Virus record (IMG/VR): IMGVR_UViG_3300028558_000016
Coordinates: 62,001-126,000 of that record
Strand: one strand, 5' to 3'
Length of the DNA stretch: 64,000 nt
Shown here piece by piece: positions 1 to 64,000 of this stretch (the first letter of the stretch is position 1; each line of letters starts with the position of its first letter). The translations under genes and the position numbers were made by a program. The notes under the pieces were generated by a model. That model saw nothing but the letters and a program-made list of their open reading frames with translations. It had not been told where the DNA came from and made no database searches.

Positions 1-1
1 G

Positions 2-208
2 TTAGAAGGAATCAACGTATTCGTCAATAACACTTGCATCAAGGAACAAGAAATCACACCTTACAGAAAGCTTGCTGAAGAATATGGGTATAAAACCTAT
101 GTCATTGTAGTTGAAAACAGACACGGAGGAACTAACCAACACGGCGTGCCTGAAGCAAAACTCCAAGAGATGGAGAGAAACCTAAAGAACAGCATAAAAC
201 TTAGATAA
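2..208 (+). CDS. 3' end of AAA_33/polynucleotide-kinase-like P-loop protein (partial)
   Basis: Frame 2 open from the window edge: ...VNNTCIKEQEITPYRKLAEEYGY..VENRHGGTNQHGVPEAKLQEM; NT and HGVP motifs typical of this family. Confidence 0.6.
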   Translation, partial: LEGINVFVNNTCIKEQEITPYRKLAEEYGYKTYVIVVENRHGGTNQHGVPEAKLQEMERNLKNSIKLR

Positions 209-237
209 AAGACCGGCATTGTTTGCCGGTTTTTTTG
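207..237 (+). terminator. intrinsic terminator
   Basis: GACCGGCA-ttgtt-TGCCGGTT followed by a T tract. Confidence 0.8.
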
Positions 238-249
238 TATATTTATATC

Positions 250-498
250 ATGAAAAATGATAAAAGCGATATTCTTTTTTCTTTTATTCTTGGATGTTTT
301 ATAACCATGATCATCTTAGCATGGACATCATGTAAACCAAAGCCAGAATTTTACATTAATGGAAAACCGTATTACACAAGAAGCGTTTGCGTCGAAAGCC
401 ATCTTGAATTAAAATTCATGGGTGAACCAACGTTTGAAACAGAATGCGACAAATACAAAATTGATACAATTGAAATTAAACCAGAATGCCTGAAGTAG
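250..498 (+). CDS. putative lipoprotein/membrane protein
   Basis: ATG at 250; basic N-terminus, hydrophobic stretch, then TSC lipobox-like Cys. Confidence 0.55.
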   Translation: MKNDKSDILFSFILGCFITMIILAWTSCKPKPEFYINGKPYYTRSVCVESHLELKFMGEPTFETECDKYKIDTIEIKPECLK

Positions 499-782
499 TA
501 GGAATATGTCCGATATGTGAAAGAGAAATGTGGAAGGGACCAACCATCGACAAGCATCACTTTACTCCAAAGTGTAGAGGTGGAAAAGAATCAGAATATC
601 TACACAAGATATGTCACAGAAAAATCCATTCAATATGGACTGAGAAGGAATTAGAAAAAGAATTCAACGATCCAAACAAAGTAATAGCTCACCCTGAAAT
701 GGAGAAATTCATTGCGTGGGTTCAAAAGAAGGATCCTGAATTCATGGATAAGAACGAACAACATAACAGAAAGAAAAGATGA
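486..782 (+). CDS. small HNH endonuclease
   Basis: CPIC...HHFTPKCRGG...HKICHRKIH. Confidence 0.8.
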   Translation: MPEVVGICPICEREMWKGPTIDKHHFTPKCRGGKESEYLHKICHRKIHSIWTEKELEKEFNDPNKVIAHPEMEKFIAWVQKKDPEFMDKNEQHNRKKR

Positions 783-1174
783 CAAAGAAACCGCCAATAA
801 CAAGCTACAAGATAAAGTGGATGGACAAGCCTGAAGCACACAACTATCCTGCAGCAGAATCTTATCTTGGATTAATTTATACTGCTGTGGAAGCAAAGAA
901 ATTGTCCAAGGATTTGAAATCAAAGAAAGTAACCTACTTTAAAGCAAAGGACATATTCAGAGCTTCCAAATTATCTCTGCTTGGAATAAGCAACTCACAC
1001 GTCGAAAAGAATTATAAGAAGATTCGTGATGGAGAAAAGATTTCACCAATACTGCTTGTGAGAGATCGCAAAAACAGAATATTGATCGTGGCTGACGGTT
1101 ACCACAGGATGTGCGCAGTGTATCATTATGACGAAGATGTTTTAATACCATGCCAAATAACAAACGGAAAATGA
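779..1174 (+). CDS. ParB/Srx-like N-terminal domain protein
   Basis: PILLVR...IVADGYHR motif. Confidence 0.6.
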   Translation: MTKKPPITSYKIKWMDKPEAHNYPAAESYLGLIYTAVEAKKLSKDLKSKKVTYFKAKDIFRASKLSLLGISNSHVEKNYKKIRDGEKISPILLVRDRKNRILIVADGYHRMCAVYHYDEDVLIPCQITNGK

Positions 1175-1932
1175 AAGATAAAAACGTAATAGAAATTAAG
1201 CCTCCGGCAATGTTAGGAAAATCAAAAGAGAGATTTGACATTTTTCTTGCAGGCTCAATAGAGAACGGAAAAGCAGAACCATGGCAAGAAGCATTGGTGC
1301 AAGAGTTAGAAAAAACAGTTAAGAGACCAATAGGAATATTCAATCCTCGAAGAGAAGATTGGGATCCTACATGGAAAGAAGGAAGCAAGGAATTGATTAA
1401 CCAAATAGAATGGGAAGTTGAACGTCTCGAACAATCGGATTTGATCGTAATGTATTTACAACCTGGAACAATCTCTCCAATCTCTCTTTGGGAGCTTGGT
1501 TGCTTCTGTAAAGATGTTTATGCAATGAGAAAAAGAATGATTGTTTTATGTCCTTCTGGATTTCATAGAAAAACAAACGTAGATGTTTACTGTCAATATT
1601 TTGACATCACAATGGCTAAGGACATGAAAGATCTTATTAAAAAGACGAAGCAAGAAATAAAAGATTGGGATCCGACGCTTGATGATAAGATGCATGAATT
1701 AGGTAAAAAAATTGCTGAACTCAGTACAAACACAAAAATAAAAGAACTGAAGAAATCTCTCAAAGAGTCAAGAAAGGATTACAACAAAGCAATGGAGATT
1801 TCGTTTCAAACAAGTGAAGAGAATAATTCCCTCAAAAAAGAAATAGAGAAGCTCAAAGGAGAGAAAAAGAAAATATATTTAAGATCTCAAAAACAAGTCA
1901 CCGAAATTCAAGAATTAAAAAAGAAGAAATAA
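1171..1932 (+). CDS. nucleoside 2-deoxyribosyltransferase-like protein with C-terminal coiled coil
   Basis: IFLAGSI, FNPRR..W, QIEWE, SPISLWELG motifs; start moved to the ATG overlapping the upstream stop. Confidence 0.8.
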   Translation: MKDKNVIEIKPPAMLGKSKERFDIFLAGSIENGKAEPWQEALVQELEKTVKRPIGIFNPRREDWDPTWKEGSKELINQIEWEVERLEQSDLIVMYLQPGTISPISLWELGCFCKDVYAMRKRMIVLCPSGFHRKTNVDVYCQYFDITMAKDMKDLIKKTKQEIKDWDPTLDDKMHELGKKIAELSTNTKIKELKKSLKESRKDYNKAMEISFQTSEENNSLKKEIEKLKGEKKKIYLRSQKQVTEIQELKKKK

Positions 1933-2330
1933 TGGAATTCAAATTACCAAGCGAATGCATGGAGTGCAAGACTCCTATAACAAATCAAGGACACGTAAAA
2001 TGTCTTGAATGCGAACAACCATGTGAACCGTTTGCCTTAAATCAAGAAGACCTTGATAATTTGCCTGAAGGCGAAATGACTGGACTCGATGTTAAAAGCA
2101 AATGCTGCAAGGCAGATGTAGAAATGGTAAACGTGAGAGCGACATGTTCAAAAGAATGTCATGAGAAGACTTATCTTAAAATGGAAAAGTCAATGGGTGA
2201 ATTCATTTATGATTATGATCCTGAAGGAGTATTAAGAAAAATTCCGACAAGAGACATTTTCGAAAAAGGTGGTTTAACCATGGACGAACTAAGAGCTTAC
2301 CCAAAAGCAGAAATACAAGGAGAAGCATAA
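1932..2330 (+). CDS. Cys-rich (Zn-binding) hypothetical protein
   Basis: CxxC, CxxC, CC and CSKEC motifs; translationally coupled. Confidence 0.55.
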   Translation: MEFKLPSECMECKTPITNQGHVKCLECEQPCEPFALNQEDLDNLPEGEMTGLDVKSKCCKADVEMVNVRATCSKECHEKTYLKMEKSMGEFIYDYDPEGVLRKIPTRDIFEKGGLTMDELRAYPKAEIQGEA

Positions 2331-2342
2331 AACACAATAATT

Positions 2343-2600
2343 ATGGAAAAACAATTAAAAACATCTTTCACAGACGTGAAAGAAGGCGACACAGTGATTC
2401 GCATGCTCGGAGGAAAAATTCCGATGGAGCTCATAGTAGGAAGAGTGGATGATACATTCATCTACACAAAATCTCCTGACGGCAAAGTAAAATTGTCTGA
2501 AGGCTGGAAATTCAGAAGAGACAACGGTGCTGAAGTTGATGCAGATCTTGGATGGGATGGAATAACTAAAACTGGTTCTTATTTAAAATCAATCAAATGA
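2343..2600 (+). CDS. hypothetical protein
   Basis: ORF in operon context. Confidence 0.6.
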   Translation: MEKQLKTSFTDVKEGDTVIRMLGGKIPMELIVGRVDDTFIYTKSPDGKVKLSEGWKFRRDNGAEVDADLGWDGITKTGSYLKSIK

Positions 2601-3148
2601 ACATAATACTATTTGGCCCTCCTGGGTCTGGAAAAGGAACTCAAGCGGAAAAACTTGCAAAGAAACATAATCTCGTTCACATGTCTACCGGAGACATAAT
2701 GAGAGAAGAAAAAGAAAAAGGAACTGAACTTGGAAAAAAGTTGGACCTTGGTTCTGGCAAGCTCGTTGATGACGAGACTGTTCTCGCGTTAGTAGAAAAT
2801 AAAATAAAAGAAGTCTATAGAACACATCCAAAGGATGTTGGATTCGTATTTGATGGATTTCCAAGAACAATAGAACAAGCAATATCGCTAAACCAAATGA
2901 TCGACATTGACAAAGTAATTCTACTAATGGTCAAAGACGACGAGGTGACAAGGAGAATTATAGAACGTGGAAAGAAATCTGGACGGCCAGATGACAATCC
3001 TGAAGCCATCAAAAAGAGACTTATTGAATACACTGAGAAGACTTATCCAATGAAACAGATGTATAGTCTTGAAGGAAAACTCTCAGTCATTAATGGTGCA
3101 ATGGATGTTGATGGAGTTTTTGATGCAATATGTAAAGCAATATCATGA
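2597..3148 (+). CDS. adk: adenylate kinase (short LID)
   Basis: GPPGSGKGTQA, STGDIMR, FDGFPRT, RPDD. Confidence 0.95.
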   Translation: MNIILFGPPGSGKGTQAEKLAKKHNLVHMSTGDIMREEKEKGTELGKKLDLGSGKLVDDETVLALVENKIKEVYRTHPKDVGFVFDGFPRTIEQAISLNQMIDIDKVILLMVKDDEVTRRIIERGKKSGRPDDNPEAIKKRLIEYTEKTYPMKQMYSLEGKLSVINGAMDVDGVFDAICKAIS

Positions 3149-3627
3149 TAACAAAAATTATATCAGGCGGTCAAACCGGTGCGGATCAAGGTGGATTGAA
3201 AGCTGCCAAGAGATATGGAATTGAAACTGGAGGACATTGCCCAAAGGGAGGTCTTACAGAAGATGGCAACAATCCAAACTTGATGAAGGTGTTCGGGCTC
3301 ATTGAAACCACCTCAGACAAATATCCTGCAAGGACATTTGAGAATGCTAAAAACAGCGATGGGACAATAAGATTTGCACACGATTTTAATTCAAGAGGAG
3401 AACTATTGACGCTTAAAGCAATCAACCAATATAACAAACCTCACATTGATGTGAATGTTTCTGCCAATCACCAAACAACACCTAAGATGGTTGCTGACTG
3501 GATAATCAATAACAAAATAAGCGTATTGAATGTTGCAGGAAACAGAGAGTCAACATGCGAAGGATTAGAACAATTCGTTATTGAATTTTTAAGAGAAGTC
3601 ATTAGCCTAACTAATTATGGAAACTAA
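3145..3627 (+). CDS. SLOG-family 'putative molybdenum carrier' protein
   Basis: IISGGQTGAD, RT..N...SDGT, LNVAGNRES. Confidence 0.85.
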   Translation: MITKIISGGQTGADQGGLKAAKRYGIETGGHCPKGGLTEDGNNPNLMKVFGLIETTSDKYPARTFENAKNSDGTIRFAHDFNSRGELLTLKAINQYNKPHIDVNVSANHQTTPKMVADWIINNKISVLNVAGNRESTCEGLEQFVIEFLREVISLTNYGN

Positions 3628-3724
3628 AGAGATATACGTGCTCATAGCAATATTCGTCGGAAGTGTATTAGTTTGCATGATCCCTCGATATAAAAAGAAA
3701 AACAAAGATGCTGATAAAAAGTAG
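3617..3724 (+). CDS. small single-TM protein (35 aa)
   Basis: METKEIYVLIAIFVGSVLVCMIPRYKKKNK...; fills the gap between coupled ORFs. Confidence 0.5.
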   Translation: METKEIYVLIAIFVGSVLVCMIPRYKKKNKDADKK

Positions 3725-4025
3725 CAGAACCATTAAATTCTTTGAATTCATTTTGAGAATGAAGATAGGTGGAATTGCAATATTCCCTTTCATCTTCGTT
3801 CCCAATAATGCATTTGTGACCAAACGACTTTTAAATCATGAGAGGATTCATCTCAGACAACAGATAGAAATGCTTGTCATTCCATTTTACATCGTCTACC
3901 TTTGGGAGTTCTTCACAAAGGGCTACATGAACGTCTCATTCGAGAAAGAAGCTTATGCTAACGACAAGAACTTAGAATACCTTAAGACGAGAAAGATGTT
4001 TGAGTCATTTAGATCTTACTTATAA
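3708..4025 (+). CDS. HExxH zincin-like small protein
   Basis: LLNHERIHLRQQ...SFEKEAY. Confidence 0.65.
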   Translation: MLIKSSRTIKFFEFILRMKIGGIAIFPFIFVPNNAFVTKRLLNHERIHLRQQIEMLVIPFYIVYLWEFFTKGYMNVSFEKEAYANDKNLEYLKTRKMFESFRSYL

Positions 4026-4608
4026 ACTCTCTGATCCTGTTCTCAACGAACTTGGATTTGTTTATTGCCATCCTATCAGATATTTCCAAAAACTGTTCGT
4101 ACACATCTTCGTCAATGGTAAAAGTCACAGTCTTCTTTCCAGGATTAAATTCAGCATATCTCAAATCCCATCCAAGCGATTTATTAAACCTCTCCACAGG
4201 TCTTATCTCATATACGTAAATATATTTCGATTTAAAACCTCCACCTATTTGTAATGGTGCATCAAAATCATTCAAAGAATGTATTCGACGTGTCTTCAAC
4301 TCAATAAATTTTTTGGTGACATCTAAATCAGGAGCAACTATTGTTCCAGTGTCAGTAGATACCCAGAATGTTGGAGCATCAACGATCGTTATAACCTTTC
4401 CAGGTAATAAGCGTTTAAAGAAAGTCTCGAACGTTGATTTATTTAATTGGATATGTTCTGGATCGAAACCAACCTCAGAAAAAATCCATTCAAATGCTTC
4501 TTGTCTTGGATCATCGTAATGCGCTTTATCTGTTTTCTCTTCGGTTTTCTCAAAGGAGGAAGGTCCAGCGACTACTCTTCCAATTCCAGAACGTTTATTG
4601 TTTGCCAT
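4009..4608 (-). CDS. hypothetical protein with C-terminal ribbon-helix-helix-like DNA-binding domain
   Basis: KKTVTFTIDEDVYEQF...INKSKFVENRIREF; two TATAAATA motifs upstream (4611-4628). Confidence 0.6.
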   Translation of the reverse strand: MANNKRSGIGRVVAGPSSFEKTEEKTDKAHYDDPRQEAFEWIFSEVGFDPEHIQLNKSTFETFFKRLLPGKVITIVDAPTFWVSTDTGTIVAPDLDVTKKFIELKTRRIHSLNDFDAPLQIGGGFKSKYIYVYEIRPVERFNKSLGWDLRYAEFNPGKKTVTFTIDEDVYEQFLEISDRMAINKSKFVENRIREFISKI

Positions 4609-4667
4609 AATATTTATATTTATTTATATTTTATATCATGACTCTTTCCATTTGTTTCAAATTAACG

Positions 4668-4703
4668 TAAAAAAGAAAGCCCCGACTGAGTCGAGGCTTC
4701 TTA
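4668..4703 (-). terminator. intrinsic terminator after major capsid gene
   Basis: AAGCCTCGAC-tca-GTCGGGGCTT followed by a T-rich tract on the minus strand. Confidence 0.8.
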
Positions 4704-4727
4704 TTACTTGTCTTATTAGGAGATCGA

Positions 4728-6251
4728 TTAAACGATTAATCCAGAAGAAGGAAGCGTGATCGAGAACGTGAAGTACATAGTTTCTGGGTGGAAACCTGCA
4801 AGTACTAAAGCGTATCTTGATTTTACCGCGATCTTTGGAGACATAGTACCTTCAGAGATAGTCTGGATAGACTCAGCCATCATGTATGGCATGAATTTAA
4901 TTCCAGGTTCGTCATCAGCACCTTTTCTACCTACAAGAACTCTTGTGTCATTCCATTTCATGTTTTGATCAACATAAACTGTCATTCCAGCAAGTGAACC
5001 AACTGGGTAAAGCGATCCGTTATTCTGCGATGCAGTGTTAGCGAATGGAGCTGTTACGAATTGGCTGATGTCTTGGATAGCAGTAGCGATTTGCGAGTTA
5101 CAAACTACGTAGTTTGCAGGACCTCTTCTACCTCTGTTAGCAACAACGTTAGCTGCAGCTAAAATTCTCGAGAAGATTCTTCTTTGGAATGTAGCTTGGT
5201 TTTCGTATGTTCCTACGGTTGGTAAAGCAGCGAGGTTTAAGTTCAACGACTGACCTTCGTTCGCAGCGAAGTTTGTCGAGTTCGTAGCTCCTTGAGTAAA
5301 CGCAGTCGACAAGATGTGCTTGTTGATCGACTGAGAGATCTCATTAACCAATGCGTTCTCAACCATGGAAACCACGTCGATACCGAATTGTTTGTTAAGA
5401 TCCTGAATTTGCTCAGTAGTTACAGAAGCAGCAACCTGGTAGGTCTTAGCTTCTACGAACTTAGTGAAAGTCTTCAGACCCATAGATCTGTAGTAAGTGC
5501 TCTCACCTGTTTCTCTGGTCATTGGACCGTCGTTACCTGTTGAGGTAGCGAAAGGACCTTCCCAGTTGTCTGTGTCAGAGTCACCAGCACCTGTAAACCC
5601 TTGGATATGGTCTTCCAATGCAGGAACTAAAGACGCAGCTACTGTTAACGGAATAGTTGCTAAAGCATCATCCGTTAAAGTGTAGGCAGAACCTACAGCG
5701 AATACAGTTGCAACTGTCAAAGTCGTCGGAGTTGAAGCCGTGATTCTGAAAATTGGGAAACCGTCAATTCTTGACTTACCTACAAACACAAGTGACATGT
5801 TGTTACCACCGTTTGCTGCAGTGTACGTAGTACCTACAGTATAAGTTCCAGTGATACCAGCTTTAATCACAAGCGGTTGAGTTGCCGAGTTCAACTGACC
5901 ACCACCATATACATAGTCAAGGTAAGTTAAAACTCCCGTTGGACCTGGCATAGGGATAACCGGAACGATGTCAAAACCAACAGTCTTCGCAGCTACCTGA
6001 ATAGCTAAAGGAAGTAAAGATGGAAATTTGTCACCAGAACCTGAAGCTGTTCTTGTAGGAGCAACTGGTTGGCCTTGGAATCCTGCTAAACCTGTTAAGG
6101 TTTGGTAAGCAGTAGATGAACTTTCGTTCAATGAGTGGTAGTGGCAGTACTTAGAAAGCCATTCCACTTTGTTAGGATCTTTGATAGAGGTTTTGCTCTC
6201 GATGATCGGAGACCAGTTATCGAAGATCTCTTGTTCGTTAATCATTTTCAT
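4728..6251 (-). CDS. major capsid protein (T4 gp23-like)
   Basis: W.PI.E N-terminus, VPVIPMPGPTG, TTEQIQDL...GID, RRGPANYVV, PY...PKIAVKSRYAL. Confidence 0.95.
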   Translation of the reverse strand: MKMINEQEIFDNWSPIIESKTSIKDPNKVEWLSKYCHYHSLNESSSTAYQTLTGLAGFQGQPVAPTRTASGSGDKFPSLLPLAIQVAAKTVGFDIVPVIPMPGPTGVLTYLDYVYGGGQLNSATQPLVIKAGITGTYTVGTTYTAANGGNNMSLVFVGKSRIDGFPIFRITASTPTTLTVATVFAVGSAYTLTDDALATIPLTVAASLVPALEDHIQGFTGAGDSDTDNWEGPFATSTGNDGPMTRETGESTYYRSMGLKTFTKFVEAKTYQVAASVTTEQIQDLNKQFGIDVVSMVENALVNEISQSINKHILSTAFTQGATNSTNFAANEGQSLNLNLAALPTVGTYENQATFQRRIFSRILAAANVVANRGRRGPANYVVCNSQIATAIQDISQFVTAPFANTASQNNGSLYPVGSLAGMTVYVDQNMKWNDTRVLVGRKGADDEPGIKFMPYMMAESIQTISEGTMSPKIAVKSRYALVLAGFHPETMYFTFSITLPSSGLIV

Positions 6252-6282
6252 TTTAGAAAAGAGATTTTTTTGGTTGTTGTTT

Positions 6283-8328
6283 TTACTTCTTGAAACGCTT
6301 TGCTAACTCATCAGCTACTCCCGCCATGTAGTCATTAGAATACCCTGACATGTTCGGTTTTGCGGCATTAGCTGCTGTTTCGTTCTCGTTCAGTCTGATA
6401 AGTCCCACAGTTTTTTCCTTGTTTATCCCTGGTCTTGTAGCCCAGAAGTTGTTGATCTGGTAAGCTGTATCAAGTTTCCTTAACTTGCTCGCAGATATAA
6501 TTCCTTCTTGTTCTGCAACACTCATAGATTCCCAGATTGGTTTGTACTTTTCTGGCATCTCAGTGATGAACTTCGGTTCTGTTACGACTTTCTCTTCTAA
6601 AGCTGCATCCCATTTTTTGATGACATCAACTTCCGAGAAGTAAGCGCCGTTTTCCAACGCCTTAACGACCTTTTCTTTCTTGGTCTCGTCGAGAGTTACA
6701 AATTCTTTTCTTTTGTCTTCGTTAAGAAGCTTGTAGAAAGCGTATTTGCTCTCATTCAAATTTGAAGCTGTTTTCTGATTTTTAACAGTTTCAAGCAATG
6801 AATTTATTTTCGTGGTTAATGTTGAATAATCAACTTTAACAGTTTCTTTGTTTTCGTTTACCTCTGCTTTTGCAACTTCCGGAGTGGTAGTTTTTGGAGC
6901 ATCGATATTAACGTTCTCAGCTATATACTCCGAGTACGCTATGTTTTTCTCAATTTTTTCAGCTAAATATTCAGAATATGTAATTCCTTTATCTAAAGTT
7001 TCAGAAAGGTATTCTCCATATTCAATGCTTTGATCAACTTTTTCTGCGATATATTCGCTGTAATCAAGGCTCTTATCTAAGTTCTCAGCAAGGTATTCGC
7101 CATAAGCGATTGTTCTGTCTAAGTTCTCAGCTAAGTATTCTCCGTAGGAAATGGCTTTGTCTACGTTCTCTGCAAGATACTCTGCGTAAGAAATTCCTTT
7201 CTCAAGGTTTTCTGCTAAGTAGTTTGCGTAAGTGATACTCTTGTCTAAGTTCTCTGCAAGGTATTCTCCATAAGAGATAGACTTGTCAACGTTCTCAGCT
7301 AAGTATTCGCTGTAAGAAATAGTCTTGTCAAGATTTTCAGCAAGGTATCTCGAATATTCGATAGTCTTGTCTACGTTCTCTGCCAAGTATTCCGAGTATT
7401 GAATGTTCTTGTCTACATTTTCGGCAAGATACTTCATATACTTTTCAATCCTTTCAATTCTTTCTTCAAGAACCGTAACTGTTGAGTTAGCCTCATTTGC
7501 AGTTGCAGGATTTTTAATTTTTTCTTTTAGAGCTTCTAACTCTTTTTTGATGACCTGTGAGTATCCATTAAGATCATCCACAGTTACAAAATCTCTATTA
7601 GCCATTTCTGAGATGTTATTTTTTTCTTGTACTTCCAAAGCCTTTAAAAAAGCACCTTGGTGATTTTCATCTATTCTATATATCCTTACAGATTCAGAAT
7701 TTTCACCAATAACGTTATTTGTTACATCTTCCAATGATTCTGTAACCGTTCCGTTCTTCTTTTCGTTAAATTTCATGTTTACGCTCTCGTAGATTCTCTC
7801 GAGCTCTGCCTGTTCGAAACCAGGGCTTTCAACTAAGTCATACGTAAAGATCTTTTTAATCTGAACTTTTTTATTCTCCTTAACAACACCAGCTGCTCTC
7901 GATGAGATATGTAATGGAACTCCAGCCTTAACCAAGGCTATTGCCATTTCACCTGCAGGGTGTCCTTCAATAAGTCTTATTCTGATTTTTACATGTCTTG
8001 CTTCTTTATCATATTCTAATGCTTCTACAACGTGGGAAGCATTTTTTAGAGATGTTTCGAAGTTTGCAGGGTGATCAAGTTCTCCAAGGAGACTCTTCTT
8101 TGCAATTTTCTTTTGAAGATATTCAAGATGTGGAAGATATTCTGCCTCCTCGTAAATTCTGTGGTTATTATTCTCTTTTCCAAAAACTGCTGCTATTCCT
8201 TCAAGGATATAGCCTTTGCCACCTTCATTCTTGGATTTAACTTCTACATTGGCATCTGACATCCTTTCAAGGACAAAGACCCAATCCTTACCAAATGTTC
8301 CAAGATCGTTATTTTCGTTGTTTTTCAT
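6283..8328 (-). CDS. prohead protease (gp21-like) fused to repeat scaffold domain
   Basis: N.N.RIY, LGELDHP, ISSRAAG, TYDLVESPGF; ATG at 8328 preferred over GTG at 8385. Confidence 0.9.
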   Translation of the reverse strand: MKNNENNDLGTFGKDWVFVLERMSDANVEVKSKNEGGKGYILEGIAAVFGKENNNHRIYEEAEYLPHLEYLQKKIAKKSLLGELDHPANFETSLKNASHVVEALEYDKEARHVKIRIRLIEGHPAGEMAIALVKAGVPLHISSRAAGVVKENKKVQIKKIFTYDLVESPGFEQAELERIYESVNMKFNEKKNGTVTESLEDVTNNVIGENSESVRIYRIDENHQGAFLKALEVQEKNNISEMANRDFVTVDDLNGYSQVIKKELEALKEKIKNPATANEANSTVTVLEERIERIEKYMKYLAENVDKNIQYSEYLAENVDKTIEYSRYLAENLDKTISYSEYLAENVDKSISYGEYLAENLDKSITYANYLAENLEKGISYAEYLAENVDKAISYGEYLAENLDRTIAYGEYLAENLDKSLDYSEYIAEKVDQSIEYGEYLSETLDKGITYSEYLAEKIEKNIAYSEYIAENVNIDAPKTTTPEVAKAEVNENKETVKVDYSTLTTKINSLLETVKNQKTASNLNESKYAFYKLLNEDKRKEFVTLDETKKEKVVKALENGAYFSEVDVIKKWDAALEEKVVTEPKFITEMPEKYKPIWESMSVAEQEGIISASKLRKLDTAYQINNFWATRPGINKEKTVGLIRLNENETAANAAKPNMSGYSNDYMAGVADELAKRFKK
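6904..7449 (-). repeat. 13 tandem 42-bp (14-aa) coding repeats, consensus xIxYSEYLAENxDK
   Basis: Counted directly in the translation. Confidence 0.9.
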
Positions 8329-8486
8329 TGACGCGAATTTAGTTTTTAATGCAGTTTTCAGTTCTCGCTTTTTGTATATATTCACGATTGCGAAAATTTT
8401 TCCTAAAAAATTAAAAATATTAGGAGTCCATCTTTCCTATATATAACTTTCCTTGCGGAAATTATTCAATAGCAACAGATTAAACG

Positions 8487-8518
8487 AAAAAAGCCTGCTT
8501 GTTCAGCAGGCTTAAAAA
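8487..8518 (-). terminator. intrinsic terminator
   Basis: AAGCCTGC..GCAGGCTT hairpin with T tract on the minus strand. Confidence 0.75.
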
Positions 8519-8578
8519 CACGAAAATAATTAATTATTTGTAATAGAAAATGGAAAATGAATCCAAACAGTTAGTATA

Positions 8579-9229
8579 TTACTTGTTTGAAAAAATGTAG
8601 ATTGTATTTTTGTCTCTATTCATGGATCTTGAAACGAGCCAAGGGAATTGATACATCTTCACTGGATATTTAGACAGTATAGGTTTTAATGGATGGCCTG
8701 TTGAGTTTGTGTGATTTCCAACATGAATGTATTTCTCAACACCATTCTCAAATAATAATTCCTCTTGAACGCCATACATATTTCCTGCAGTCATTCCTTC
8801 TTCAAACTTATGAGTAACCCAACAAGCAACAACAGTTTTTGGTTTATATTTTTCTACTGCACTTATTGCGTCCAATTCCTCGATGTCACTTCCATAAGTT
8901 ATCACAGGCTGTCTTGAAAGTGCATACATCAATTTTATGTCATCCCAAGTCTGCATTAAGTTGTCAGTCATCCTTATCCCAAGAGAACGTCCTATGCAAC
9001 CATTGCCTGAACCAATCTCAATCACAGAGGACTCACCAATCTCATTCTTAAGGAAATCTATAAGCTCAGTGGTAGGTAGTTGATACAACGCGTGCTTGTG
9101 ACAGAACAGCGATAAAGATTCTTGGGAAAATCCTTTCAATGAATCAAAAGGTACAGGAATTATTTTCCCGTCTTTAATCATCAAGGATTCAATTGGAGAG
9201 AGATCGATTTTATTATTTAATACCATCAT
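8579..9229 (-). CDS. SAM-dependent methyltransferase-like protein
   Basis: VIEIGSGNGCIGR motif I. Confidence 0.55.
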   Translation of the reverse strand: MMVLNNKIDLSPIESLMIKDGKIIPVPFDSLKGFSQESLSLFCHKHALYQLPTTELIDFLKNEIGESSVIEIGSGNGCIGRSLGIRMTDNLMQTWDDIKLMYALSRQPVITYGSDIEELDAISAVEKYKPKTVVACWVTHKFEEGMTAGNMYGVQEELLFENGVEKYIHVGNHTNSTGHPLKPILSKYPVKMYQFPWLVSRSMNRDKNTIYIFSNK

Positions 9230-9453
9230 TGGAATGCAGGATTTATTTCAAATTTATTTTCTTTTATTGCAGAAATAATCTTGGTCTGTTTTTCTTTTTC
9301 AAGATCTTCAAATGGAAAATCCATTCCTTCATTGATACAAAACACTTCTCCTTTAAATGTATAAATGCCATAAGCATCTACATACTTATCGCCAAAAATA
9401 ACTACAGCTGGATCAGTATGGTTCTTACCAAATTTTTCGATTAATTCTTTCAT
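9226..9453 (-). CDS. hypothetical protein
   Basis: ORF coupled to the downstream gene. Confidence 0.55.
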   Translation of the reverse strand: MKELIEKFGKNHTDPAVVIFGDKYVDAYGIYTFKGEVFCINEGMDFPFEDLEKEKQTKIISAIKENKFEINPAFQ

Positions 9454-9481
9454 ATCGTAAATATACCAATAATTTTTGAAT

Positions 9482-9513
9482 AAAAAAAGGCCTGAATTTC
9501 TTCAGGCCTTTTT
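9482..9513. terminator. intrinsic terminator (symmetric)
   Basis: AAAAAGGCCTGAA-tttc-TTCAGGCCTTTTT. Confidence 0.85.
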
Positions 9514-9531
9514 ATAGAGATTGAGTTTTGG

Positions 9532-10596
9532 TTATACCAAGTTTTCGGTATCGTAGTTCTTTTTGAAGAACATTTTAGTTGCATCCTTTTGGATCGAGTG
9601 TGATTCCATTGAACTCACTTTAAATCCATAATCATGGCTTGCATAATCTGTCATTGCGTTAACAACATCCCATACAGAACAATCCAAACGACAATTCTTT
9701 TGTTGTTGTGGGTTTAAATCCTTGTGAGCGATGTTACGAGTTCTTAAGTTATGCATGATGTGGTTGTAGTGAATGAACCTGTCAATGTCCTTCGCTTCTT
9801 TTGGCATGTGTTGTAATGCAGTATTCAATTCAAACAAGGACGCTTTAGCACCGCTTGCTCTTTTGATTCTCTCGCCAAATCCAACCGGCAAGAAATCTGT
9901 TTTTGCAATCTTACCAATGTTTTCATAAAGAGAACGCATGATGTCATCATCGTAACCAATTTGAATTTTCACATCGTCAATGCCAAACATTCCATTTGTA
10001 CAAACCTCTCTCCACATGTATTGCGAAAGTTGTGTTCCTTTTTCAGGACTTTGAGTGAAGTTCATTCCTGCAAGGAAATCTTCATCCTTACCAAAGTTAA
10101 ATGGTTTGTTAGGATTTAAAGTATCAACGCGCAATTGTCCTCTGTCATTAACGTAAAAATCGCTAAGGATCAAATTAGGATTGTCATTCAATGTATCTTC
10201 AACAAGTTTCATGAATGAAGCACCGGAAATATATTTATGGTTTGAAGACTTAACATCAATTATAGAACCTGTTGTTGGAGAACCAATCAACATGATGTTT
10301 TTGTTTTTAGAACCAAGGCCGGTGGCGATGTGGTTAATTAATTTGTTTCTTCCTTCTTCACCAAATATTTTCGCATACTTAGTAATGAATGTAGAAGGAA
10401 TTCCCATGGTTTCTGCAAGCTGCGTAATTCCATTATTTGAGAAGTTTGCTTTTACATCATTGATGAATAATTCATCGCTTTTAATTTTGATGTCTCCGGT
10501 GTTTACAATTTTTCTTACCGGCGCACTTTCAAGTGCGATTTTTTTCTTCGCTTCAAACTCTGTAGAGCTGATTGCTTTTTGTTTTGGTTGTTTCAT
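9532..10596 (-). CDS. DUF932-like protein
   Basis: REVCTNGM motif and WDVVNAMT..ASH C-terminus. Confidence 0.6.
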   Translation of the reverse strand: MKQPKQKAISSTEFEAKKKIALESAPVRKIVNTGDIKIKSDELFINDVKANFSNNGITQLAETMGIPSTFITKYAKIFGEEGRNKLINHIATGLGSKNKNIMLIGSPTTGSIIDVKSSNHKYISGASFMKLVEDTLNDNPNLILSDFYVNDRGQLRVDTLNPNKPFNFGKDEDFLAGMNFTQSPEKGTQLSQYMWREVCTNGMFGIDDVKIQIGYDDDIMRSLYENIGKIAKTDFLPVGFGERIKRASGAKASLFELNTALQHMPKEAKDIDRFIHYNHIMHNLRTRNIAHKDLNPQQQKNCRLDCSVWDVVNAMTDYASHDYGFKVSSMESHSIQKDATKMFFKKNYDTENLV

Positions 10597-10620
10597 GTTT
10601 TTACTTTTTGGTTGGTTTTA

Positions 10621-10628
10621 CAAATATA
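10621..10628 (-). promoter_or_regulatory. Bacteroidota-type -7 promoter element TATATTTG
   Basis: Matches TAnnTTTG; identical copies at 11823-11830, 13853-13860, 15986-15993, 49593-49600 (minus) and 61471-61478 (plus), all just upstream of genes. Confidence 0.75.
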
Positions 10629-10671
10629 TGAATTAATAATTATTCTATAAAATTTATTTTTCTTCCTTCCT

Positions 10672-11796
10672 TTATTCCTGAGCTACTTTCTTCCTTTTCT
10701 TCTTTTTCCCAGGGTTAGGATTTACGCCTTTGTCGTCTTTAGCAAACAAGGTGGTGAATGTTGTATCTTCTTTTGCTAATTCGCCTTTTTCCTGTGCTGC
10801 TCTTAAATCAAGCAATTGGTCTTTTTTCCAACGGTCAAGGTCATAAATAACATCTCCATTCTTGTCCAATGTATAATATAACTTTCTGAACAAATCGTTT
10901 CCGTTTCTGCGATTTTTTTCTGCAGTTAAAAAACGTTTTCCTTCTTCGTCAAATTCAGCATGGATGAAAGCAGTTGTATCATGTTTTTGATCGTTTGAAC
11001 CTTTAAACACTCCACCTTTAGTTACTTGTTGAATAACCAAGAATGTTGTATGATGTCCAGTTTTAAAAGCATCGTCGTTATGTTTTGCCATCATTTCAAG
11101 CATCCATTCTTCAGGATTTCTAACACCTTGCGCTTTTAATCTCCGGCACAAGTGATCAAGAGAATCAACAAGAACAAAATCCCATCCCATCAATAAAACA
11201 TTTTCAATTGCTTTTTTAGAATTGGTATATTCTGCAAGAAGGAAAATATCTTCAATCTCATTTAACGATGGACGTTCAAGTCTTTCTGCTGCCAAGTCAA
11301 GCGGTTTCATTTCACTGTTCAAATACAAACCTTTCTTTTTAGGTTGCAATTTTTTAATAGAAACAAGCGTGTCAGTTCCAGAAGTTGTTTTTCCAGTTCC
11401 AGGACCACCGTCAAACATAACTGTAGTTCCTGGCATAAAACCTCCACCATCAATTTTCGAAATCATTAAGTCGATTGGTTTTCCAGTTTTCATCGGAATG
11501 AAAAGCTTTGGATCTGGTTTGTACTTCTTAAGGGAAAACAAAACAATTTTCTCCGCTTCTTTTGTTGTGGATTTTGTGATGATGCTTTGACCAAGAGTTC
11601 CACCTTTATATTTTGAAAAAGATGGGTCGGTCATTTCCCTCATGTAATATTTGAATGTAGGGAATTTTACTTCAATGCCTGGATTTATTTTTTCAAATAA
11701 TTCTAAATCGGCTTCATAATTACCGAGCTGAAGTTTGTCGGCGTTCTTTTGTGCAAATTCATGCACTCGCATTTGTAGCGTTACTTTTTTGGCCAT
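10672..11796 (-). CDS. RadA/Sms-like RecA-fold ATPase
   Basis: GGPGTGKTT, YLNSEM, LVDS, QVTKGG.F.GSN..KH, KNR. Confidence 0.8.
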   Translation of the reverse strand: MAKKVTLQMRVHEFAQKNADKLQLGNYEADLELFEKINPGIEVKFPTFKYYMREMTDPSFSKYKGGTLGQSIITKSTTKEAEKIVLFSLKKYKPDPKLFIPMKTGKPIDLMISKIDGGGFMPGTTVMFDGGPGTGKTTSGTDTLVSIKKLQPKKKGLYLNSEMKPLDLAAERLERPSLNEIEDIFLLAEYTNSKKAIENVLLMGWDFVLVDSLDHLCRRLKAQGVRNPEEWMLEMMAKHNDDAFKTGHHTTFLVIQQVTKGGVFKGSNDQKHDTTAFIHAEFDEEGKRFLTAEKNRRNGNDLFRKLYYTLDKNGDVIYDLDRWKKDQLLDLRAAQEKGELAKEDTTFTTLFAKDDKGVNPNPGKKKKRKKVAQE

Positions 11797-11891
11797 GGTT
11801 GGTTGGTTTAAAATTTACACTACAAATATACGCATTATTTCCGACACGGAGATGGAAATATATGAATTCTAACTACTTGGAAATCAATAGG

Positions 11892-12365
11892 TTAGGAAGT
11901 TCCATTCCTGGGAGGATCGTTTCTGTCAATGAATTCTTCAATTTTTTTCAATATGACTATCACAGTCACAATTGTGATGGAAGCAAAAAATGGAACAACA
12001 TATAAACCAGCTCCGGCCATTACGCCAAGCGCACATGAAGTCCATATCATTGCAGAGGAAGTTAATCCTAAAAGTTTGCTTTGCGTTTGACTCATGAATA
12101 TAACTCCAGCGCCAAGAAATCCTATTCCAGTTATTATTTGACCTATAATTCTTGTTGGATCTGATTGTGGGTATAAGATGTGAAGATAGAAAGAAAGCGA
12201 TGAAAACAAACATGATCCAAGACTAACCAACACAATGGTCTTTATTCCTGCAGCATGATTTGTCAATGTTCTTTCAATACCAATTATGAAACCTGTTACA
12301 ATTGCAACGGCAGCTCTTATACCGAAGAATTTCATTATGCCAAATGTTGTTATGACGTCTTCCAT
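11892..12365 (-). CDS. MgtC/SapB family membrane protein
   Basis: IGIER..AGIKT, DPTRIIGQIITGIGFLGAG, GLTSSA.IW. Confidence 0.9.
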   Translation of the reverse strand: MEDVITTFGIMKFFGIRAAVAIVTGFIIGIERTLTNHAAGIKTIVLVSLGSCLFSSLSFYLHILYPQSDPTRIIGQIITGIGFLGAGVIFMSQTQSKLLGLTSSAMIWTSCALGVMAGAGLYVVPFFASITIVTVIVILKKIEEFIDRNDPPRNGTS

Positions 12366-12937
12366 ATATTCATTAATTCTTTTGACTCCTGTAAATATTT
12401 AATTCCCTCTTCATTAAACATGCCATTCGCATAAGCATCAAAACCCTCATTTATTTTATCAATGTATTTCTCACTGATCAAAAGATTCGATGGAGCCGTT
12501 TTTTCTGGAACTGCGATGTATGTAAATGCATTCAATAACCTATCTTGAATTCTTGCACATACACAAGTCCTTTGATAATTATTTGGATAACCTTCTTTTT
12601 TATCGAGGATAGACAAATTAATTGTGATGTGTTCCAATGCAATTAATCTTTGAGAGTCGGTTGCATCCTTCATCAATAATGTTGTTCCTACCGGTTCATT
12701 TGCCATGTCATATAAAACTCCATAAACTCTGCTTCCCCAAAATGGAATTATGTTTGCAAATCCAATTGAATTATCTTTAGTTGAAATCTTATTGAACATC
12801 AATTTGTAATGGTCCAAATAAGCAACTCCAACTGGACGTATCTTTAGACCGCGTTCTTTGATGCTTGATGGCGCCATGTTTGAACCATAAGCAAAATACA
12901 ATCGAAGATCTTTTGTTGATTCTAAATTAACGCTCAT
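12350..12937 (-). CDS. gamma-glutamylcyclotransferase family protein
   Basis: YFAYGSNM, VYGVLY, LDKKEGYP..Y. Confidence 0.85.
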   Translation of the reverse strand: MSVNLESTKDLRLYFAYGSNMAPSSIKERGLKIRPVGVAYLDHYKLMFNKISTKDNSIGFANIIPFWGSRVYGVLYDMANEPVGTTLLMKDATDSQRLIALEHITINLSILDKKEGYPNNYQRTCVCARIQDRLLNAFTYIAVPEKTAPSNLLISEKYIDKINEGFDAYANGMFNEEGIKYLQESKELMNIWKTS

Positions 12938-13404
12938 TTTAAAATTTTTGTTGGATCAAGAAGAGATGCTGGTTTTTCTTTTCCAAGCTTCCACCAAACT
13001 ACATCCTTTGTTCCGTGTTTATATAATTCCATGTGTAACATGGTCATTGGTTTTCCTTTATCCTTTTGCAATACTGTTATAACTTCTCCAATCATTTCTC
13101 CGCATTCAACATTATCTCCAACCTTTAATCCTTCTCTTTCTTTCACTTCACCATAAACAACCACACCAGAATTTCCTTCGATAAGAATTGCTCTTGTGTC
13201 ATTCCACCAAGGACTATCCGCCTTTGATCCAGTGAAATCAATTATAGCAACAACAACTCCTTTCTCGATCGAATAAACTTTATCGAATGGATTGCAGTAT
13301 AAATCCACTCCAGTATGAACATCGTGTTTTCGTGTAAATCCAAAAGCTCCATCATGCTGTCCAACAGGAATCTCAGGCATTGGATTAAGCGGTGATTTAT
13401 TCAT
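12934..13404 (-). CDS. M23 family peptidase
   Basis: HTGVDL ... LHMEL. Confidence 0.8.
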   Translation of the reverse strand: MNKSPLNPMPEIPVGQHDGAFGFTRKHDVHTGVDLYCNPFDKVYSIEKGVVVAIIDFTGSKADSPWWNDTRAILIEGNSGVVVYGEVKEREGLKVGDNVECGEMIGEVITVLQKDKGKPMTMLHMELYKHGTKDVVWWKLGKEKPASLLDPTKILK

Positions 13405-13750
13405 TTATTGGAATTTTTACATTGTTCTCGGCAAGAACAATCTTAATGTAGTGCATGGTATCGAGACATTGATTTATCTCGTCAGTTGTCCAATTGCTTG
13501 CATCCACAAATAATATCGCATCAGAAAGTTTCTTTGAAAATTCTGACTCAACTGAAGAAGACATTAATTTCTCCTTCATTTCATTGTAATACTTTTTCAC
13601 ACGTTCGTATTCTCCGTGTTTTATGACAATAGGATCCCTCGAAGGATAGCCATAACAATCCACGACCATTCCGATTTTTTTAATCTTATCGTCAATGGAA
13701 AGTTCCCCATCCTTTAAGGTAAAACCCTCTTGCGTTTTTTCGTATTTCAT
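13397..13750 (-). CDS. hypothetical protein
   Basis: ORF in operon. Confidence 0.6.
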   Translation of the reverse strand: MKYEKTQEGFTLKDGELSIDDKIKKIGMVVDCYGYPSRDPIVIKHGEYERVKKYYNEMKEKLMSSSVESEFSKKLSDAILFVDASNWTTDEINQCLDTMHYIKIVLAENNVKIPINE

Positions 13751-13752
13751 TT

Positions 13753-13848
13753 TTAATCTTTGCTGAATTGTCCAATAACAAAATCAATGAACACAACTGC
13801 AGCGCACACAGCGCATATACATTGTCCTACTAATTCAAAATGTTCCAT
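13753..13848 (-). CDS. small hydrophobic protein (31 aa)
   Basis: MEHFELVGQCICAVCAAVVFIDFVIGQFSKD, directly after a TATATTTG element. Confidence 0.4.
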   Translation of the reverse strand: MEHFELVGQCICAVCAAVVFIDFVIGQFSKD

Positions 13849-13879
13849 AACACAAATATAGTTAAAATGTTTGTAAAAT

Positions 13880-13906
13880 AAAAATGGGCTCCGAAGAGCC
13901 CATTCT
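13880..13906 (-). terminator. intrinsic terminator
   Basis: AATGGGCTC-ttcg-GAGCCCATT followed by a T tract (minus strand). Confidence 0.85.
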
Positions 13907-13921
13907 AAAAATTATCTAATG

Positions 13922-14707
13922 TTAATCTATCTTAAATCCCATCTTTCTGGCATGCGCGAGAAATGGTAGGATGTTATCACTGCTGAATTGATTGCATATT
14001 GCAACATTCTTCACCGGTCCAGCAAGACGAACCAATTGGTCATCGTGCAAGAAAAACCTTTTTACTTTTTTGGAAATCTCCATTGCCTTTTCGTACGATT
14101 GAAAAATTCCATAGCCTTTAAGCAATTCATCTGGAAAAGCTTTCTTCAAAAGATCATAATTCGTCTTAGGATTATCCTTGACGTATTTTCTTATCACAGC
14201 AAGAACCAATGGACCTTTTTTGTATTCTTCACCACCGAATTTCAATAGTGTTAGATCACGAACTCCTTTTTCTTTTTGTGCTTTAGGAGTCTTAGGTAAT
14301 TTTACCTTTGGTTCCTTCTTTGCAGGTTTAGCACCTTTTTTAGGACGTGGTGGACCATCATCGTCGTCGCCTACAAATGATCCTCCGCCTCCACCTTTTA
14401 ATGTCTCTGCAAATTCCAACGCTTTTCTTCTTTCTTCTTTCTTCTTTTTCTCTTGCTCAACAAGTTTTTTGTACTCAGGCGAGCTTTTATACTCATCTGA
14501 TTGACGGTACTTTTCAAAGTACTCATTTGAAACTGGTCTGTACTTCTCTGCATACTTTACATAAGAAGCTTCATCCATTGCTTTAAGGAGATTAAGCAGC
14601 TTTCCTATTTCTGCTTCTTTAGGTGTCTTCTCACCTTTTTGAATTTCTTTTATCGCTTTATCAATCCTTAATTCAAGCGATTTGATGTCTTTTTCATTGT
14701 TTGCCAT
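13922..14707 (-). CDS. basic protein with low-complexity linker and C-terminal putative DNA-binding domain
   Basis: Lys-rich linker; C-terminal LVLAVIRKYV..NP...L...FPD...KRFF...AICNQF domain. Confidence 0.55.
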   Translation of the reverse strand: MANNEKDIKSLELRIDKAIKEIQKGEKTPKEAEIGKLLNLLKAMDEASYVKYAEKYRPVSNEYFEKYRQSDEYKSSPEYKKLVEQEKKKKEERRKALEFAETLKGGGGGSFVGDDDDGPPRPKKGAKPAKKEPKVKLPKTPKAQKEKGVRDLTLLKFGGEEYKKGPLVLAVIRKYVKDNPKTNYDLLKKAFPDELLKGYGIFQSYEKAMEISKKVKRFFLHDDQLVRLAGPVKNVAICNQFSSDNILPFLAHARKMGFKID

Positions 14708-14885
14708 AGTTCATGGTTGGTTTTTTGAGTTTGATAGCGCTAAATTAAACTCTATTGAATATCAGTAATAACCAACTCGAATTAGTTTTAAGCAATGACA
14801 TGTTAATATCCCGTAAGCTCAACAAAGACAAGGCCTCGGGAGGTTTTTATTTATTAACATAAATATTAACAGAGTTATTAACAAG

Positions 14886-14913
14886 AAAAAAGGTGACCGA
14901 AATAGTCACCTTT
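14886..14913 (-). terminator. intrinsic terminator after prs
   Basis: AAAGGTGAC..GTCACCTTT hairpin with T tract on the minus strand. Confidence 0.75.
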
Positions 14914-14956
14914 ATCTAAAATTTATCTAAAATATTTTTTTGTTTAAAATATTTTG

Positions 14957-15964
14957 TTAATGTGTTCGTAGATATTTATAAAAGATAGGTGATACATCAA
15001 AAGCTTCAAAGAATAAACCATTCACGCCATTTTTCGTTGCCCATTCCTTTAATTCATTAGCTTTTGGATGAGTGTTAGTAACAAACACTTTTTCAAACAC
15101 ACCGGAATTCATTAATTTCAAAAGAGACTCACCAGGAAGAACACCGTGAGTTGCAACTGCATATACCTTAGAAGCTCCGGCATCTTTATATGCTTGACCC
15201 GCACTTATCAAAGAACCACCGGTTCTTATCATGTCATCATAAATGACAACTTTCTTTCCTTTAACGTCGGCATTTATACCAACAATTTCAGTGTCTGTTC
15301 CGCTTTTTCTTCTCTTTGTGATTATCGCACAGTCAACTCCCATTTCATTTGCAAGGGACTCAACCCACTTAGCTCTTCCAGCGTCTGTACTTGCCAATAC
15401 AAAATCAGTATTTGTTTTATAATCCTGCCCTTCTTCGTTGGAAATCTTTTTGCACATTTTCATTATGATCTTCTTGCCATATAAATGCACTGGTTGAATT
15501 GAACCTTCAAGGTAATGAGGAGTTCCTTCACTGTGCAAATCCATAAATATAACACGCATGCGTGTTGCTGGAATTGCTGAAAGCAATCTTGCTCTCGTTT
15601 TTGCTTTAACTATTTCTCCAGGTTGAACTGCTCTTTCCATTGTCGAATAACCAAAATATGGAATAATCAATGTTATGGATAAAGCCTGAGATTTTGCAGC
15701 ATGACATGCCAAATCGAATAACTCAAGTGTCTCAGAATCAGTTGTAGTTCCTCCTATAATTATAACTTGTTTTCCTGCCACAGGATCCATGAACCTGTGA
15801 TAAACTTCACCATCAGGAAATGCTTTTGTTTCCATGGATCCATCTCTTACTATTCTTGCATCTGTTCCACCATAAGATGTTGGCGGTTGATGTTTTGTTT
15901 GGTACGCTAAGAACGCTTGTTCCAGATACTTGTAATTTGTTGTCGAAAATAATATACGTTTCAT
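14957..15964 (-). CDS. prs: ribose-phosphate pyrophosphokinase
   Basis: FPDGE, PYFGYS..ER, DLHS, STDAG, KRR, YDDMIRTGGS, ATHGVL; ATG at 15964 lies after the promoter and UTR motif. Confidence 0.9.
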   Translation of the reverse strand: MKRILFSTTNYKYLEQAFLAYQTKHQPPTSYGGTDARIVRDGSMETKAFPDGEVYHRFMDPVAGKQVIIIGGTTTDSETLELFDLACHAAKSQALSITLIIPYFGYSTMERAVQPGEIVKAKTRARLLSAIPATRMRVIFMDLHSEGTPHYLEGSIQPVHLYGKKIIMKMCKKISNEEGQDYKTNTDFVLASTDAGRAKWVESLANEMGVDCAIITKRRKSGTDTEIVGINADVKGKKVVIYDDMIRTGGSLISAGQAYKDAGASKVYAVATHGVLPGESLLKLMNSGVFEKVFVTNTHPKANELKEWATKNGVNGLFFEAFDVSPIFYKYLRTH

Positions 15965-16012
15965 ACGGTTGGTTTTATAACAGTACAAATATACTAATTA
16001 AATGTCTAAAAT

Positions 16013-16041
16013 AAAAATGCCCGGATCTATGACCCGGGCAT
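16013..16041 (-). terminator. intrinsic terminator closing the DUF2828 + mini-RNA unit
   Basis: ATGCCCGGGTC-ata-GATCCGGGCAT-TTTT; the G:U wobble works only on the minus strand. Confidence 0.85.
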
Positions 16042-16045
16042 CAAT

Positions 16046-16091
16046 TGGTGGGGAATAAGGATTCTCACCAATGCATCATTAAAGATTCCCC
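16046..16091 (-). ncRNA. mini tRNA-like RNA B (46 nt, ends ACCA)
   Basis: GGGGAAU...UGAGAAU-CCUU-AUUCCCC-A-CCA: 7-bp acceptor-like stem with encoded CCA. Confidence 0.65.
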
Positions 16092-16094
16092 AAT

Positions 16095-16153
16095 TGGTGG
16101 GGAAGGAAGACTCTCGCCTCAAGCACGACAACGAATCGTCGAGCACCTTCCCC
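16095..16153 (-). ncRNA. mini tRNA-like RNA A (59 nt, ends ACCA)
   Basis: GGGGAAG-GUGCU-CGACGA(UUCG)UUGUCG-UGCUU-GAGG(CGAGAGU)CUUC-CUUCCCC-A-CCA. Confidence 0.7.
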
Positions 16154-16165
16154 TTATAATGGAAA

Positions 16166-17626
16166 TTAGATTTGTACTACGTCGTATCTTTTATCTGAAA
16201 TGGTTTTCATCATCACGCTGTATGGTGTAAACTCTTCAAGACCGCCTTTAACAATTGATTGCAACAATGCTGGACTAAATCCAGAAACAAGTGCTGAACC
16301 TGTTTGAGAGAATTGAACAGGATTGTTATCCTGTCTTGCATGTACTTTCCACCAAACAGTTTTTGGAACAACATACACGATGTCAGAACCAGAAGCTTTT
16401 AATTTTGCATTTGCCTCAGCATATAATCTCACGACTAATTGTTGTGCTGTTGGATTATCCCAACCTTTGAATGCATCAAATTCCATATCGGAAATAACAA
16501 GCATCATTGTTGGCATTTCATCCTGAACAACTTTATGCTTAACTGCATGATCAAGCAATGAACGGTAAGCAGCTTCAATGTTAGTGTTGTAACCAACATG
16601 TCCACCGATTTGGTTCATTCTGCTTGGAAGATCTTTTCCTTTTAAATACTGAAGCGTTGGAACATCAGTAAATGTCATGAACGCATCTTTAAATGGTCCT
16701 TCGTTTCTTTCGCAAATATACAATGCCAATGACAATGCAACATCCAATGCGCTCAAGTTGTTGTTTCCACCAACTGCACGTTGCATTGAACCTGAAACGT
16801 CAGCCATAGGCATGATTCTTTCGGTTGCACCTTCAAGGAAGTTAGGAAGAGTTTCCCACTGTTTTTGATTAACAATTTTATCTCCACCATGTTTCAATGA
16901 CTTGATAATATCGTATGGATAAACTGCTCCAGCGTTTACTTTAACTCCAACTTCGCCTTTCTTAAGGGCTTCTCTATATTTCACAAAGCGGTCCGTATCT
17001 TGCTTGTGGAAAGCGGTCATGTATCTCGACATGGCCAATGATGGAACATGACTGTAATTAATTGCGCCAAATTCTTTAGCACACATCTTTTGCTCAACAG
17101 TATTGGAAAGCTTCACAAGAAGCTGTCTGAATTCTTTTGGAGATACCTCCATGTGTTTTCTTATCTTGTTAGCAAAAGTTCCTTTACGTGGCATCCACTT
17201 AGCACAAAGACCATGTTCGGATTTAAGCGCGGCAATTATAAATTCGATAGCTGGTTTTTCCAACTCAGTATTTTCAGTAATTAGAAGGTCATCCCATCTT
17301 CCAAACTCAGGAATAATGGAAATATTCTTCTCAGCAACATCCGGATGGTTTGTTGCAAGGAATAATTGGAACACATCACGGAAAACTTGACGCTCGCCAG
17401 AACCTCCACGCACATCACGTGCCCAGAATAAAATTCTCATTGCTGTCATAGGGTCTTCGCCGTATGCAGCAGAGAAAAGCTTAATAAGCCTTTGTTTATC
17501 CTGTCCTCTCATTGCACCAATGTCACCATAAAGGTCAACACACGCATTAAGGGTTGTGGTATTAGTAGTCATACCATTTTCGGTACGACCTGTCTCTGTT
17601 CTCATCGCGTCTACTAATCTTGTCAT
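16166..17626 (-). CDS. DUF2828 + vWA protein (Ro60/TROVE-related)
   Basis: TENG, RDVRGGSGER, GRWDDL, AKWMPR, VPSLAM, MIDAS DVSGSM, ISDMEFD, VSGFSP. Confidence 0.9.
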   Translation of the reverse strand: MTRLVDAMRTETGRTENGMTTNTTTLNACVDLYGDIGAMRGQDKQRLIKLFSAAYGEDPMTAMRILFWARDVRGGSGERQVFRDVFQLFLATNHPDVAEKNISIIPEFGRWDDLLITENTELEKPAIEFIIAALKSEHGLCAKWMPRKGTFANKIRKHMEVSPKEFRQLLVKLSNTVEQKMCAKEFGAINYSHVPSLAMSRYMTAFHKQDTDRFVKYREALKKGEVGVKVNAGAVYPYDIIKSLKHGGDKIVNQKQWETLPNFLEGATERIMPMADVSGSMQRAVGGNNNLSALDVALSLALYICERNEGPFKDAFMTFTDVPTLQYLKGKDLPSRMNQIGGHVGYNTNIEAAYRSLLDHAVKHKVVQDEMPTMMLVISDMEFDAFKGWDNPTAQQLVVRLYAEANAKLKASGSDIVYVVPKTVWWKVHARQDNNPVQFSQTGSALVSGFSPALLQSIVKGGLEEFTPYSVMMKTISDKRYDVVQI

Positions 17627-17697
17627 GTCTTTATCTTTTTAATGTGTTAAGGCTAATATAGAAAAATTCTATTAATCAGAAATAAAAAAGTTTCAAA

Positions 17698-18366
17698 TTA
17701 TTTTTTGTCGTGCTCTCTAATAACTGAAGCCATATCAGAAATTTTACTCTTTAGATCTGTAAATTCCTTGCTTTCCTTCTTTTCAATTGGCTTTTCAATA
17801 ACAATTGGCTTTTGCGAAACTTCAGCTTTTGTGGTAAATTTTTGACTTATTGCAGGTTCCATGTATAAACCATCTCCAGGAGTATGGAACATATTTCCAT
17901 TCATTGCTGCAACTATTCTATCTTCAGCTCCGCCAAACGCATGTGGATGTCTCACATCATGTGTATAACTTACACTAAATATGTTCACTCCTCCCATCCT
18001 CCAATTTTCAGTAACTGAATGAATGTCACAACAAGAAAATATATCCCTATTCATATCAATCCTAACAACATATCGTATTCCTCTTCTAATTTCAATATCC
18101 ATTAACACTCTTAATGGAATTGGAGAACTTAAAATGTGTGGATCATATCCTGTGTCAAAATTTATTCTATAATCATGCAATGTTCCATCTCTGAATAAAG
18201 AATCAGCCCAAACGCTAATCATCTCTTGTAATCTTGGATGGACCCTATGAAGAGGGGACATGTTAAGACCTTCGCTTCTATAGTTGTATATTCTATAAAT
18301 CAAAGATTGAACCAGTCCTGGCCAACGAAAATTATAATCATTCAAAGATAAAACTAATGGTGCCAT
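17698..18366 (-). CDS. hypothetical protein
   Basis: ORF in operon. Confidence 0.55.
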   Translation of the reverse strand: MAPLVLSLNDYNFRWPGLVQSLIYRIYNYRSEGLNMSPLHRVHPRLQEMISVWADSLFRDGTLHDYRINFDTGYDPHILSSPIPLRVLMDIEIRRGIRYVVRIDMNRDIFSCCDIHSVTENWRMGGVNIFSVSYTHDVRHPHAFGGAEDRIVAAMNGNMFHTPGDGLYMEPAISQKFTTKAEVSQKPIVIEKPIEKKESKEFTDLKSKISDMASVIREHDKK

Positions 18367-18743
18367 TATTTTTTAATTTTTCCCTCTTCTTTCCATTTCT
18401 TTCCGAGCTCAAGTCCCATATTAAATGCTTCTGAGGAAGTAGGAGTTGAATTTCCAAACACTGGATGGAAACTTCCAAACACTGCATGTACTTTTTCTAT
18501 AGTTCCTTTTTCGCTGTAACCCGCCCAATATCCAAGGTTTGAGTGGACTATTCTTTCTGCCTCTTCTCTATCAACATTATCCTCAGGTCTTTCTATCTTT
18601 GACAGCTTTACGCAATGTTCAACCAAAGCGTCAAAGTATTTTTTTGCTTCTTCAGTGTCTCCACTTTTTGCTATGTCAATTGCTGGATTGTATAGATCCC
18701 CAATTGTAGCATCATCTTTTATGTTTGCAAATTTAGTTTTCAT
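18366..18743 (-). CDS. hypothetical protein
   Basis: Coupled ORF. Confidence 0.6.
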   Translation of the reverse strand: MKTKFANIKDDATIGDLYNPAIDIAKSGDTEEAKKYFDALVEHCVKLSKIERPEDNVDREEAERIVHSNLGYWAGYSEKGTIEKVHAVFGSFHPVFGNSTPTSSEAFNMGLELGKKWKEEGKIKK

Positions 18744-18943
18744 GATTTCTTTTTTGAGTTCCGTAAGTTTTTAAATGCTAAATAAACAAATACTATAATT
18801 ATCGATATTGGCCAAATCAAATAAGCAAGCAAACTAAACAATGGATATTTGTATTCATATTTGGTTGCATTGACTAAATATAAAATACCTCCAAGAGTTA
18901 TTATCATAGTGAATAACGTCGCTATGACTATCGTCACTATCAT
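18740..18943 (-). CDS. small two-TM membrane protein
   Basis: Two hydrophobic segments and a basic tail. Confidence 0.6.
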   Translation of the reverse strand: MIVTIVIATLFTMIITLGGILYLVNATKYEYKYPLFSLLAYLIWPISIIIVFVYLAFKNLRNSKKKS

Positions 18944-19185
18944 TCACCCAAAATTGGTTTGACCGCTTTTAACTCATCTGGAAGTCCTGGAACTTCCTTG
19001 TGAATAAAGCTTGGAACTTTTCCACACTTCTCACATAAATGCAATTCTATTGGAATCATGTGTTCAATTCCATCAGGACTCATCAACGGTGATAGTCTTT
19101 TAACAGCTGTTGCTGATCTGAATAGAATTCCACCACATTCACACGGCTGCCAAGGAGCTTGTGATATATTTACTTTTGTGTCCAT
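18940..19185 (-). CDS. zinc-ribbon protein
   Basis: CECG ... CEKCG. Confidence 0.65.
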   Translation of the reverse strand: MDTKVNISQAPWQPCECGGILFRSATAVKRLSPLMSPDGIEHMIPIELHLCEKCGKVPSFIHKEVPGLPDELKAVKPILGE

Positions 19186-19186
19186 A

Positions 19187-19717
19187 TTATTTCTTTTTAT
19201 TTTTTTTCTTCAATTCTTTTATTGCATTAACATCTCCATCAACTACTTCTGCTTCTTCCTCCACAACCATTATTTCTCCTTTACCATCGCTTTCAAGAGT
19301 TAATCCTGGATTTCCTTTTCCGTCATCGATCAAATAAAACACGCACAGATAATCTCCAGCTATTATTTCACGGTCGCCTAATCCGTGCTCTATGAACCTG
19401 ACATTTATTCTGTCAGTCATCTTTCTTTTCAAGATTCCATAATACGGCTTGAATTTTTCCATTATCTCCTCACTTGCCATCGTTGTATCAAGCACGCAAG
19501 TCATCTCTTCGAGAGGTCTGAAATTATCCTCAACGAATTCATCGTCATAATCTTCACTTCTGAATTCATCATCTGGATCAAATGCCAAATGAAAAATCAT
19601 TCTGCCAACATACGACGGAGAAATTCCTTTTCTCTTCATTATGACTTCAACCTCTTTTCCATGATGGCTGTGCCATTGTGCATTTAGGATGTATCTTCCT
19701 TTTTTTACTATCTTCAT
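19187..19717 (-). CDS. hypothetical protein
   Basis: Coupled ORF. Confidence 0.6.
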   Translation of the reverse strand: MKIVKKGRYILNAQWHSHHGKEVEVIMKRKGISPSYVGRMIFHLAFDPDDEFRSEDYDDEFVEDNFRPLEEMTCVLDTTMASEEIMEKFKPYYGILKRKMTDRINVRFIEHGLGDREIIAGDYLCVFYLIDDGKGNPGLTLESDGKGEIMVVEEEAEVVDGDVNAIKELKKKNKKK

Positions 19718-20562
19718 AATATTGTAACTATTTCAACGTAATCTTTTATTCCGTTCATTTCTTTTGAGTCCTCACAAATAATCACAGGATGCAATTGACC
19801 CAATGTTCCACATCCACATCCGCAATCTGCCATTATGACAGTCTTTGATTTTCCACCATGTACATAATGCTCAATTCTCGGAAAATTAATTCCTTCACTT
19901 AACCTGTGGAAATGTCCATGCACTGACATCGCTTTATTACCTGGAACTTTAAATGCAGAATCCAACTTATCATAATCACGGCTTCTTCCCCATAACAAAG
20001 TATCATCAGTAACATTCTTTGGATCAGACTGCTGTGCATGACAGAAGAAAATCAAATCAGTCTCATGTTTTCTTTTTCCATGCATTTTTAAGAATTTATA
20101 TTCCTCACTTTCTTTTATGATAGGAATATAATCGTATAAATCCAATTTGTATTGTATCTCAAGCGAGTTTAATCCAGTTGTATCAAATGGAATTCCAAAC
20201 ATCTGAACACATGTTTTCATTCCTCCGTTATTCAACCACATCACATGATTTGAGCCGTATGCCTTTTGATCCTCGAAATAAATCTTACTGTCTTCAACGG
20301 TTCCTATCAAGAATTGATCATGATTTCCTATTAAACAAATGGCACCTCTCTCTTGAACGTATTCTTTTACTTTTGCCAATACGTATTTTGAATCAGGACC
20401 TCTGTCGATATAATCTCCAAGGAAAATGAATTGAATTGTAGCATCAATTTTGATGGTTCCATTCTTCTGTTGAATTTCAATCCACGCATCGACATCGGCC
20501 AAAGCCTTATCGAGCTTGTCTCTCGTTCCATGTATATCTGCTATGACAACGTAATATTTCAT
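19714..20562 (-). CDS. metallophosphoesterase (PPP-like Ser/Thr phosphatase)
   Basis: DIHG, GDYIDRG, GNHD, HGH. Confidence 0.9.
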   Translation of the reverse strand: MKYYVVIADIHGTRDKLDKALADVDAWIEIQQKNGTIKIDATIQFIFLGDYIDRGPDSKYVLAKVKEYVQERGAICLIGNHDQFLIGTVEDSKIYFEDQKAYGSNHVMWLNNGGMKTCVQMFGIPFDTTGLNSLEIQYKLDLYDYIPIIKESEEYKFLKMHGKRKHETDLIFFCHAQQSDPKNVTDDTLLWGRSRDYDKLDSAFKVPGNKAMSVHGHFHRLSEGINFPRIEHYVHGGKSKTVIMADCGCGCGTLGQLHPVIICEDSKEMNGIKDYVEIVTIL

Positions 20563-20948
20563 ACTACTATTTGTGGATATTTGTTTTTAATCTCTTCGCA
20601 TAATTCCCATTCATCATTCGCAAAAGCATCTTCAAAAATAATCTTTATCGCATTTATGTGTCCTTGCTCTGCCTCTTCCCATGTGCAATATCTTTCTTGA
20701 TATTCATCATAATGAACTCCCATTCTTCCACCAAATATCATCGTCTCAAATAATACCGGAGGTCCATCATCTCCCCAATTATGATCTATCCCAAGAAAAA
20801 CAGTTGACACCGTGATGGAATCATTATTCAATCTATCAAACGCAACTCGCCTTACATCTTTTTGTTCAAACCACTTAGCCCATTCCAACAACTCAGCTTC
20901 AACCGGTTTTTTATCGACCAATATGTAGTTTCCCATTTTCATGTTCAT
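20559..20948 (-). CDS. conserved phage hypothetical protein
   Basis: VSTVFLGIDH...PVLFETMIF...RYCTWEEAEQGH; ATG start preferred over GTG at 20966. Confidence 0.6.
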   Translation of the reverse strand: MNMKMGNYILVDKKPVEAELLEWAKWFEQKDVRRVAFDRLNNDSITVSTVFLGIDHNWGDDGPPVLFETMIFGGRMGVHYDEYQERYCTWEEAEQGHINAIKIIFEDAFANDEWELCEEIKNKYPQIVV

Positions 20949-21065
20949 AATGTTTTTCGTGGACACCTAACAGCGAGCAGGATTCCTTCACGTAATCCCC
21001 TGTGTCTATGCGCGTGAAACGCTCAGGGTTCCTGGTTTGTGCCCGGTACTTCGACCCCTTTTTCC

Positions 21066-21254
21066 CTATATCGTCTTCTTTTTTGCTTTGACCAGTTTGT
21101 CATCAAGCTTATGGAGCTTCTTGTACATCTCAGTCCTCGACTTTTCCAAGAAGCGAATGGTAGCACTTATTTGCATAAGTGCACCAAACGTTTCTGTACG
21201 CTCTTTTTTAATTTCAGAAAACTTCTGAAGAGATTTTAATTTCTTTGTTTCCAT
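21066..21254 (-). CDS. small basic coiled-coil protein
   Basis: METKKLKSLQKF...; ATG directly after the upstream stop. Confidence 0.5.
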   Translation of the reverse strand: METKKLKSLQKFSEIKKERTETFGALMQISATIRFLEKSRTEMYKKLHKLDDKLVKAKKKTI

Positions 21255-21255
21255 T

Positions 21256-22020
21256 TTATTTGTATTCTGAATTCCAAACTTCTTTAGAAACATTTCTTTC
21301 CAAGAATGAGGTCGATAATCTTCTTGGTTCAAAGAACCTTGAAAATAAGAAATGCACAATGGAAGCCGCAGCAAACACAAATGATAAAGCCCAATGCCAA
21401 TTTAAAAACTTTACAGCAATGAAAGCAAGAGGAACATAAATCTGAAGCGTGTTCACAATATACCATGACCAAAAGCTTCTGAACTTAATTCCTTTGAACC
21501 ATCTTGCAATGGAAATATCATTTCCCCATTTATGAACGAGATAATAAAATCCATCGCCTATTGGATAAAACAACAAAGGATCAACTGGATGCTCCTTCAA
21601 TTCAAAACTTTCCTTTGGAGCAACTATTTTAAAATCACAATGATCCATTTTACGGTTTCCAGTCGATTCATACATTTTTTGAAACTCATTGATCTTGTTT
21701 GGTAACATTGGATCAACGTGTCCTTTGTAGTGACGGATATTTAAACATCTCAACTTGTATGCGAAGCAAAGGTTTTTTATCTCATTGCTGGAAAATACTC
21801 TCGAAAGGTCAAGACCCTTCATGTAATTTTTTCTTCCTTCAATAACATCTTTCTTTTTAACTGCATAATCAAGTCCCATCTTCTTTAGAACTTCGATGTC
21901 CTCATCTAAATTCTTTTCCAAGATATTGTTAGCTTCATCAATGATGAGCTGTTCTTCTTTTGTGAAGATGCTGTTGCTCTTCCGTGCAATCAGCCTTTTT
22001 TCGAGATTAAGTTTAAACAT
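21256..22020 (-). CDS. membrane protein, paralog of 25572-26360
   Basis: DPLLFYPI..YYLVHKWG.DIS plus two C-terminal TM helices. Confidence 0.7.
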   Translation of the reverse strand: MFKLNLEKRLIARKSNSIFTKEEQLIIDEANNILEKNLDEDIEVLKKMGLDYAVKKKDVIEGRKNYMKGLDLSRVFSSNEIKNLCFAYKLRCLNIRHYKGHVDPMLPNKINEFQKMYESTGNRKMDHCDFKIVAPKESFELKEHPVDPLLFYPIGDGFYYLVHKWGNDISIARWFKGIKFRSFWSWYIVNTLQIYVPLAFIAVKFLNWHWALSFVFAAASIVHFLFSRFFEPRRLSTSFLERNVSKEVWNSEYK

Positions 22021-22038
22021 GTTTTTATTTTTTAGTTA

Positions 22039-23049
22039 TTATTTCTTTCCACCAAAACCAAGTCCGCCGCTGCCGGCTGATTGTCTTGATGATTTTGGTT
22101 TTTTCATTTCACCGAAGTGCTTCATTACATCATCGAAATCTTTTCCAAGAATCATCGTTGATACGACAAGTTCTTTGATGTGCGACAACGAAAGTCCTTC
22201 TGTGTCATTCACCCATTTCTTCATATCAATCTTCTTAAGATCTGATTCATGGAGTTTGTGTCTGATGAAGTATTCTCTAACTTCCGCATTTGGATGTGGA
22301 ATTTCGTAAACTCTATCAAACCTTGAAGGTCTGTTGGAAATCCTATCCTGTAATCTCTCTGGATAGTTTGTGGTCGCAAGATACACAACGTTCTCAATTT
22401 GATTCACTCCATCCAACACATTCAACAATGCAGACAATAATCCTTGACCAGCTGTAACGATGTTATCGATGTCCTCAATAATAACTACCAATGGACGCTT
22501 AGGTTCGATCTGTCTGAATATCTGCGTGAAATCAGTAAACAATGAAACCGCTCTTTCTCCGTTTAAAGAGAATACTATTCCATCTTTCTTTATTATTTTG
22601 TTGATCAAGTTCTGCATCAAATAACTCTTTCCACAACCCGGAGGCCCATGTAAAAGAATTCCACGTTTGTGAACCATCTTGTATTTCTTGAAACGACTTT
22701 CCATTTCCCAGAAACTATCGATGTCCAAAAGAATCTCCTTCATCTCATCGATAGGAAGCTCCATGATGCTATCACTCAATACAACTTTTTGTCGTTGCAA
22801 GTAATATCCTTTATTTGGATCGCTTAATATCTCGTAAACACCCGGAGGAGTTTTACCAGTGGTAGTGAATGTCGGAAAATAACATCCATCCTGACCAACA
22901 GCCCATTGACAGTAACCTGCCATTCTTTCTGCTGCGTCCTCAATGGAAATTTCCTTCTTTTCTTTGACAGTTTCAGTTTCAACTGCTTCTTCCGTCACAG
23001 CAGTTTCTGCTACCGCCAATTCTTCTGTTTTTTTAGATCCTTTTGCCAT
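22039..23049 (-). CDS. AAA+ ATPase
   Basis: GPPGCGKS, IIEDID, TTNYPE, RPSRFD. Confidence 0.9.
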   Translation of the reverse strand: MAKGSKKTEELAVAETAVTEEAVETETVKEKKEISIEDAAERMAGYCQWAVGQDGCYFPTFTTTGKTPPGVYEILSDPNKGYYLQRQKVVLSDSIMELPIDEMKEILLDIDSFWEMESRFKKYKMVHKRGILLHGPPGCGKSYLMQNLINKIIKKDGIVFSLNGERAVSLFTDFTQIFRQIEPKRPLVVIIEDIDNIVTAGQGLLSALLNVLDGVNQIENVVYLATTNYPERLQDRISNRPSRFDRVYEIPHPNAEVREYFIRHKLHESDLKKIDMKKWVNDTEGLSLSHIKELVVSTMILGKDFDDVMKHFGEMKKPKSSRQSAGSGGLGFGGKK

Positions 23050-23070
23050 AGTGTTTATTTAATTAATTGT

Positions 23071-23379
23071 TTATTTTCCTAATGCTCCATTAACTTCATC
23101 CATCAATTTATTCTCCATCAAATACCTCTTAAGCATAAGAAGTTTTCCTTGTAGAATCTTGGCATCCTCTGTAAGCATTTCTTTTTCATGCTCAGATTTT
23201 TTTCTCTGTTGATCCATCTTTCTTTGAGCCTCTTCTGGTATATGTCCCTTTAGAACAGTTCCAGCCATGATGTCAAATAAAACTTCACTCGTCTTTCCAG
23301 CATTAGGCAATGCATCAAGACCATCAACCAACATTTTAAAATCCTTTTCAGTAAGGTTTAAGTTTTTAATATTTTCCAT
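23071..23379 (-). CDS. hypothetical protein
   Basis: ORF in operon. Confidence 0.6.
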   Translation of the reverse strand: MENIKNLNLTEKDFKMLVDGLDALPNAGKTSEVLFDIMAGTVLKGHIPEEAQRKMDQQRKKSEHEKEMLTEDAKILQGKLLMLKRYLMENKLMDEVNGALGK

Positions 23380-23380
23380 G

Positions 23381-25252
23381 TTATTTTTTCTTTTCGTTCT
23401 TATCTTCCTTCTTTTCAGATTCAGTACCGATTTTATTTCCCATGCTCTCCAACAACTTCAATCCAAGCAATCCATCCATCGCGCCATTGTTGTTTTGTCC
23501 CATGATTAATATCTCCGGCATAACTTTAATTTTATCCTTGCCAATAGACTCAGTCACCTTTAATTGGGTGAAGTTGTCTTTGCCCATTGCATCAACGGAT
23601 AATTTATAAGCTTCTGCTGTTGATTTTCCAATTGCTAATATCTTAGCAGCCTCAGCAGTACCAGTCACAGTAATCTTTTCAGCCTCAGCATTCGCTTTCA
23701 ACTTAACTGCTTTCGCTTCAGCATCCGCAGAAAGTTCCACCGATTTAGCTTCACCAGTTGCTTTCTTAACTGCGGCATCCGCAATCTTCTCAGCAATTTC
23801 CACACCCTGATTAGCTTCAACTATTTTAGATTGCATGTCTGCAATTGCTCTCGCCTTCTCAAATTCTTGGCGAGTCTCTTCTGATTTCTTCTGAGCACCA
23901 AAAGTTATTTGTTGTTCATCAGCAAGTTTTCTATCGCTCAATGTCTTCATGATTGAAGCTGGTGGAACTATATCTCCAATCAATGTGTCAACACCTTCAA
24001 CATTATATTGGTGCAACACTTTGTCGATATGCTCTTTCGCTTCTTTCTGTCTTTCTGACCTCTTCTCTAAGAATGCAAGTACATCCGAGCTCTGTGCAGA
24101 ATTTCTGAAGTAGTTTCCAATTGTAGGTTCCAATACCTGTGACACGAGGTTATTCATGTTTCCAAATCTTGCAATAACCTTAGGAGCTTCTGTCATTGGA
24201 ATGTGTATGATCTGAGACACATCCAAATTAAATTGGAAACCGTCTTTAGAACGAACAGTGATTGTGGATAAATGCTTGTCTAAGTTGTGAGACTCATTAC
24301 GTGCATCTGCCCAATTTAAAACCAAGTTAGTAGTTGGAACAGTTTCAACCTTCATCGTGTATCTGTTTATCGGATACTTACCTGGTCCGAATGTTTCCAC
24401 CCAAACACCTTTTTGCCCTTTGGCAACTAAATTTCCATGCTTGAATGCATCACCTGTTACGTCTTTACCTTCTTCACCAATGAATGAGATAACAACACCA
24501 ACGTGACCAATTGGAATTTCAGTCATCTGAGTTTCCTCAATAACAACTGCCCATGGGTTTATATTATATGAACCAGCAAGAATAACTTGTGGCTGCAATC
24601 CTTTGTTTCCACCTGATTTTAAAAACTCATCAAACTTTTGAAAGTTATTATGTCCCTCAATAGTTCTACCAGCGATTTGTCCTTCTTCCAATGGAAGACC
24701 ATCCAATGTCGTTACAATACCAACTTTATTCTCAGCGATGTTTGTTATGTTAACAAGCGTTACTGTAAACAAATGGCTGTTGATACGATAAGAACCTGCT
24801 GTTATGTAAGATGTTTGTCTTCCTTTGTGTCCACCATTCTTTAAGAATTGATCTGCGTTTTGAAATGAATCACAATCAACGTGGCGTCCGAGAATTGAAC
24901 CAACTGGAATTGAAGCTCCGTCCTTCGCAAGAACCAATCCTATTTTTCCTTCCGGAATGATAAGGAAATTCTCTTGAACTATCTCATATTGCCAAGGCCA
25001 AATCCAGAAGTAAAGTCCTGGAGCAAGAGTTGTCGCTTGAAATCCGGATTCACCTTTCGTTGCTATGATCTTTCCATCAGGCAAGTTTCTATTTGAACCG
25101 AATAACACGAATTTTTTTGTCACTAATCCTATTTTATCTTCGGGAATTATTACCACGCCGAATAGTCTCAACACTAATTTGTAAAAAATTATTGCGAGTA
25201 TTGGAAAAATAAGCCACCAATAGTGTGCTGCATTATGCAAGAAGTCTTTCAT
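23381..25252 (-). CDS. SPFH/band-7 (flotillin-like) membrane protein
   Basis: N-terminal TM, repeated IP...IGLV/G.Y.IN modules, ITVRSKDGF.F.LDV, Ala/Glu-rich coiled coil. Confidence 0.9.
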   Translation of the reverse strand: MKDFLHNAAHYWWLIFPILAIIFYKLVLRLFGVVIIPEDKIGLVTKKFVLFGSNRNLPDGKIIATKGESGFQATTLAPGLYFWIWPWQYEIVQENFLIIPEGKIGLVLAKDGASIPVGSILGRHVDCDSFQNADQFLKNGGHKGRQTSYITAGSYRINSHLFTVTLVNITNIAENKVGIVTTLDGLPLEEGQIAGRTIEGHNNFQKFDEFLKSGGNKGLQPQVILAGSYNINPWAVVIEETQMTEIPIGHVGVVISFIGEEGKDVTGDAFKHGNLVAKGQKGVWVETFGPGKYPINRYTMKVETVPTTNLVLNWADARNESHNLDKHLSTITVRSKDGFQFNLDVSQIIHIPMTEAPKVIARFGNMNNLVSQVLEPTIGNYFRNSAQSSDVLAFLEKRSERQKEAKEHIDKVLHQYNVEGVDTLIGDIVPPASIMKTLSDRKLADEQQITFGAQKKSEETRQEFEKARAIADMQSKIVEANQGVEIAEKIADAAVKKATGEAKSVELSADAEAKAVKLKANAEAEKITVTGTAEAAKILAIGKSTAEAYKLSVDAMGKDNFTQLKVTESIGKDKIKVMPEILIMGQNNNGAMDGLLGLKLLESMGNKIGTESEKKEDKNEKKK

Positions 25253-25275
25253 TTGTTTAGTTTAGTTAAAGTCGT

Positions 25276-25572
25276 TTAGTCTCCAGAACAATTATGCAAA
25301 AGAAGAATGGTATCACTCTTCATAACTTGCATGTCAACCTTCGGCCATGATGCCTGTGAATATTTCACCTCGGCTCTAATTTGATAGTAGTGGGCTAATT
25401 TACCATCTATTGCGTAATCCTCAGCAAAGTAAGTTCCAAGGATAACATTCTTTTCTGTGATCGGTCTGGAATACTTATTCCATTCAATCGTTGTATTAAA
25501 AGCATAAATGATCGCTGCAACACATAGCATTGCAGCGACTATTATGAAATTTATTTTGTGTTTCGCTTTCAT
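25276..25572 (-). CDS. hypothetical membrane/secreted protein
   Basis: N-terminal hydrophobic segment. Confidence 0.55.
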   Translation of the reverse strand: MKAKHKINFIIVAAMLCVAAIIYAFNTTIEWNKYSRPITEKNVILGTYFAEDYAIDGKLAHYYQIRAEVKYSQASWPKVDMQVMKSDTILLLHNCSGD

Positions 25573-26360
25573 TAATCCTTAAACTCGCTGTTCCAGTTAT
25601 CCTCAGTCCATCTTCCACTGAAGTAATCACCCTCAGTCACAATGTGCAGTATCAAACTCAGTGCTAACGATGCAGTCACTCCAATTCCTAAAAATGAAGC
25701 AAGCTTGAAGTTGATGTTGAACAACCAACCGGCAATCATTAATAATGGAGCAACATATAACGTGAATAAACCAGTCACCCACGTAAAGAAGTTTCTGTTT
25801 CTCCAACTCTTAACTGCGTTGAATGCAGAAATGTCGCTTCCCCATTTGTGAACGAGGAAATAATCCAATGTATCACCATTAGAGTTTTTGATAGGATAAA
25901 ACAATAAAGGATCCTTAGGTCTTTCAGAAAGCTGAAAGCTATCCTTTGGCGCGCAGATCATGAAGTGATCGTATCTGAATTCGTTTCTCCAAGATTTTTC
26001 CATTACCTGGTTGTAAACTGCTTCAAACTCTTTCACTTTGCTTGGGACAAGCGGATCAATCTCTCCTTTGAATTTATCAATAGGAAGAAATCTCAATCCA
26101 TAAGTAATGCAAAGATCTTTGATCTCATCTTTAGAAAAGACTCTCGTCTTGTCAAACGCCTTGATGAACTTAATCTTGTTCTCAAGGGTTTTGCTTTTCT
26201 CAACTGAGTAGTTGAGTCCCATCTGTTTCAGGATGGCGATGTCCTCTTCGGTGGAGTTAGATAAGATCTTCTCGGCTTCAGCGAGAACAACTTGTTCCTC
26301 CTTTGTAAGAGAAGCTCTCTTGGAGTTTACTAACTCCTTCTCAAGATTCACTTTAAACAT
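25572..26360 (-). CDS. membrane protein, paralog of 21256-22020
   Basis: MFKVNLEK start aligns with the paralog's MFKLNLEK; shared DPLLFYPI and LVHKWG. Confidence 0.7.
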   Translation of the reverse strand: MFKVNLEKELVNSKRASLTKEEQVVLAEAEKILSNSTEEDIAILKQMGLNYSVEKSKTLENKIKFIKAFDKTRVFSKDEIKDLCITYGLRFLPIDKFKGEIDPLVPSKVKEFEAVYNQVMEKSWRNEFRYDHFMICAPKDSFQLSERPKDPLLFYPIKNSNGDTLDYFLVHKWGSDISAFNAVKSWRNRNFFTWVTGLFTLYVAPLLMIAGWLFNINFKLASFLGIGVTASLALSLILHIVTEGDYFSGRWTEDNWNSEFKD

Positions 26361-26706
26361 GTTTGGTTTGTTTTGATGGTTAAACAATTTAGTACACGAT
26401 CGGCGGGGAAGGTTGTTGGGATTCGTGTTATCTTTGGTCCGCTTACTCGCTAATATAAGAAACTTCGGCGTAAAGTCTTATAAAACTTCTAAAATTTTCT
26501 TGAAATGTTTAACCGCTGTTAAAGAATGAAACTTTCTATTAGAAAGACTTTACTGGTGGGATATTGATTAATAGTTTTATGCCCCTCTCTTATCCTTTGT
26601 TTCAGTTGTTCAAAAATATTTTTCAGATGACTAAACAGAGCACATAATACGTGTAATTAGAAACTTATCATTGTAGAAAATGTAAAACTATGTAAATACA
26701 TTTTCC

Positions 26707-28506
26707 ATGATTAAATACAGCATCATTATTCCCCACTGGCATAACTGGGAAGAACTGCTCAAGCCTTGTTTAGAATCTATTTTGATGAACACTTCTACAG
26801 CAAGACTTGCTGAGACTGAAATAATTATCGTATGTAACGGTGCAAGCGAAGCAGTGAACATCCACAATTTAGAGAATAAGAATTATTCTAATCCTCACGT
26901 AAGTTGGATGGATGGCATGAAGCTGAATATTAAAATAATAAAATATCCAGAAGCAATTGGATACACGCGTGCGACCAATGCTGGAATCAAAGAAGCAATA
27001 GGTGAATTCATAATATTGATGAACGATGATTGTGTCATTCTTGATTATGCTCCTAAGGATGAATGGATGGACATACTCGAAAGACCATTCGTCGATCCAA
27101 CAGTTGGTGTGACTGGTGCAAAAAAGATTTTTAGCCAACAAGCAAAAGCAAGCTTTCTCGTATTCTTTCTTGTGATGATCAAGAGAAGCACTTTTGACAG
27201 GGTCGGTCTGCTCGATGAATCCTTTTCTCCAGGTGGTGGAGAAGACATCGACTTTTGTTTGAAGTTGAAGAAGCATGGACTCAGAGCGGCCAAAGCACCA
27301 AAAGACGATGAGAACTATGATTATGGAACCGAATATCCAATTTATCACGCAGGAGAAAAAAGCGTTCACGACGTGGAAGGATGGGAAGAAGGTTTTTGGA
27401 AGAGAATGTCTGTCATAGAACAAAGAGTAAATTCTTTCTATTACGAAACTCACGCCAATGTCACTGCTTACGTTTCAACTAAAGGAAGATACTTAACAAC
27501 TCTTCCAATGTGCTTGACTGCCATCGCAAATCAAACTCTTCCTCCAAAACACATAATCATATTTCAAGACGATCATCAATCTTTCAATATGCAAGAGTCA
27601 TCCGTGTACAAAAATATTTTATACGGATTATTTCCAAGCAAAGGAATAGAATGGGCAGTTGTTTTCGGAGAAGGAATAGGACAAGTTGCAAATCATCAAA
27701 AGGCTTTAGAGATTGCAAAGACCGAATGGTTATGGAGGGTCGATGACGATAACGTTCCTGAGCCTAATGTTCTTGAAGGGCTTTGTAAACACATTGACAG
27801 AAACGTTGGAGCAATTGCTTCTTCAGTTGTTGATCCATTGTACAAGCCAAGCAATTTATTCACATCGCCAAAAATTGAACACATCAACATATCTCCAAAC
27901 CTTCAATGGACGAAGACGAATATGGTGGTGTCAGCCGATCATTTATACAGCAGCTTCTTATTTAGAAAAGAAGCTGGAAAGCATGGATACAATAAACAGC
28001 TTTCTGTAGTTGGACACAGAGAAGAAACCTTGTTCACCTATGAGATGAAATTAAGCGGTTGGGATTTAATAATAGATGGAACACTCGTCACCTGGCATCT
28101 GAGAGAAGCTTCTGGAGGAATTAGAAGCTTTAATGATGGAAGTCTTTGGGATGATGACGAAAAAATATTCAATAAGAAGCTTGGTGAATGGGGAGTGAAA
28201 CTTGCTGGAATGGTTCCGATAAACATGGATAATGGATTGGGAGATCATTGGATGTTCAAACCTGCCATAGAAAAAATATTAAAGAAGAACGTGCACAGCA
28301 TGGTTTATGTCGCTGCATGTTACCCTGCGGTGTTTGAAGATCTTGTTTCCAAATATAACAATCTCCAGTTGATAAGCATTGCGGACGGAAATACCATGTT
28401 TGGAAAAGATAAAATGGATAGTCTAAATGTGTACAGATACTGCGACCAATTGAAATGGGACAAGCACGTATCAAAAGCATTTGAAATATTATATCAAACA
28501 AATTAA
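26707..28506 (+). CDS. multi-domain glycosyltransferase (two GT2/GT-A domains plus a GLGD-containing C-terminal region)
   Basis: YSIIIP, LMNDD, GGEDIDF; second domain RVDDD; GLGDH. Confidence 0.85.
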   Translation: MIKYSIIIPHWHNWEELLKPCLESILMNTSTARLAETEIIIVCNGASEAVNIHNLENKNYSNPHVSWMDGMKLNIKIIKYPEAIGYTRATNAGIKEAIGEFIILMNDDCVILDYAPKDEWMDILERPFVDPTVGVTGAKKIFSQQAKASFLVFFLVMIKRSTFDRVGLLDESFSPGGGEDIDFCLKLKKHGLRAAKAPKDDENYDYGTEYPIYHAGEKSVHDVEGWEEGFWKRMSVIEQRVNSFYYETHANVTAYVSTKGRYLTTLPMCLTAIANQTLPPKHIIIFQDDHQSFNMQESSVYKNILYGLFPSKGIEWAVVFGEGIGQVANHQKALEIAKTEWLWRVDDDNVPEPNVLEGLCKHIDRNVGAIASSVVDPLYKPSNLFTSPKIEHINISPNLQWTKTNMVVSADHLYSSFLFRKEAGKHGYNKQLSVVGHREETLFTYEMKLSGWDLIIDGTLVTWHLREASGGIRSFNDGSLWDDDEKIFNKKLGEWGVKLAGMVPINMDNGLGDHWMFKPAIEKILKKNVHSMVYVAACYPAVFEDLVSKYNNLQLISIADGNTMFGKDKMDSLNVYRYCDQLKWDKHVSKAFEILYQTN

Positions 28507-28507
28507 T

Positions 28508-30613
28508 ATGTCAAAAATAAACGCCAAAGATAAACGAACCGTAGCAATTGTGATGCCGGTTCATAATGCAGAGAAATTCTTGAAGAAGACCATTCAATGT
28601 ATTCTTGATCAATCATATTCCAATTGGGAATTGTTTGCCATAGAAGATGGAAGCAAAGATTCTTCTTTATCAATATTAAACAAATTTACAGATCCAAGAA
28701 TAAAAGTATTCTCTACAGCAGACAAAGTCGTGTTGTCGACAAACGAAAGCGGATTGATCGTGGCATCAGAAAAAGAAAACACTGGACCTGCCGCAACAAG
28801 AAACAGAGCTCTTGACGCAATAAGAAATTCTAAAGATTACGATTACATTGCATTCTGTGACAGTGACGATAGATGGAAGCAAAACCATTTGGAGGTCGCT
28901 CTAAAAAACATTATCGGATATGACATGGTTTATTCCGATTGTGATTTCGTTTTAGAAAATGGATCTCCAGCAGTAACATACGGAGTTCCTTATTACGAAA
29001 AGTTCGAGAGAACAAATCTAAATAAACAAAATTTCATTTATATATCAACTGTCGTGATGAGCGTTGATTGCTTGAAGGCTGGAAATTTCGATCCTCTTTG
29101 TGTTCCAATGGAAGATTATGACATGTGGCTCAGAATAAGCCGTAGCTTTAACATCAAGCATGTTCCAACAATAACTGCCACATACATGTATAAAGCAGGA
29201 GGAAGCTATTACACAAATGAACAGAGCATGAGAGCACAAGGAATAGTTCATATAAAAAACTCCATAATATCTTCTGATATTAATACACTTCAAATTCAAT
29301 TGCAAGAAATAAAAAATGCAAAGATGGAATTGGTCAAAATACAAAAATACGAGGAAGTGGCAAGATTAAGAGATTTGGAAAAACAAATAGAACAAAACAT
29401 ATTGGACAAGACAGGACCTCAAACCATTCAAGGATGGTTAAGCACAGTAGAAGGAGAAGCATTGGCAACGTATGGTGAAGGAAAAGATTGTCTTGAGATC
29501 GGTTCTTTTAAAGGTAAAAGCGCAAATTATATTGCGCCCAAAGCAAACAGTCTTGTTTGCATAGATCCTTTCAGAGCCGATGAGTCAGGTCAAAATCAAT
29601 TCATAGATTACACAACGCTTCAAGAATTTCTCAAGAACACGAGCAGATTTAAAAATATCATTCCTGTAATTGGAAAATCAGAAGACGTACACAGCCAATT
29701 CAAGGATGGTCAATTTGAAATGATCTTCATTGATGGAATGCATGATTATGATTCTGTTGTGAATGACATTAAAAATTATTGGCCTAAATTAAAAATGGGC
29801 GGACACATGTGCTTTCATGATTATCAAAAAGATTGGAACGGCGTGATACAAGCCGTTGATGAATTCTTCATTAAACCCGATGAATTGTATGACTCCATTG
29901 CAGTTGTTCTCAAGAAATCTGAAGAATTGGAAAAGAAATCTGAAGAGTCCATAACATTAAAAGAACAATTAGAAAATAAAATGTTATTGATGAAGTACCT
30001 TCATTTGTCTTTAGAAGACATCGATAAAATGGATTTTTATCGATTTGAAGAATGCGTTAAATTGGTTAAAGAGAAAATTCTATCATTAGATACACCAGTT
30101 ACACCCGATAGAGATACACCAGCAATTACACCGGATAGAGTCATTAAAAAAGTAGTAGTAGTTTGTCCGTTCAGCAGGAACTTGCCAACGGGTGAAGAAA
30201 ATCCTAAAAACTTTCCATATTGGGAAGAACTTGTTCAGCAAATGAAAGACTCTGGATGTTATGTCATTCAAATAGGAGTGGCTGGAGAAAAATTAATTGG
30301 TGCCGATGAGATCGTGTTCAATGCTTCAAATGAGCGATTGTTAGAAGTTTTGAACAACTGTGATACATTTATTAGCATTGATTCTTTCTTCCCACACTTT
30401 GCTCATTATCATGGAAAACACGGAATCGTAATTTTCAGCCAATCTGATCCAAAATTATTTGGTTACGAAGAAAATTTAAACATCTTGAAGTCAAGAGATT
30501 ATCTAAGAAAAGAACAATTTTGGTTGTGGACCCAAGCAAAATTTAATAAGGACGCTTTCATTTCTTCAAAAAGTGTTTTAGATAAAGTGCTGGAAATCTT
30601 ACAGTTGAAATAA
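28508..30613 (+). CDS. GT2 + class I methyltransferase + GT9-like fusion
   Basis: IVMPVHN, FCDSDD, EDYDMWLR; EIGSFKGKS, IFIDGMHDY, FHDY; KNFPYWEELV, IDSFFPH. Confidence 0.85.
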   Translation: MSKINAKDKRTVAIVMPVHNAEKFLKKTIQCILDQSYSNWELFAIEDGSKDSSLSILNKFTDPRIKVFSTADKVVLSTNESGLIVASEKENTGPAATRNRALDAIRNSKDYDYIAFCDSDDRWKQNHLEVALKNIIGYDMVYSDCDFVLENGSPAVTYGVPYYEKFERTNLNKQNFIYISTVVMSVDCLKAGNFDPLCVPMEDYDMWLRISRSFNIKHVPTITATYMYKAGGSYYTNEQSMRAQGIVHIKNSIISSDINTLQIQLQEIKNAKMELVKIQKYEEVARLRDLEKQIEQNILDKTGPQTIQGWLSTVEGEALATYGEGKDCLEIGSFKGKSANYIAPKANSLVCIDPFRADESGQNQFIDYTTLQEFLKNTSRFKNIIPVIGKSEDVHSQFKDGQFEMIFIDGMHDYDSVVNDIKNYWPKLKMGGHMCFHDYQKDWNGVIQAVDEFFIKPDELYDSIAVVLKKSEELEKKSEESITLKEQLENKMLLMKYLHLSLEDIDKMDFYRFEECVKLVKEKILSLDTPVTPDRDTPAITPDRVIKKVVVVCPFSRNLPTGEENPKNFPYWEELVQQMKDSGCYVIQIGVAGEKLIGADEIVFNASNERLLEVLNNCDTFISIDSFFPHFAHYHGKHGIVIFSQSDPKLFGYEENLNILKSRDYLRKEQFWLWTQAKFNKDAFISSKSVLDKVLEILQLK

Positions 30614-30683
30614 ATTATCGGAACAAAAAGTGTTCTGATATATAAAACTGTCGTCTAAAAATTCAAAAAAACAAAACTAAATT

Positions 30684-33263
30684 ATGATTGAAGAAGTGAT
30701 CAACAAAGAGCAGCCAATTTCGGCACCCACAGATTCCCAAGAAAGACCAACCTACAGCTACACACATGCTTTTGAAGCTTCAAAAGATTACTTCAATGGC
30801 GAAGAATTGCCTGCTAAAGTATTCGTTGATAAGTATGCGATGAAAGATCTTGATGGCAAGATTTACGAGAACACTCCAGACCAAATGCACATCAGGCTTG
30901 CAAAAGAATTTGGACGAATCGAAAGATCGTACATGGAGAACAAACTTAACGGCAACGATGCGTCTAAGTTAAGTGAGTATGGCAAAACAAGAGAGATTTT
31001 ATCTCCAGCAAGAATTTACGAAATGTTTAAAGACTTCAAGTACATCGTTCCTCAAGGAAGCGTTATGGCAATACTTGGGAATGAATTCGTGATTGGTTCT
31101 TTGAGCAATTGTATTGTTCTTCCTGAATTGCACGATTCATACGGAGGAATTCTTTATGCAGATCAAGAACTCGTTCAACTAATGAAGAGAAGATGCGGAG
31201 TTGGTTTAGACCTTTCAACATTGAGACCATCTGGTTCTTCGGTTACAAATGCAGCAGGCAGTTCAACTGGACCTGTGTCATTCATGGAAAGATTCTCTAA
31301 CACAACAAGAGAAGTTGCACAAAGCGGAAGACGTGGTGCGTTAATGTTAACGATAGACATTGCACACCCTGACGTAGAGAATTTCGTGAACATAAAACAA
31401 GACTTGACCAAGGTGACCGGAGCAAACATCTCAGTGAGACTCTCCGATGAATTCATGCAAGCTGTAAAAGACGACACGGATTACACCCACAGATGGCCAA
31501 TTGAAGGAACACCTATAATGACAAAGGTTGTTAAAGCAAAAGACCTTTGGAACACAATGATAAAAGCTGCTCACACAAGCGCAGAACCTGGATTAATATT
31601 CTGGGACAGACAACACAAATATTCGACTTCATCGGTTTATCCCGGTTTCAAAAACACATCGACAAATCCTTGTTCTGAGATTGCGATGCAAGGTGGTGAC
31701 TCATGCAGATTAATTGCCATGAACTTGTTTGGTTGTGTTGTAAATCCATTTTCTCCTGAAGCATATTTTGATTATGATAAATTTTATCAAGTCACTTATG
31801 AGTCACAAAGATTAATGGATGACCTTGTTGAACTCGAATTAGAAGCTGTTTCAAAAATAATTGCTAAGATCGAATCTGATCCAGAGCCAGACAAAATTAA
31901 AAGTGTTGAACTTGAAACTTGGAAAATGCTTTACGAAGCAGGTAAAAAAGGAAGAAGAACAGGACTTGGTTTCACGGCTCTCGGTGATGCTATCGCAGCT
32001 CTTGGTTTTAAATATGACAGCCCAGAAGGAATAGAGACAATCGACAAGATCATGCGCACAAAATTAAGAGGCGAGTTTGACTCTTCAATTGACATGGCTA
32101 TCGAAAGAGGAACTTTTGAAGGATTCAATAAGGAAATTGAATTGACTTCTGAATTTGTTCACATGATGAGAGACGAATTCAACGATGTATATGGAAGAAT
32201 GTTAGCTTACGGAAGAAGAAATATCTCAATAAGCACAGTTGCACCAACAGGTTCTCTTTCCATATTAACGCAGACATCTTCAGGTCTTGAACCGGTGTTC
32301 ATGCTTTCTTACAAGAGAAGAAAGAAGATCAACGATGTGTCAGACAAGAATGCAAAAGTTGATTTCACAGATTCAATGGGAGATAAATGGCAAGAATTTG
32401 TTGTGTATCATCCTAAATTAAAAATGTGGATGGATGTAACAGGTGAAACTGACGAATCAAAAAGTCCTTACGCAGGTTCAACAGCTCCTGAAATTGATTG
32501 GGTGAAACGTGTTGAGATACAATCCGTGATCCAAAAATACATCACACACTCGATAAGTTCAACAATAAATCTTCCAGCAGATGTTGAAGTAGAAAAAGTT
32601 GGTGAGATCTACATGAAGAGCTGGGAAATGGGATTAAAAGGAATCACAGTTTACAGAGACGGTTCACGAAGCGGAGTTCTAATTGCGAATGACGTTAAAA
32701 AAGAGCCAACTACAATATACGAGAACAACGCGCCTAAGAGACCTAAGTCACTTGACTGCGATGTAATAAGATTCACCAACAAGGGAGAAAAATGGATTGG
32801 ATTCGTTGGCCTATATGAAGGAAGACCTTACGAGGTGTTCACTGGTAAAGCTGATGACATGAAGATTCCATATTACGTCGAAGAAGGAAAGATCAGAAAG
32901 ACTAAGGTCGAAGAAGGTAGCAAATACGATTTCGTTTATTCTGACAAGGATAAAGTTGAGGTTGTTGAAGAATGGTTGAACAAGACGTTCGATAAGCACT
33001 ATTGGAATTACGCCAAAATGCTTTCTGGAATCTTGAGACATGGCATGCCACTTCCTTACGTTGTTGATCTCGTCAACTCTTTGAACCTGGATGATGATTT
33101 GATTACCACCTGGAAGAACGGTATTTCAAGAATGATCAAGAAATACATTCCAGACGGAACAGAAGCAACCGATAAACAGTGTAAGCAGTGTAAATCTGAG
33201 TCAGTCATCTATCAAGAAGGATGCCTCGTTTGTAATAATTGCGGAAGCTCGAAATGCGGATAA
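30684..33263 (+). CDS. nrdJ: class II (B12-dependent) ribonucleotide reductase
   Basis: SNC, TNPCSEI, RRTGLG, TVAPTG, KGITVYRDGSR, C-terminal TSCPD/Zn ribbon. Confidence 0.9.
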   Translation: MIEEVINKEQPISAPTDSQERPTYSYTHAFEASKDYFNGEELPAKVFVDKYAMKDLDGKIYENTPDQMHIRLAKEFGRIERSYMENKLNGNDASKLSEYGKTREILSPARIYEMFKDFKYIVPQGSVMAILGNEFVIGSLSNCIVLPELHDSYGGILYADQELVQLMKRRCGVGLDLSTLRPSGSSVTNAAGSSTGPVSFMERFSNTTREVAQSGRRGALMLTIDIAHPDVENFVNIKQDLTKVTGANISVRLSDEFMQAVKDDTDYTHRWPIEGTPIMTKVVKAKDLWNTMIKAAHTSAEPGLIFWDRQHKYSTSSVYPGFKNTSTNPCSEIAMQGGDSCRLIAMNLFGCVVNPFSPEAYFDYDKFYQVTYESQRLMDDLVELELEAVSKIIAKIESDPEPDKIKSVELETWKMLYEAGKKGRRTGLGFTALGDAIAALGFKYDSPEGIETIDKIMRTKLRGEFDSSIDMAIERGTFEGFNKEIELTSEFVHMMRDEFNDVYGRMLAYGRRNISISTVAPTGSLSILTQTSSGLEPVFMLSYKRRKKINDVSDKNAKVDFTDSMGDKWQEFVVYHPKLKMWMDVTGETDESKSPYAGSTAPEIDWVKRVEIQSVIQKYITHSISSTINLPADVEVEKVGEIYMKSWEMGLKGITVYRDGSRSGVLIANDVKKEPTTIYENNAPKRPKSLDCDVIRFTNKGEKWIGFVGLYEGRPYEVFTGKADDMKIPYYVEEGKIRKTKVEEGSKYDFVYSDKDKVEVVEEWLNKTFDKHYWNYAKMLSGILRHGMPLPYVVDLVNSLNLDDDLITTWKNGISRMIKKYIPDGTEATDKQCKQCKSESVIYQEGCLVCNNCGSSKCG

Positions 33264-33319
33264 GCATGAAACAAAATAACGACAGGATCGTATAAATCTA
33301 AATTAACAACCAAATAGCT

Positions 33320-33571
33320 ATGGAAAATACACAACCACAAACGCCTCCAACTGGAACAGTTCCTGCAGAACTAAATCCACAACAGGCAATTTCTGTTCTA
33401 ATTCAAGCAGTTAACTTTGCTCAAAGCAAAGGAATTTATAGCCTCGAAGATGCTGAAATTTTAAGCAAGGCAGTAAAAGTGTTCGTAAAGAAAGAAGATA
33501 AACCAGCTGCTGACGCACCAGTAACTGATCCAACAGCGGAAACTGTTGCTCCTATCACACCGAACAACTAA
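33320..33571 (+). CDS. hypothetical protein
   Basis: AQSKGIYSLEDA core with Pro/Thr-rich ends. Confidence 0.6.
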   Translation: MENTQPQTPPTGTVPAELNPQQAISVLIQAVNFAQSKGIYSLEDAEILSKAVKVFVKKEDKPAADAPVTDPTAETVAPITPNN

Positions 33572-33591
33572 GAAACTAAACCTTGGAAGGC

Positions 33592-33626
33592 AAAATCCTG
33601 GATGCGAAAGTATCTGGGATTTTTTG
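33592..33626 (+). terminator. intrinsic terminator
   Basis: AAAATCCTGGATGC-gaaa-GTATCTGGGATTTTTT. Confidence 0.75.
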
Positions 33627-33657
33627 TTTATGGGTGTCTCTTTCAGATATATAAGAC

Positions 33658-35283
33658 ATGAAACACCTGCAACTATTTGAGTCGCATTCCAATGATCTGA
33701 GGAAGTTCTATCTGTTCAGCCACAGCGACAGGTTTTCTTTTTCTCATATTGATTCATTGGTTCGTTCTGTTGCCGGAGAATTGTTTATGTTGTTGATGCC
33801 TCCAGGAATATTTGCAAACTCAATAGATCCAGAAATTCCAATATTTAATTATGGCAACACGCCAGAGCTTCAACAATTGTTGGATGATGGTGTTGTGTTA
33901 GAAAAGAACGTATACAATCTTCCAAAGAATCTCGTTAACGCGAATTCAAAGGTTGAATTTCATAAGAAGACCGATAAACTTGATTTCGTTCCTAAAACTG
34001 TATTTACTAAGTCAGAAGCAGAAGGATTAAAGTTTCCTATAATTGCTAAACCAGCAGGCGGAAGCAAAGGCGAAGGAATAAAAGTATTCAAGACAAAAGA
34101 AGAATTAAATAGCAGCGAAGATAAATTCGATGTGTTCTCTGAGAAGTTTGATTTGAAAAGAGAATTCAGAGTCATTTCCATAAAAGGTGATCTCGTATTC
34201 ATTGCGGAAAGAATTCCTGAGAACGACAAAGCAAATTCATTGAGAGAGTCCGAAGAAGAAACAAAACAACATCAATACAAAGACATATTTGACAGAGAGG
34301 GAACTCTTTCAGGAAGAAGCTCTTACAAATGGGTGAAGGTTGAATATGGCAAAGATGGAATTCCAAGCGAAGCTGAATTCAAGAAGATATGTTCTTCTAT
34401 AAATGAGTCATTGAGCCTTGAATTTCTTGGAGTTGATATTGGTTTGGATGAAAAAGGAAAAATATGGTGTATTGAAGCAAACACTTGTCCTGGATTAAAT
34501 AAGGATCAAATTGTCTTGATATACATTTCTCTTTTCAAGGATTTTTACAAGAGAGAACCAAACGAATATACGATGAAATCTCTGAAGCAATACCAAGATG
34601 AGCTTATGAGATCGAACGAGGACCCGGCTAAATTTTCATTTGCTCCTCATCAAGGAAATAGATTTTATTATTACGATGACAAAGTAAATCACGAGACAGG
34701 AGAGAGACAAGGAAGAGCACTTCTAACAACGAAGTATAACATAGAAAAAAGCTTTGGAGACACCATGCTAAACATTAAGAAGAAATACGAATCCAGATTA
34801 ATGGATTTTAAAGCGTTTGTTTTGAACGAAAACGAAACAACAAAACCAGATGCTGAAAAAGTCATAGACGACTTTTTAAGCGGCAAGCTGAAACCTACTC
34901 AAGTATCGCCAAAAGATCCTAAGGATAAAACTAAATTTATGCTAACAGAGCCTGACGAAAAAGAAGGCGGAGACGTAAACGAAGAAGCAGAAATATATTT
35001 ACCGAACAACGAATCATTATTCATTAATTTTTCTTGGTCTTATTCCTATAAAGAAGGACAAAAAAGCGGAGACAGAGATGTTCCAGATGATGCTGGTGAA
35101 TACATCCTCGAGTCATTAGAAATAGAATCTGTGAATTTTTATTATAATAATGGAGAAGATGAAGAGAAAGTGGAATTAACTCCTGCTATTGAAAATAAAT
35201 TGAAAAATTATTTCGAGCAATTTATTATGGTGAGCGATCAAAGTTATAGTTACGCAAAAGAAGCAAAGAAGAGAAGTGTATAA
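33658..35283 (+). CDS. ATP-grasp (RimK-like) ligase with acidic C-terminal domain
   Basis: PKT, FPIIAKP..GSKGEGI, REFRV, GVDI, IEANTCPG. Confidence 0.8.
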   Translation: MKHLQLFESHSNDLRKFYLFSHSDRFSFSHIDSLVRSVAGELFMLLMPPGIFANSIDPEIPIFNYGNTPELQQLLDDGVVLEKNVYNLPKNLVNANSKVEFHKKTDKLDFVPKTVFTKSEAEGLKFPIIAKPAGGSKGEGIKVFKTKEELNSSEDKFDVFSEKFDLKREFRVISIKGDLVFIAERIPENDKANSLRESEEETKQHQYKDIFDREGTLSGRSSYKWVKVEYGKDGIPSEAEFKKICSSINESLSLEFLGVDIGLDEKGKIWCIEANTCPGLNKDQIVLIYISLFKDFYKREPNEYTMKSLKQYQDELMRSNEDPAKFSFAPHQGNRFYYYDDKVNHETGERQGRALLTTKYNIEKSFGDTMLNIKKKYESRLMDFKAFVLNENETTKPDAEKVIDDFLSGKLKPTQVSPKDPKDKTKFMLTEPDEKEGGDVNEEAEIYLPNNESLFINFSWSYSYKEGQKSGDRDVPDDAGEYILESLEIESVNFYYNNGEDEEKVELTPAIENKLKNYFEQFIMVSDQSYSYAKEAKKRSV

Positions 35284-35300
35284 CCTTTAATTTTTTTAAG

Positions 35301-35954
35301 ATGAAAATCGGTGCATTAATACCAACAAGAGGTGACAGACCAGAACTTTTGAAATTTGCCCTCGATCAAATGAGTCGTCAGACGAGAAAACCTGACATCA
35401 TACAAGTAGTAAATGATCCACCTGTAAATCAAAACAAGGACATAACTTGGAGATACAGGATTGGATGCGAAAGGATTTTTAAGAATGACATTGATGTTGT
35501 TCTTTTAATTGAAGACGATGATTGGTATGATCCAACCTATATTGAGAGAATGGTTTCCGAATGGGACAAGGCTGGAAAGCCACAAATATTTGGAGTAGGA
35601 GAAACCACTTACTATCATTTAGGAATAAGAGCTTACAACGAAGAAAAACATTTCGGAAGAGCTTCTGCAATGAGCACACTCTTAACAAGAGATGTTCTTG
35701 GAATTCAATGGCCAAACGATAATTACGTTTTCACAGATGTAGAACTTTGGAAGAAATTAAAAGGAAGCACTTGTTTGTTTGAAAGACTTTTATCTCTTGG
35801 AGTTAAACACGGAATTGGATTGACAGGTGGAATTGGACACAATAAACAATGGGCAGGATACAAACAAAAAGATCCCGAATTGGATTGGTTGAAAAAAACC
35901 GTAGATGAAAAAGCATTTGAATTCTACAAAAATATCTCTGAAAGAATAAAATGA
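35301..35954 (+). CDS. glycosyltransferase (GT-A/GT2)
   Basis: LIPTRGDR, IEDDDWY. Confidence 0.8.
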   Translation: MKIGALIPTRGDRPELLKFALDQMSRQTRKPDIIQVVNDPPVNQNKDITWRYRIGCERIFKNDIDVVLLIEDDDWYDPTYIERMVSEWDKAGKPQIFGVGETTYYHLGIRAYNEEKHFGRASAMSTLLTRDVLGIQWPNDNYVFTDVELWKKLKGSTCLFERLLSLGVKHGIGLTGGIGHNKQWAGYKQKDPELDWLKKTVDEKAFEFYKNISERIK

Positions 35955-36586
35955 GAATTAAAACATTTGAGCAGTACATAAATGAAAGCGTAAACGAGAG
36001 AGCTGTTTCGGCTGAAGACGTTATATCAAATGAACCGGATACCGGTGTGATAAAATCTCTTACAAAGAAGCCGTCGAAAGAATATATGAAGCTCATATTG
36101 TTCAACTTCAAAACTAAAACAGTTGAAGGTTATTTGGCAATGGAAAGATTCAAGAGCGATAAAGAATTCATGATTCAAAGAACCTTTGCCATCGACAAAC
36201 ATGGACCATTGATGTATGATCTTGCACTGTCCATGGTTTCTCCAGAAGGAATTATTCCAGACAGGATGATAAGACCTGCTGCACAGAAAATTTGGTCATA
36301 TTTCGATAAGAACAGACCAGACGTAAGAAAAACAGTGATGAAACCAAAGGACACATGGTTCACGAAAGAATATGACGTCGACATTGAACATGAGCACTTG
36401 AAAGACAAGGAAGTTCTTGATTTAATAAACAAAGTTTATTCTCTTGATAAACCAATCCACAACATGGATGAATTATTAGCAAAGGGAGAAAAATTAATGA
36501 AGGATAACGGATTAAAACCAATGGACCTAATCAAGAAAGGCGACGAAGCTTTTCAAGAGAGGTACAATAAAGAATTTGCAGAATGA
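35951..36586 (+). CDS. hypothetical protein (possible head-internal protein)
   Basis: MRIKTFEQYINE N-terminus. Confidence 0.55.
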   Translation: MRIKTFEQYINESVNERAVSAEDVISNEPDTGVIKSLTKKPSKEYMKLILFNFKTKTVEGYLAMERFKSDKEFMIQRTFAIDKHGPLMYDLALSMVSPEGIIPDRMIRPAAQKIWSYFDKNRPDVRKTVMKPKDTWFTKEYDVDIEHEHLKDKEVLDLINKVYSLDKPIHNMDELLAKGEKLMKDNGLKPMDLIKKGDEAFQERYNKEFAE

Positions 36587-37359
36587 AATTAGGAATAGCA
36601 TATAACATTTTTGATGGTGTTGAACTGCTTGAATTTTCGGCAAAGAGCGTAAGAAGTTCTGCTGATTACATATTAGCTGTTTATCAAGATGTTTCCAATT
36701 ACGGAAATCCAAGCACCATAGATCTTTTAAAACTATTAAATGATTTAAAGGATAAAGGTTTGATCGATGACATCATTCAATACCATCCAATAATGGGATT
36801 GAAAGGACACGGCAACGAAATAGCAAAAAGGAATTTAGGACTTGAAACATGTAAGATGTCAGGATGCTCGCATTTCATGACAATGGACATTGATGAGTTC
36901 TACAAAGAAGAAGAATTGAAATACGTGAAAGCTTTAATGGTAAGCGACAATTATGATTCTGCTGCATGTCAAATGCAAACTTATTACAAGACTGCAGAAT
37001 GGGCAATTAATCCACCAGAGACTTATTATGTCCCTCTCATTTATAAAATAGATGAAAGGAGATTCAACATGAATGTCAGATGGCCAATAACAGCAGATCC
37101 AACAAGAAGACTTGAACCAAAAAACATGATGGTGTTCATGAGAAATAAAATCGAAATGCACCACATGAGTTACGTAAGGAAAGACATAAGAGCAAAGTTA
37201 AACAATTCATCGGCCAATGTTAATTGGAAGAACAGAATAGAGTCTCTCGCATCTTATCATGATAATTGGAGTCCTACACAAAAAGCACAGTTTGCTGGAT
37301 CGGAAGAAAGATTTTATGACGTCGTACAGGTTCCAAACATTTTTGGGATCAATATATAA
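36583..37359 (+). CDS. glycosyltransferase-like (GT-A)
   Basis: KRNLGL, MDIDEFY, MHHMSYVR. Confidence 0.7.
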   Translation: MKLGIAYNIFDGVELLEFSAKSVRSSADYILAVYQDVSNYGNPSTIDLLKLLNDLKDKGLIDDIIQYHPIMGLKGHGNEIAKRNLGLETCKMSGCSHFMTMDIDEFYKEEELKYVKALMVSDNYDSAACQMQTYYKTAEWAINPPETYYVPLIYKIDERRFNMNVRWPITADPTRRLEPKNMMVFMRNKIEMHHMSYVRKDIRAKLNNSSANVNWKNRIESLASYHDNWSPTQKAQFAGSEERFYDVVQVPNIFGINI

Positions 37360-37380
37360 TAAAAATATAGGTATTTAAAC

Positions 37381-37647
37381 ATGGAACAACAAGGCAAAGA
37401 TAAAGTAGAAGAAAGGTACAAGCTCAAAGGCTATGATGGTTTCTCTATTGATTTAACCGAAGATGGCGAAGGTGGACCTGCTGTTGGTGCAGCGACACTT
37501 GCCGCAACCCCTGGAATGGGTGCTCCTGTTTACGCAGGAAGAGGATTTGATGGAAGCGGTGACGTTCCAAGTCCTGCTGCTAAAATCGGAAAGAAAAAAG
37601 GAAAAAAGAAAAGAGTAAAGAGCTTTGACCAATTCACTAAGAAATAA
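37381..37647 (+). CDS. Gly-rich hypothetical protein
   Basis: TPGMG..GSGD, basic tail, KSFDQF. Confidence 0.55.
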   Translation: MEQQGKDKVEERYKLKGYDGFSIDLTEDGEGGPAVGAATLAATPGMGAPVYAGRGFDGSGDVPSPAAKIGKKKGKKKRVKSFDQFTKK

Positions 37648-39704
37648 TGGGCATATTGATTTTCCACATTGGCATGGGTGCAGTGCCGGCAATCTCAAGG
37701 GAGCTTGCCAAGCTTGGTCCGTACCGATTTTTGGATTGGACAACATACATGGAACTTGGCCAAGGTGCTAAAGAACTTCTAAACAGAGACATCCTCAAAT
37801 TTTCTTCTGAATTAAAACCTGCAATTACTTTTCTACACATACAGCGACCTGGAGTAATATCTCCTGAGATCGCTGCTCAACTAAAAGGAGTTGTCATAAA
37901 TTATACTTATGACGTTTCTCTTCCAGTCCCAGAGTGGTATTATGACGTTGGTGCAAACATAAGCACAACTATATTTTCTTCTGAGAAGGAAGTATGGGAC
38001 TTAAAAGCAAAAGGAATAGAATCCCAGTTCCAACACGTTGGATACGATAATCTTGTTTTCAGAACAGATGGGTCAAGAGGAGAATATGGTGACATAGTTT
38101 TTCTTGGAAACAATTATACAGCCGATCAGAATTTCGAGTTGACAGACATGAGGCTTGACATGGTCAACTTTCTCAAGGACAAATACGGAGATCAATTTAA
38201 AGTTTATGGAAATAAATGGCCATATAACGACGGTAATCTCATGTACAGAGAATTGAAAGAAGCTGAATGTTACAGAAGCTGTAAGATAGCAATAAACATC
38301 TCGCATTTTGATCTCGAAAGATATACATCTGACAGAATGTTTAGAATAATGGGAAGCGGAGCTTTCTGTTTAACTAAATGGTACCCAGGTATAGAGAAAG
38401 ATTTCATTGACGGAGAACATCTGAGAGTATGGAAAGACTTCGATGAACTTAAAACTCTCATTGACTATTATTTGACACACGAAGAAGAACGTAATAAAAT
38501 AGCCCAAGCCGGAAATAAATATGTAAGTGAGCATTTGACATGGGAAATCAGAATTAAAAACATCATTGATATGGCACGAGCAAGATTAAGTAAGGAATAC
38601 AAGAGCAGGGTTGTAAAAGTTCAACAGCAAAATTATTATAAAGATCCAAGAGATGGAACTCAAATGAACATGCCCTTAAATATGGAGGAAGCTCCAAACG
38701 TTGTTGATCCAGATCAAGAAGAAACATATTTTCAACAAAAGGATATAGTTGAACCAGTTCATACTATAGAATTTTTATCTGAGATTCCAATATTACAAAC
38801 TCCGACTGGAGTAAATCCTCCTGAATATTTAAAACTGTATGGCGAAAGAAGAATTGATTATGAAAGATTAAGGAACACTTGTTTCTTTCAATTGAATAAT
38901 AAAAATGAAGTGGATGTATCTGTTATAATACCAGTTAGATCAAGGACAAATTTCAATAAGGTTCTCGTGAGACATCTTAAAGCGGCAATGGCAGCTTTCC
39001 CAGAAGTTACGTATGCAATAACTTTCGTAGAATACAGCGTTGAAATGGAACACAGAGCATTGTGTACTGAAGATGTTAATTACATAAACATTCCGTTCGG
39101 AGGATATTTCAATAAATGTCTATCGTTTAATGTTGGAGCAATGTTTTCTAACAAGGCAAAATACTATTTGTTCCATGATCTTGATATTGTCATGGACAAG
39201 AAATTCTTTACTAACATATTTGAAAATTTAAAGAGAAGCGGAAATGTAGCTCTTCAAACTTTTAGACTAAGAAGAGTTCTTTATTGTAATGAGAACCTTT
39301 CAAAAACAATAATCAGCGGGCAAGTTCCAATAGAACAGCTTCATACAAGATACCCAGGTATAACAGAACCTAATCTGCCTGAACAAATGAGAGCACCAGG
39401 CGGGTCGATATTCGTTTCAAGAGACCAATTCGTTCAAGCTGGAGGATATGACCCAGAATTATTTTTTGGATACTCAATAGAGGACCAATTCTTTTACGAC
39501 AAATTAAGCTTGACCGGTGGGATAGGTTCTTGTAACACTCCTGGAATAGAGGTTTACCATTTATACCATCCACCATTATGGAGCAGCAATCCATTTTTAA
39601 CTCACCACCATTCGATATACCAGGAATTTTCAGGAAAACCGCTGAGTGAAAAGAAAGCATTTTTTGAATTAGAAAGAGGTAACATAGCTAAGTTTGTAAA
39701 ATGA
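37647..39704 (+). CDS. CgeB/Glyco_trans_1_2 + GT2/GT7-like fusion glycosyltransferase
   Basis: DIVFLGN, SDRMFRIMGSG; IIPVR, FHDLD, GGYDPELFFGYSIED. Confidence 0.85.
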   Translation: MGILIFHIGMGAVPAISRELAKLGPYRFLDWTTYMELGQGAKELLNRDILKFSSELKPAITFLHIQRPGVISPEIAAQLKGVVINYTYDVSLPVPEWYYDVGANISTTIFSSEKEVWDLKAKGIESQFQHVGYDNLVFRTDGSRGEYGDIVFLGNNYTADQNFELTDMRLDMVNFLKDKYGDQFKVYGNKWPYNDGNLMYRELKEAECYRSCKIAINISHFDLERYTSDRMFRIMGSGAFCLTKWYPGIEKDFIDGEHLRVWKDFDELKTLIDYYLTHEEERNKIAQAGNKYVSEHLTWEIRIKNIIDMARARLSKEYKSRVVKVQQQNYYKDPRDGTQMNMPLNMEEAPNVVDPDQEETYFQQKDIVEPVHTIEFLSEIPILQTPTGVNPPEYLKLYGERRIDYERLRNTCFFQLNNKNEVDVSVIIPVRSRTNFNKVLVRHLKAAMAAFPEVTYAITFVEYSVEMEHRALCTEDVNYINIPFGGYFNKCLSFNVGAMFSNKAKYYLFHDLDIVMDKKFFTNIFENLKRSGNVALQTFRLRRVLYCNENLSKTIISGQVPIEQLHTRYPGITEPNLPEQMRAPGGSIFVSRDQFVQAGGYDPELFFGYSIEDQFFYDKLSLTGGIGSCNTPGIEVYHLYHPPLWSSNPFLTHHHSIYQEFSGKPLSEKKAFFELERGNIAKFVK

Positions 39705-40384
39705 TATTGATGATCACACATAAAAATCCAGATGAAGTTGAAAAAATGATAGAATCTGGAGAAAAGGAATTAAAATTCATGGATACCCTTTATGAATGGA
39801 ATGTTTCTGAAGGAGATAAAACTTTCAGACTTGATTATCCTCTTGATAAAAATTCAATAGTTATTGACCTTGGCGGATATTTGGGCGATTGGGCTGCATC
39901 AATTTGTTGTATGCATGATAGTCCACGCATGTTTATTTTTGAACCGGTTCCACAATTTTATAATATAATCAAAAGAAGATTTTTAAAGAATAAGCAAGTC
40001 AGCGTATTTGATTTTGGACTTTCTAACGAAAACAGAAAAGTTCTCATTGATCTGAAAGGAGACGCAACGTCTTTGTATTATGTAAATCAACAGCATGACC
40101 AAAATATAGAAATATCCTTGGTAGATATTGTAGAATTTTTTAATGGAAATAAATTCACTAAGATAGACCTTTTGAAATTAAACATAGAAGGTTCTGAATA
40201 TGATGTTCTCGAAAGATTGATTGAGAGTGGTTGGATAAATAATATAGAACATATCCAGGTTCAATTTCATGATTTTGTGGAAGGCGCAGAAGAAAGAAGA
40301 AATAAAATAAGAGAACAGCTATCACACACTCACGTAGAAAAATATAATTTCGATTTTATTTGGGAAGGATGGACTAAAAAATGA
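39701..40384 (+). CDS. FkbM-family methyltransferase
   Basis: IDLGGYLG, FEPV, LKLNIEGSEYDVL, QVQFH. Confidence 0.9.
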   Translation: MILMITHKNPDEVEKMIESGEKELKFMDTLYEWNVSEGDKTFRLDYPLDKNSIVIDLGGYLGDWAASICCMHDSPRMFIFEPVPQFYNIIKRRFLKNKQVSVFDFGLSNENRKVLIDLKGDATSLYYVNQQHDQNIEISLVDIVEFFNGNKFTKIDLLKLNIEGSEYDVLERLIESGWINNIEHIQVQFHDFVEGAEERRNKIREQLSHTHVEKYNFDFIWEGWTKK

Positions 40385-41172
40385 AAGCACGAGTTTTTTC
40401 AGGATGGGGTTTGACGGTGTCTCGAGAATTCGATAGACCCATAGATGTATATGTTGATACCGATGTAATAAATCAGGATAGTATTGGAATTAAAATTCTG
40501 CTTCTTGTAGAGCCTCCTGAAATATTAACAAGGACGACAGATTACGCTCTAAACAATTATCACAAGTACGATTATGTTTTCACTTACAATGATAGAGTTT
40601 TAAAGAATTGTCCTAACGCAAGATTCTTTATAGCAAATGATACATGGATAAAAGATGATTATATTCTTGGAAACAAAGCATTTGAAGTTTCTTCTATAGT
40701 TGGATTTAAAGCTGGAACGATAGGTCATAGAATGAGGCACCAATTATGGAATTCCAAAAATAGAATAACAATGCCTAAGAAATTTTATGCGAGCTCTGCT
40801 GGAGCACCTCCAAATACATTAAAGGAAGATATGGTTCTTGGTCATAGTAAATATCCATTATTTGATTCTCAATTTCACATAGTTATAGAAAATGTTCAAA
40901 TGATTAATATGTTTACTGAAAAATTAATTGATTGTTTTATGACTAAGACAATTCCCATTTTATGGGGATGTCCTAATATAGGAGATTTTTTTGATGTCAG
41001 AGGCATTTGTGTTGTTAACAGCGTAGAACAAATAATAGAAACATGCAATGTATTGAATCACACATCATACGATAGTGCAAAGGAATTCGTTGAAATAAAT
41101 CATGAGAAAGGTAAAAAATACGCTAACCTTGATTATAGATTAGGAGAAGCAATTCAGTCTATCTTATCTTGA
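40381..41172 (+). CDS. GT10 (alpha-1,3-fucosyltransferase-like)
   Basis: FHIVIEN...FTEKLIDCF...IPILWG. Confidence 0.75.
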   Translation: MKARVFSGWGLTVSREFDRPIDVYVDTDVINQDSIGIKILLLVEPPEILTRTTDYALNNYHKYDYVFTYNDRVLKNCPNARFFIANDTWIKDDYILGNKAFEVSSIVGFKAGTIGHRMRHQLWNSKNRITMPKKFYASSAGAPPNTLKEDMVLGHSKYPLFDSQFHIVIENVQMINMFTEKLIDCFMTKTIPILWGCPNIGDFFDVRGICVVNSVEQIIETCNVLNHTSYDSAKEFVEINHEKGKKYANLDYRLGEAIQSILS

Positions 41173-41482
41173 TCAATCCTCTAAGTCTGTCAGCTTCATC
41201 ATCGTCAAGCAATCTTTTTAAATTACTTCCAAACTCTCTTACATATATTGTTTTTCCGCCATCCGGAGATTCATAAATCTTTTTTTCTGCGTCCTCTGGT
41301 TCCGCTATCATTCTTGTATCAATAAAAATTGCACAAAGATCTCCGTCATCATATTTCTTCTTAAACACTTCGTGAACCTTTAAATAAGACTCGTCTTCAT
41401 ATTCCATGAATAACGGAGAAGGTTCTTCTCCAGTCGACAAGCTTATCATCGACCATATTTGATAAACAGTTACAGTTCTCAT
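41159..41482 (-). CDS. hypothetical protein
   Basis: YESPDGGKTIYVREFG motif; coupled to gmd. Confidence 0.55.
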   Translation of the reverse strand: MRTVTVYQIWSMISLSTGEEPSPLFMEYEDESYLKVHEVFKKKYDDGDLCAIFIDTRMIAEPEDAEKKIYESPDGGKTIYVREFGSNLKRLLDDDEADRLRGLIKIR

Positions 41483-42480
41483 CTATGTGATTGTTTTCCT
41501 TGTAATACATCCATCCAGTGATCGCACATCTCATGCATCATCTCAACGAATGTGTAGGTTGGTTTCCAACCAAGAGCTGTTCTTATTTTAGTAGAGTCTC
41601 CTTTCAAATAAGGAAGTTCTTCTGGTCTTAAAAATTTATCGTTTTGTACAACATAATCTTTGTAATCTAATCCAAGGTAGTTGAACACAACATCACACAT
41701 TTCTCTTACCGAATGTGTCTCCATCGTCGACACAACGAAATCATCGGCAACATCATGTTTCATCATTGCGTGCATTGCTTTTACGTAATCCTTAGAATGT
41801 CCCCAATCCCTGAATGAATCCATGTTACCCATTTCTAATTTGGTTTGCTTTCCAAGTTTTATCATGCAAGCTCCCTTGACAACTTTGTTGGTCACAAAGT
41901 TTGAACCTCTTCTTGGCGATTCATGATTGAATAATATTCCATTTACTGCATGAAGCTTGTAAGCTCTTCTGTAATGTCTTACAACGTTATATCCAAAAAC
42001 TTTTGAGCAGCCATAAGGAGAAACAGGATTCATGACAGTTGTTTCTCTTTGAAATCCATCTGAGTCAACCGTTAATCCAAACATCTCAGATGAACTTGCT
42101 TGGTAGAATTTTGCGTTTGGGCAAATTCTCTTATAAGCTTCTAACATATTAATAACTCCGACTGCATTTGTTTGTACAGTAAATTGTGGAATGTCAAAAC
42201 TTATTCTCACGTGGCTTTGCGCTCCTATATTATAAATCTCATCTGGTTTTATTTCTGTCAATAGTTTTTCTATTGACGTTTGATCCATTAAATCTCCGTA
42301 AAAAACGTTTATCTTGTCTTGAATCAATTCAAGTCTTGATTGTTGATTTTCGGGAACAGAATTTCTTCTTACCATTCCATAAACCTCGTAACCGAGATCC
42401 AATAAATATTCGGCGAGGTAACTTCCGTCTTGTCCGCCAATTCCAGTGATGAATGCTTTTTTAGCTTGCATATTTTTCAA
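41479..42480 (-). CDS. gmd: GDP-mannose 4,6-dehydratase
   Basis: ITGIGGQDGSYLAE, AQSHV, QASSSEMFG, SPYGCSK, FNHESPRRG, RDWGH. Confidence 0.95.
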   Translation of the reverse strand: MKNMQAKKAFITGIGGQDGSYLAEYLLDLGYEVYGMVRRNSVPENQQSRLELIQDKINVFYGDLMDQTSIEKLLTEIKPDEIYNIGAQSHVRISFDIPQFTVQTNAVGVINMLEAYKRICPNAKFYQASSSEMFGLTVDSDGFQRETTVMNPVSPYGCSKVFGYNVVRHYRRAYKLHAVNGILFNHESPRRGSNFVTNKVVKGACMIKLGKQTKLEMGNMDSFRDWGHSKDYVKAMHAMMKHDVADDFVVSTMETHSVREMCDVVFNYLGLDYKDYVVQNDKFLRPEELPYLKGDSTKIRTALGWKPTYTFVEMMHEMCDHWMDVLQGKQSHR

Positions 42481-43093
42481 ATATTTTCATTTTAGTTAAA
42501 TCCGGCCAATCTTCAGTAACCCACTGTCTTGGCGTATTATTAATTGCTTCTGGTAATTTTTCCAATCCAAGCTTTGCAGTTTCTGGAGTCATGTAATAAT
42601 GATACCCCATTGTGTTTATGTTTTGGCTTCTCCAAGGAATGTTTGGCAACCTACCATCATAGCTCATCTTTTTTAATTCGAGTGCAACATCATCATCGTC
42701 ACAAAGAATCATACCGCCTCTTCCAAGGCTCAAGTGTTTTTGATATTGAAAACTAACACTCATGAATGTTCCTGGAATGTAACTATCTTTTTTCCAAAGA
42801 ACAGCCGCATCAATTATAGTAGGAGTCAGTCTGTAATAGTCAATCCACTTTTCATCATTCCAAACTAAATTAATTCCTAATTTAGTTGCCAAAAACGGAA
42901 TTGAAATGTATGTGTGTTTAGGACAATCAAATGATTTGACATTAAAATATCTCAAGCATAGCTCAATTCCATGTGTGCATGAATCTATTGAGATGCCATG
43001 TTTAGCTCCAAAGAATTTTGAAACTTCCTTTTCAAAGTCTCCAACAGAACTAAAATCGATAGGTTTTATTTTATTTTCCATTTTAGTATCCAA
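42461..43093 (-). CDS. DegT/DnrJ-family PLP aminotransferase (short, 210 aa)
   Basis: SCTHGI, IDAA, SFQYQKHL..GRGG. Confidence 0.8.
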   Translation of the reverse strand: MDTKMENKIKPIDFSSVGDFEKEVSKFFGAKHGISIDSCTHGIELCLRYFNVKSFDCPKHTYISIPFLATKLGINLVWNDEKWIDYYRLTPTIIDAAVLWKKDSYIPGTFMSVSFQYQKHLSLGRGGMILCDDDDVALELKKMSYDGRLPNIPWRSQNINTMGYHYYMTPETAKLGLEKLPEAINNTPRQWVTEDWPDLTKMKIFEKYAS

Positions 43094-43628
43094 GTTTTTT
43101 TGCGTATTCCAATATATTTTCTTTATTTCTTATCTTAACCGGTTTAGCCGGGCTTCCCACGTATATCGTCCAAGGTTCAGCATTTTTAGTCAATAAAGAA
43201 TTAGCCCCAAGTATTGCTCCTTCGCCAAGAGTAACGCCAGGCATGATTGAACAATTTACTCCGCATCCAGCAAACTTTTCGAAAGTTACATTTTTTAAAA
43301 TCAATTTTCTGTATTCTATTGGAATTGTTGGTCCAACCAATCCTTCACCAGTATAATCTTCGCTTCCAGTTATAATTTTAGTACCAGCTGCAACGAAAGA
43401 AAAATCCTTTAAAATTACAGTGGTAGTTTTTCCTCCTATGGTGACAACATAAGGAGCAATGTGAACATAGTCTCCTATCTCAACCATCGTTGAGAATGTA
43501 ACTCCATTGTCAATTGCAACATGACTTCCAACAGTACATAGTTGTGGATGCTTTATTATGGCAGTGTCATGTATGAAAACATCTATTCCATAAGTTTTGA
43601 ATTCTAATACTCTTTCGCTGTTATCCAT
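43083..43628 (-). CDS. hexapeptide-repeat acyltransferase
   Basis: IGDYVHIAP, IMPGVTLGEGAILGANS, GSPAK. Confidence 0.9.
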   Translation of the reverse strand: MDNSERVLEFKTYGIDVFIHDTAIIKHPQLCTVGSHVAIDNGVTFSTMVEIGDYVHIAPYVVTIGGKTTTVILKDFSFVAAGTKIITGSEDYTGEGLVGPTIPIEYRKLILKNVTFEKFAGCGVNCSIMPGVTLGEGAILGANSLLTKNAEPWTIYVGSPAKPVKIRNKENILEYAKKLGY

Positions 43629-44037
43629 TTATAAAAGTCTTGTCTAATTTTTGTCCTTCATAAGGTCCTGTTTTATATTCATATACAACAGTATCTTCTT
43701 CTAATATCTCATACGTATGTCCTCCATATAATGTAAAGCTTGCATCGCCTGCTTCAAGAATTGGAGTTGCTATTACTGTGTCATCAATGTCATAAAATAT
43801 ACATTTGACTTTTCCTCTTATCACCACCCAAGACTCTTGGGCTATTTGTTCTGTATATGCTCTTGATTTAGTTATATGCTTATGAGGTGGAAAAGTTTTT
43901 CCGTTTGGCATTTTTAATGTAGCACATTGTATGAAATTATTAGCAGGAACGACTTCTTGTCTTCCTTCAATCTCTGTGAGCCTATTGATAATATGTAATA
44001 GCTTTTCTGGTTCTATTTTTGAATATATTAATTCCAT
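43621..44037 (-). CDS. WbuC-like cupin
   Basis: PHKH, QESW.V..G, GGH, EYKTGPY. Confidence 0.75.
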   Translation of the reverse strand: MELIYSKIEPEKLLHIINRLTEIEGRQEVVPANNFIQCATLKMPNGKTFPPHKHITKSRAYTEQIAQESWVVIRGKVKCIFYDIDDTVIATPILEAGDASFTLYGGHTYEILEEDTVVYEYKTGPYEGQKLDKTFING

Positions 44038-44040
44038 GTT

Positions 44041-44841
44041 TTAAACGTATATTTTTATCCAGCTTTCTGGAAGTATGTCCTGTGATGCAATGCTCTGTTC
44101 ATTGAACCATCTCAACGGTCCAACCACCTTCTTGTTAGGATTTTTATTCAACCATGCCGCCCACCAAGAGAATGAAGAATTCGACGTTATTTGATGATTA
44201 CACATGCTCATGAGAAATAGGTCAACGTAATCTTTTTCTCCTTCAATAAACACAAATTTATCACCTTTAAAATTATCTTTGCACCATTGAATGTCATCGC
44301 TGAATACAACATATTTTTGAACGTCTCCAATTGCTTCCATTCCCTGTCTGAAGTACTCAATATCTTGTACGCAATGGACGTGTTGAAGTTTCAAATAGTC
44401 TCCTCTTCTGACATGAATTGCACAGGTTTCTATATTTAATAAATCAGAATATTTTCCAATAATGTATGCTTTTATAGAATCATTAGGCTCATACATATCA
44501 AGTATTAAATCCCTATTGTGTTTAAAGAATTTCTCGCATTGAAAAAAGCCGCTATAACTTGCTCTGTCTTCGTATGGAATTTCAGCAAACATGAACGGAA
44601 TTGAAATGGTTCTTGACGAAGCAACATTATCTTGCTTCAGGTTTAGGTTCTTGAATATGGTTGCATATTCCTGTGCGTATGTAAGTTTTGGATTGTGGTG
44701 AGTGTCTTTGTTCATCGCATCAAGTTGAGAACTAAAATTAGGAAAGCTTACTTCTGTATTTTTGTCTTTAGCAAAAGATCTCATTGCAGCAATCTGAAAC
44801 ATTATGTTGGCAAGTCCACCTTGCAATGTGCATGTTATCAT
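44041..44841 (-). CDS. GT11 alpha-1,2-fucosyltransferase-like
   Basis: GGLAN.MFQ, HVRRGDY, FSDD, NSSFSWWAA. Confidence 0.9.
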   Translation of the reverse strand: MITCTLQGGLANIMFQIAAMRSFAKDKNTEVSFPNFSSQLDAMNKDTHHNPKLTYAQEYATIFKNLNLKQDNVASSRTISIPFMFAEIPYEDRASYSGFFQCEKFFKHNRDLILDMYEPNDSIKAYIIGKYSDLLNIETCAIHVRRGDYLKLQHVHCVQDIEYFRQGMEAIGDVQKYVVFSDDIQWCKDNFKGDKFVFIEGEKDYVDLFLMSMCNHQITSNSSFSWWAAWLNKNPNKKVVGPLRWFNEQSIASQDILPESWIKIYV

Positions 44842-45461
44842 ATATTTTTAGGTTTCATGAATGATGTATAGTCTTGAAAAACGTTGTGTATGTCGCTGAC
44901 TCCAGGTCTTTGCCATGCGATTGCTGGGTTGAATGTAAAACTTCTCGTTCCGGCGTGAAATTCGGAATATGCAACGTCAACTTGGTTTGCAAAAGCTTCT
45001 ATTCTTTGTATAACTGCTTTTGCCATGTTCAACGATATTCCATAATGACTCGTCGTATAGGTTCTTGTTATTCTGCTTATTGCATTGTTTATTGGTATTG
45101 GAGGGTTCAAATGATTTCCTCCGAAATATAACATGTCCCAATCAGTTGGAATGTTTGCAACATTAGCCTCAAAATATTCTTGAACATTTGGTATGAATAC
45201 TGCATCGTCCTCAAGAACCAATATCTTGTTCCAATTGTTTTCAACCATTTTCTTAAGTATTCCAGAATGACTCAGCGAGCATCCCATCTCGCCTGCGGTG
45301 ATACTTCCTGTTGGTCTTAGTGTTTGTCCATCTACTCCGGAAACTCTTTCCACAGTCAATCCTATTCTATCGAATTCTGCGGTTGACTCAGCCCATTTGT
45401 CTGGTCTTCTATCAAGGTTTATACAGAAAACCTTGTCAAAAAAGTGGTTAATTGCGCTCAT
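44838..45461 (-). CDS. GT25 glycosyltransferase
   Basis: INLDRRPD, GEMGCSLSH, VLEDD. Confidence 0.9.
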   Translation of the reverse strand: MSAINHFFDKVFCINLDRRPDKWAESTAEFDRIGLTVERVSGVDGQTLRPTGSITAGEMGCSLSHSGILKKMVENNWNKILVLEDDAVFIPNVQEYFEANVANIPTDWDMLYFGGNHLNPPIPINNAISRITRTYTTSHYGISLNMAKAVIQRIEAFANQVDVAYSEFHAGTRSFTFNPAIAWQRPGVSDIHNVFQDYTSFMKPKNI

Positions 45462-45499
45462 GGTATATATATCAAACAACCAAAATCACAGATAAAACC

Positions 45500-46183
45500 A
45501 TGAGCTACATAGCAACGTTGACACCAGAACAAAGAAATAATATGAATATTATTCTTAACACGTGCCCAAGAAAAGGCATAACAAACACCTTCGCAAAGGC
45601 GGCCGTATTAGCCGTTGCAAGCAAGGAGTGTGAATTGAAATTGCACAAAGAAGCAAGTTATGCACATACTTCCAATGAAAGGATCAGAGCCATCTTTGGC
45701 CACCATTTTACAGGAGTGACTGAAGAACAATTAAATGCAATCAAGGTAAACGATAAGTTATTTTTTAACAAAGTATACGGAAATTTATACGGTAACGGTC
45801 CAGACAATGGATGGATGTACGTTGGCCGTGGGTTCAACCAAATAACGTTTCTTGGAAACTATAGAGCGCTTGGATTGAAACTGAACGTTGACCTCGTCAA
45901 CCATCCTGAATTGTTAGACAATCCACAAATTGCCGCTGAAGCATTGTGCCAATATTTTATTGATCGTTTTCACTCTATAACAGCAGAAGCAATTAATGAA
46001 GACCATACGGCTGACATCAACGGATTCACTAACCTAAATGACTCATTGATAGGAATTTACCACGCTAACGCAGGTTGGGGTAAAAAAATATTCCCAGATG
46101 AAACAGGTGGGTTTGCTAAAGCCAAATCAAGGATAGATGAATTTTATCATTTAGTCTCAGCACCAACAGCACCAACGGCTTAA
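45500..46183 (+). CDS. GH19/lysozyme-like endolysin
   Basis: YGN..DNGWMYVGRGFNQIT..NY, DLVNHPELL. Confidence 0.8.
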   Translation: MSYIATLTPEQRNNMNIILNTCPRKGITNTFAKAAVLAVASKECELKLHKEASYAHTSNERIRAIFGHHFTGVTEEQLNAIKVNDKLFFNKVYGNLYGNGPDNGWMYVGRGFNQITFLGNYRALGLKLNVDLVNHPELLDNPQIAAEALCQYFIDRFHSITAEAINEDHTADINGFTNLNDSLIGIYHANAGWGKKIFPDETGGFAKAKSRIDEFYHLVSAPTAPTA

Positions 46184-46238
46184 AAGCGTTGAAACATTAC
46201 TCTTCTTAAGGATATAAGAATTGAGTAAAAGTAATTCA

Positions 46239-46715
46239 ATGAAAATAATCCTTGTAGGTCCAGGCGCAGGTGGAAAAGACCATCTAAAAAAGAAATTCCT
46301 TGGAAGAGGATTCAAACAATCTGTTTCGTACACTACACGTCCGCCGAGGACAAATGAAAGAGATGGAGTTGATTATCACTTCATCAGCGAGGATGAGTTC
46401 AAAGAAATGATCGACTCAAAAGATTTTCGTGAATGGAATATCTTCGGAGATCAAAAGTGGTATTACGGAACCACTCTAAGAGAATTCAATGCAGCAAGTC
46501 TTTTTGTGATGACACCATCTGGAATACGTGCATTGTCGACTCAAGAACGAAAAGAATGTTTTGTTATTTACATTGACATACCGGAAGAAGTGAGAAGAGA
46601 ACGATTAAAAGCAAGACAGGACGCAGATGATCCTGAGAGGCGAATTAGAACAGACATCGAAGACTTCAAAGACTTCAAAGATTATGACATGAGGGTTACG
46701 AATCCTGATTTTTGA
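46239..46715 (+). CDS. gmk: guanylate kinase
   Basis: GPGAGGKD, SYTTRPPR..E.DGVDYHF, YYGT. Confidence 0.9.
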   Translation: MKIILVGPGAGGKDHLKKKFLGRGFKQSVSYTTRPPRTNERDGVDYHFISEDEFKEMIDSKDFREWNIFGDQKWYYGTTLREFNAASLFVMTPSGIRALSTQERKECFVIYIDIPEEVRRERLKARQDADDPERRIRTDIEDFKDFKDYDMRVTNPDF

Positions 46716-46737
46716 TAACATAAAAACTTCCCCACTC

Positions 46738-47310
46738 ATGTGGTTTAAAAATTTATTCAAAAAGAAAAAGAAAATGATTTCAGCAGACAAAATAGAGGAT
46801 CTTAAGGCATATCTGTCTGGCTTCTCTAAATACCAATGGTTAAAATCCGAGAGAGCTGGAGCCATCACTGAATTTCTAAATGTCGCCATCGAACAAGATG
46901 GGTCTGTCATGGTGGAATTTGCAGATGGCAGCAGGTGTAAGTATGAGCTCATGAACGAATTTCTTATTAAAACCAACAATGAACATGAATTGCTTGATGT
47001 GGAACCTCCTGCAAATGCTCCTGTTGGAGAACAGAAGACTAACACGAATATAAGCAACGTTCAAGTAAGAACTCAACCAAAAGCTCCTGACAATCCAATT
47101 CATACTTTGCTCAAAAAGCAAAAACCAAATCCAGTCAATATTGATATTACGATGGAGCTAAATATTCCATCAGCAGAATTATACGGAGTCATCTGTCAAT
47201 CATTTGAAGATGCTGAAGAAGAGATAGTCAATTATATAGTATCAGGATTGGACATTGATACAATCAAGAACTCCGTTAAGGAGGCGATTAAAAAATATTA
47301 TTCTCAATGA
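46738..47310 (+). CDS. hypothetical protein
   Basis: ORF in operon. Confidence 0.6.
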   Translation: MWFKNLFKKKKKMISADKIEDLKAYLSGFSKYQWLKSERAGAITEFLNVAIEQDGSVMVEFADGSRCKYELMNEFLIKTNNEHELLDVEPPANAPVGEQKTNTNISNVQVRTQPKAPDNPIHTLLKKQKPNPVNIDITMELNIPSAELYGVICQSFEDAEEEIVNYIVSGLDIDTIKNSVKEAIKKYYSQ

Positions 47311-48065
47311 TGGAATCAGAAAAGAAAGTTCTTAGCAGCAACGAATATTTCGAGGTCATTCAAAAAGATGGAATGTTCGGAATAGAACCAACCGATCTTT
47401 GTGTGGTCATTATGCCTTTTGAAAGAGACACAAGAGGTCTTCCTAAAACGCTTGGGGTTCTTAAGGAATATAATCCAATGCGTGACGGAAACTATTCGAT
47501 CACTCTAATAACTGGAAGAGCTGAGGGTGAAGACCCAGATGTTCTTTCAACTGCTATAAGAGAATTGAAAGAAGAAAGCGGATATGACGTTCAAGATCCA
47601 GAAAGATGGTTTTACCTTGGGCTTATGACAACCTCTAAAGTTGTCTTGCAAGAACATCCATGTTTTGCAGTTGACGTTACAGGATTGGAAAAAGCTCCTA
47701 AGGAAGGAGATGGCAGCGTGTCAGAAGCAAAAAGCCAATACATGCAAATGAGCGTGAAAGAAGCTTTAAACACCAATGATGCATTTGTTCCAACATTGTT
47801 CATGAAAATATTCAGATACATATTTGGATTTGATATTGGAAAAGAAGAAGAAAATCAAGATGACAAGATACACAATCTCAAGAAAAAGATTGACATCACA
47901 TATTTAAACATTGATGGAGTTCTTGGTTCATTGGTTAGACACGACATACAAGGAGAACCTTACATTGAATATACTGTCAGAGCGATAACCGATGACATTA
48001 ATAGAATACCGAAACAAGTTGATGGAGTTAACATAATAATTAAAATCGCTGAGAGCGAATTATAA
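47307..48065 (+). CDS. Nudix hydrolase
   Basis: G..E....TAIRELKEESG Nudix box. Confidence 0.85.
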   Translation: MMESEKKVLSSNEYFEVIQKDGMFGIEPTDLCVVIMPFERDTRGLPKTLGVLKEYNPMRDGNYSITLITGRAEGEDPDVLSTAIRELKEESGYDVQDPERWFYLGLMTTSKVVLQEHPCFAVDVTGLEKAPKEGDGSVSEAKSQYMQMSVKEALNTNDAFVPTLFMKIFRYIFGFDIGKEEENQDDKIHNLKKKIDITYLNIDGVLGSLVRHDIQGEPYIEYTVRAITDDINRIPKQVDGVNIIIKIAESEL

Positions 48066-48067
48066 CC

Positions 48068-48391
48068 ATGGAAGAAAACAACATTTCAAAAGAAGTAGCA
48101 GAACAGGTAAAAGGAATTTTACCGGATGCAAACAAAGTAGAAGGCGGAACGCTTTCTGATTCTATCGATCCTACAAAATCATTGGAAGAAGCAACACAGG
48201 ATGCTGAATCTGAAATGAGCGTTGAGGACCAACAAGCAATACTTAAACAAATATTGCAACAGTCAAAACAAAAATCGACAATGGGTTTCTTGAAGAAGGC
48301 TTCAAAGCAAAAAAGCTTGAATGCTGAAAAGAAAAGGAAATCAAAAAACAAGGCTCAGAAGAAATCAAGAAAAATAAACAGAAAGAAATAA
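48068..48391 (+). CDS. hypothetical protein (acidic N-terminus, basic C-terminus)
   Basis: ORF in operon. Confidence 0.55.
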   Translation: MEENNISKEVAEQVKGILPDANKVEGGTLSDSIDPTKSLEEATQDAESEMSVEDQQAILKQILQQSKQKSTMGFLKKASKQKSLNAEKKRKSKNKAQKKSRKINRKK

Positions 48392-48392
48392 T

Positions 48393-48698
48393 ATGGCACA
48401 CTACAATAGAAAAGAGAGAAAGAATCTCGCTAAGAGACTTGGACTTAAAAACAACAACGAGACCACTTCACAAAGGCAAGAAAGGATCGAAAGATCAAGA
48501 ATTGCTGGAAATCAGATACATCAGCAATTTCTAATGCAAGTGGAGAACGATCAGAGAAATCAACTTGTAGAAAAAGAAGCACAAGTATTAAAGTCATTGA
48601 CTGAAAGCGTTGGCGCTGAGGAAGCTGCAAGAATAATTGCAAGCAACAAAGCTGCTGAAGAAAAAAGGAGATTAAAACTCCAAAAAAGAAACAAATAA
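48393..48698 (+). CDS. hypothetical helical protein
   Basis: ORF in operon. Confidence 0.55.
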   Translation: MAHYNRKERKNLAKRLGLKNNNETTSQRQERIERSRIAGNQIHQQFLMQVENDQRNQLVEKEAQVLKSLTESVGAEEAARIIASNKAAEEKRRLKLQKRNK

Positions 48699-48702
48699 TT
48701 TT

Positions 48703-49065
48703 TTGAAAATTATCTTCACGAAGGAGGACAAAAAGGTTGTCCGCAAAACCATTGACGGTTTTAGACAAAGCTACATCATAGATGCTCGAGAGATTATTCT
48801 TGAGTTTGACTATGTTGAAACTCCTGTTATCAATAGTCCTCAGGACTTTATAATAAACAAGGAATTGGAAAAGAAACTTGCGCAAGCTCTTATCAACAAG
48901 AAGAGTCAACAAGTTATTTATTTCCATTACACTCTCTCAGGCACGTTCATAAAGAACATCAAAGCATTTTTTAAGGTGCATGGAATAAGACCTGAATACT
49001 GCATCTTTGATCCAAACAAGGACTCAAAAAAGATTTGGCACTTATTCGACGAAGTGCTTGTATAA
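48703..49065 (+). CDS. hypothetical protein
   Basis: TTG start, ends at a terminator. Confidence 0.5.
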   Translation: MKIIFTKEDKKVVRKTIDGFRQSYIIDAREIILEFDYVETPVINSPQDFIINKELEKKLAQALINKKSQQVIYFHYTLSGTFIKNIKAFFKVHGIRPEYCIFDPNKDSKKIWHLFDEVLV

Positions 49066-49097
49066 AAAAAGCCTGCATCACGCAGGCTTTTTCTTTT
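49064..49097. terminator. bidirectional terminator between convergent genes
   Basis: AAAAAGCCTGC-atcac-GCAGGCTTTTT. Confidence 0.85.
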
Positions 49098-49112
49098 CCA
49101 TAATTTACCGGT

Positions 49113-49553
49113 TTAAAGAACAGTAGACGCGTTCTTAATAACTGAGGTTGCATGTATTTCAAGTTTGTCGATGTTCTCGATTTGCTTGTCAATTGCTTCC
49201 ACACTGTTTAAGTGCTCCTGTTTTTTCGCGATCAATTTGCTTTTCATTGAAACTGTGTCCAATACCGTTGTCGATTTTTTGAACGGTAAAGCTTTTTTAA
49301 CAGCGATCGGTGCTGTTTTTTTCGGAGCTGATTTTGCTTTGCTCACTGTTCCAGGAAGTGCATAAACTCCTGCATCCACGCGAGTGATCAAACCGTCCTT
49401 CATCATTGTTGGAAGCAAATAATTCATTGAAGCCCTTGATTTGGCTTTAGTGATTTTCATTGCCTGGTCAGTAGTTATTTTACGACCTGGTTTTTCATTT
49501 AAGTAGTTTATAACTACGTCTGATTGTTTTACTTTTTTACTTGTTGTACTCAT
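49113..49553 (-). CDS. basic winged-helix-like DNA-binding protein
   Basis: M.KDGLITRVDAGVYAL wing motif, Lys/Ala-rich tail; own TAnnTTTG promoter. Confidence 0.55.
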   Translation of the reverse strand: MSTTSKKVKQSDVVINYLNEKPGRKITTDQAMKITKAKSRASMNYLLPTMMKDGLITRVDAGVYALPGTVSKAKSAPKKTAPIAVKKALPFKKSTTVLDTVSMKSKLIAKKQEHLNSVEAIDKQIENIDKLEIHATSVIKNASTVL

Positions 49554-49721
49554 ATTTATATGGTTTAGAATACAAACATACTCATTATTTCTCAAATATA
49601 AAAATATTTCGAAAAATAATGAAAATGAGACAGTTAGCTGTCAATAAGTTAGCCTGTTTCTATGCAATGGTCATTATAGAAGAGGCAAATATATAGAATA
49701 ACAAACATAATAGAGACCAAC

Positions 49722-51452
49722 ATGGCATTCGCTCCTTTAAGTAATAACACAGGCACAACGGACACAAATTCCATTGACAAGTTCTTTGCAGATAAAACTG
49801 GACAATCATTTAATCCAGATTATCAGAATGGAACTTTGTCATACGCGTTTTCGGATAACTTACAAGCCGACGATGCGCCATTCATGGGAACCAAATCCAT
49901 ATTCAATGAGTATGCGATTTTCAGAATGGAGACTGCGGCAGGCGATAACAAGCTGTTGCATGATTTAACTGGGCAACCAGGCATCACTCCTTTTTATTCA
50001 AGAAACCCGTCGGCATCAAATATTATAGCTTGGTCGCAAGAACAACACTCTGGATACTCTCCATTTGGTTCTGCCCCATATTCTTATGCTGACTTTTTAT
50101 ATTGCAAGTATCATGCTGAGATTCCTAATAACTACCTCGTAACTTTAAGAAGGTATCCTATACCAATGCTTGACAACTTGAAGACCGATGACGGAAGCAA
50201 TATTCCACCGTTGGCACAAGCTGTTACATGGTTTGGTTCTGAAACCGGAAACTCGTTGAAGGACATAATGAAATTCACGTTCGGACAAAATTGGAAAGAG
50301 ATTGAAGCAAGTGTGCAGGAAGTTATTGGTAACGAAAGAGGGTTTGACGACGGAGCATTGGCTGGAGTTCCCGGAGGAAATGCCGTCAAAGGTGCACTCG
50401 CGTTTTTAAATCCAAAAGATTATTCTGGATTATCACAAGCCACTTCTGACTATGCTCAAAAGACTTACGGAAGCGAAGGTCCATACGCAAATAAAGTTTA
50501 TGGTCCTGTTAACGTAATTCACAAGACTTTCGTTAGAGATAGAGGTATGCATTTTGAAGGAGACATCAGCATCAATTTCCACTATTCTTTAAAGTCTATC
50601 GGAAACATAAATCCAAAAGCTGCAATGCTCGATTTAATGTCGAACATTCTTACATTGACATACAACAATGCTAAATTCTGGGGTGGTGCCATAAGGTATT
50701 TTCCTCAATATCCAAGGGTTAGACAATTTGGTGACCAAAAGAAATTTTATAGCGGTGACATAGACGGATATTTAAGTTCATTGTCTGCTGAATTTGGAAA
50801 ATTGAGCGACACGTTCATGAAGACTCTTTCAGGACTGTTAGATAATCCTTTACAGGCATTACAGGAGTTGACAAAGGGTGGTGGTAAAATGTTCTTAGCT
50901 AATAAGGCAGCACAGAACAGACCACAAATCCTGGCAATGAGATCCTTATTAACTGGTGACCCAGTGGGTGAATGGCATCTTGTTGTAGGAAATCCTATGA
51001 ATCCAATCGCAATGATAGGAAACTTAATATGCACTGACGTTGATTTTGAATTCAATGATGAATTAGGAAATGACGACTTCCCAACTGAATTAAAAGTTAA
51101 CATAAAATTGAAACATGGGAAACCAAGAGACAAAGGTGACATAGAATCTATGTTTAACCTTGGTAATGGTAGAATGTATTACGGAATAAATGATTCAGCA
51201 TTCTCTTCTGCGCACAATTCTGTTGTTGATACTTCAAAGTGGAAAGGAAACGTAGAAAATGCTGGACTCACATCGAATAAATCTCAAAATGTCGTGCAGC
51301 CAACAAGCGTGACTGCATCTAATTTGAACAATTCAAATAACACTGCGAGAAAATCCATGTGGGGTAACTCTTTCAGAAAGAACGAATATGACTTAACAAA
51401 GGCATGGGCTGGAAGTGCACCACCTCCACCGCAAACTAAACCTAAGAAATAA
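49722..51452 (+). CDS. putative baseplate/tail structural protein
   Basis: First gene of the baseplate operon; GEWHLVVGNPMNPI..IGNLIC...DDFPTEL tube-initiator-like C-terminus. Confidence 0.6.
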   Translation: MAFAPLSNNTGTTDTNSIDKFFADKTGQSFNPDYQNGTLSYAFSDNLQADDAPFMGTKSIFNEYAIFRMETAAGDNKLLHDLTGQPGITPFYSRNPSASNIIAWSQEQHSGYSPFGSAPYSYADFLYCKYHAEIPNNYLVTLRRYPIPMLDNLKTDDGSNIPPLAQAVTWFGSETGNSLKDIMKFTFGQNWKEIEASVQEVIGNERGFDDGALAGVPGGNAVKGALAFLNPKDYSGLSQATSDYAQKTYGSEGPYANKVYGPVNVIHKTFVRDRGMHFEGDISINFHYSLKSIGNINPKAAMLDLMSNILTLTYNNAKFWGGAIRYFPQYPRVRQFGDQKKFYSGDIDGYLSSLSAEFGKLSDTFMKTLSGLLDNPLQALQELTKGGGKMFLANKAAQNRPQILAMRSLLTGDPVGEWHLVVGNPMNPIAMIGNLICTDVDFEFNDELGNDDFPTELKVNIKLKHGKPRDKGDIESMFNLGNGRMYYGINDSAFSSAHNSVVDTSKWKGNVENAGLTSNKSQNVVQPTSVTASNLNNSNNTARKSMWGNSFRKNEYDLTKAWAGSAPPPPQTKPKK

Positions 51453-51453
51453 A

Positions 51454-52062
51454 ATGCTCTCATTAGATACATTAACAAAAAAGACGACAGCAGTAAATCA
51501 ATTCGGTGAGAACATCATCGATTTGACGTTTGCTTCATTTCTCTATAACAGAGATGTGACCGTCACAGCGAGTACAATGGTGACCGATGATTTTGAGATG
51601 AGGCCAGATCTTATCGCAAGAATATATTATGGAAATATTAGCAAGCTTGATTACATTCTTAAATTCAACGGAATATCAAACCCATTTTCTTTAGAACGTG
51701 GAACGATTTTATTGATTGGCGACTTAAAAGAAATGGAATCAAATTTCGTCAATGTTACAACAAACAGTCCTGAAACTAAATCTGCGGATCTAAGAGCAAA
51801 ATTCTTTGACAAGAACAGATTGAGCAAGAAGGACGTGAAGAGATTGGAACTTGTTCAACAAAAATCCAGTCAATTCCAAAATGCTGCTTCAAACCTTCCG
51901 CCAAACATGGCCGATATTGGATCTCAAGAAATTAAGGTTGAAAACGGAGTTGTTGTATTTGGTGGAGATGTTGTTGCAAACAAGGATAACTGTCCTGAAG
52001 TTCTTTCAAGAGCAAAGGTTAAAGCTAAATTATTGGAAAAGAAAATCTTTCAAAATACTTAA
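51454..52062 (+). CDS. baseplate wedge protein (gp53/LysM-like)
   Basis: RPDLIARIYYG...ILKFNGISNPF. Confidence 0.75.
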   Translation: MLSLDTLTKKTTAVNQFGENIIDLTFASFLYNRDVTVTASTMVTDDFEMRPDLIARIYYGNISKLDYILKFNGISNPFSLERGTILLIGDLKEMESNFVNVTTNSPETKSADLRAKFFDKNRLSKKDVKRLELVQQKSSQFQNAASNLPPNMADIGSQEIKVENGVVVFGGDVVANKDNCPEVLSRAKVKAKLLEKKIFQNT

Positions 52063-52065
52063 TAA

Positions 52066-53532
52066 ATGAGTTTAGATAGGAAAATACTTACTATAACAAA
52101 ACCAACTATTCAAATTGAACAAATGGATCAACCAAACACGGCTGATCCAAACATGCCGCTTCTCTCTACTGAGAATAGGTTTAATCAAGCTGGAGATAGG
52201 TGGCCTCTCATTGAAATAAATAAACATCAATTCGGAGAAAACGACATCGATAGTTTTTATTTGGATGAGACTGGATTCATTCCAAGAATAAGAATAGGAG
52301 TAACAATCACAGATGGTTTGTTCATGTCCAAATATTTTCCTAAGGATGGAGATCCAATGTCTCTATTCATAAGAAGCAAGACCGACGAATTTAAGCCGAT
52401 CAGATGTGATTTTGAAATAACATTTGTAAATGCATTTCCAAGCAAATCAGAAACAGGAGACGTTCAAGCTTTCACGATAGAAGGAATTTTAAGAGTTCCC
52501 GGACTTTATGGAGAATGGTGCAAGACGTTTAAGGACAAAACTTCCTTTGATGCAATCATAGATATATGCAACGAATTGAAAGTAGGATTTGCAAGCAATG
52601 AGACTACAACAAACGATAAACAAAGCTGGATAAATCCATTTGATACATACGAGAAATTCATCAACGATGTTACATTAGCTTCTTACAAAGACGATGACAG
52701 CTTCTTTAAGGGATTTTTTGATCATTATTATTACATGAACTTCGTGAACATGAATAATCAATTTTCAGACGAGTTCGAGCTTGAAGATGCAATAGAGACT
52801 TTAACTTTCAACGATGACTTTTTCAAGGACAAAAGAATTGAAAAGATAGACACACAAATAATGTTGCTCAACAGTAATCAAGTTAGAGCTACTGGAAATT
52901 ACATCCAAGGATACACCCTTATAAATAAGGCAGGACAGGTTGTTATTGATAATGGTTATAGAAGATTCTTACAACATTATGATGCACAATTGTCTGAGAC
53001 AGATCCTCAAAAGAAATATAAAAGCTATTTCGTTGAACCATTGAGTACCAAAGGAACAGACAATAAAATACTTTTAAAGGGAAGACCCAAAGAAGATTTC
53101 TTTGGAAGCGGACCAGACAGAAGCAATTCCAAATTCAATAAACATAAGTGGTTCGGAACTCAATATGGATTGCCTGATGGAAATTGCCATGAAAATTATC
53201 TTCATGCAATAGTTCAAAATAGGCAGAACAATGAAGAGATCGAAAAGATGATGTTGAGAGTTAATCTTGGAAAATGTAACTTCAATCTTTACAGAGGACA
53301 AAGAGTTCCTGTATTAATAGTGAACGTTGCAAATCAATCAAGACAGAAACAAACCGCTGATGACTCACAAAGCGACGATAGCAGTTTCAGTTTCGATAAG
53401 TTCCTCACAGGATACTATACAATATATGGAATGACTTACTCTTGGAGTTCAAGCGATGGTTTGTTCGTTCAGGAATTAATGTTAACCAGAAGAGAATGGC
53501 CTATACCAAATTTCTCAGCCGTAGTTAATTAA
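52066..53532 (+). CDS. putative baseplate hub protein (gp27-like)
   Basis: Lies between gp53- and gp5-like genes; C-terminal LTGYYTI...QELMLTRREW. Confidence 0.55.
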   Translation: MSLDRKILTITKPTIQIEQMDQPNTADPNMPLLSTENRFNQAGDRWPLIEINKHQFGENDIDSFYLDETGFIPRIRIGVTITDGLFMSKYFPKDGDPMSLFIRSKTDEFKPIRCDFEITFVNAFPSKSETGDVQAFTIEGILRVPGLYGEWCKTFKDKTSFDAIIDICNELKVGFASNETTTNDKQSWINPFDTYEKFINDVTLASYKDDDSFFKGFFDHYYYMNFVNMNNQFSDEFELEDAIETLTFNDDFFKDKRIEKIDTQIMLLNSNQVRATGNYIQGYTLINKAGQVVIDNGYRRFLQHYDAQLSETDPQKKYKSYFVEPLSTKGTDNKILLKGRPKEDFFGSGPDRSNSKFNKHKWFGTQYGLPDGNCHENYLHAIVQNRQNNEEIEKMMLRVNLGKCNFNLYRGQRVPVLIVNVANQSRQKQTADDSQSDDSSFSFDKFLTGYYTIYGMTYSWSSSDGLFVQELMLTRREWPIPNFSAVVN

Positions 53533-53544
53533 ATTTTTTAATAC

Positions 53545-54876
53545 ATGAATAACGCAATAGATCAAAATATAAATAAATTCTTCAAGGGATTTTTAACTAC
53601 CAAGCAAGGTGGATTCGAAGATCCTACTTATCTTGGATTTAGACTTGTTTTCGATTTTACACCTAACCAAAGAAATTTGGAAACAGGACAGACCGATGAT
53701 CCTTTATTTGCTGAAGACCCAACTCTCGAAAGCGCTATAAGATATTTGGAAGCCACTGGTTATCCAAATAGAGCTGGCATGCTTCGTACGTTCAAGGCTA
53801 ATTTGCAATACATAAACAAGGAGACTCCATGGTACTTTCAAACCATTAGCGGATTAAATGATATTTGGAAAATAGAATTTGGAGAAAATTTTAACCCGTT
53901 CAGAGGTAAAGATAAAGTTCTTGAGATAGCCTGTCTTGAAAGCATTGATTTAAGAATTACTGCTCTCGCGGATTTATATAGAAAAGCAACGTTCGATGCG
54001 AAGTACATGAGGTCTCTTGTTCCTGAAAATCTTAGATGGTTTACAGTGAGAGTTCAATTGGCTGAGATAAGACAATTCCAAAGAGTAAAATCTTCCATTG
54101 ATAAAATAAATGGTAATATAGTAAATCAAAATCCAAACACTGAAGATTTTACTTCGGGTGCAGCTTTAAGTGATTTAGCATTTACTGGAAGTTCAGCTTC
54201 CACAGATCCAGAAATAGAAAACATAGATAATCTTGTTTCGTTAATGGAATTTCATCTGTCTCATTGCACGTTTGATTTCTGGGAAAGTTTCCCGTCAGAC
54301 AAAGAGATTTCTATGAACGGAGAAATGGAGATGGCAAAACAAAAGTTTAAGATACACGTAGGACATATTAAAGAGCAACATCAATATAAGCTTCTTGATT
54401 TAGTGTTAAAAGATGGATTGACTGGTGAGAACGGAAACAACTTAAAAAGTATTCCAGACTTTGATAAGGCTTTCAACAACAGACCTGACAACATATTAAA
54501 GAATACTATAAGTGGAATTGGAAGTAGCCTTCAAGACAAATTGAACCAGATTGCTGGAGTTCCAGCAAATTTAATATCAAGAGGAGTAAATGCAGCAGGT
54601 GCAGCAATAACAACTCAAGTTCTTGGAAATGTTTATGATTTGAGAAACCAATCATTACAAACAATTTTCAACGCCTTCGTTGGACAGGCTCAGCAATTGG
54701 TTGGAAATGTTTTACCAACCATTCAAAAAGGAGCTCAGTCACTGACTGACGTGTTTCCAAATGTTCCTGGTTCTGATTTGATCACCAAATCAACCGCTAA
54801 CATGGGTAATGCGTTACCAACACCTGCAACTCGTGCAGCAAATCTTAATGAAAATCTCGGAAACGTTTATAAATAA
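53545..54876 (+). CDS. putative tail/baseplate structural protein
   Basis: DPTYLGF, PWYFQTISGL, CLESIDLRI; operon context. Confidence 0.55.
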   Translation: MNNAIDQNINKFFKGFLTTKQGGFEDPTYLGFRLVFDFTPNQRNLETGQTDDPLFAEDPTLESAIRYLEATGYPNRAGMLRTFKANLQYINKETPWYFQTISGLNDIWKIEFGENFNPFRGKDKVLEIACLESIDLRITALADLYRKATFDAKYMRSLVPENLRWFTVRVQLAEIRQFQRVKSSIDKINGNIVNQNPNTEDFTSGAALSDLAFTGSSASTDPEIENIDNLVSLMEFHLSHCTFDFWESFPSDKEISMNGEMEMAKQKFKIHVGHIKEQHQYKLLDLVLKDGLTGENGNNLKSIPDFDKAFNNRPDNILKNTISGIGSSLQDKLNQIAGVPANLISRGVNAAGAAITTQVLGNVYDLRNQSLQTIFNAFVGQAQQLVGNVLPTIQKGAQSLTDVFPNVPGSDLITKSTANMGNALPTPATRAANLNENLGNVYK

Positions 54877-54881
54877 TTATC

Positions 54882-55655
54882 ATGATCAAAAGAGAACAGT
54901 GGATAAAAGATGATTTGAGAGAGATGGATTTTCTCGGAGTAGTCGTCAATAACGATGATCCAAAAAAGATTGGACGTTGTAGAATAAGAGTATTTGGAAA
55001 ATTCGATGAACTTGATGATGCAGATCTTCCATGGGCAAATCCGATGAGAGGTTTATCTTTCGGACAAGACGGCGGGTCAGGACAATTTTCAACACCAAAG
55101 AAGGATGCAGTAGTTAAAGTAAAATTTAACAACGGCAACATATATTCGCCTGAATATTATTCAATACAAGAACTCGCAACTGATCTTAAGAATGAAATAA
55201 ATGGTTCTTACCAAAATGCGCACTCATTGATTTATGATAATGATGAGAAGCTAAGAATGTATTACACTCAACAAAAGGGTATTACTATATTTCTAAAAGA
55301 CTCGAGAATAAACATTGCCAATGATAATGCAATAGTTATTGAACACAAAGACACAAGTGCCATAATAGAATTAAGAGGTAATAACATAACCATCACTGCT
55401 AACTCAGAAATAAACTTAACCGGTGGTTCGAGAATAAAAGCAACAGCTCCAGAAGTATGGATGGATGGCAAAGAAACAAAAGCAGGACATGTGCCTTCAT
55501 ACAGCATGGTTCTCGGTGAACCTCTTTTTGCTTTTCTAAAAACTCTCGCAGCAACAGTTGACGCAAAACTTTATCCCACTCCTGGTGCAATGGCAACAGC
55601 ATGTACAACAGCTGAGCAACTAAGTTTGTCAAATACTTGTAAAGTTGCTAAATAA
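54882..55655 (+). CDS. baseplate spike protein (gp5 OB-fold/VgrG-like)
   Basis: GVVVNNDDPKKIGRCRIRVFG...LPWA.P and beta-helix repeats. Confidence 0.85.
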   Translation: MIKREQWIKDDLREMDFLGVVVNNDDPKKIGRCRIRVFGKFDELDDADLPWANPMRGLSFGQDGGSGQFSTPKKDAVVKVKFNNGNIYSPEYYSIQELATDLKNEINGSYQNAHSLIYDNDEKLRMYYTQQKGITIFLKDSRINIANDNAIVIEHKDTSAIIELRGNNITITANSEINLTGGSRIKATAPEVWMDGKETKAGHVPSYSMVLGEPLFAFLKTLAATVDAKLYPTPGAMATACTTAEQLSLSNTCKVAK

Positions 55656-55735
55656 ATTTTTCTATTACTTAATTTTTCACTAAATTCGTTCATCCCCTAA
55701 ATTGCCCCTGATATTATTTAAGAGTAGACATTAAC

Positions 55736-56551
55736 GTGAAGAAAGCGTATCATTATACAGATTGGCGATTGAACGATAAGAAGGAATTCTGCGGAATAAA
55801 CTTCGGATACGATTTTTGCGCTGAACATGAATTTGGAATTGCTGGGATAAGAGAAGGGTTTGGAATCAAAACATACACCGGAAACCAAACCATAAATGCA
55901 ATAAAGAAATTTGTCGGAACTCTAAAACCAACGTTGGGAATAGATGCAAGACTCATAACTCAAAAACCTCTTACTTTACAGTTCAGACAGAAAGGTGATT
56001 TCTGCGCAGTATATTACGCATCATCAAAATTCAGCGATTCAATCTTAGAAGAAGGAATTAAATCTCTTGCATGGGAAATGAATAAGCCGCATGGAAAAGA
56101 TTTGCTGTGTTATTGGGGAGATGACAGCTTCATGATTATCACGACTAATCAAGATTATTATCTGCTTATTAGAAAAGCTTTTGCAGAGAACAACATTGCA
56201 ATATTTACTGCTGGAAAAAATGGGCTTGTTATTTGCATGCCTAACAAACTTGACGACAGAACAAAGACCGAGCTTTATTCAAGCGATCTTAACATGTGGG
56301 AGCTTAAACAGGCATCCGATGAAACAGGAATAGAAAGAGAATTAAAATCAGCCAAGAAAGAAATGCTGGTGTTGACTCCTGGATGGAAAAACAGAACAAC
56401 CAAAGAGGTTCATTATTGGATGAATCCAAAAGACCAACAGAAATATAATCATGGTTGGTTTACGGCTGCGGAATTAAAGGAATGGATAAACGAAAAAGGA
56501 CCTATAATTAAAACCACAGAAACAAAAATCAAAAATGGAAACACTAAATGA
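55736..56551 (+). CDS. hypothetical protein
   Basis: Long ORF with GTG start. Confidence 0.6.
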   Translation: MKKAYHYTDWRLNDKKEFCGINFGYDFCAEHEFGIAGIREGFGIKTYTGNQTINAIKKFVGTLKPTLGIDARLITQKPLTLQFRQKGDFCAVYYASSKFSDSILEEGIKSLAWEMNKPHGKDLLCYWGDDSFMIITTNQDYYLLIRKAFAENNIAIFTAGKNGLVICMPNKLDDRTKTELYSSDLNMWELKQASDETGIERELKSAKKEMLVLTPGWKNRTTKEVHYWMNPKDQQKYNHGWFTAAELKEWINEKGPIIKTTETKIKNGNTK

Positions 56552-56819
56552 TACGCAACGAACTCTGATAAGAACTCAGAAAGTTCAGGACTGTCAGACT
56601 ATTAGTGACTTAGAAAAACTGTTTGATGAATTTAAAACTATTCAAGGCGCAAGCAAAGAATACAGTTCTGAGACACTCAAATTCAAATTAGAACAATTGA
56701 GATTTTTATTAAACAGCGAATTAAAATTCGATGATGTTCCATGGAACGTGATAACAAGATCACATGGCATAAGAGCCAAATGCATGGAATTATTTTACTA
56801 CGAAAAACATGGAGTTTAA
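56535..56819 (+). CDS. hypothetical protein
   Basis: Coupled ORF; ITRSHGIRAK. Confidence 0.55.
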   Translation: METLNDTQRTLIRTQKVQDCQTISDLEKLFDEFKTIQGASKEYSSETLKFKLEQLRFLLNSELKFDDVPWNVITRSHGIRAKCMELFYYEKHGV

Positions 56820-56833
56820 GCACTACACAAACT

Positions 56834-57673
56834 ATGTCCATAAAAGATATTTTTAAAGGAATTTTTGATAAAGCATTTCAGACTCTTGGAGACCGAATGA
56901 AAGGTTACGAGAAAGCAGATAAGAGAAAGCTTGAACCAAAAACTCCGGTTATTATAAGGCTCGACGGAAGAGCTTTTCACACATATACAAGAGGGTTTAA
57001 GAAACCTTATGACGAAGTCATTGGTAACGCTATGAAATACACCACAATAAAATTGTGCGAGGAAGTTCAGAACGTCAGGCTTGCGTATTCACAATCGGAC
57101 GAGATAACATTATTCTTGGCTGATTATGGAAATAAAAACACTCAGCAATGGTTCAACGGAGAAGTTGACAAGATCGTTTCATTGTCTGCTTCTATTGCAA
57201 CGTATTACTTCAATGAGTATATGGAAATACATCATTGGAGCAAATACCCAGAGAAGAAAAAACCTGCCACATTTGATTCAAGGTCATTCAACATTCCAAG
57301 ACATGAGGTCACCAATAATTTTATTTGGAGACAACAAGATGGAATAAGAAATTCCATATCGGGGTTGGCACAAGCTAATTATTCAGATAAAGAACTTCAT
57401 CGTAAAAGCACAGCTCAAATGTTATCCATGTTAGAAGATAAAAAAGTACATTGGGATGAGATGAGCACTTACAAGAAAAGAGGTTTTTGCGTAACTAAAG
57501 AATATTTCGTGCTTGAAGCTTCTGAACTCAATCTTCCTGAAAATGTGAAGGTTACAGAACCCATAATGAGATCTAAATGGGTTGTGGATGAGGACGTACC
57601 AATCTTTTCAGAAGATAAATCCTATATAGAGGTTTTGGTAACATTAGGAGAACTTGCCAATAAATATGAATAA
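56834..57673 (+). CDS. tRNA-His guanylyltransferase / Thg1-like 3'-5' polymerase
   Basis: RLDGRAFH, QSDEI, FDSR, WRQQD..RNS. Confidence 0.9.
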   Translation: MSIKDIFKGIFDKAFQTLGDRMKGYEKADKRKLEPKTPVIIRLDGRAFHTYTRGFKKPYDEVIGNAMKYTTIKLCEEVQNVRLAYSQSDEITLFLADYGNKNTQQWFNGEVDKIVSLSASIATYYFNEYMEIHHWSKYPEKKKPATFDSRSFNIPRHEVTNNFIWRQQDGIRNSISGLAQANYSDKELHRKSTAQMLSMLEDKKVHWDEMSTYKKRGFCVTKEYFVLEASELNLPENVKVTEPIMRSKWVVDEDVPIFSEDKSYIEVLVTLGELANKYE

Positions 57674-57700
57674 TTAGCAAATTTTTAGTACTTTTACAAT

Positions 57701-58870
57701 ATGAAAGAGGATACTAAGAAAAGAGCAGTTACCATATTGCTTCATAACGATGATGGAGACATCCTCGCAGTGTCTCGTAAGAATGACATCAATGATTTCG
57801 GATTGCCTGGTGGAAAAATCGATGAAGGTGAAACAGAAGAGCAAGCAATCATAAGAGAAACTAAAGAAGAAACAGGCCTTGACGTTTCAAACCTGCGTCC
57901 ATTCTTTGTAAGAGAAGACGGCGAATATATCAGCACAACTTTTATAGGAAATTATTCAGGTGAAATTTCAACCTCGGAAAAAGGTAAAGTTATTTGGACA
58001 AATTTCGATAAAATCAAAAAAGGTTCATTTGGAAAATACAATGAACAATTAGAAACTTATTTAAAACAGCAACACAAATTCCAGGAACGTGACCTGATAT
58101 TAAATCCTGCAACAGGCGAGGCATTCTTAATATTGCATAAGACAGAAGAAAGTCCGTTAGCAGCTGGAGGATATTTCGTGAAAGCATTTTGTTCAACCAT
58201 TGGATTTGGCTTTATTAAAAAGACGGCATTCGATAATATTAGAATGTATTTGGTTGCTTCGGCTTCGATGATTGGTCCAAATGGTCAAATGATCGAAGGG
58301 TTTGAATCAAAAGATTTTCCACTTAACAAGCTGTTGGAATCTCATTTCACGACTGCTGTTAAAGCTCGCCAGTTTGCGTGTCAATCACATTTTGATGCAA
58401 ATCAATACTACAAGCTTAATAATGAAGTTGATGTTTTATATTCATATCATTTAAGAAAGGTCGTAGATGTTGGAAGAAGATTTCAACACTTGATTCCAGC
58501 AATAGATTGGCCCTATGTTGAAGGAGGTCTTTGGAACCACGATTGTGTTGAAGATGCAAGACAAACCTTCAATGACCTGAAATCTGCAGTAGGAGAAAGA
58601 TCCGCTGTAATAGCATTTGCATTAACCAATTCAACCGGAACAATCAGAAGCGAAAGAGCTGACGATAAGTATTACTTGAAAATAAGAACTACTGAATATG
58701 GAACTTTTGCAAAACTGTGCGACAGGATTGCTAATATCGAACATGGATTAAAACATGGAAGCTCAATGACCAAAAAATACAAGAAAGAACATGAGCATTT
58801 CAAAAAGGAATTATATGTGGCTGGAGAACTCGAGCCAATGTGGGAGTATCTGGAAAACTTGATAGCGTAG
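57701..58870 (+). CDS. Nudix + HD (SpoT/Mesh1-like hydrolase) fusion
   Basis: PGGKID.GE....IRETKEETG; Y..HL..V, HDCVED, KLCDRIAN. Confidence 0.85.
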   Translation: MKEDTKKRAVTILLHNDDGDILAVSRKNDINDFGLPGGKIDEGETEEQAIIRETKEETGLDVSNLRPFFVREDGEYISTTFIGNYSGEISTSEKGKVIWTNFDKIKKGSFGKYNEQLETYLKQQHKFQERDLILNPATGEAFLILHKTEESPLAAGGYFVKAFCSTIGFGFIKKTAFDNIRMYLVASASMIGPNGQMIEGFESKDFPLNKLLESHFTTAVKARQFACQSHFDANQYYKLNNEVDVLYSYHLRKVVDVGRRFQHLIPAIDWPYVEGGLWNHDCVEDARQTFNDLKSAVGERSAVIAFALTNSTGTIRSERADDKYYLKIRTTEYGTFAKLCDRIANIEHGLKHGSSMTKKYKKEHEHFKKELYVAGELEPMWEYLENLIA

Positions 58871-58897
58871 TTGTAGTATAACTTTAAACTTATTGGA

Positions 58898-59332
58898 ATG
58901 GGAGCACATGCAAGCGCATATTTATATTGGGGCATCGACTTCAATGATGTGTATGTAGAAAAGATCGAGAAAGAAGAATATGACATTCATGATCAAAAGA
59001 CTGGAAAGAAGACAGGTAAAAAAGGAACAGAGTCAAAGACCTATTATGTGAATAAACATAATGGAAAAAAATATGACCACGATGATTATTCTCTTGGCAT
59101 AAAAGAAAAATACATCCATAAAATGGAACAGGAGTCTGATTCAAAAATTATCGGAGTATTGGTTGGAGAAGTATCTGAACAGAATGGAGGATCTCACGAC
59201 ATCGATGACTCAATGTTGCAAAAAGCAAAAGATGAGCTTGATAAAGTTTTGTTGACACATCTTCTTACTGGAACTGGATTGATTGCAAAAGTTAAGCCGA
59301 GATTAATTTTAAACCTTTATTGGAGCTATTAA
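58898..59332 (+). CDS. hypothetical protein
   Basis: ORF in operon. Confidence 0.55.
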   Translation: MGAHASAYLYWGIDFNDVYVEKIEKEEYDIHDQKTGKKTGKKGTESKTYYVNKHNGKKYDHDDYSLGIKEKYIHKMEQESDSKIIGVLVGEVSEQNGGSHDIDDSMLQKAKDELDKVLLTHLLTGTGLIAKVKPRLILNLYWSY

Positions 59333-59577
59333 TGAAAACAACAATAAAAATAGAAAAAGAAGACATCGTCACATCCAGATTTGGAATGAATGTCGAAGTG
59401 CAGTTGAACGAGAACACAAGCCTTGTTTTTACTCCAGAAGCTCTTGATGAACTTGTTAAGGATTATGAAGTCATCAAAGAAGAGATCGAAAGAACAAACA
59501 GCCAAATAGTGGAAAGTCTTAGGACTGCCCATGATATTAGTCAATTAGAATTTCCATTCGATGAAGTTAGGATTTGA
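59332..59577 (+). CDS. hypothetical protein
   Basis: TAATG-coupled ORF. Confidence 0.55.
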   Translation: MKTTIKIEKEDIVTSRFGMNVEVQLNENTSLVFTPEALDELVKDYEVIKEEIERTNSQIVESLRTAHDISQLEFPFDEVRI

Positions 59578-60217
59578 TTATTATATTGAAAACGGATATA
59601 AAGTATTTACAAAGGAGCATCACCTCAAACGAGGAACATGTTGCCAAAACGGTTGCAGACATTGCCCGTGGAATTTTAAACTTAAGAAAATGAACAAAGA
59701 CGATTTATTTTTTGACATGGATGGCGTAATGGCAGATTTTCATGGAAAAATTGACAAGCTCATCAAAGAGCATTATGCAGATGAAACGATCACTGAGAAA
59801 ATAGTTCCAGTAGAAGAACTAACGGAAAATATTTATGTTGAAGGACATCCAGAAAGAGAACCATTCACTGAAGCGTTTGAAAGTCTTCCTGGATTTTACA
59901 GAGATCTTGTTCCAATAGAAGGAGCAATAGAAGCGTACAAAGAACTGTACAAACACTATAATGTGTTTATTTTGTCGACTGCAAGCTGGGGAAATCCATC
60001 TTGTTTCACGGATAAACGTTTATGGGTAGAAGAACACCTTGGAGAATTTGCACACAAGCGTTTAATATTAACACACCACAAAGAACATTTTACTGGAAGA
60101 GCACTTATAGATGACAGAACAAAGAATGGAGCCATCGATTTCAAAGGAGAGCACATTCATTTCAGAACGGATAAATTTAAAGATTGGAACACAGTTTTAA
60201 AATATTTATTACCATGA
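59561..60217 (+). CDS. 5'(3')-deoxyribonucleotidase (NT5C, HAD) with N-terminal Cys-rich DUF5522-like peptide
   Basis: HLKRGTCCQNGCRHCPW; DMDGVMADF, K..WV, LIDDR. Confidence 0.85.
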   Translation: MKLGFDYYIENGYKVFTKEHHLKRGTCCQNGCRHCPWNFKLKKMNKDDLFFDMDGVMADFHGKIDKLIKEHYADETITEKIVPVEELTENIYVEGHPEREPFTEAFESLPGFYRDLVPIEGAIEAYKELYKHYNVFILSTASWGNPSCFTDKRLWVEEHLGEFAHKRLILTHHKEHFTGRALIDDRTKNGAIDFKGEHIHFRTDKFKDWNTVLKYLLP

Positions 60218-60642
60218 TAAAAGAAGATGTTAAAGACACACCAGAATGTAGAAAAACAATGATTTCCTACATTGAATATCTCGAGAAGGATGGAGAATTT
60301 CTCGATAACGGTTTTCTTATTTATGTTTCAGAGAAAATTTTAAGCAAGTCTTCTTTGATAGCATTAAAGGAAGTTCTCGAAAAAGTAACTGCAAAACTCA
60401 GCATTGACGTAGACAATAAATTTAAAACAAAAGAGCAAGCTGAAGTTGCATTCAATCAAGCGAGAGATAAAGCATTTAAGCATTGCTTGATCCTTGAATT
60501 GAAACACAATGTTTCAAAAACAATTGATCTTGAAAAAATTGAAAAGAAATCTAAGGCCATGGATAAAACTGCAGGTGATGCTTTATTCGACGGTTTAGGA
60601 TCAACTATTTCGATGTTGCTTAAAAAACATATCAAAAAATAA
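60214..60642 (+). CDS. hypothetical protein
   Basis: ATGA-coupled ORF. Confidence 0.55.
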   Translation: MIKEDVKDTPECRKTMISYIEYLEKDGEFLDNGFLIYVSEKILSKSSLIALKEVLEKVTAKLSIDVDNKFKTKEQAEVAFNQARDKAFKHCLILELKHNVSKTIDLEKIEKKSKAMDKTAGDALFDGLGSTISMLLKKHIKK

Positions 60643-60655
60643 AGTACATTAGCTT

Positions 60656-61024
60656 ATGAGAAGCAGCTTCATAGATTGGCTGATAGAACAACAGGAAGCA
60701 GATGGTAAAGCTGGAATACTTTCTCGTTGGGTTCTCTCTGAAATCGAATTCGAGCCTCTTGAATTCCATGACATTTTAGAGAGAATAATAAATGATCCAC
60801 ATGGAACCGTGGATGATAAAGCTGAGATGAAAGCCATCGCAGTTTATTGCTTGGTGGATTATGCTTCATTTCTTGCTGAAGAAGGAATAGGAATAAAAAT
60901 AATTGAAGATGCAGAGATCGATAAAGAAAGACTCAACATTGCTTTGAAAAATGAAAATTACGAAGAGGCCGCAAAATTAAGAGACAGATTAAATAAATTA
61001 AAAGATGGAAATAAAGAGGAGTAA
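60656..61024 (+). CDS. protein with C-terminal UVR (UvrB/C) motif
   Basis: ALKNENYEEAAKLRDRL. Confidence 0.7.
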   Translation: MRSSFIDWLIEQQEADGKAGILSRWVLSEIEFEPLEFHDILERIINDPHGTVDDKAEMKAIAVYCLVDYASFLAEEGIGIKIIEDAEIDKERLNIALKNENYEEAAKLRDRLNKLKDGNKEE

Positions 61025-61445
61025 ACACAGTCGCAGAAGAAGAAAGAAATTACACGTTGGTGAATACCAATTGTTTGGTTTTACGATTCTTATTAAAACA
61101 AAAGAAGCTGATTACAATAATCCAGATGATATTGAATTCATTCATGCGCTTGACGATGCCGTGATCGACATAATAGAGTCAGAAGGTTTATGTTGTGCAG
61201 GCGGTGGAGGAAAAGATTATACCATGTTTGCTATGTCACCAATCGGCAAGAAAAACAATGTAACAGAGGATAAAATTTCCAATGTCTTAAAAAGAGTCAA
61301 AGCTATTGACTCTGTTATAGATGCAGTCACTTTTCCCATGATAGATGCATGGCATTTTTCGGATGCAGATGATAAGAAAGAAGAGGCTCTTATATTAGAA
61401 GCGGTTAATCGTCTCGGAATAAAAGATTACAAAATAATAAAATAA
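61005..61445 (+). CDS. yggL: YggL/DUF469 family 50S-binding protein
   Basis: SRRRRKKLHVGEYQLFGF, GGGG, DAW. Confidence 0.8.
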   Translation: MEIKRSKHSRRRRKKLHVGEYQLFGFTILIKTKEADYNNPDDIEFIHALDDAVIDIIESEGLCCAGGGGKDYTMFAMSPIGKKNNVTEDKISNVLKRVKAIDSVIDAVTFPMIDAWHFSDADDKKEEALILEAVNRLGIKDYKIIK

Positions 61446-61525
61446 ATTTTTTCGTTTCAAATATTGTTCCTATATTTGTAAAAGAAATTAGAAACAAAAA
61501 GATATATAGTTAATAGAATAAGCAA

Positions 61526-61615
61526 ATGACAACTACTTTAACATACACGAACAGGTTTACTGCGGATTGCGCGGATGAACAATTGTTGGGTTTGTTAAAC
61601 AGTCCGATGCGATAA
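61526..61615 (+). CDS. putative 29-aa Thr-rich leader peptide
   Basis: MTTTLTYTNRFTADCADEQLLGLLNSPMR; overlaps the antiterminator strand. Confidence 0.45.
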   Translation: MTTTLTYTNRFTADCADEQLLGLLNSPMR

Positions 61616-61664
61616 AATATTTCATCAACTTTAACAAACCCGAGCTAACCACTCGGGTTTTTTT
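61586..61664 (+). promoter_or_regulatory. attenuator: antiterminator (61586-99/61630-43) overlapping terminator (61636-61664)
   Basis: TTGGGTTTGTTAAA pairs with TTTAACAAACCCGA; terminator AAACCCGAG-ctaacca-CTCGGGTTT-TTTT. Confidence 0.7.
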
Positions 61665-61688
61665 GTCTTGTATCGAAGGTAATTATAC

Positions 61689-61760
61689 GGTTCTGTAGTC
61701 AAAGGGTTACGATTTTTGGTTGTCAACCAAGAGGTGCGGGTTCGAGTCCCGTCAGAATCG
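61689..61760 (+). tRNA. tRNA-Asp(GTC), weak D-arm
   Basis: GGTTCTG/CAGAATC acceptor, loop TTGTCAA, T-arm GCGGG-TTCGAGT-CCCGT. Confidence 0.75.
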
Positions 61761-61762
61761 CT

Positions 61763-61842
61763 GGAGGAAACATGGGTTCGAATCCCATACGAAATGGAAA
61801 CACATTTCGTTCGTTTAGTGGCAGGACGTCTCCCCGAATTGG
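61763..61842 (+). ncRNA. circularly permuted tRNA-like element (YrlA-like Y RNA or permuted tRNA)
   Basis: Order is T-arm, closed acceptor stem, D-arm; the ends form the anticodon-stem equivalent GGAGG/TCTCC. Confidence 0.75.
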
Positions 61843-61848
61843 AAGTTT

Positions 61849-61919
61849 GGTCCGGTGGCCGAGTGGTTAGGCGGAGCTCTGCAAAAGCTCATACGGCGGT
61901 TCGAATCCGTCCCGGACCT
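61849..61919 (+). tRNA. tRNA-Cys(GCA)
   Basis: Canonical cloverleaf, loop CTGCAAA, U73. Confidence 0.95.
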
Positions 61920-62038
61920 CGTGGTGTAGAAGAGTATTGTGAAAATGGAAACCGTGCAAGGTGTAACAGTAAACAAAATGCTTCGTTCGTAAATGATTGG
62001 TCACATGAATTAATTCACTTGGCCATAACTGTAAAATT

Positions 62039-62112
62039 GGTGGCGTAGTTCAGCTGGTTAGAATGCCTGCCTGTCACGCAGGAGGTCACGGGTTCGAGTC
62101 CCGTCGTCACCG
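62039..62112 (+). tRNA. tRNA-Asp(GTC)
   Basis: Canonical cloverleaf, loop CTGTCAC, G73. Confidence 0.95.
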
Positions 62113-62129
62113 CAAATGTTCTTTGAAAT

Positions 62130-62203
62130 GGTCCTATGGTGGAATTGGTTAACACGTCAGTTTCTCAAACTGAAGATTACGGGTTCGATCCCCGTTGGGA
62201 CTA
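62130..62203 (+). tRNA. tRNA-Glu(CTC)
   Basis: Stem TCAGT/ACTGA, loop TTCTCAA. Confidence 0.9.
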
Positions 62204-62207
62204 CGAA

Positions 62208-62301
62208 TGAATTAAGCCGATAGACTGGTTAATGGCGCGTCGACAACGTCCGTGATAAGGTTTCCATGATGAAACTCATGCTGATCACGTAGGCTAATTC
62301 A
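62208..62301 (+). ncRNA. candidate structured RNA between tRNAs
   Basis: Terminal stem TGAATTA(A)GCC/GGCTAATTCA; inner CGTGAT/ATCACG and CATGA/TCATG. Confidence 0.45.
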
Positions 62302-62308
62302 CTTATTT

Positions 62309-62385
62309 GGGGCCTTAGCTCAGTTGGCCAGAGCACCTGCCTTGCACGCAGGGGGTCATCGGTTCGAATCCGATAGGCTCCACCA
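62309..62385 (+). tRNA. tRNA-Ala(TGC), CCA encoded
   Basis: G3:U70, loop CTTGCAC. Confidence 0.95.
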
Positions 62386-62677
62386 AATGATTAGTTGAAG
62401 TAGATGGAAAATCGTTCTGTTGGTAACCATTTTCCAAATTAATGTGATGATGTCTCAGACTTATATCACGAACCAACAAAGAGTGGTGAACTTAAAAATC
62501 ACCGTGAGTAAAAAAGAAGATAACGTTCTTTTGATATTTAAAAACAAGAAGTCGATGATCTACCTTGAAAAAGGTGAATCAACGAAAGTTCCGATCCCAA
62601 TGATCACAACGTGTTTTACGTTGAAGAAGTTTAGATTGAAATTATCGTTCGACTTAATGTGTGAAAAATAATTTCAC

Positions 62678-62751
62678 GCTCCTGTAGTGGAACTGGTTAA
62701 CACGTCCGCCTTTCACGCGGAAGATCGCGGGTTCGAACCCCGTCGGGAGTA
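62678..62751 (+). tRNA. tRNA-Glu(TTC)
   Basis: Stem TCCGC/GCGGA, loop CTTTCAC. Confidence 0.95.
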
Positions 62752-62756
62752 CAAAT

Positions 62757-62842
62757 GTTGCCGTATGCAAATTGGTTTAAGCGAACAGACTTTCAATCTG
62801 TGTTCCGTATGGAACGTGCGGGTTCGAACCCCGTCGGCAATA
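62757..62842 (+). tRNA. atypical class II tRNA: TTC (Glu) anticodon with long variable arm and A73
   Basis: ACAGA-CTTTCAA-TCTGT, then GTTCC-GTAT-GGAAC variable arm. Confidence 0.8.
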
Positions 62843-62928
62843 CAAAAATAAAATAATAGGAGGACCCAGGCTGTGGACGCAACAAAAATGTAATTTCTCT
62901 TTACGAACAGTTTTGCAAAGAGAACGGA

Positions 62929-63720
62929 GTGGAATTTGAAATAGTAAAATCCGTAATTCCACATGATGACACAACTCTTTTCTGCTGTTCAGGAATGCAA
63001 CAGTATAAAAGCAAGTTTAAAGATCAAAATTATAAATGCACGATTTCAAACATCCAACCGTGCATCAGATTAAATGATCTTGAAGAAATAGGAGACAGCA
63101 CTCATTTCCTATACTTCAACATGATGGGATTCTTTTCTTTCAGAGAATGGACTGTGAAAAGAACAATTGATTTTTGGATGTCGTTCATTAATAAGATTGG
63201 TCTTAAAGTGGATTATGTTACAATCCATCCAGACAAAAAAGAATGGAAAGACTTTTATATTGAATACAATGTTGAAGTAAAAGAAGATCTCGAATGCACT
63301 TGGACTGATGGAGACCTTGGAGGATACTGCACAGAATTTTATGTGAACGGTATTGAGATAGGAAACATAGTCAATTGCAATGGTGATTGCATAGATGTTG
63401 GATTTGGTTTAGAAAGACTTGACATGCTTGTCAACAATAAAACAAAAGATGAGATAAGCGTGTTGAAGGAAACCATTGAAAAGATAATTGAAAGCGGTTA
63501 TGTCCCTGGACCTAAACAGCAGGGATACATCTTGAGAAAGCTTTTGAGATTGTTATATGTGAAAGGTGGAAGTATCGATCATGAATTCTTTGTCAAGGAA
63601 AAAGAAAGACAGGAACGATTGGTAAGAAAATATTCTTTGCTAAAACAAAAGCACAAAGACAAAAGCAAAGAATGGTGGTATGGAACACATGGAATTGATT
63701 TGAATGAAATGGGGCCTTAG
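62929..63720 (+). CDS. miniature alanyl-tRNA synthetase (catalytic domain and compressed helical domain; no editing or C-Ala domain)
   Basis: TLF..SGMQQYK, QPCIR.ND...GD..H...F.M.G.FSF, IEIGNIV, IDVGFGLERL, GYILRKLLR, Y.THG. Confidence 0.85.
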   Translation: MEFEIVKSVIPHDDTTLFCCSGMQQYKSKFKDQNYKCTISNIQPCIRLNDLEEIGDSTHFLYFNMMGFFSFREWTVKRTIDFWMSFINKIGLKVDYVTIHPDKKEWKDFYIEYNVEVKEDLECTWTDGDLGGYCTEFYVNGIEIGNIVNCNGDCIDVGFGLERLDMLVNNKTKDEISVLKETIEKIIESGYVPGPKQQGYILRKLLRLLYVKGGSIDHEFFVKEKERQERLVRKYSLLKQKHKDKSKEWWYGTHGIDLNEMGP

Positions 63721-63785
63721 CTCATTTGGCTTAGAGCGCTTGCCTGGCAGGCAAGAGGTGACGGGTTCGAAACCCGTAGGCTCCA
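63711..63785 (+). tRNA. tRNA-Ala(GGC)
   Basis: G3:U70, loop CTGGCAG; overlaps the AlaRS stop codon. Confidence 0.9.
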
Positions 63786-63789
63786 CTAT

Positions 63790-63854
63790 CGGAAAGGATC
63801 ACAACATCCCGTACGAGAAAGAACGACACAACTGTTGTGAGTTGGAAAGTTCTT
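63790..63854 (+). ncRNA. candidate kissing-loop RNA
   Basis: Hairpin loops CACAAC and GTTGTG are exact complements. Confidence 0.5.
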
Positions 63855-63855
63855 C

Positions 63856-63927
63856 GGGATCATAGTATAAGGGCAAGTACGCATCCCGCTCAGGGATGAA
63901 ATGCAGGTTCGAATCCTGTTGGTTCTA
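63856..63927 (+). tRNA. atypical tRNA (nominal CTC anticodon, G33, G3:U70, A73)
   Basis: GGGATCA/TGGTTCT acceptor, CATCC-CGCTCAG-GGATG, canonical T-arm. Confidence 0.65.
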
Positions 63928-63932
63928 CAATT

Positions 63933-64000
63933 GGGGAATTGATTTGAAATTGGCTATCATGTTAGACTTGCAATCTTTCGTTACGGGTTCGAGCCCCGTA
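63933..64000 (+). tRNA. tRNA-Ala(TGC)-like, truncated by the window end, weak anticodon stem
   Basis: GGGGAAT start, loop CTTGCAA, T-arm ACGGG-TTCGAGC-CCCGT. Confidence 0.6.

What the first reader, a model, noticed from the sequence alone, without database searches (positions are those of the whole stretch)
62757..62842. Leu-type (long variable arm, A73) tRNA body carrying a Glu anticodon
Seen: an 86-nt cloverleaf with a perfect anticodon stem, loop CTTTCAA (anticodon TTC), a 5-bp variable arm and discriminator A. It sits 5 nt after a normal tRNA-Glu(TTC). Known: bacterial long-arm tRNAs are Leu, Ser, Tyr or Sec; LeuRS and SerRS largely ignore the anticodon, and LeuRS uses A73. Inference: it could be a missense tRNA inserting Leu (or Ser) at GAA/GAG, a decoy for anticodon nucleases, or a non-translational aminoacyl donor.
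Basis: partly seen in the sequence, partly recalled or inferred. Interest (0 to 1): 0.72.

Follow-up and report, generated by a model that had tools for sequence, protein, structure and literature searches.

The report
Long-armed glutamate tRNA of huge phages
A giant phage carries a real, conserved glutamate-decoding tRNA built on the long-armed frame normally reserved for leucine, serine and tyrosine tRNAs, and it is one of a whole, apparently undescribed set of such tRNAs in huge phages.

Summary
Window 62757-62842 is an 86-nt class-II (long variable arm) tRNA with anticodon UUC, 5 nt after a normal tRNA-Glu(UUC).

It is not an error or a private mutation. Ten distinct homologues in other viral and metagenome contigs keep UUC, and compensatory changes preserve four of the five helices, the variable arm included.

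The "Leu-type body" reading is not supported:
- The D arm and anticodon stem are closest to phage tRNA-Tyr.
- The acceptor stem, discriminator and T stem are tRNA-Glu-like: G1•U72 and A73 as in phage and Bacteroidota tRNA-Glu, and the same T stem as the short neighbour.

The tRNA belongs to a wider class. This 482-kb phage has six or seven long-armed tRNAs with class-I anticodons (Glu, Gln, Asn, His, Trp, Met, probably Lys). Related huge phages add Asp, Cys, Ile, Thr, Val, Pro and Arg. These usually sit beside a short twin, and their acceptor ends match their anticodons.

Most likely (about 0.55) it is a working Glu-accepting tRNA for GAA, the phage's second commonest codon. The long arm would make it structurally distinct from its twin. 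Why that helps is not shown. No charging or expression data exist. I found no report of such phage tRNAs in the searched literature.

The parts
62757..62842 (+). Long-armed (class-II-shaped) tRNA with anticodon UUC. Acceptor 62757-62763 / 62835-62841; D arm 62766-62783; anticodon arm 62785-62801 (anticodon 62792-62794); variable arm 62802-62815 plus G62816 and U62817; T arm 62818-62834; discriminator A62842. CCA is not encoded (next bases CAAAA).
   Evidence: ARAGORN; Rfam tRNA 49.8 bits; ten distinct homologues with compensatory pairs.
62678..62751 (+). Ordinary 74-nt tRNA-Glu(UUC), the short twin. It has G1•U72, A73, U11:A24, a 4-nt variable loop, and a T arm identical to that of the long tRNA.
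62130..62203 (+). tRNA-Glu(CUC), short, with G1•U72 and A73.
63856..63927 (+). Second tRNA-Glu(CUC), short, with G1•U72 and A73.
61689..64000 (+). tRNA gene array on one strand: Asp, Cys, Asp, Glu, Ala, Glu, long Glu, [mini-AlaRS gene], Ala, Glu, and a weak partial tRNA cut by the window end. A terminator-like hairpin lies just upstream at 61636-61660.
62860..63720 (+). Truncated alanyl-tRNA synthetase homologue (286 codons, catalytic core only) directly downstream of the long tRNA. It is context, not shown to act on the tRNA, which has no G3•U70.
   Evidence: Pfam tRNA-synt_2c E=2.7e-20 and NCBIfam alaS E=2.5e-21, below the curated cut-off; homologues in 6 viral contigs.

Best explanation
It is a functional elongator tRNA of a huge (482 kb) phage, probably of Bacteroidota. 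It decodes GAA/GAG and is most likely charged with glutamate.

It is a mosaic:
- The upper half (acceptor stem, discriminator, T arm) is tRNA-Glu-like.
- The core (3-bp D stem, D loop, anticodon stem, long variable arm) is of the class-II kind and is closest to phage tRNA-Tyr.

Proposed working (inferred):
1. It is transcribed with its neighbours from the tRNA array, cut out, and given CCA.
2. A Bacteroidota-type GluRS recognises it through U34-U35-C36-A37 and the G1•U72/A73 end. The enzyme could be the host's or the phage's own 519-aa GluRS at genome 388782-390341.
3. EF-Tu carries it by its Glu-type T stem.
4. It reads the phage's second most used codon.

The long arm is conserved as a shape, not as a sequence. 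The phage keeps it beside a short twin with the same anticodon. The arm therefore most likely makes this isodecoder look different to some partner that acts on tRNA. The partner could be a host tRNA-targeting nuclease or toxin that the tRNA escapes, or a phage enzyme that prefers it. Which one is not shown.
For: Shown:
- It is a real tRNA gene, confirmed in independent DNA runs.
- Ten distinct homologues in IMG/VR, JGI, GenBank huge phages and one MAG contig all keep the loop CUUUCA(A/U). Seven of them were found by searches that did not specify the anticodon.
- 10 of 22 pairs show compensatory changes.
- The variable arms are 4-6 bp hairpins with unrelated sequences.
- G1•U72, A73 and T-stem pairs G49•U65, C50:G64 are invariant; G51:C63 is inverted to C:G in one homologue (L002). 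They match short phage tRNA-Glu (17 of 22 have G•U; 20 of 22 have A73) and cellular Bacteroidota tRNA-Glu (8 of 10; 9 of 10).
- An acceptor plus T-stem classifier ranks Glu first for all 8 distinct long Glu scored.
- The same holds for the class: 33 of 46 long tRNAs match their anticodon's isotype, against 142 of 247 for canonical tRNAs left out one at a time. Discriminators follow the isotype: His C73 with G-1, Trp G73 with A1:U72, Gln U1:A72, Thr U73, Asn G73.
- The four strongest E. coli GluRS determinants (U34, U35, C36, A37; PMC9976931) are all present.
- GAA is 48 per 1000 codons, second only to AAA.
- The phage encodes a bacterial-type GluRS (TIGR00464, 423 bits).

Inferred: charging with Glu, use in translation, and the role of the arm.
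Against: - No expression, processing or charging data. The two 'RNA' runs look like DNA or relatives.
- By E. coli rules the tRNA lacks three major GluRS determinants: U11:A24 (it has G11:C24), U13:G22••A46 (it has A13•A22), and absence of residue 47 (it has a 16-nt variable region) (PMC9976931). The short twin and cellular Bacteroidota tRNA-Glu keep U11:A24 and the 4-nt loop.
- It carries elements that LeuRS uses (A73, A15-U48, G18G19) and that TyrRS uses (A73, U35, long arm).
- The phage's Leu tRNAs also have G1•U72 and A73.
- The link to a phage GluRS is loose. Two complete GluRS-encoding phage genomes showed no long Glu with the pattern used. One 70%-complete record has a long Glu but no GluRS.
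Confidence: 0.55

Rival explanations
1. Missense tRNA charged with leucine. LeuRS ignores the anticodon and would charge a class-II tRNA that has A73 and the right core, so Leu would go in at GAA/GAG.
For: - A73, A15 with U48, G18G19 and a 2-nt junction after the variable stem, as in the phage's Leu tRNAs.
- G1•U72 and A73 are shared with all four phage Leu tRNAs.
- E. coli LeuRS needs A73 and these core elements, not the anticodon (PMC9976931).
- nev-tRNAs are a precedent (PMC3333845).
- The phage encodes a 487-aa LeuRS homologue that aligns in three separate stretches to an 843-position profile, so it probably lacks the editing domain.
Against: - The D arm is 62-67% identical to phage Leu D arms, against 86-95% to phage Tyr.
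- A20a is absent (U instead).
- The position of G18G19 varies among homologues.
- Pairs 2:71 and 3:70 (Y:R, W:W) differ from Leu (C:G, C:G).
- The T stem is Glu-type. The classifier favours Glu over Leu by 3.4-6.6 natural-log units in all 8 distinct homologues scored.
- The other long tRNAs have C73, G73 or U73, so the class cannot be a set of LeuRS substrates.
- Leu at the second commonest codon would damage the phage's own proteins.
Confidence: 0.1
2. Missense tRNA charged with tyrosine. The core descends from tRNA-Tyr and keeps A73, U35 and the long arm, which bacterial TyrRS uses. The enzyme could be the host's or the phage's own TyrRS with its S4 domain.
For: - The D arm and anticodon stem are 86-95% and 90% identical to phage tRNA-Tyr.
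- The second-best GenBank phage match is an annotated tRNA-Tyr.
- Glu and Tyr genes are interleaved in these arrays.
- A73 and U35 are the critical Tyr determinants (PMC9976931).
- The phage has a TyrRS.
Against: - All homologues replace the Tyr acceptor G1:C72, G2:C71, G3:C70 (18-20 of 22 phage Tyr) with G1•U72, Y2:R71, W3:W70.
- G34 and A36 are changed.
- The T stem is Glu-type. The classifier puts Tyr at least 10 natural-log units below Glu.
- The junction after the variable stem has 1-3 nt, against 3-4 nt in the Tyr tRNAs.
- The same proteome-damage argument applies.
Confidence: 0.06
3. Not a translation substrate. It would be a decoy or sponge for a host tRNA-targeting nuclease or toxin, or an aminoacyl donor for another pathway.
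For: - It is kept beside a normal twin with the same anticodon loop.
- In this genome the long forms are for Lys, Glu, Gln, Asn, His, Trp and Met. From my own knowledge, these are favourite targets of anticodon nucleases.
- Some toxins recognise long variable loops (title and abstract of PMC11541572 as listed; paper not opened).
Against: - A decoy would need only the anticodon arm. Here the acceptor end, discriminator, T stem, U8, A14, G18G19 and the T loop are all kept as in working tRNAs.
- In this genome the only tRNA-Trp called by ARAGORN is a long one, so at least that one must be translated.
Confidence: 0.14
4. A decaying by-product of recombination between neighbouring tRNA-Glu and tRNA-Tyr genes, with no function.
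For: Its mosaic build, and the interleaved Glu/Tyr genes in the arrays.
Against: Ten distinct homologues in diverged phages keep every helix through compensatory changes and keep all universal tRNA positions. No variants were seen in population reads.
Confidence: 0.03

Closest known systems
Nematode nev-tRNAs (V-arm tRNAs with Gly CCC or Ile UAU anticodons; PMC3333845, PMC4300185)
   Same: Class-II shape with an anticodon that is not Leu, Ser or Tyr; 7/5 acceptor/T geometry; conserved within a lineage.
   Different: nev-tRNAs have tRNA-Leu bodies and are leucylated in vitro. Here the acceptor and T half follows the anticodon's own isotype, discriminators differ by isotype (A, G, C, U), about 15 isotypes are involved, and the genes belong to phages and sit beside short twins.
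allo-tRNAs and selC* tRNA-Cys (Mukai et al. 2017, PMC5389517; review PMC7609411)
   Same: Long variable arm with unexpected anticodons, found in metagenomes.
   Different: Those have 8/4 or 9/3 acceptor/T stems and tRNA-Sec/Ser-like identity. This one has the canonical 7/5 geometry, A73 and no G2:C71.
Bacterial tRNA-Tyr (class II)
   Same: D arm UAUGCAAAUUGG..AAGCG, anticodon stem RCAGA/UCUGU, long variable arm, A73 and U35.
   Different: Anticodon UUC instead of GUA; acceptor G•U/Y:R/W:W instead of GGG/CCC; Glu-type T stem; shorter junction after the variable stem.
Canonical bacterial tRNA-Glu, and phage-encoded spare tRNAs that replace host tRNAs cut by defence nucleases
   Same: Anticodon loop CUUUCA, G1•U72 and A73 as in Bacteroidota and phage tRNA-Glu, Glu-type T stem; lies in a phage tRNA array near phage aaRS genes. 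[quoted passage not shown]
   Different: A 16-nt variable arm instead of 4 nt, and no U11:A24 or U13:G22. As I recall them, described phage escape tRNAs differ in the anticodon loop, not in overall architecture.

Membership tests
tRNA (RF00005) | Cloverleaf with conserved U8, A14, G18G19, U33 and the T loop; score above the curated threshold | tested here: met
   49.8 bits against a gathering score of 29; ARAGORN; all of these positions are present.
Class II (long variable arm) tRNA | Variable region of 10 nt or more forming a stem-loop; 3-bp D stem with an unpaired 13-22 | tested here: met
   16-nt region with a 5-bp stem and GUAU loop; A13•A22. The arm is kept by covariation in ten distinct homologues.
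tRNA-Glu (GluRS substrate) | Anticodon-loop determinants U34, U35, C36, A37 | tested here: met
   The loop is CUUUCAA, and positions 32-37 (CUUUCA) are invariant in homologues. Rule from PMC9976931.
tRNA-Glu (GluRS substrate) | Acceptor end and T stem as in the lineage's tRNA-Glu | tested here: met
   G1•U72 and A73 as in 17 and 20 of 22 phage tRNA-Glu and 8 and 9 of 10 Bacteroidota tRNA-Glu. T stem G•U/C:G/G:C. Glu ranks first in the classifier.
tRNA-Glu (GluRS substrate) | Augmented D helix (U11:A24, U13:G22••A46) and no residue 47 (E. coli rules) | tested here: not met
   G11:C24, A13•A22 and a 16-nt variable region. The short twin has U11:A24 and a 4-nt loop.
tRNA-Glu (GluRS substrate) | Is aminoacylated with glutamate | not testable with these tools
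   Needs a charging assay.
tRNA-Leu (bacterial) | A73; A15-U48; G18G19 and A20a in the D loop (E. coli, PMC9976931); Leu-type D arm and acceptor | tested here: inconclusive
   A73, A15/U48 and G18G19 are present. A20a is absent (U). D arm is 62-67% identical to phage Leu. 2:71 and 3:70 differ from Leu. The classifier puts Leu 3.4-6.6 natural-log units below Glu.
tRNA-Tyr (bacterial) | A73, U35 (plus G34 and A36), G1:C72, long variable arm | tested here: not met
   A73, U35 and the arm are present. G34, A36 and G1:C72 (with G2, G3) are absent in all homologues.
tRNA-Ser / allo-tRNA | G73, G2:C71, long arm; for allo-tRNA an 8/4 or 9/3 acceptor/T geometry | tested here: not met
   A73, U2:A71 and 7/5 geometry.
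nev-tRNA-like mischarging tRNA | A Leu (or Ser) identity body under a foreign anticodon | tested here: not met
   The body is a mosaic of a Glu-like upper half and a Tyr-like core. Charging itself is not testable here.

The most novel reading that the evidence does not exclude
Huge phages maintain a second, parallel set of tRNAs in which class-I amino acids use the class-II long-armed architecture. At least Glu, Gln, Asn, Asp, Lys, His, Trp, Met, Ile, Thr, Val, Pro, Cys and Arg are involved. These tRNAs are charged with the amino acid their anticodon specifies and stand beside ordinary twins. They would form a structurally orthogonal tRNA pool. Host tRNA-directed defences or the phage's own host shut-off cannot touch that pool, or the phage's reduced synthetases prefer it. 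This would be a new tRNA class and a new layer of phage control over translation.
Probability: 0.4. Interest if true: 0.85.

Novelty: new variant of a known kind. Interest (0 to 1): 0.77.

Why it matters
Textbook rule: in bacteria only Leu, Ser, Tyr and Sec tRNAs have a long variable arm, and that arm is an identity mark. Here the same architecture is used for many other amino acids while the acceptor ends stay cognate.

If these tRNAs are charged correctly, several things follow:
- Synthetases such as GluRS, GlnRS or GatCAB, AsnRS, HisRS, TrpRS and MetRS can accept class-II cores.
- Phages have evolved a structurally distinct tRNA pool.
- Nature would offer ready-made orthogonal tRNA scaffolds for genetic-code engineering.

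If instead they are mischarged, this would be the first large natural system of programmed missense in a virus. Either answer can be obtained with simple charging assays.

Tried and rejected
- RNA evidence. Two runs labelled RNA held 10-20% of the sampled words, but when laid on the window they look like DNA or relatives and give no ends or depth over the gene. Nothing can be concluded about expression.
- Literature. Seven full-text searches and reading of PMC7609411, PMC8629427, PMC9976931, PMC7162821 and PMC8450103 found no description of phage class-II-shaped tRNAs with class-I anticodons. Subscription journals are not covered.
- Link between long tRNA-Glu and a phage GluRS. The result is mixed, so it is not used as support.
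- Link between long isotypes and phage-encoded synthetases in this genome. Six of 7 long isotypes have a plausible phage enzyme, against 4 of 10 short-only isotypes. The numbers are too small to count.
- L026 and L134, L137 and L138 are chance pattern matches, not tRNAs.
- The metagenome pattern contained the anticodon loop. TTC in L023-L025 is therefore partly by design, and I rely on the anticodon-blind searches for that point.
- The D-arm comparison is biased, because many loci were fetched with that D arm. The unbiased statements are that the fetched set holds Tyr, Glu, Lys and Gln but no Leu or Ser, and the BLAST hit to an annotated tRNA-Tyr.
- ARAGORN's 92-nt 'tRNA-Asn' at genome 5778-5869 is not supported by Rfam and was dropped. 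The long Lys scores 28.0 bits, just under the threshold.
- Alternative genetic code. Reading TAG as sense adds little open frame, so table 11 was kept.
- Complex prediction of GluRS with the tRNA was not run, because jobs with RNA give no verdict.

Full report
**1. What is there**

Window 62757-62842 (+) is a tRNA gene. ARAGORN calls tRNA-Glu(ttc). Rfam's tRNA model matches it end to end at 49.8 bits, E = 5e-9. Read from the sequence:
- acceptor GUUGCCG/CGGCAAU, with G1•U72
- U8 and A9
- a 3-bp D stem with A13•A22, and D loop AAUUGGUUUA
- perfect anticodon stem ACAGA/UCUGU
- loop CUUUCAA
- a 16-nt variable region made of a 5-bp stem GUUCC/GGAAC, loop GUAU, then G and U
- T arm GCGGG-UUCGAAC-CCCGU
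- discriminator A73

CCA is not encoded. A normal 74-nt tRNA-Glu(UUC) ends 5 nt upstream. Contigs from other rhizosphere DNA runs cover the gene with no differences, so it is not an assembly artefact.

**2. Where it lies**

The window is part of a single 482,156-bp contig (36.8% GC). It is held as an IMG/VR virus record that CheckV rates 100% complete, and it comes from a rhizosphere metagenome.

ARAGORN finds 55 tRNA genes in clusters. Synthetase genes lie beside cognate tRNAs:
- bacterial-type GluRS, 519 aa
- TyrRS
- a protein with a GatB/YqeY domain
- non-discriminating-type AspRS
- MetRS homologue, 468 aa
- LeuRS homologue, 487 aa, aligning in three stretches to an 843-position profile
- ProRS, 385 aa
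- short HisRS (258 aa), TrpRS (243 aa) and AlaRS (286 aa) homologues
- a weak GlyRS-like protein
- Thg1

The GluRS is closest to two 511-aa GluRS entries in the PDB (478 bits, against about 270 for the rest). One homologue of the long tRNA lies on a contig binned with a Bacteroidetes MAG. Together these point to a Bacteroidota host, as was reported for huge-phage GluRS (PMC7162821).

**3. It is conserved, and the anticodon is not a private mutation**

Exact-pattern scans and BLAST found homologues in the following records:
- IMG/VR contigs L002, L060, L070 = L113, L101 = L109, L133
- JGI contigs L023 = L024, L025
- the 642-kb GenBank huge phage LR756502 (L140)
- a MAG contig (L136)
- two more divergent long tRNA-Glu, in a 374-kb phage (L135) and in a Kangiellaceae chromosome tRNA array (L139)

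Seven of the ten distinct close homologues came from searches that did not specify the anticodon. All carry CUUUCA(A/U).

In an 8-sequence alignment, 10 of 22 predicted pairs show double compensatory changes. The variable arms are 4-6 bp hairpins, mostly with tetraloops such as GUAU, UUCG, GAAA and UUAU, whose stems share no sequence. The arm is therefore selected as a structure. Invariant features are G1•U72, A73, U48 and the T-stem pairs G49•U65 and C50:G64; G51:C63 is inverted to C:G in one homologue (L002).

**4. What kind of body it has**

An anticodon-blind scan with its D arm returned 21 tRNAs: 11 tRNA-Tyr(GUA), 6 long and 2 short tRNA-Glu(UUC), one long Lys(UUU) and one long Gln(UUG). 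None was Leu or Ser.
- The best non-Glu match has a D arm 95% identical and an anticodon stem 90% identical, and it is a tRNA-Tyr.
- Phage Leu D arms are 62-67% identical.
- In GenBank phages, the second-best BLAST hit is an annotated tRNA-Tyr of a Bacillus phage.

The upper half is Glu-like. The T arm is identical to that of the short twin. G1•U72 and A73 are the rule in short phage tRNA-Glu (17 and 20 of 22) and in cellular Bacteroidota tRNA-Glu(UUC) (8 and 9 of 10).

I trained a naive-Bayes score on 1:72, 2:71, 3:70, N73 and T-stem pairs 49:65, 50:64 and 51:63, using 247 canonical tRNAs from the same contigs. It ranks Glu first for all 8 distinct long Glu scored, 3.4-6.6 natural-log units over Leu and at least 10 over Tyr.

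The molecule is therefore a mosaic: a tRNA-Glu acceptor/T helix on a class-II, Tyr-like core. Glu and Tyr genes are interleaved in these arrays, which suggests how such a mosaic could arise.

**5. It is one of a class**

In this genome ARAGORN finds eight long-armed tRNAs with anticodons other than Leu, Ser or Tyr.
- Rfam supports six: Glu 49.8, Met 46.5, Gln 46.0, His 45.8, Trp 44.8 and Asn 38.1 bits.
- Lys scores 28.0, just under the 29-bit threshold.
- One 'Asn' is unsupported.

Most stand next to a short tRNA with the same anticodon. The long Trp is the only tRNA-Trp that ARAGORN calls in the genome.

Related huge-phage contigs add long Asp, Cys, Ile, Thr, Val, Pro and Arg. In loci fetched only through a GluRS homologue, 14 of 69 tRNAs are of this kind.

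Their acceptor ends follow their anticodons:
- His has C73 and an encoded G-1.
- Trp has A1:U72 and G73.
- Gln has U1:A72.
- Thr has G1:C72, C2:G71 and U73.
- Asn mostly has G73.
- The long Lys has the same 3' acceptor strand and anticodon arm as its short twin.

The classifier puts the anticodon's isotype first for 33 of 46, no worse than for canonical tRNAs left out one at a time (142 of 247). A single class-II synthetase (Leu needs A73, Ser G73) cannot serve them all.

**6. How it most likely works**

Shown: a conserved tRNA gene with the GluRS anticodon-loop determinants (U34, U35, C36, A37; PMC9976931), a lineage-typical Glu acceptor end, and a Glu-type T stem. GAA is the phage's second most frequent codon (48 per 1000, plus 18 for GAG).

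Inferred: it is charged with Glu and used in translation.

From general knowledge:
- T-stem pairs 49:65-51:63 tune EF-Tu affinity to the esterified amino acid. A T stem identical to the short twin's fits the same amino acid.
- Class I synthetases bind tRNA with the variable region facing the solvent. GluRS could therefore tolerate the arm.

Against:
- The tRNA lacks the E. coli D-helix determinants (U11:A24, U13:G22••A46, no residue 47), which the short twin and cellular Bacteroidota tRNA-Glu partly keep.
- It carries part of the Leu set (A73, A15-U48, G18G19, but no A20a) and part of the Tyr set (A73, U35, the arm, but not G34, A36 or G1:C72).
- Whether the phage's own GluRS is its partner is open.

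The reason for the arm is not shown. Both twins are kept in many lineages, and the arm is conserved only as a shape. I therefore think the arm changes how some tRNA-binding partner sees the molecule, either as escape from a host nuclease or toxin or as preference by a phage enzyme.

In this genome the long Gln shares its D arm and anticodon stem with the long Glu. It lies just upstream of TyrRS in a block that also holds tRNA-Gln(CUG), GluRS and the GatB/YqeY-domain gene. This would fit a common GluRS route, but that is a lead only.

**7. Comparison with known systems and novelty**

The nearest known cases are nematode nev-tRNAs (Leu bodies, leucylated in vitro; PMC3333845, PMC4300185) and allo-tRNAs (8/4 or 9/3 geometry, Ser-like; PMC5389517). 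This tRNA fails the defining features of both.

I found no report of phage tRNAs of this kind. The huge-phage paper notes only that phages may charge 'their own tRNA variants' (PMC7162821).

I rate it a new variant of a known kind: class-II architecture extended to many isotypes, with cognate-looking ends.

**8. Verdict**

- The 'Leu-type body, hence missense' reading is not supported.
- The tRNA is most likely a working Glu isodecoder (0.55).
- Leu (0.10), Tyr (0.06), non-translational (0.14) and decay (0.03) remain as rivals.

Interest is high because the finding opens onto a widespread, testable and apparently undescribed tRNA class.

Noticed in passing
Genome (G000) 6974-7059(-), 7373-7464(-), 386605-386692, 387507-387591, 413915-413998, 414375-414464; all outside the window: Six more long-armed tRNAs with class-I anticodons (Met, Lys, Asn, Gln, Trp, His), mostly beside short twins. 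The long Trp is the only tRNA-Trp that ARAGORN calls.
   Followed up: yes
window 62857-62930; L017:8942-8970: The truncated AlaRS homologue has no ATG, GTG or TTG between the upstream stop (TAA TAG at 62854-62859) and codon 24 (GTG at 62929), although homology starts at the first codon. The stretch AGGAGGANCCAGGCTGTGGACGC is conserved at the DNA level in a 67%-identical homologue. The start codon or mechanism is unexplained.
   Followed up: partly
window 56741-57673 (+); genome 414375-414543: A Thg1 (tRNA-His guanylyltransferase) homologue. The long tRNA-His has an encoded G-1 and C73. The short one has G at -1 opposite A73 and an encoded CCA.
   Followed up: partly
genome-wide; e.g. window 62752-62756 and 62113-62118: Most tRNA genes are followed by N73-CA, often CAAAT, and few encode a full CCA. 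This looks like a conserved 3' trailer or processing motif.
   Followed up: no
genome 358020-358092(-), 368276-368349, 374278-374351: Three tRNAs with anticodon CUA (amber suppressors). Even so, reading TAG as sense adds little open reading frame (390.9 to 422.6 kb in ORFs of 150 aa or more).
   Followed up: partly
genome 7775-7880 (L163:2776-2881, - strand): A tRNA match of 51 bits with a 35-nt insertion in the anticodon loop, which ARAGORN missed. It may be an intron-bearing tRNA.
   Followed up: no
genome 321.2, 394.0, 401.4 and 414.4-415.9 kb: Shortened synthetase homologues: LeuRS 487 aa (three separate matches to an 843-position profile, so the editing domain is probably missing), ProRS 385 aa, MetRS 468 aa, HisRS 258 aa and TrpRS 243 aa.
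   Followed up: partly
window 63933-64000: A weak partial tRNA match (24.4 bits) with loop CUUGCAA, cut by the window end. ARAGORN does not call it on the whole genome.
   Followed up: no
L139 (Kangiellaceae chromosome OZ246006.1), locus 2509-5443: A bacterial chromosome carries a tRNA array with a long tRNA-Glu(UUC) (A1:U72, G73, CCA encoded) and an 88-nt tRNA-Ile(UAU). Long-armed class-I tRNAs are therefore not strictly confined to free phage contigs.
   Followed up: partly
L075:2088-2165 and L130:3353-3430(-): Short (75-nt) phage tRNA-Glu(UUC) with the same Tyr-like D arm and an encoded CCA. The D arm thus occurs with and without the long arm.
   Followed up: no

Follow-up and report, generated by a model that had tools for sequence, protein, structure and literature searches.

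The 64,000-nt stretch analysed here (the window) comes from a 482-kb soil phage (IMG/VR record IMGVR_UViG_3300028558_000016, positions 62,001 to 126,000) and carries near its end an array of tRNA genes interrupted by an open reading frame related to alanyl-tRNA synthetase (AlaRS). Called from its first canonical in-frame start, this frame encodes 263 aa and matches the AlaRS class II core family PF01411 (E 2.7e-20; 72.8 bits against a cut-off of 30.3) and solved AlaRS catalytic fragments (E 3e-10). Four tRNAs with a G3:U70 pair surround the gene, and no terminator lies within the array. The downstream tRNA-Ala(GGC) is detected by both ARAGORN and Rfam, the latter placing it at 63711–63785 with 59.9 bits, and the last 10 nt of the frame (GGG CCT TAG plus the preceding G) are the first 10 nt of this tRNA. 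A sequence-only reading had described a miniature AlaRS embedded among tRNA-Ala genes with its stop codon inside tRNA-Ala(GGC), and this observation is confirmed. However, similarity to AlaRS and to family members starts about 45 nt upstream of the called GTG, around 62884, so that 263 aa is an under-call produced by the start-codon rule, and the position 62843 at which that reading began the feature is the end of the preceding tRNA and not of the gene.

Table 1. Features of the mini-AlaRS locus (positions within the window)
Feature	Start	End	Strand	Description	Basis
Two upstream tRNAs	62678	62843	+	Glu(UUC), and an 87-nt form with a long variable arm; the second ends 14 nt before the Shine-Dalgarno sequence	tRNA searches
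tRNA-Ala(UGC)	62309	62385	+	G3:U70, A73, encoded CCA	ARAGORN, Rfam
Shine-Dalgarno sequence	62858	62863	+	AGGAGG, 9 nt upstream of the out-of-frame GTG	Read from sequence; equivalent AGGAGG(T) conserved in all alphaproteobacterial and most phage class-B (cassette-bearing) loci
Short zero-frame ORF	62873	62893	+	GTG GAC GCA ACA AAA ATG TAA, +1 relative to the AlaRS frame; proposed true initiation site	Same arrangement in 120 of 194 non-redundant family genes
Heptamer G_GAC_GCA	62875	62881	+	Proposed -1 shift site; Asp codon in the P site preceded by a base equal to its own first base, Ala codon in the A site	Conservation in the family
A5 run (A_AAA_A)	62884	62888	+	Alternative -1 slip site inside the zero-frame ORF, specific to this phage	Read from sequence; hairpin begins 10 nt after the AAA codon at 62885–62887
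Predicted hairpin	62895	62924	+	8-bp outer stem (TTCTCTTT / AAAGAGAA) and 4-bp inner stem, just after the zero-frame stop	RNAfold, 72-nt segment, z -2.5; same hairpin in relative L154
Mini-AlaRS body	62878	63720	+	-1 frame, from the CGC codon to the TAG stop; predicted product about 282 aa if the shift is at GAC	Homology; AF2 model
ORF as called	62929	63720	+	GTG start, 263 aa; lacks the conserved N-terminal helix	First canonical in-frame start
tRNA-Ala(GGC)	63711	63786	+	G3:U70, A73, no encoded CCA; positions 8–10 (TAG, 63718–63720) are the stop codon of the gene	ARAGORN
Odd tRNA	63856	63928	+	G1:U72, G3:U70, A73, G33 in place of U33, anticodon CUC	Rfam tRNA, 46.3 bits
Degenerate tRNA-Ala(UGC)-like gene	63933	64000	+	G3:U70, weak D arm and anticodon stem; runs 8 nt past the window end, to 64008	ARAGORN at a lowered threshold on the genome

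To define how much of a synthetase remains, we compared the protein with AlaRS structures and sequences. It has the class II catalytic fold with motifs 1–3. The AF2 model (pLDDT 93, pTM 0.86) superposes on the E. coli AlaRS catalytic fragment, and the top Foldseek hits are AlaRS catalytic fragments (3HXU at E 9e-16 and TMq 0.78; 3HXU, 9JC7 and 1RIQ with probability 1.00). Alignment by hhalign to residues 1–461 of Salmonella AlaRS maps R62 to R69, W140 to W170, N161 to N212, D171 to D235 and G173 to G237, and these alanine- and ATP-binding residues are invariant in 78 family members. By contrast, the catalytic domain is trimmed and lacks the motif-2 loop GGKH, most of the helical tRNA-recognition domain is absent, and the protein ends about 95 residues after motif 3, leaving no editing or C-Ala domain. 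A search for the editing domain (tRNA_SAD, PF07973) returned no match anywhere in the phage genome, and the protein scores 75.7 bits against the alaS equivalog TIGR00344, far below its cut-off of 457. The helix carrying PSN(303)..GYVLRR and a D(400)TYGFP-like motif are recognizable, but the window's copy has Pro210 and Gly267 where E. coli AlaRS has N303 and D400, the two residues that read G3:U70; most of the family keeps the Asn (PSN, 57 of 78 members) and the Asp (WWxDTHGID, about YD400TYGFP, 59 of 78), although the D400 alignment rests on a short local match. The tRNA specificity of the window's protein, or even its activity, could therefore differ from the family norm.

The gene belongs to a large uncharacterized family of at least 784 proteins of about 255–312 aa at 55–85% identity, found in phages of all sizes and in Rhizobiaceae and other alphaproteobacteria. 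We collected 73 viral loci and 74 bacterial species, nearly all alphaproteobacteria. A PHROGs search gave only a weak hit to an unannotated family. Of 39 related loci with any tRNA within 1.5 kb, 26 have tRNA-Ala, the commonest neighbour, although many carrier phages have no tRNA genes near the gene. The phage genome also places a mini-HisRS 10 nt after two tRNA-His genes and a reduced ProRS near tRNA-Pro. Clustering of open reading frames over 147 loci found no conserved partner gene; neighbours are RecA-like and 5′–3′ exonuclease genes in some phages and unrelated housekeeping genes in rhizobia.

The upstream part of the coding region has no start codon of its own. No in-frame ATG, GTG or TTG lies between the TAA/TAG stops at 62854–62859 and the GTG at 62929, yet this stretch encodes the conserved Y..FC helix (residues 3–13), which is modelled at pLDDT 96–97 and packs into the core. 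Instead, a Shine-Dalgarno sequence and ATG or GTG in the +1 frame, followed by a G_GAC_GC core and a nearby stop, form a cassette present in 120 of 194 non-redundant genes and on both sides of the deepest split of the family tree. The shift-site variants are G_GAC (108), A_AAC (7), G_GAA (4) and G_GTC (1), and the next codon is always Ala, with all four synonymous codons seen. Synonymous alternatives are absent in either frame of the core, and when the P-site codon changes to AAC, GAA or GTC the preceding base still matches its first base and the Ala codon is kept while the -1-frame codon changes from CGC to AGC. A natural 1-nt deletion just after the motif fuses the two frames in two assemblies (loci L168 and L169). 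GCG or GCA followed by TGA, which would create an in-frame GTG or ATG, was never seen among the alphaproteobacterial loci listed or aligned. In one phage clade (loci L001, L022, L027, L055 and L065) a 10-bp hairpin with 3 compensatory pairs starts 5 nt after the Ala codon, and several alphaproteobacterial lineages also have a stem 5–9 nt downstream. In the window, however, the hairpin starts 13 nt after the Ala codon, Rhizobium proper shows no well-placed stem, and RNAalifold found no consensus 3′ structure across alphaproteobacteria, where stems are lineage-specific.

Neither sequencing error nor an alternative genetic code explains this arrangement. Contigs from three independent metagenome runs are identical and without indels, and the cassette recurs in 120 genes including finished bacterial chromosomes. 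RNA-library contigs of a Rhizobium carry the unaltered cassette, arguing weakly against transcript-level correction, because contigs drop rare variants and DNA carry-over is possible. We considered TAG as a sense codon as the reason for the missing start and the odd stop. The genome has three amber-suppressor-type tRNAs with CUA anticodons, which could read through the TAG stop of the gene. However, a TAA also closes the frame upstream, and genome-wide ORF coverage rises less on freeing TAG than on freeing TGA or TAA, and we reject this reading.

Together, these data suggest that the gene encodes a minimal AlaRS, consisting of the class II catalytic core and a skeleton of the acceptor-stem recognition domain, that requires recoding for its expression; we give this combined reading a probability of about 0.55. 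The enzyme would most likely activate alanine and charge the acceptor stem of G3:U70 tRNAs, namely the phage's own flanking tRNA-Ala genes and those of the host. In this view, ribosomes start at the Shine-Dalgarno-served GTG one base out of frame, read GAC and meet the alanine codon GCA in the A site; a fraction slip back one base (G_GAC to GGA_C) and continue in the synthetase frame, whereas the rest terminate a few codons later. Because the codon that must be decoded to stay in the dead-end frame is an alanine codon, low Ala-tRNA(Ala) would favour slipping, and synthetase output would rise when its product is scarce. The TAG stop inside tRNA-Ala(GGC) would be a by-product of tight packing in a co-transcribed array, such that RNase P processing and intact mRNA are mutually exclusive. 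Our analysis establishes the homology, the modelled fold, the retained catalytic residues, the family size, the conserved cassette, the tRNA-Ala linkage and the overlap, whereas enzymatic activity, the frameshift itself, the sensing of Ala-tRNA and co-transcription are inferred. G_GAC and its variants are not canonical X_XXY_YYZ slippery sites, re-pairing of tRNA-Asp on GGA is weak and GTC re-pairs poorly, although the window also contains A_AAA_A. Moreover, the AlaRS-frame codons just upstream of the proposed shift (GCN, GGA/GGT) vary as if they were translated, and the shift point may therefore lie earlier, or the motif may act at the RNA level.

Alternative explanations for expression appear less likely. 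The short frame could be a leader, with ribosomes re-initiating, or initiating directly, at a near-cognate codon of the AlaRS frame that overlaps or follows its stop. Consistent with this possibility, in 68 of the 87 cassette-bearing loci parsed (bacterial genomes and viral contigs) the AlaRS-frame codon overlapping the stop is CTG (CTGA), others have TTG, ATA or ATT, the ATT of L001 falls exactly where class-A homologues have ATG, and in the window and in locus L068 the stop is followed by ATT in a TAATT overlap (62893 in the window). However, loci with CTA, AAT or AAC at that position have no near-cognate start, the stronger GTG or ATG one synonymous change away is never used in the alphaproteobacterial loci listed or aligned, and in L022 the leader runs into the conserved helix. 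This model also leaves unexplained the G_GAC_GC core, the matching of the -1 base to the P-site codon and the downstream hairpin with compensatory changes, and we consider it unlikely. Even less probable is that the 263-aa frame chosen by gene callers is the real product, with the upstream similarity a decaying remnant or the gene a pseudogene in this phage clade. Close relatives (proteins P0002, P0003, P0005 and P0006; loci L153 and L154) also have ATG, GTG or TTG within a few codons of this position, but no usable Shine-Dalgarno spacing precedes it, the upstream codons keep the family's Tyr and Cys with synonymous changes between the window and L154/L153, and the cassette (Shine-Dalgarno plus GTG GAC/GAA GCA) is itself conserved in this clade.

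It is also possible, but unlikely, that the protein activates alanine without serving translation, transferring it to a small molecule, a carrier protein, tmRNA or a tRNA-like RNA including the minus-strand GGGG...ACCA mini-RNAs, or that it uses Ala-tRNA as a donor as does the ascamycin enzyme AcmF (PMC12945691). The precedents for aaRS-derived transferases such as AcmF, the loss of the G3:U70-reading residues and the motif-2 loop in the window's copy, the carrier phages without nearby tRNA genes and the adjacent odd tRNA would fit this idea. By contrast, all adenylate-forming residues are kept, most family members keep the acceptor-stem-reading Asn and Asp, no partner gene is conserved, tRNA-Ala is the preferred neighbour, DUF2828 and the mini-RNAs do not co-occur with the gene, and an Ala-codon-gated leader makes most sense if the product is Ala-tRNA. 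The stop-codon overlap could likewise be a selected device, in which RNase P cleavage at 63710/63711 would by geometry leave an mRNA without a stop codon, so that its protein would be tagged by tmRNA, itself an AlaRS substrate, coupling tRNA-Ala maturation to synthetase level. The 10-nt overlap is kept between the window (GGC) and L153 (UGC) at 71% protein identity, L154 has a tRNA-Ala-like gene 5 nt after its stop, and no terminator or promoter-like site separates the window's gene from the tRNA. However, the same overlap occurs with tRNA-Pro (locus L036) and tRNA-Cys (L161), the gene abuts tRNA-Leu in L047, and L154, L001 and most of the family have their own stop. TAG at tRNA positions 8–10 is a near-universal tRNA feature that would stop one in three ORFs running into a tRNA, which is what chance compaction predicts, and selection on the overlap is thus doubtful.

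The interpretation offered by the sequence-only reading is partly supported. [quoted passage not shown] The relaxed G3:U70 dependence it raised cannot be read from the Pro and Gly substitutions, as the Tupanvirus mini-AlaRS also lacks both residues and still needs G3:U70 (PMC10036535). That reading also named co-occurrence with DUF2828 and mini-RNAs as a test, and we found DUF2828 absent from 5 of 5 other huge phages that carry the gene. The proposed mini-RNA substrates are real (minus strand, 5′-GGGGAA...TTCCCC-ACCA) but sit directly downstream of the DUF2828 gene 46 kb away, an Rfam search gave only sub-threshold noise, and nothing ties them to this enzyme.

Canonical bacterial AlaRS, with about 875 aa (catalytic fragment 461N, PDB 3HXU), is the textbook case of a synthetase whose four-domain architecture is kept throughout life, and the smallest characterized natural form is the 461-aa enzyme of Tupanvirus (TuAlaRS; PMC10036535). 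TuAlaRS is likewise virus-encoded, lacks editing and C-Ala domains, targets only the acceptor stem and, similar to the window's protein, has Pro at the Asn position and lacks the Asp; however, it keeps full-size catalytic and tRNA-recognition domains and is related to the enzyme of its amoeba host, whereas the present family is about 180 aa shorter, occurs in bacteriophages and alphaproteobacteria and carries the proposed recoding cassette. The naturally reduced small-AlaRS of CPR, DPANN and Asgard organisms keeps the catalytic, tRNA-recognition (ATL) and editing domains (bioRxiv 10.1101/2023.05.29.542759), whereas this family has no editing domain and only a vestigial ATL domain. AcmF is also a truncated AlaRS-like protein with only the N-terminal domains, but has lost its ATP- and Ala-activation residues (N219Q, D232E), whereas the corresponding Asn161 and Asp171 are retained and invariant here. 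A family of about 280 aa that keeps every catalytic residue, spread through hundreds of phages and inherited in Rhizobiaceae, would define the minimal natural unit for acceptor-stem-based alanine charging, and would raise the question of how mischarging with Ser or Gly is tolerated without editing.

The proposed leader resembles the RF2 (prfB) +1 and dnaX -1 programmed frameshifts and experimental hungry-codon frameshifting (PMC5009743) in its out-of-frame start within a short dead-end frame, an A-site codon whose decoding would depend on the very factor that the gene supplies, as in RF2 autoregulation, a Shine-Dalgarno element 11–18 nt upstream and, in some clades, a 3′ hairpin as in dnaX. 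It differs in that the inferred shift is -1 at a non-canonical G_GAC site only 1–6 codons after initiation and the sensor would be a sense (Ala) codon; that review lists no natural gene regulated by hungry-codon frameshifting and no aaRS frameshift. The cassette thus raises the intriguing, although on present evidence unlikely, possibility of a natural hungry-codon switch, in which the cell or phage makes a back-up synthetase only when Ala-tRNA(Ala) runs short, for example when host AlaRS is inhibited or tRNA-Ala is attacked. This would be the first sense-codon analogue of RF2 autoregulation and the first recoded aaRS gene, and the enzyme would be the smallest natural AlaRS able to charge tRNA. 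The conserved cassette offers a directly testable candidate for feedback control of a synthetase by ribosomal frameshifting. Current database models of these genes are wrong at the 5′ end: RefSeq-type models of 295–312 aa translate the ribosome-binding site itself as KEVAY, while phage models are truncated. The leader also shares a 13-nt identity with the anticodon arm of a 90-nt tRNA-His elsewhere in the genome, which we treat as a probable coincidence.

The phage genome is 482,156 bp long and judged complete, has 37% G+C and 55 tRNA genes, and is found in rhizosphere metagenomes. Within it we analysed a 263-amino-acid open reading frame with a GTG start that matches Pfam tRNA-synt_2c at E 2.7e-20 and also matches solved alanyl-tRNA synthetase (AlaRS) catalytic fragments, but that reaches only 75.7 bits against the NCBIfam alaS model, far below its cut-off of 457. 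The tRNA-Ala(GGC) that follows is called by both ARAGORN and Rfam, so that the last 10 nt of the open reading frame are the first 10 nt of the tRNA, and the TAG stop is tRNA positions 8–10. ARAGORN drawings show G3:U70 and A73 in four nearby tRNAs: tRNA-Ala(UGC) with an encoded CCA, tRNA-Ala(GGC), an odd tRNA and a degenerate tRNA-Ala(UGC). The sequence-only reading of a miniature AlaRS among tRNA-Ala genes, with its stop codon inside tRNA-Ala(GGC), is therefore correct as an observation. The odd tRNA combines these alanine identity marks with G1:U72, G33 instead of U33 and a CUC (Glu-type) anticodon; if charged by an AlaRS and used, it would insert Ala at GAG codons, but it may equally be a decoy or a decaying copy. 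The degenerate tRNA has mismatched D and anticodon stems and was found only at a lowered ARAGORN threshold, having been missed by the default run and by Rfam. An 87-nt tRNA with a UUC anticodon also lies in the array, and its long variable arm (type II shape) is unusual for tRNA-Glu.

Coordinates of features at the mini-AlaRS locus, elsewhere in the phage genome and in related loci (the window being bases 62001-126000 of the record)
Feature	Position	Strand	Remark
Mini-RNA	window 16153-16095	-	5'-GGGGAA...TTCCCC-ACCA
Mini-RNA	window 16091-16046	-	5'-GGGGAA...TTCCCC-ACCA
Terminator hairpin after mini-RNAs	window 16020-16040
DUF2828 ORF	window 16166-17626	-	directly upstream of mini-RNAs
Terminator preceding the tRNA array	window 61636-61660
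tRNA-Ala(UGC)	window 62309-62385		encoded CCA
87-nt tRNA, UUC anticodon	window 62757-62843	+	acceptor stem better drawn starting at 62754
In-frame stops upstream of mini-AlaRS	window 62854-62859
AGGAGG	window 62858-62863		9 nt before GTG
13-mer shared with tRNA-His	window 62866-62878; genome 414402-414414		CCAGGCTGTGGAC
GTG in +1 frame	window 62873		frame reads GTG GAC GCA ACA AAA ATG TAA
Onset of similarity to AlaRS and family	near window 62884
A5 run	window 62884-62888
ATT overlapping leader stop	window 62893
Hairpin	window 62895-62924		starts 13 nt after Ala codon
Mini-AlaRS ORF as called	window 62929-63720	+	GTG start, 263 aa
Predicted RNase P cleavage site	window 63710/63711
tRNA-Ala(GGC)	window 63711-63786 (ARAGORN); 63711-63785 (Rfam)
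Odd tRNA, CUC anticodon	window 63856-63928	+
Degenerate tRNA-Ala(UGC)	window 63933-64008	+	runs past window base 64000 to genome base 126008
GlyRS-like core, 300 aa	genome 364549-365451		between the CUA-anticodon tRNAs
CUA-anticodon tRNAs	genome 358020, 368276, 374278		amber-suppressor type
ProRS, 385 aa	genome 393695-394852		lacks insertion domain; near tRNA-Pro genes
HisRS core, 210 aa	genome 414553-415185		starts 10 nt after two tRNA-His genes
tRNA-synt_2b core, 246 aa	L001:2220-2960	+	directly upstream of mini-AlaRS
HisRS-like core, 210 aa	L004:380-1012	+	about 5 kb upstream of mini-AlaRS
tRNA-Ala-like sequence	L065:2870-2945		upstream of mini-AlaRS in a viral contig
Rhizobial homologue, database gene model	L003:8001-8939

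To determine whether this protein is isolated, we searched proteins of similar length and found at least 784 relatives of 255–312 amino acids, most at 55–65% identity. DNA scans gave 73 loci in viral contigs of 4 kb to 608 kb and 74 bacterial species, almost all Rhizobium, Neorhizobium, Inquilinus, Phyllobacterium and Caulobacteraceae, and at least 279 metagenome stretches also matched. The nearest relative in the annotated phage collection searched is in the 634-kb uncultured phage LR745206, at 62.5% identity. Sources name the protein 'alanyl-tRNA synthetase' or 'alanine--tRNA ligase-related protein', and in the literature that could be searched we found no paper that characterises it. That literature describes the 461-amino-acid Tupanvirus enzyme (PMC10036535), the three-domain 'small-AlaRS' (bioRxiv 10.1101/2023.05.29.542759) and the catalytically dead AcmF (PMC12945691), and the huge-phage survey mentions phage synthetases only in general terms (PMC7162821).

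An AlphaFold2 model built on 78 family members is confident (mean pLDDT 93, pTM 0.86), and its best structural matches are AlaRS catalytic fragments, led by 3HXU (E 9e-16, TMq 0.78), with the alpha subunit of bacterial GlyRS far behind. Profile alignment to Salmonella AlaRS 1–461, which uses the same numbering as E. coli, equates R62, W140, N161, D171 and G173 with R69, W170, N212, D235 and G237; all five are invariant in the family, whereas the motif-2 loop GGKH (71–74) is deleted. After motif 3 only about 95 residues remain, including the helix 'P-S/G-N-x-K-Q-G-Y-V-L-R-K', which aligns with AlaRS 'PSN303ENRGYVLRR', and a C-terminal 'E-W-W-x-D-T-H-G-I-D-L', which matches 'L-Y-D400-T-Y-G-F-P-V-D-L' locally. 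In AlaRS, N303 and D400 read G3:U70. The Tupanvirus paper describes the pair as the conserved Asn and Asp (PMC10036535), and most family members keep both (Asn in 57 of 78 and Asp in 59 of 78), but the protein studied here has Pro and Gly instead. Tupanvirus AlaRS has Pro and Thr at these positions yet still requires G3:U70, so these substitutions support no conclusion about specificity. No AlaX-type editing domain or D-aminoacyl-tRNA deacylase is encoded anywhere in the phage, and because the Ser/Gly-admitting Asp-Gly pocket is retained we infer that mischarging is plausible.

We next analysed the genomic neighbourhood of 124 non-redundant viral and metagenomic genes. Of these, 39 have a tRNA within 1.5 kb, and 26 of those 39 have a tRNA-Ala, which is the commonest neighbour, ahead of Gly (15), Glu (14) and Ile (11). 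The same phage shows a consistent layout elsewhere, with cut-down class II synthetases that include a HisRS core just after tRNA-His genes, a ProRS beside tRNA-Pro genes and a GlyRS-like core elsewhere in the genome. LR745206 likewise has a 246-amino-acid class IIa core directly upstream of its mini-AlaRS, followed by tRNA-Gly and tRNA-Ala, and in the related huge-phage loci L001 and L004 mini class II cores other than the mini-AlaRS lie near it, inside tRNA arrays. Upstream of the mini-AlaRS of viral contig L065 is a tRNA-Ala-like sequence (GGGGGAT acceptor, G3:U70, normal D and T arms) whose anticodon arm seems truncated and which ARAGORN did not call. This clustering by amino acid supports the view that the mini-enzymes work with the cognate tRNAs. 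No protein partner is conserved among the loci compared.

Similarity to AlaRS and to family members begins upstream of the called GTG start, in a stretch that encodes the first helix, including the near-invariant Tyr and Cys of the family, and this helix is modelled at pLDDT 96–97. However, between the upstream in-frame stops and the GTG at 62929 the frame contains no ATG, GTG or TTG. Instead, AGGAGG is followed by a GTG in the +1 frame that opens a short reading frame. The same design appears in LR745206 and many other loci, and in every alphaproteobacterial gene, where it reads AGGAGGT-TGCCT-ATG-(2 codons)-CGG-GAC-GCC-TGA. In those bacteria the annotated N-terminal 'KEVAY' is simply the ribosome-binding site and the ATG read in the wrong frame: database gene models for the rhizobial homologues (295–312 amino acids), at L003 and at most of the alphaproteobacterial loci among L078–L151 (about 70 of 74), start at fortuitous upstream ATG or TTG codons, and many loci have no in-frame start at all. 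The annotation of this family needs revision. The sequence is not an artefact, as contigs from independent runs cover 62733-63900 (run X2), 62700-63253 (X3) and 62800-62984 (X4) with no difference and no gap. The leader also shares an exact 13-mer with the 5′ stem and loop of the anticodon arm of a 90-nt tRNA-His; about 0.01 such matches are expected by chance for one 13-mer, although this may be coincidence.

Comparison of 194 non-redundant genes demonstrated that 120 carry this cassette (68 of 70 bacterial genes and 52 of 124 viral or metagenomic genes), 66 have an ordinary in-frame ATG 10–11 codons before the conserved Cys, and the rest are variants. The core G_GAC_GC is invariant in 108 genes, and the other forms are A_AAC (7), G_GAA (4) and G_GTC (1–2). 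In all of them the base before the codon equals the first base of the codon, and the next codon is always alanine, with all four alanine codons represented. In the G_GAA variants the -1-frame codon changes from CGC (Arg) to AGC (Ser), while the zero-frame Ala codon is kept. Within the core, synonymous alternatives of either frame, such as GAT for Asp, or GGN or CGN/AGR in the other frame, are almost never seen, even in AT-rich phages. The zero-frame stop follows 0–7 codons later, directly after the Ala codon in 98 of 120 genes, and the start lies 1–7 codons before the core, four codons before it in 105 of 120 genes. On the family tree the cassette lies on both sides of the deepest split and is scattered through the phage half, and has therefore been kept across more than one substitution per site.

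We favour a -1 ribosomal frameshift in which Asp, Asn or Glu-tRNA in the P site slips onto the overlapping GGA or AAA codon while the alanine codon waits in the A site. Dual-frame conservation and the matching of the -1 base point to a site read in both frames. A natural fusion exists in L168 and L169, metagenome contigs from two separate assemblies, in which a 1-nt deletion just after GAC GC puts the ATG in frame with the synthetase whereas their sisters L170 and L173 keep the stop, and we take this to show that the out-of-frame ATG is the working start. In the clade of loci L001/L022/L027/L055/L065, a 10-bp hairpin starts 5 nt after the Ala codon and has three pairs with compensatory changes, and comparable stems 4–7 nt downstream occur in loci L006 and L137/L138, the Inquilinus group and L143. 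Viral cassette-bearing genes fold more stably in this region than start-codon-bearing ones (mean z -2.27, n=18, against -0.88, n=38). The Shine–Dalgarno element lies 11–18 nt before the shift codon, a distance at which such elements stimulate -1 shifts in dnaX and cdd. Other features argue against it: the site is not a canonical heptamer, tRNA-Val on G_GTC would re-pair badly, and the AlaRS-frame codons just upstream (GCN, GGA/GGT) vary as if they were translated. In the phage studied here and in its close relative L154 the hairpin starts 13 nt after the Ala codon and is better placed for a slip on the A5 run, and Rhizobium proper has no well-placed stem.

The main alternative is termination–reinitiation at the codon overlapping the stop of the leader. 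That codon is CTG in 68 of the 87 cassette-bearing loci parsed for it; TTG, ATA and ATT also occur, with ATT in the phage studied here. This model fails for loci with CTA, AAT or AAC, and does not explain why GTG or ATG, one synonymous change away, are never used in the alphaproteobacterial loci listed or aligned. RNA-library contigs from a Rhizobium culture carry the unedited cassette and so give no sign of correction at the RNA level, but this is weak evidence. A large recoding review lists no synthetase gene and no natural hungry-codon switch (PMC5009743). Because the codon whose decoding keeps ribosomes in the dead-end frame is an alanine codon, and the product of the gene is presumably Ala-tRNA, we infer that the arrangement has the logic of RF2 autoregulation. 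In total, the analysis establishes a real, very small AlaRS-type protein of a widespread, uncharacterised family that is physically tied to tRNA-Ala genes. In this phage, and in about 60% of the non-redundant genes examined, its expression in our reading requires non-standard decoding at a conserved alanine-codon cassette, whereas enzymatic activity, substrate range, the frameshift itself and its regulatory logic are inferred.

The overlap between the stop codon and the tRNA varies among close relatives. L153 (71% identity) again ends in the TAG of positions 8–10 of a tRNA-Ala, here UGC, whereas L154 (79% identity) has its own TAA and a tRNA-Ala-like gene starts 5 nt later. Elsewhere in the family, L034/L036 shows the same 10-nt overlap with tRNA-Pro(GGG), L161 overlaps tRNA-Cys by 2 nt and L047 abuts tRNA-Leu. 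No terminator-like or convincing promoter-like site lies between 61689 and 64000, and a terminator precedes the array; co-transcription is therefore likely, though inferred. U8-A9-G10 is nearly universal in tRNAs, so an open reading frame that loses its own stop next to a tRNA will often end there, and we read the overlap as compaction. RNase P cleavage would nevertheless leave a non-stop mRNA whose product would be tagged by tmRNA, a consequence that may or may not be exploited. The genome decodes by the standard code, but carries three CUA-anticodon tRNAs that could read through this TAG.

The wider interpretation in the sequence-only reading was only partly supported. It had proposed the GGGG...ACCA mini-RNAs as possible substrates and co-occurrence of the mini-AlaRS with DUF2828. 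DUF2828 is absent from five other huge phages that carry the mini-AlaRS, so the proposed co-occurrence is not supported. The mini-RNAs do exist, but on the minus strand, as two tandem tRNA-like minihelix RNAs with G1-C72, G2-C71, G3-C70 and A73 that match no Rfam family. They lie directly downstream of the DUF2828 open reading frame, are followed by an intrinsic terminator, and fold strongly (z -4.35). The RNAs look like a separate module tied to DUF2828, and may form a protein/small-RNA module in the manner of Ro/Y-RNA.

What the first reader, a model, noticed from the sequence alone, without database searches (positions are those of the whole stretch)
63790..63854. Kissing-loop RNA filling a tRNA spacer
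Seen: hairpin 1 is GGAT-(CACAAC)-ATCC (63796-63809). Hairpin 2 is AAGAAC-gaca-CAACT-(GTTGTG)-AGTTG-gaaa-GTTCTT (63819-63854). The two 6-nt loops are exact reverse complements. The element spans almost the whole spacer, so tRNA processing would release it as a ~70-nt RNA. Inference: a compact tertiary-folded ncRNA (nuclease-resistant element, ribozyme, or antitoxin-like decoy).
Basis: seen in the sequence. Interest (0 to 1): 0.6.

Follow-up and report, generated by a model that had tools for sequence, protein, structure and literature searches.

The report
Conserved two-hairpin leader before odd phage tRNA
The 69 bases between two tRNA genes of a 482-kb soil phage fold into two hairpins that related phages keep through matching base changes, so this is a real, undescribed small RNA structure, but whether its two loops touch and what it does are still untested.

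Summary
Hairpin 1 is GGAT-CACAAC-ATCC (63796-63809). Hairpin 2 is 63819-63854. The two 6-nt loops are exact reverse complements.

On one sequence this is not beyond chance. Hairpin pairs with complementary loops occur about as often in this genome (13) as in shuffled copies (4-17).

Two diverged copies from other public assemblies change the picture. In L026, six of seven substitutions lie in stems and none breaks a pair: two compensatory pairs in hairpin 2 and two changes to G.U. In L039, the only two substitutions face each other at the foot of hairpin 1 (A.C to G.U). The G.U pairs work only on the + strand, the tRNA strand. Loops, internal loop and linkers never vary, so loop covariation cannot be tested.

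The element is present wherever the downstream non-canonical 'tRNA-Glu(CUC)' (G33 instead of U33) is present and absent where that gene is absent. Its upstream tRNA differs between copies.

There is no Rfam match, no paralogue and no tRNA or tmRNA signal.

Best reading: a new structured RNA leader tied to an odd tRNA-like gene. Loop-loop kissing is plausible but unproven. The ribozyme and decoy ideas have no support.

The parts
63711..63786 (+). tRNA-Ala(GGC), the upstream neighbour in this copy. Its first 10 bases overlap the end of the AlaRS-related ORF.
   Evidence: ARAGORN and Rfam, 59.9 bits. The ORF is 62929-63720. In L039 the upstream neighbour is tRNA-Glu(UUC) instead.
63787..63855 (+). 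The conserved 69-nt element, which fills the whole spacer.
   Evidence: It has the same length and no indels in L026 (62/69 identical) and L039 (67/69 identical). The covariance model R1 scores 97-102 bits on the three copies and nothing else.
63789..63816 (+). Predicted outer 3-bp stem (63789-63791 with 63814-63816) that encloses hairpin 1.
   Evidence: Present in the minimum-energy fold. It is invariant in all copies, so there is no comparative evidence either way.
63795..63810 (+). Hairpin 1: a 4-bp stem GGAT/ATCC plus a foot position 63795/63810 (A.C here).
   Evidence: In L026, 63806 A>G turns U-A into U.G. In L039, 63795 A>G and 63810 C>T turn A.C into G.U in register. The chance that two random substitutions do this is about 1.3e-3.
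63800..63805 (+). Loop 1, CACAAC.
   Evidence: Invariant in 3 of 3 copies. It is the exact reverse complement of loop 2.
63819..63854 (+). Hairpin 2: a 6-bp basal stem, a 4x4 internal loop (GACA/GAAA), a 5-bp apical stem and a 6-nt loop.
   Evidence: In L026, 63820 A>T with 63853 T>A changes A-U to U-A. 63832 C>T with 63841 G>A changes C-G to U-A. 63831 A>G changes A-U to G.U. Pair probabilities are 0.89-1.0 in every sequence context folded.
63834..63839 (+). Loop 2, GTTGTG.
   Evidence: Invariant in 3 of 3 copies. The loop-loop duplex is -5.4 kcal/mol when computed as a two-strand duplex.
63856..63928 (+). Non-canonical tRNA-like gene, called tRNA-Glu(CUC). Its anticodon loop is C-G-CUC-A-G, with G33 instead of U33. 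The acceptor stem is weak. The element is always found with this gene.
   Evidence: Rfam 46.3 bits. The cloverleaf is kept by compensatory changes and the anticodon arm is invariant in L026 and L039. The gene is absent together with the element in L024/L025, L027/L028 and L043.
63933..64000 (+). Start of a tRNA-Ala(UGC)-like gene with an aberrant D arm. It runs past the window end to L001 1721.
   Evidence: Rfam 40.1 bits at L001 1647-1721. ARAGORN does not call it. The same gene order is seen in L026 and L039.

Best explanation
The 69 nt are a selectively maintained RNA structure on the + strand, inside a co-oriented tRNA array of an uncultivated 482-kb rhizosphere phage.

The structure has two parts. 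Hairpin 1 is a short stem with loop CACAAC. Hairpin 2 is a two-part stem with a 4x4 internal loop and loop GUUGUG.

The element behaves as the 5' leader of the downstream non-canonical tRNA-like gene (G33, weak acceptor stem). It starts right after whatever tRNA lies upstream. It ends 1 nt before the tRNA-like gene, so leader positions -2 to -7 are locked in the basal stem of hairpin 2.

Most likely mode of action (inferred):
- The array is transcribed as one precursor.
- The leader folds on its own, probably compacted by a 6-bp loop-loop (kissing) helix.
- Folded in this way, it slows or gates RNase P cleavage of the odd tRNA-like RNA, or protects its folding. Alternatively it stays attached, giving a roughly 142-nt composite RNA.

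Shown: the anatomy, the conservation pattern, the strand, and the co-occurrence with the tRNA-like gene.

Inferred: transcription, processing, kissing, and any effect on RNase P.
For: 1. Anatomy is confirmed.
2. L026 (from a different run, neighbouring AspRS-like protein 79% identical) has 7 substitutions in the 69 nt. Six lie in stems and none breaks a pair: two compensatory pairs in two different helices of hairpin 2 and two changes to G.U. A random-substitution simulation gives P = 7e-5 for no broken pair with six or more stem substitutions, and P = 1.2e-3 for two or more compensatory pairs.
3. L039 (a third run) has only 2 substitutions. They face each other at the foot of hairpin 1, changing A.C to G.U. 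P is about 1.3e-3.
4. With the 3' partners slid by 1-3 columns, only 32-44% of cells pair and there are no compensatory pairs. The real structure pairs at 97-100%.
5. The G.U pairs would be A.C mismatches on the opposite strand, so the signal belongs to the tRNA strand.
6. Unpaired positions carry 1 of the 9 substitutions, and that one is at -1 of the tRNA-like gene.
7. The element and the tRNA-like gene are present together in the window, L026 and L039. The upstream tRNA is Ala(GGC), Ala(GGC) and Glu(UUC) respectively. Both are absent together in L024/L025, L027/L028 and L043.
8. Contigs of two further runs, X7 and X8, cover the spacer with substitutions but no indels inside it.
9. No + strand promoter-like or terminator-like site lies near it.
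10. A 5' leader sequestered in a hairpin directly before a tRNA reduces RNase P cleavage in engineered E. coli constructs (PMC8925977).
Against: - There are only three distinct sequences, and they are close. Flanking non-coding and coding DNA is 88-94% identical, so sequence identity alone says nothing.
- The loops never vary, so kissing has no comparative test.
- On single-sequence statistics the loop complementarity is what chance gives per roughly 40-50 kb, and the fold z-score is only about -2.
- In the window sequence, hairpin 1 competes with an alternative pairing to the tRNA-like acceptor strands. Its pair probability is about 0.4 in that context, although this alternative is not conserved.
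- The co-occurrence with the tRNA-like gene could be mechanical. If array rearrangements cross over in the 3' parts of tRNA genes, every spacer travels with its downstream gene.
- RNase P does cut tRNAs separated by only 4 nt elsewhere in this array, so a nearby helix need not block it.
- No RNA data exist for this phage.
Confidence: 0.55

Rival explanations
1. Free small RNA. 3' maturation of the upstream tRNA and RNase P cleavage of the downstream one release the 69-nt piece. Its kissing-loop fold makes it stable, and it acts in trans as a decoy, a sponge or a protein-binding RNA.
For: The conserved block coincides with the processing boundaries in three contexts. The structure is conserved. 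The loops and linkers are invariant, which would fit a trans-binding surface. There is precedent: the 3' external transcribed spacer of glyW-cysT-leuZ acts as an sRNA sponge (PMC8383071).
Against: There is no RNA evidence. No recurrent complementary target motif was found: the hexamers occur at roughly expected frequency in the genome. The element is never found apart from the tRNA-like gene in the loci examined. There is a single copy per genome.
Confidence: 0.2
2. Neutral spacer. The hairpins and the complementary loops are chance features, and their conservation reflects recent common ancestry.
For: The genome-wide count of such hairpin pairs equals that in shuffled genomes. The window has 7 loci with 6-nt loop complementarity. 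The spacer is no more identical than the neighbouring DNA. Several other spacers in this genome have stronger z-scores.
Against: The placement and type of 8 of the 9 substitutions preserve or create pairs (P = 7e-5 and P = 1.3e-3, in two independent lineages). The spacer has no indels, while the neighbouring intergenic DNA has 4-6-nt indels.
Confidence: 0.12
3. Self-cleaving ribozyme or ligand-sensing riboswitch built on a hairpin-hairpin pseudoknot.
For: The element is compact, its single-stranded nucleotides are invariant, and a 6-bp tertiary pairing is possible.
Against: No Rfam 15 family matches at E <= 10 in a 3-kb search, and that library includes the known small ribozymes and two-hairpin riboswitches. 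Nothing here identifies a cleavage site or a ligand.
Confidence: 0.04
4. DNA-level signal: the 13-nt palindrome CACAAC-T-GTTGTG plus a third half-site is an operator or a recombination site.
For: The palindrome is perfect in the window sequence.
Against: It is unique in the 482-kb genome. The palindrome is destroyed in L026 (CACAGT-T-GTTGTG), while the hairpin stem is restored by a second change. The G.U changes make sense only in single-stranded + strand RNA.
Confidence: 0.02
5. Decayed tRNA gene. The spacer has the length of a tRNA, and these arrays do contain tRNA remnants.
For: It is 69 nt long. A T-arm remnant exists in another spacer, 61762-61848.
Against: The Rfam tRNA model gives no hit at E <= 10. 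The best local alignment to any of the 55 tRNAs scores within the shuffle range (28 against 24.1 +/- 2.8, 11% of shuffles as high), and the alignment to the adjacent tRNA-like gene scores at the shuffle mean. A pseudogene would not show compensatory changes for a non-tRNA fold.
Confidence: 0.03

Closest known systems
RNAs derived from tRNA-operon spacers, for example E. coli 3'ETS-leuZ of glyW-cysT-leuZ (Lalaouna et al. 2015, as summarised in PMC8383071)
   Same: It is a non-tRNA segment of a polycistronic tRNA transcript. It is delimited by tRNA processing sites, and it is proposed to have a function of its own.
   Different: 3'ETS-leuZ works by linear base pairing with Hfq-dependent sRNAs and has no defined two-hairpin fold. 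Here the evidence is for a conserved fold, no target is known, and the element is internal and tied to one particular tRNA-like gene.
Stable small RNAs encoded in the phage T4 tRNA gene cluster (species 1 and 2, rnaC and rnaD). This rests on my own knowledge and was not checked in a paper here.
   Same: They are phage-encoded, lie among tRNA genes, are co-transcribed and processed with them, and their function is still unknown.
   Different: The T4 RNAs are longer (roughly 120-140 nt), and there is no sequence or model match. The present element is 69 nt and sits directly against a tRNA-like gene.
Engineered RNase P riboswitches with a sequester hairpin directly upstream of a tRNA (PMC8925977)
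   Same: A hairpin that ends next to position -1 masks the 5' leader, and a second structured module lies upstream of it.
   Different: Those constructs are synthetic and ligand-controlled. Here no ligand, no switching and no effect on RNase P has been shown.
Natural kissing-loop RNAs: the guanidine-II (mini-ykkC) riboswitch with two tandem hairpins, the lysine riboswitch L2-L3 pairing and the TAR/TAR* 6-bp complex. This rests on my own knowledge.
   Same: Two neighbouring hairpins have loops that can pair. Full pairing of 6-nt loops is sterically known, and an internal loop in one arm could supply the bend that is needed.
   Different: The guanidine-II loops are conserved ACGR tetraloops. There is no Rfam match, and the loop-loop pairing here is only a complementarity, not a demonstrated contact.

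Membership tests
Any Rfam 15 family (4227 models, including small ribozymes and riboswitches) | Covariance-model match over the 69 nt | tested here: not met
   There is no hit in L001 1501-1569 at the gathering threshold or at E <= 10 in a 3-kb search.
tRNA (RF00005), or a decayed tRNA | Cloverleaf or sequence similarity to a tRNA | tested here: not met
   The tRNA model gives no hit at E <= 10. Local alignment to all 55 genomic tRNAs falls within the shuffle range.
tmRNA | Match to the tmRNA model. This was considered because AlaRS-related and SmpB genes flank the array. | tested here: not met
   The phage's tmRNA lies elsewhere, at C1:223297-223699 with 101 bits. Nothing over the cut-off lies at the spacer.
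Guanidine-II (mini-ykkC) type two-hairpin kissing riboswitch | Two hairpins, each with a conserved ACGR tetraloop | tested here: not met
   The loops are 6 nt, CACAAC and GUUGUG. There is no Rfam hit.
Intrinsic terminator | GC-rich hairpin followed by a run of T | tested here: not met
   The scan finds no terminator-like site on the + strand. Hairpin 2 is followed by C and then the tRNA-like gene.
Conserved structured RNA (generic) | Helices kept through compensatory and wobble substitutions in independent lineages | tested here: met
   There are two compensatory pairs, two wobble changes and one A.C to G.U change, with no broken pair. P = 7e-5 and P = 1.3e-3. Only three sequences are available.
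Kissing-loop (loop-loop pseudoknot) RNA | Covariation between the two loops, or direct structural evidence | tested here: inconclusive
   All 6 proposed loop-loop pairs are invariant in 3 of 3 copies. The complementarity is perfect and the duplex is -5.4 kcal/mol, but there is no variation to test.
Functional RNA derived from a tRNA-operon spacer (3'ETS-leuZ type) | Release from the precursor and accumulation as a discrete RNA with a trans target | not testable with these tools
   No RNA run holds the sequence. The runs laid on it are DNA contigs only.

The most novel reading that the evidence does not exclude
The element is a natural gate on RNase P. It is a two-hairpin, kissing-loop leader whose folded state hides positions -2 to -7 of a non-canonical (G33) tRNA-like RNA. 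It releases that RNA for maturation only when the loop-loop contact or hairpin 2 is opened by a signal, which could be a ligand, another RNA such as a tRNA, a protein or temperature. This would give a huge phage timed control over a translation-reprogramming or decoy tRNA.
Probability: 0.08. Interest if true: 0.8.

Novelty: new variant of a known kind. Interest (0 to 1): 0.45.

Why it matters
Huge phages carry large tRNA arrays (PMC7162821), and the DNA between the tRNA genes is usually ignored. This work shows that one spacer is a maintained RNA fold that matches no described family and is tied to an abnormal tRNA-like gene.

If the leader controls maturation of that gene, it would be a natural example of structure-gated RNase P processing. 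If it is released, it would be a new phage small RNA.

At 69 nt, with a possible 6-bp intramolecular kissing helix, it is also a convenient object for structural work.

Several other spacers in the same genome fold even more strongly, so structured spacers may be a general, unexplored feature of these arrays.

The known distribution is narrow: three sequenced copies plus two runs with unread variants. The function is unknown, which limits the present weight of the finding.

Tried and rejected
Searches for more copies that found nothing useful:
- Exact and relaxed DNA patterns from the spacer and from both flanking tRNAs in viral contigs gave only chance hits or none.
- The one metagenome-contig scan returned only the window's own contig.
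- The genome-contig scan gave one chance match in GC-rich coding DNA of an Acidobacteriota MAG.
- A distant-mode search of 50,697 phage records hit only the tRNA-Ala gene.
- Relatives found through the AlaRS-related protein have different downstream tRNAs or contigs that end too early.
- The IMG/VR relatives L038, L041 and L042, and the loci L040 and L043, lack the element.
- For two ENA contigs, no DNA was available.

Read laying (3069 letters, one call) showed diverged contigs of runs X7 and X8 across the spacer.

Ideas rejected:
- Recurrent regulatory palindrome: unique in the genome and not conserved.
- Part of a tmRNA.
- Decayed tRNA or a duplicate of the neighbouring tRNA-like gene.
- Paralogous family within the genome.
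- Alanine identity (G3.U70) as an invariant of the tRNA-like gene: it holds in the window and L026, but L039 has A3-U70.
- An alternative fold that pairs hairpin 1 with the tRNA-like acceptor strands: predicted for the window sequence but not conserved in L026 or L039.

The tool's own column-shuffle control is uninformative with only 2-3 sequences. I used the slide control and my own substitution simulations instead.

Full report
**Observation.** Hairpin 1 is GGAT / CACAAC / ATCC at 63796-63809. Hairpin 2 at 63819-63854 has a 6-bp basal stem AAGAAC/GTTCTT, a 4x4 internal loop GACA/GAAA, a 5-bp apical stem CAACT/AGTTG and the loop GTTGTG. The two 6-nt loops are exact reverse complements. ARAGORN and Rfam place tRNA-Ala(GGC) at 63711-63786 and a gene called tRNA-Glu(CUC) at 63856-63928, so the spacer is 63787-63855, 69 nt. 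RNAfold returns exactly the two hairpins plus a 3-bp outer stem around hairpin 1: -17.1 kcal/mol, z = -1.92, 8 of 200 shuffles as good.

**Context.** The window is bases 62001-126000 of a single 482,156-bp virus record, identical to contig Ga0265326_10000002. It is found mainly in rhizosphere and soil metagenomes. The genome has 37% G+C and 55 ARAGORN tRNAs in several arrays. The array here lies entirely on the + strand. It follows a 263-aa alanyl-tRNA-synthetase-related ORF (PF01411, N-terminal part only) whose stop codon lies inside tRNA-Ala(GGC). After the 'tRNA-Glu(CUC)' come a tRNA-Ala(UGC)-like gene (Rfam 40 bits, missed by ARAGORN), a 77-aa ParB-like ORF, an AspRS/AsnRS-like gene and SmpB. 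No promoter-like or terminator-like site is predicted on the + strand near the spacer.

**Single-sequence statistics.** Only 2 of 5000 dinucleotide shuffles of this 69-mer give a minimum-energy fold with 6 nt or more of loop-loop complementarity. Folding every 69-nt window of both strands finds 7 loci with 6 nt or more, although this one is the most compact and most stable. A fold-free count over the whole genome (4-bp stems, 6-8-nt loops, within 80 nt, 6 complementary loop bases) finds 13 pairs, against 4-17 (mean about 9) in locally shuffled genomes. CACAAC also occurs at 63827-63832, which makes a 13-nt palindrome with loop 2. That palindrome is unique in the genome.

**Search for relatives.**
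- Identical copies exist in two Logan assemblies (L018 and L019).
- Relatives reached through the AlaRS-related protein have other tRNAs downstream or end too early.
- Pattern scans of IMG/VR, JGI metagenomes and GTDB genomes gave nothing homologous. The same is true of 50,697 phage records.
- Reads-level mapping showed that a soil run (X7) and a groundwater run (X8) hold diverged contigs across the spacer: 4 substitutions over L001 1463-1667, 5 over 1446-1545 and 12 over 1516-1616. No indel was reported inside 1501-1569.
- Two usable copies came from neighbouring proteins. The AspRS-like protein led to L026 (79% identical protein). The ParB-like ORF led to L039 (95% identical).

**Comparative result.** The L026 spacer (3205-3273) is also 69 nt and differs at 7 places:
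- 63806 A>G: the closing U-A pair of hairpin 1 becomes U.G.
- 63820 A>T with 63853 T>A: A-U becomes U-A in the basal stem of hairpin 2.
- 63831 A>G: A-U becomes G.U.
- 63832 C>T with 63841 G>A: C-G becomes U-A in the apical stem.
- 63855 C>A: an unpaired base, at position -1 of the next gene.

Six of the seven substitutions are in stems, and none breaks a pair. If 7 substitutions are placed at random on the window sequence, the probability of no broken pair with six or more of them in stems is 7e-5. The probability of two or more compensatory pairs is 1.2e-3.

The L039 spacer (915-983) differs at only two places, 63795 A>G and 63810 C>T. These face each other directly below hairpin 1 and turn A.C into G.U. 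Two random substitutions do this with probability of about 1.3e-3.

When the 3' partners are slid by 1-3 columns, pairing drops from 97-100% to 32-44% and no compensatory pair remains. The three changes to G.U would be A.C mismatches on the other strand, so the signal belongs to + strand RNA, the strand of the tRNAs. The palindrome is destroyed in L026 while the stem is repaired, which rules out a DNA palindrome as the selected feature.

Overall identity of the spacer (90% and 97%) is no higher than that of the neighbouring intergenic and coding DNA (88-94%). But that intergenic DNA has 4-6-nt indels and the spacer has none. The evidence therefore lies in the pattern of change, not the amount. 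It rests on three sequences.

**The loops.** Both loops, the 4x4 internal loop and the linkers are invariant in all three copies. Eight of the nine substitutions lie in stems or at the foot of a stem. This is the pattern of an RNA whose single-stranded parts matter. With only 3-12% divergence, though, invariance of 12 loop bases is not significant in itself, and it gives no covariation test of the kissing helix (helix 3: six pairs, none ever varies).

In favour of kissing:
- Once the hairpins are accepted as real on independent grounds, perfect 6-nt Watson-Crick complementarity of two 6-nt loops has an a priori chance of 1 in 4096.
- Both loops are fully unpaired in the ensemble of the isolated element.
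- The duplex is worth -5.4 kcal/mol even when counted as bimolecular.
- Full pairing of 6-nt loops is known from other systems (my own knowledge).

Against kissing, or unknown:
- The element was picked because of this complementarity.
- The geometry needs a bend in at least one arm.
- Nothing has been measured.

I put loop-loop pairing at about even odds.

**Link to the downstream gene.** In the window and in L026 the upstream gene is tRNA-Ala(GGC). In L039 it is tRNA-Glu(UUC). In all three, homology starts directly after the upstream tRNA, and the same tRNA-like gene follows after 69 nt. In L024/L025, whose AspRS-like protein is 90% identical to the window's and therefore closer than L026's, tRNA-Ala(GGC) is followed after 2 nt by the tRNA-Ala(UGC)-like gene. 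The element and the tRNA-like gene are missing together. L027/L028 and L043 also lack both. So the unit of gain and loss is element plus tRNA-like gene.

That gene is unusual. Its anticodon loop is C-G-CUC-A-G, with G33 where tRNAs almost always have U33. In the window copy the acceptor stem has three G.U pairs. The cloverleaf is kept by compensatory changes, and the anticodon arm is invariant. G3.U70 is present in two copies but is A3-U70 in L039, so I do not claim alanine identity.

One caveat applies to the link. If rearrangements in these arrays cross over in the conserved 3' parts of tRNA genes, any spacer would travel with its downstream gene. The link could then be mechanical.

**What it is not.**
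- No Rfam family matches at E <= 10.
- It is not a tRNA or a tRNA remnant.
- It is not the phage's tmRNA, which lies at C1:223297-223699.
- It is not a terminator.
- It is not a repeated motif or a paralogous family.
- It is not found by the covariance model R1 in any other locus fetched.
- It holds no plausible ORF.

**Mechanism.** Shown: a conserved two-hairpin fold on the tRNA strand that fills the leader of an odd tRNA-like gene, with hairpin 2 ending at position -2. Inferred: the array is one transcript, and the ends of the element coincide with the 3' processing site of the upstream tRNA and the RNase P site of the tRNA-like gene.

I consider a cis role the most likely. The stably folded, perhaps kissing-compacted, leader would slow or gate RNase P cleavage, keep the leader from invading the weak acceptor stem, or remain attached as a roughly 142-nt RNA. 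Engineered constructs show that a hairpin that sequesters the leader directly before a tRNA lowers RNase P cleavage in E. coli (PMC8925977).

From my own knowledge, the stable RNAs of the T4 tRNA cluster are a second precedent. This reading cannot be separated from the cis model without RNA data, and none exists. The ribozyme and riboswitch readings have no positive evidence.

**Novelty and verdict.** Structured or functional pieces of tRNA transcripts are a known kind of thing. This particular fold matches no described family, and it sits in huge-phage tRNA arrays, whose spacers have not been examined. I rate it a new variant of a known kind, of moderate interest. The secondary structure is well supported for so few sequences. 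The kissing contact is plausible but untested, and the function is unknown. The decisive data are the letters of the X7 and X8 variants, a database-wide model search, and simple in vitro probing and RNase P assays.

Noticed in passing
window 63856-63928 (also L026 3274-3346 and L039 984-1056): The gene called tRNA-Glu(CUC) is non-canonical. Its anticodon loop is C-G-CUC-A-G, with G33 instead of the near-universal U33, and C32/G38 could pair to leave a 5-nt loop. The anticodon arm is invariant in three copies, while the acceptor and T stems change in a compensatory way. G3.U70 is present in two copies and A3-U70 in the third. A canonical tRNA-Glu(CUC) exists at 62130-62204.
   Followed up: partly
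window 62757-62843; genome C1 5778, 6974, 7373, 386605, 387507, 413915, 414375; L041: tRNA-Glu(UUC) is 87 nt long with a true long variable arm (5-bp stem). It is conserved in L024, L026, L027 and L028. The genome has further 84-92-nt tRNAs with Asn, Lys, Met, Gln, His and Trp anticodons, and a related IMG/VR contig shows the same. Long-arm (class II-like) tRNAs for these amino acids are unusual and might be charged differently.
   Followed up: partly
window 63933-64000, continuing to L001 1721: A tRNA-Ala(UGC)-like gene with an aberrant D arm. Rfam scores it at 40 bits, and ARAGORN does not call it.
   Followed up: partly
window 62929-63720: A 263-aa alanyl-tRNA-synthetase-related protein (only the N-terminal part of PF01411). 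Its TAG stop lies inside the first bases of tRNA-Ala(GGC), and the same overlap is seen in L022. The family is large (784 hits at E <= 1e-20), mostly in metagenomes, with some rhizobial genomes.
   Followed up: partly
genome C1:223297-223699 and L018 3558-3980 (outside the window): The phage encodes its own tmRNA (Rfam 101 bits; ARAGORN missed it) and an SmpB gene just downstream of this tRNA array.
   Followed up: partly
genome C1 358020-358092 (-), 368276-368349 (+), 374278-374351 (+) (outside the window): Three tRNAs carry a CUA anticodon (amber suppressor type). Whether the phage reads TAG as a sense codon was not examined, and no alternative code was used here.
   Followed up: no
genome C1 7982-8121, 6269-6406, 417826-417982, 392386-392511 (outside the window): Other spacers between tRNAs fold far better than shuffles (z = -4.7, -3.2, -2.8 and -2.4). 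They may hide unrecognised tRNA-like genes or further structured spacer RNAs.
   Followed up: no
window 61762-61848: The spacer between tRNA-Asp and tRNA-Cys contains a T-arm-like remnant (gggttcgaatccc). These arrays therefore also carry decayed tRNA pieces.
   Followed up: no
window 63795-63811 with 63855-63928: In the window copy, the 5' strand of hairpin 1 (GGATCA) repeats the 5' acceptor strand of the tRNA-like gene (GGGATCA). The minimum-energy fold of leader plus tRNA-like RNA pairs the hairpin 1 strands with the acceptor strands. This alternative is not conserved in L026 or L039.
   Followed up: yes
L001 2037-2098 (genome C1 126323-126384, just past the window end): A partial tRNA-like match (Rfam 29.9 bits) lies just ahead of the AspRS-like gene. 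In L039, ARAGORN calls a tRNA-Cys at the corresponding place, overlapping the called start of that gene.
   Followed up: no
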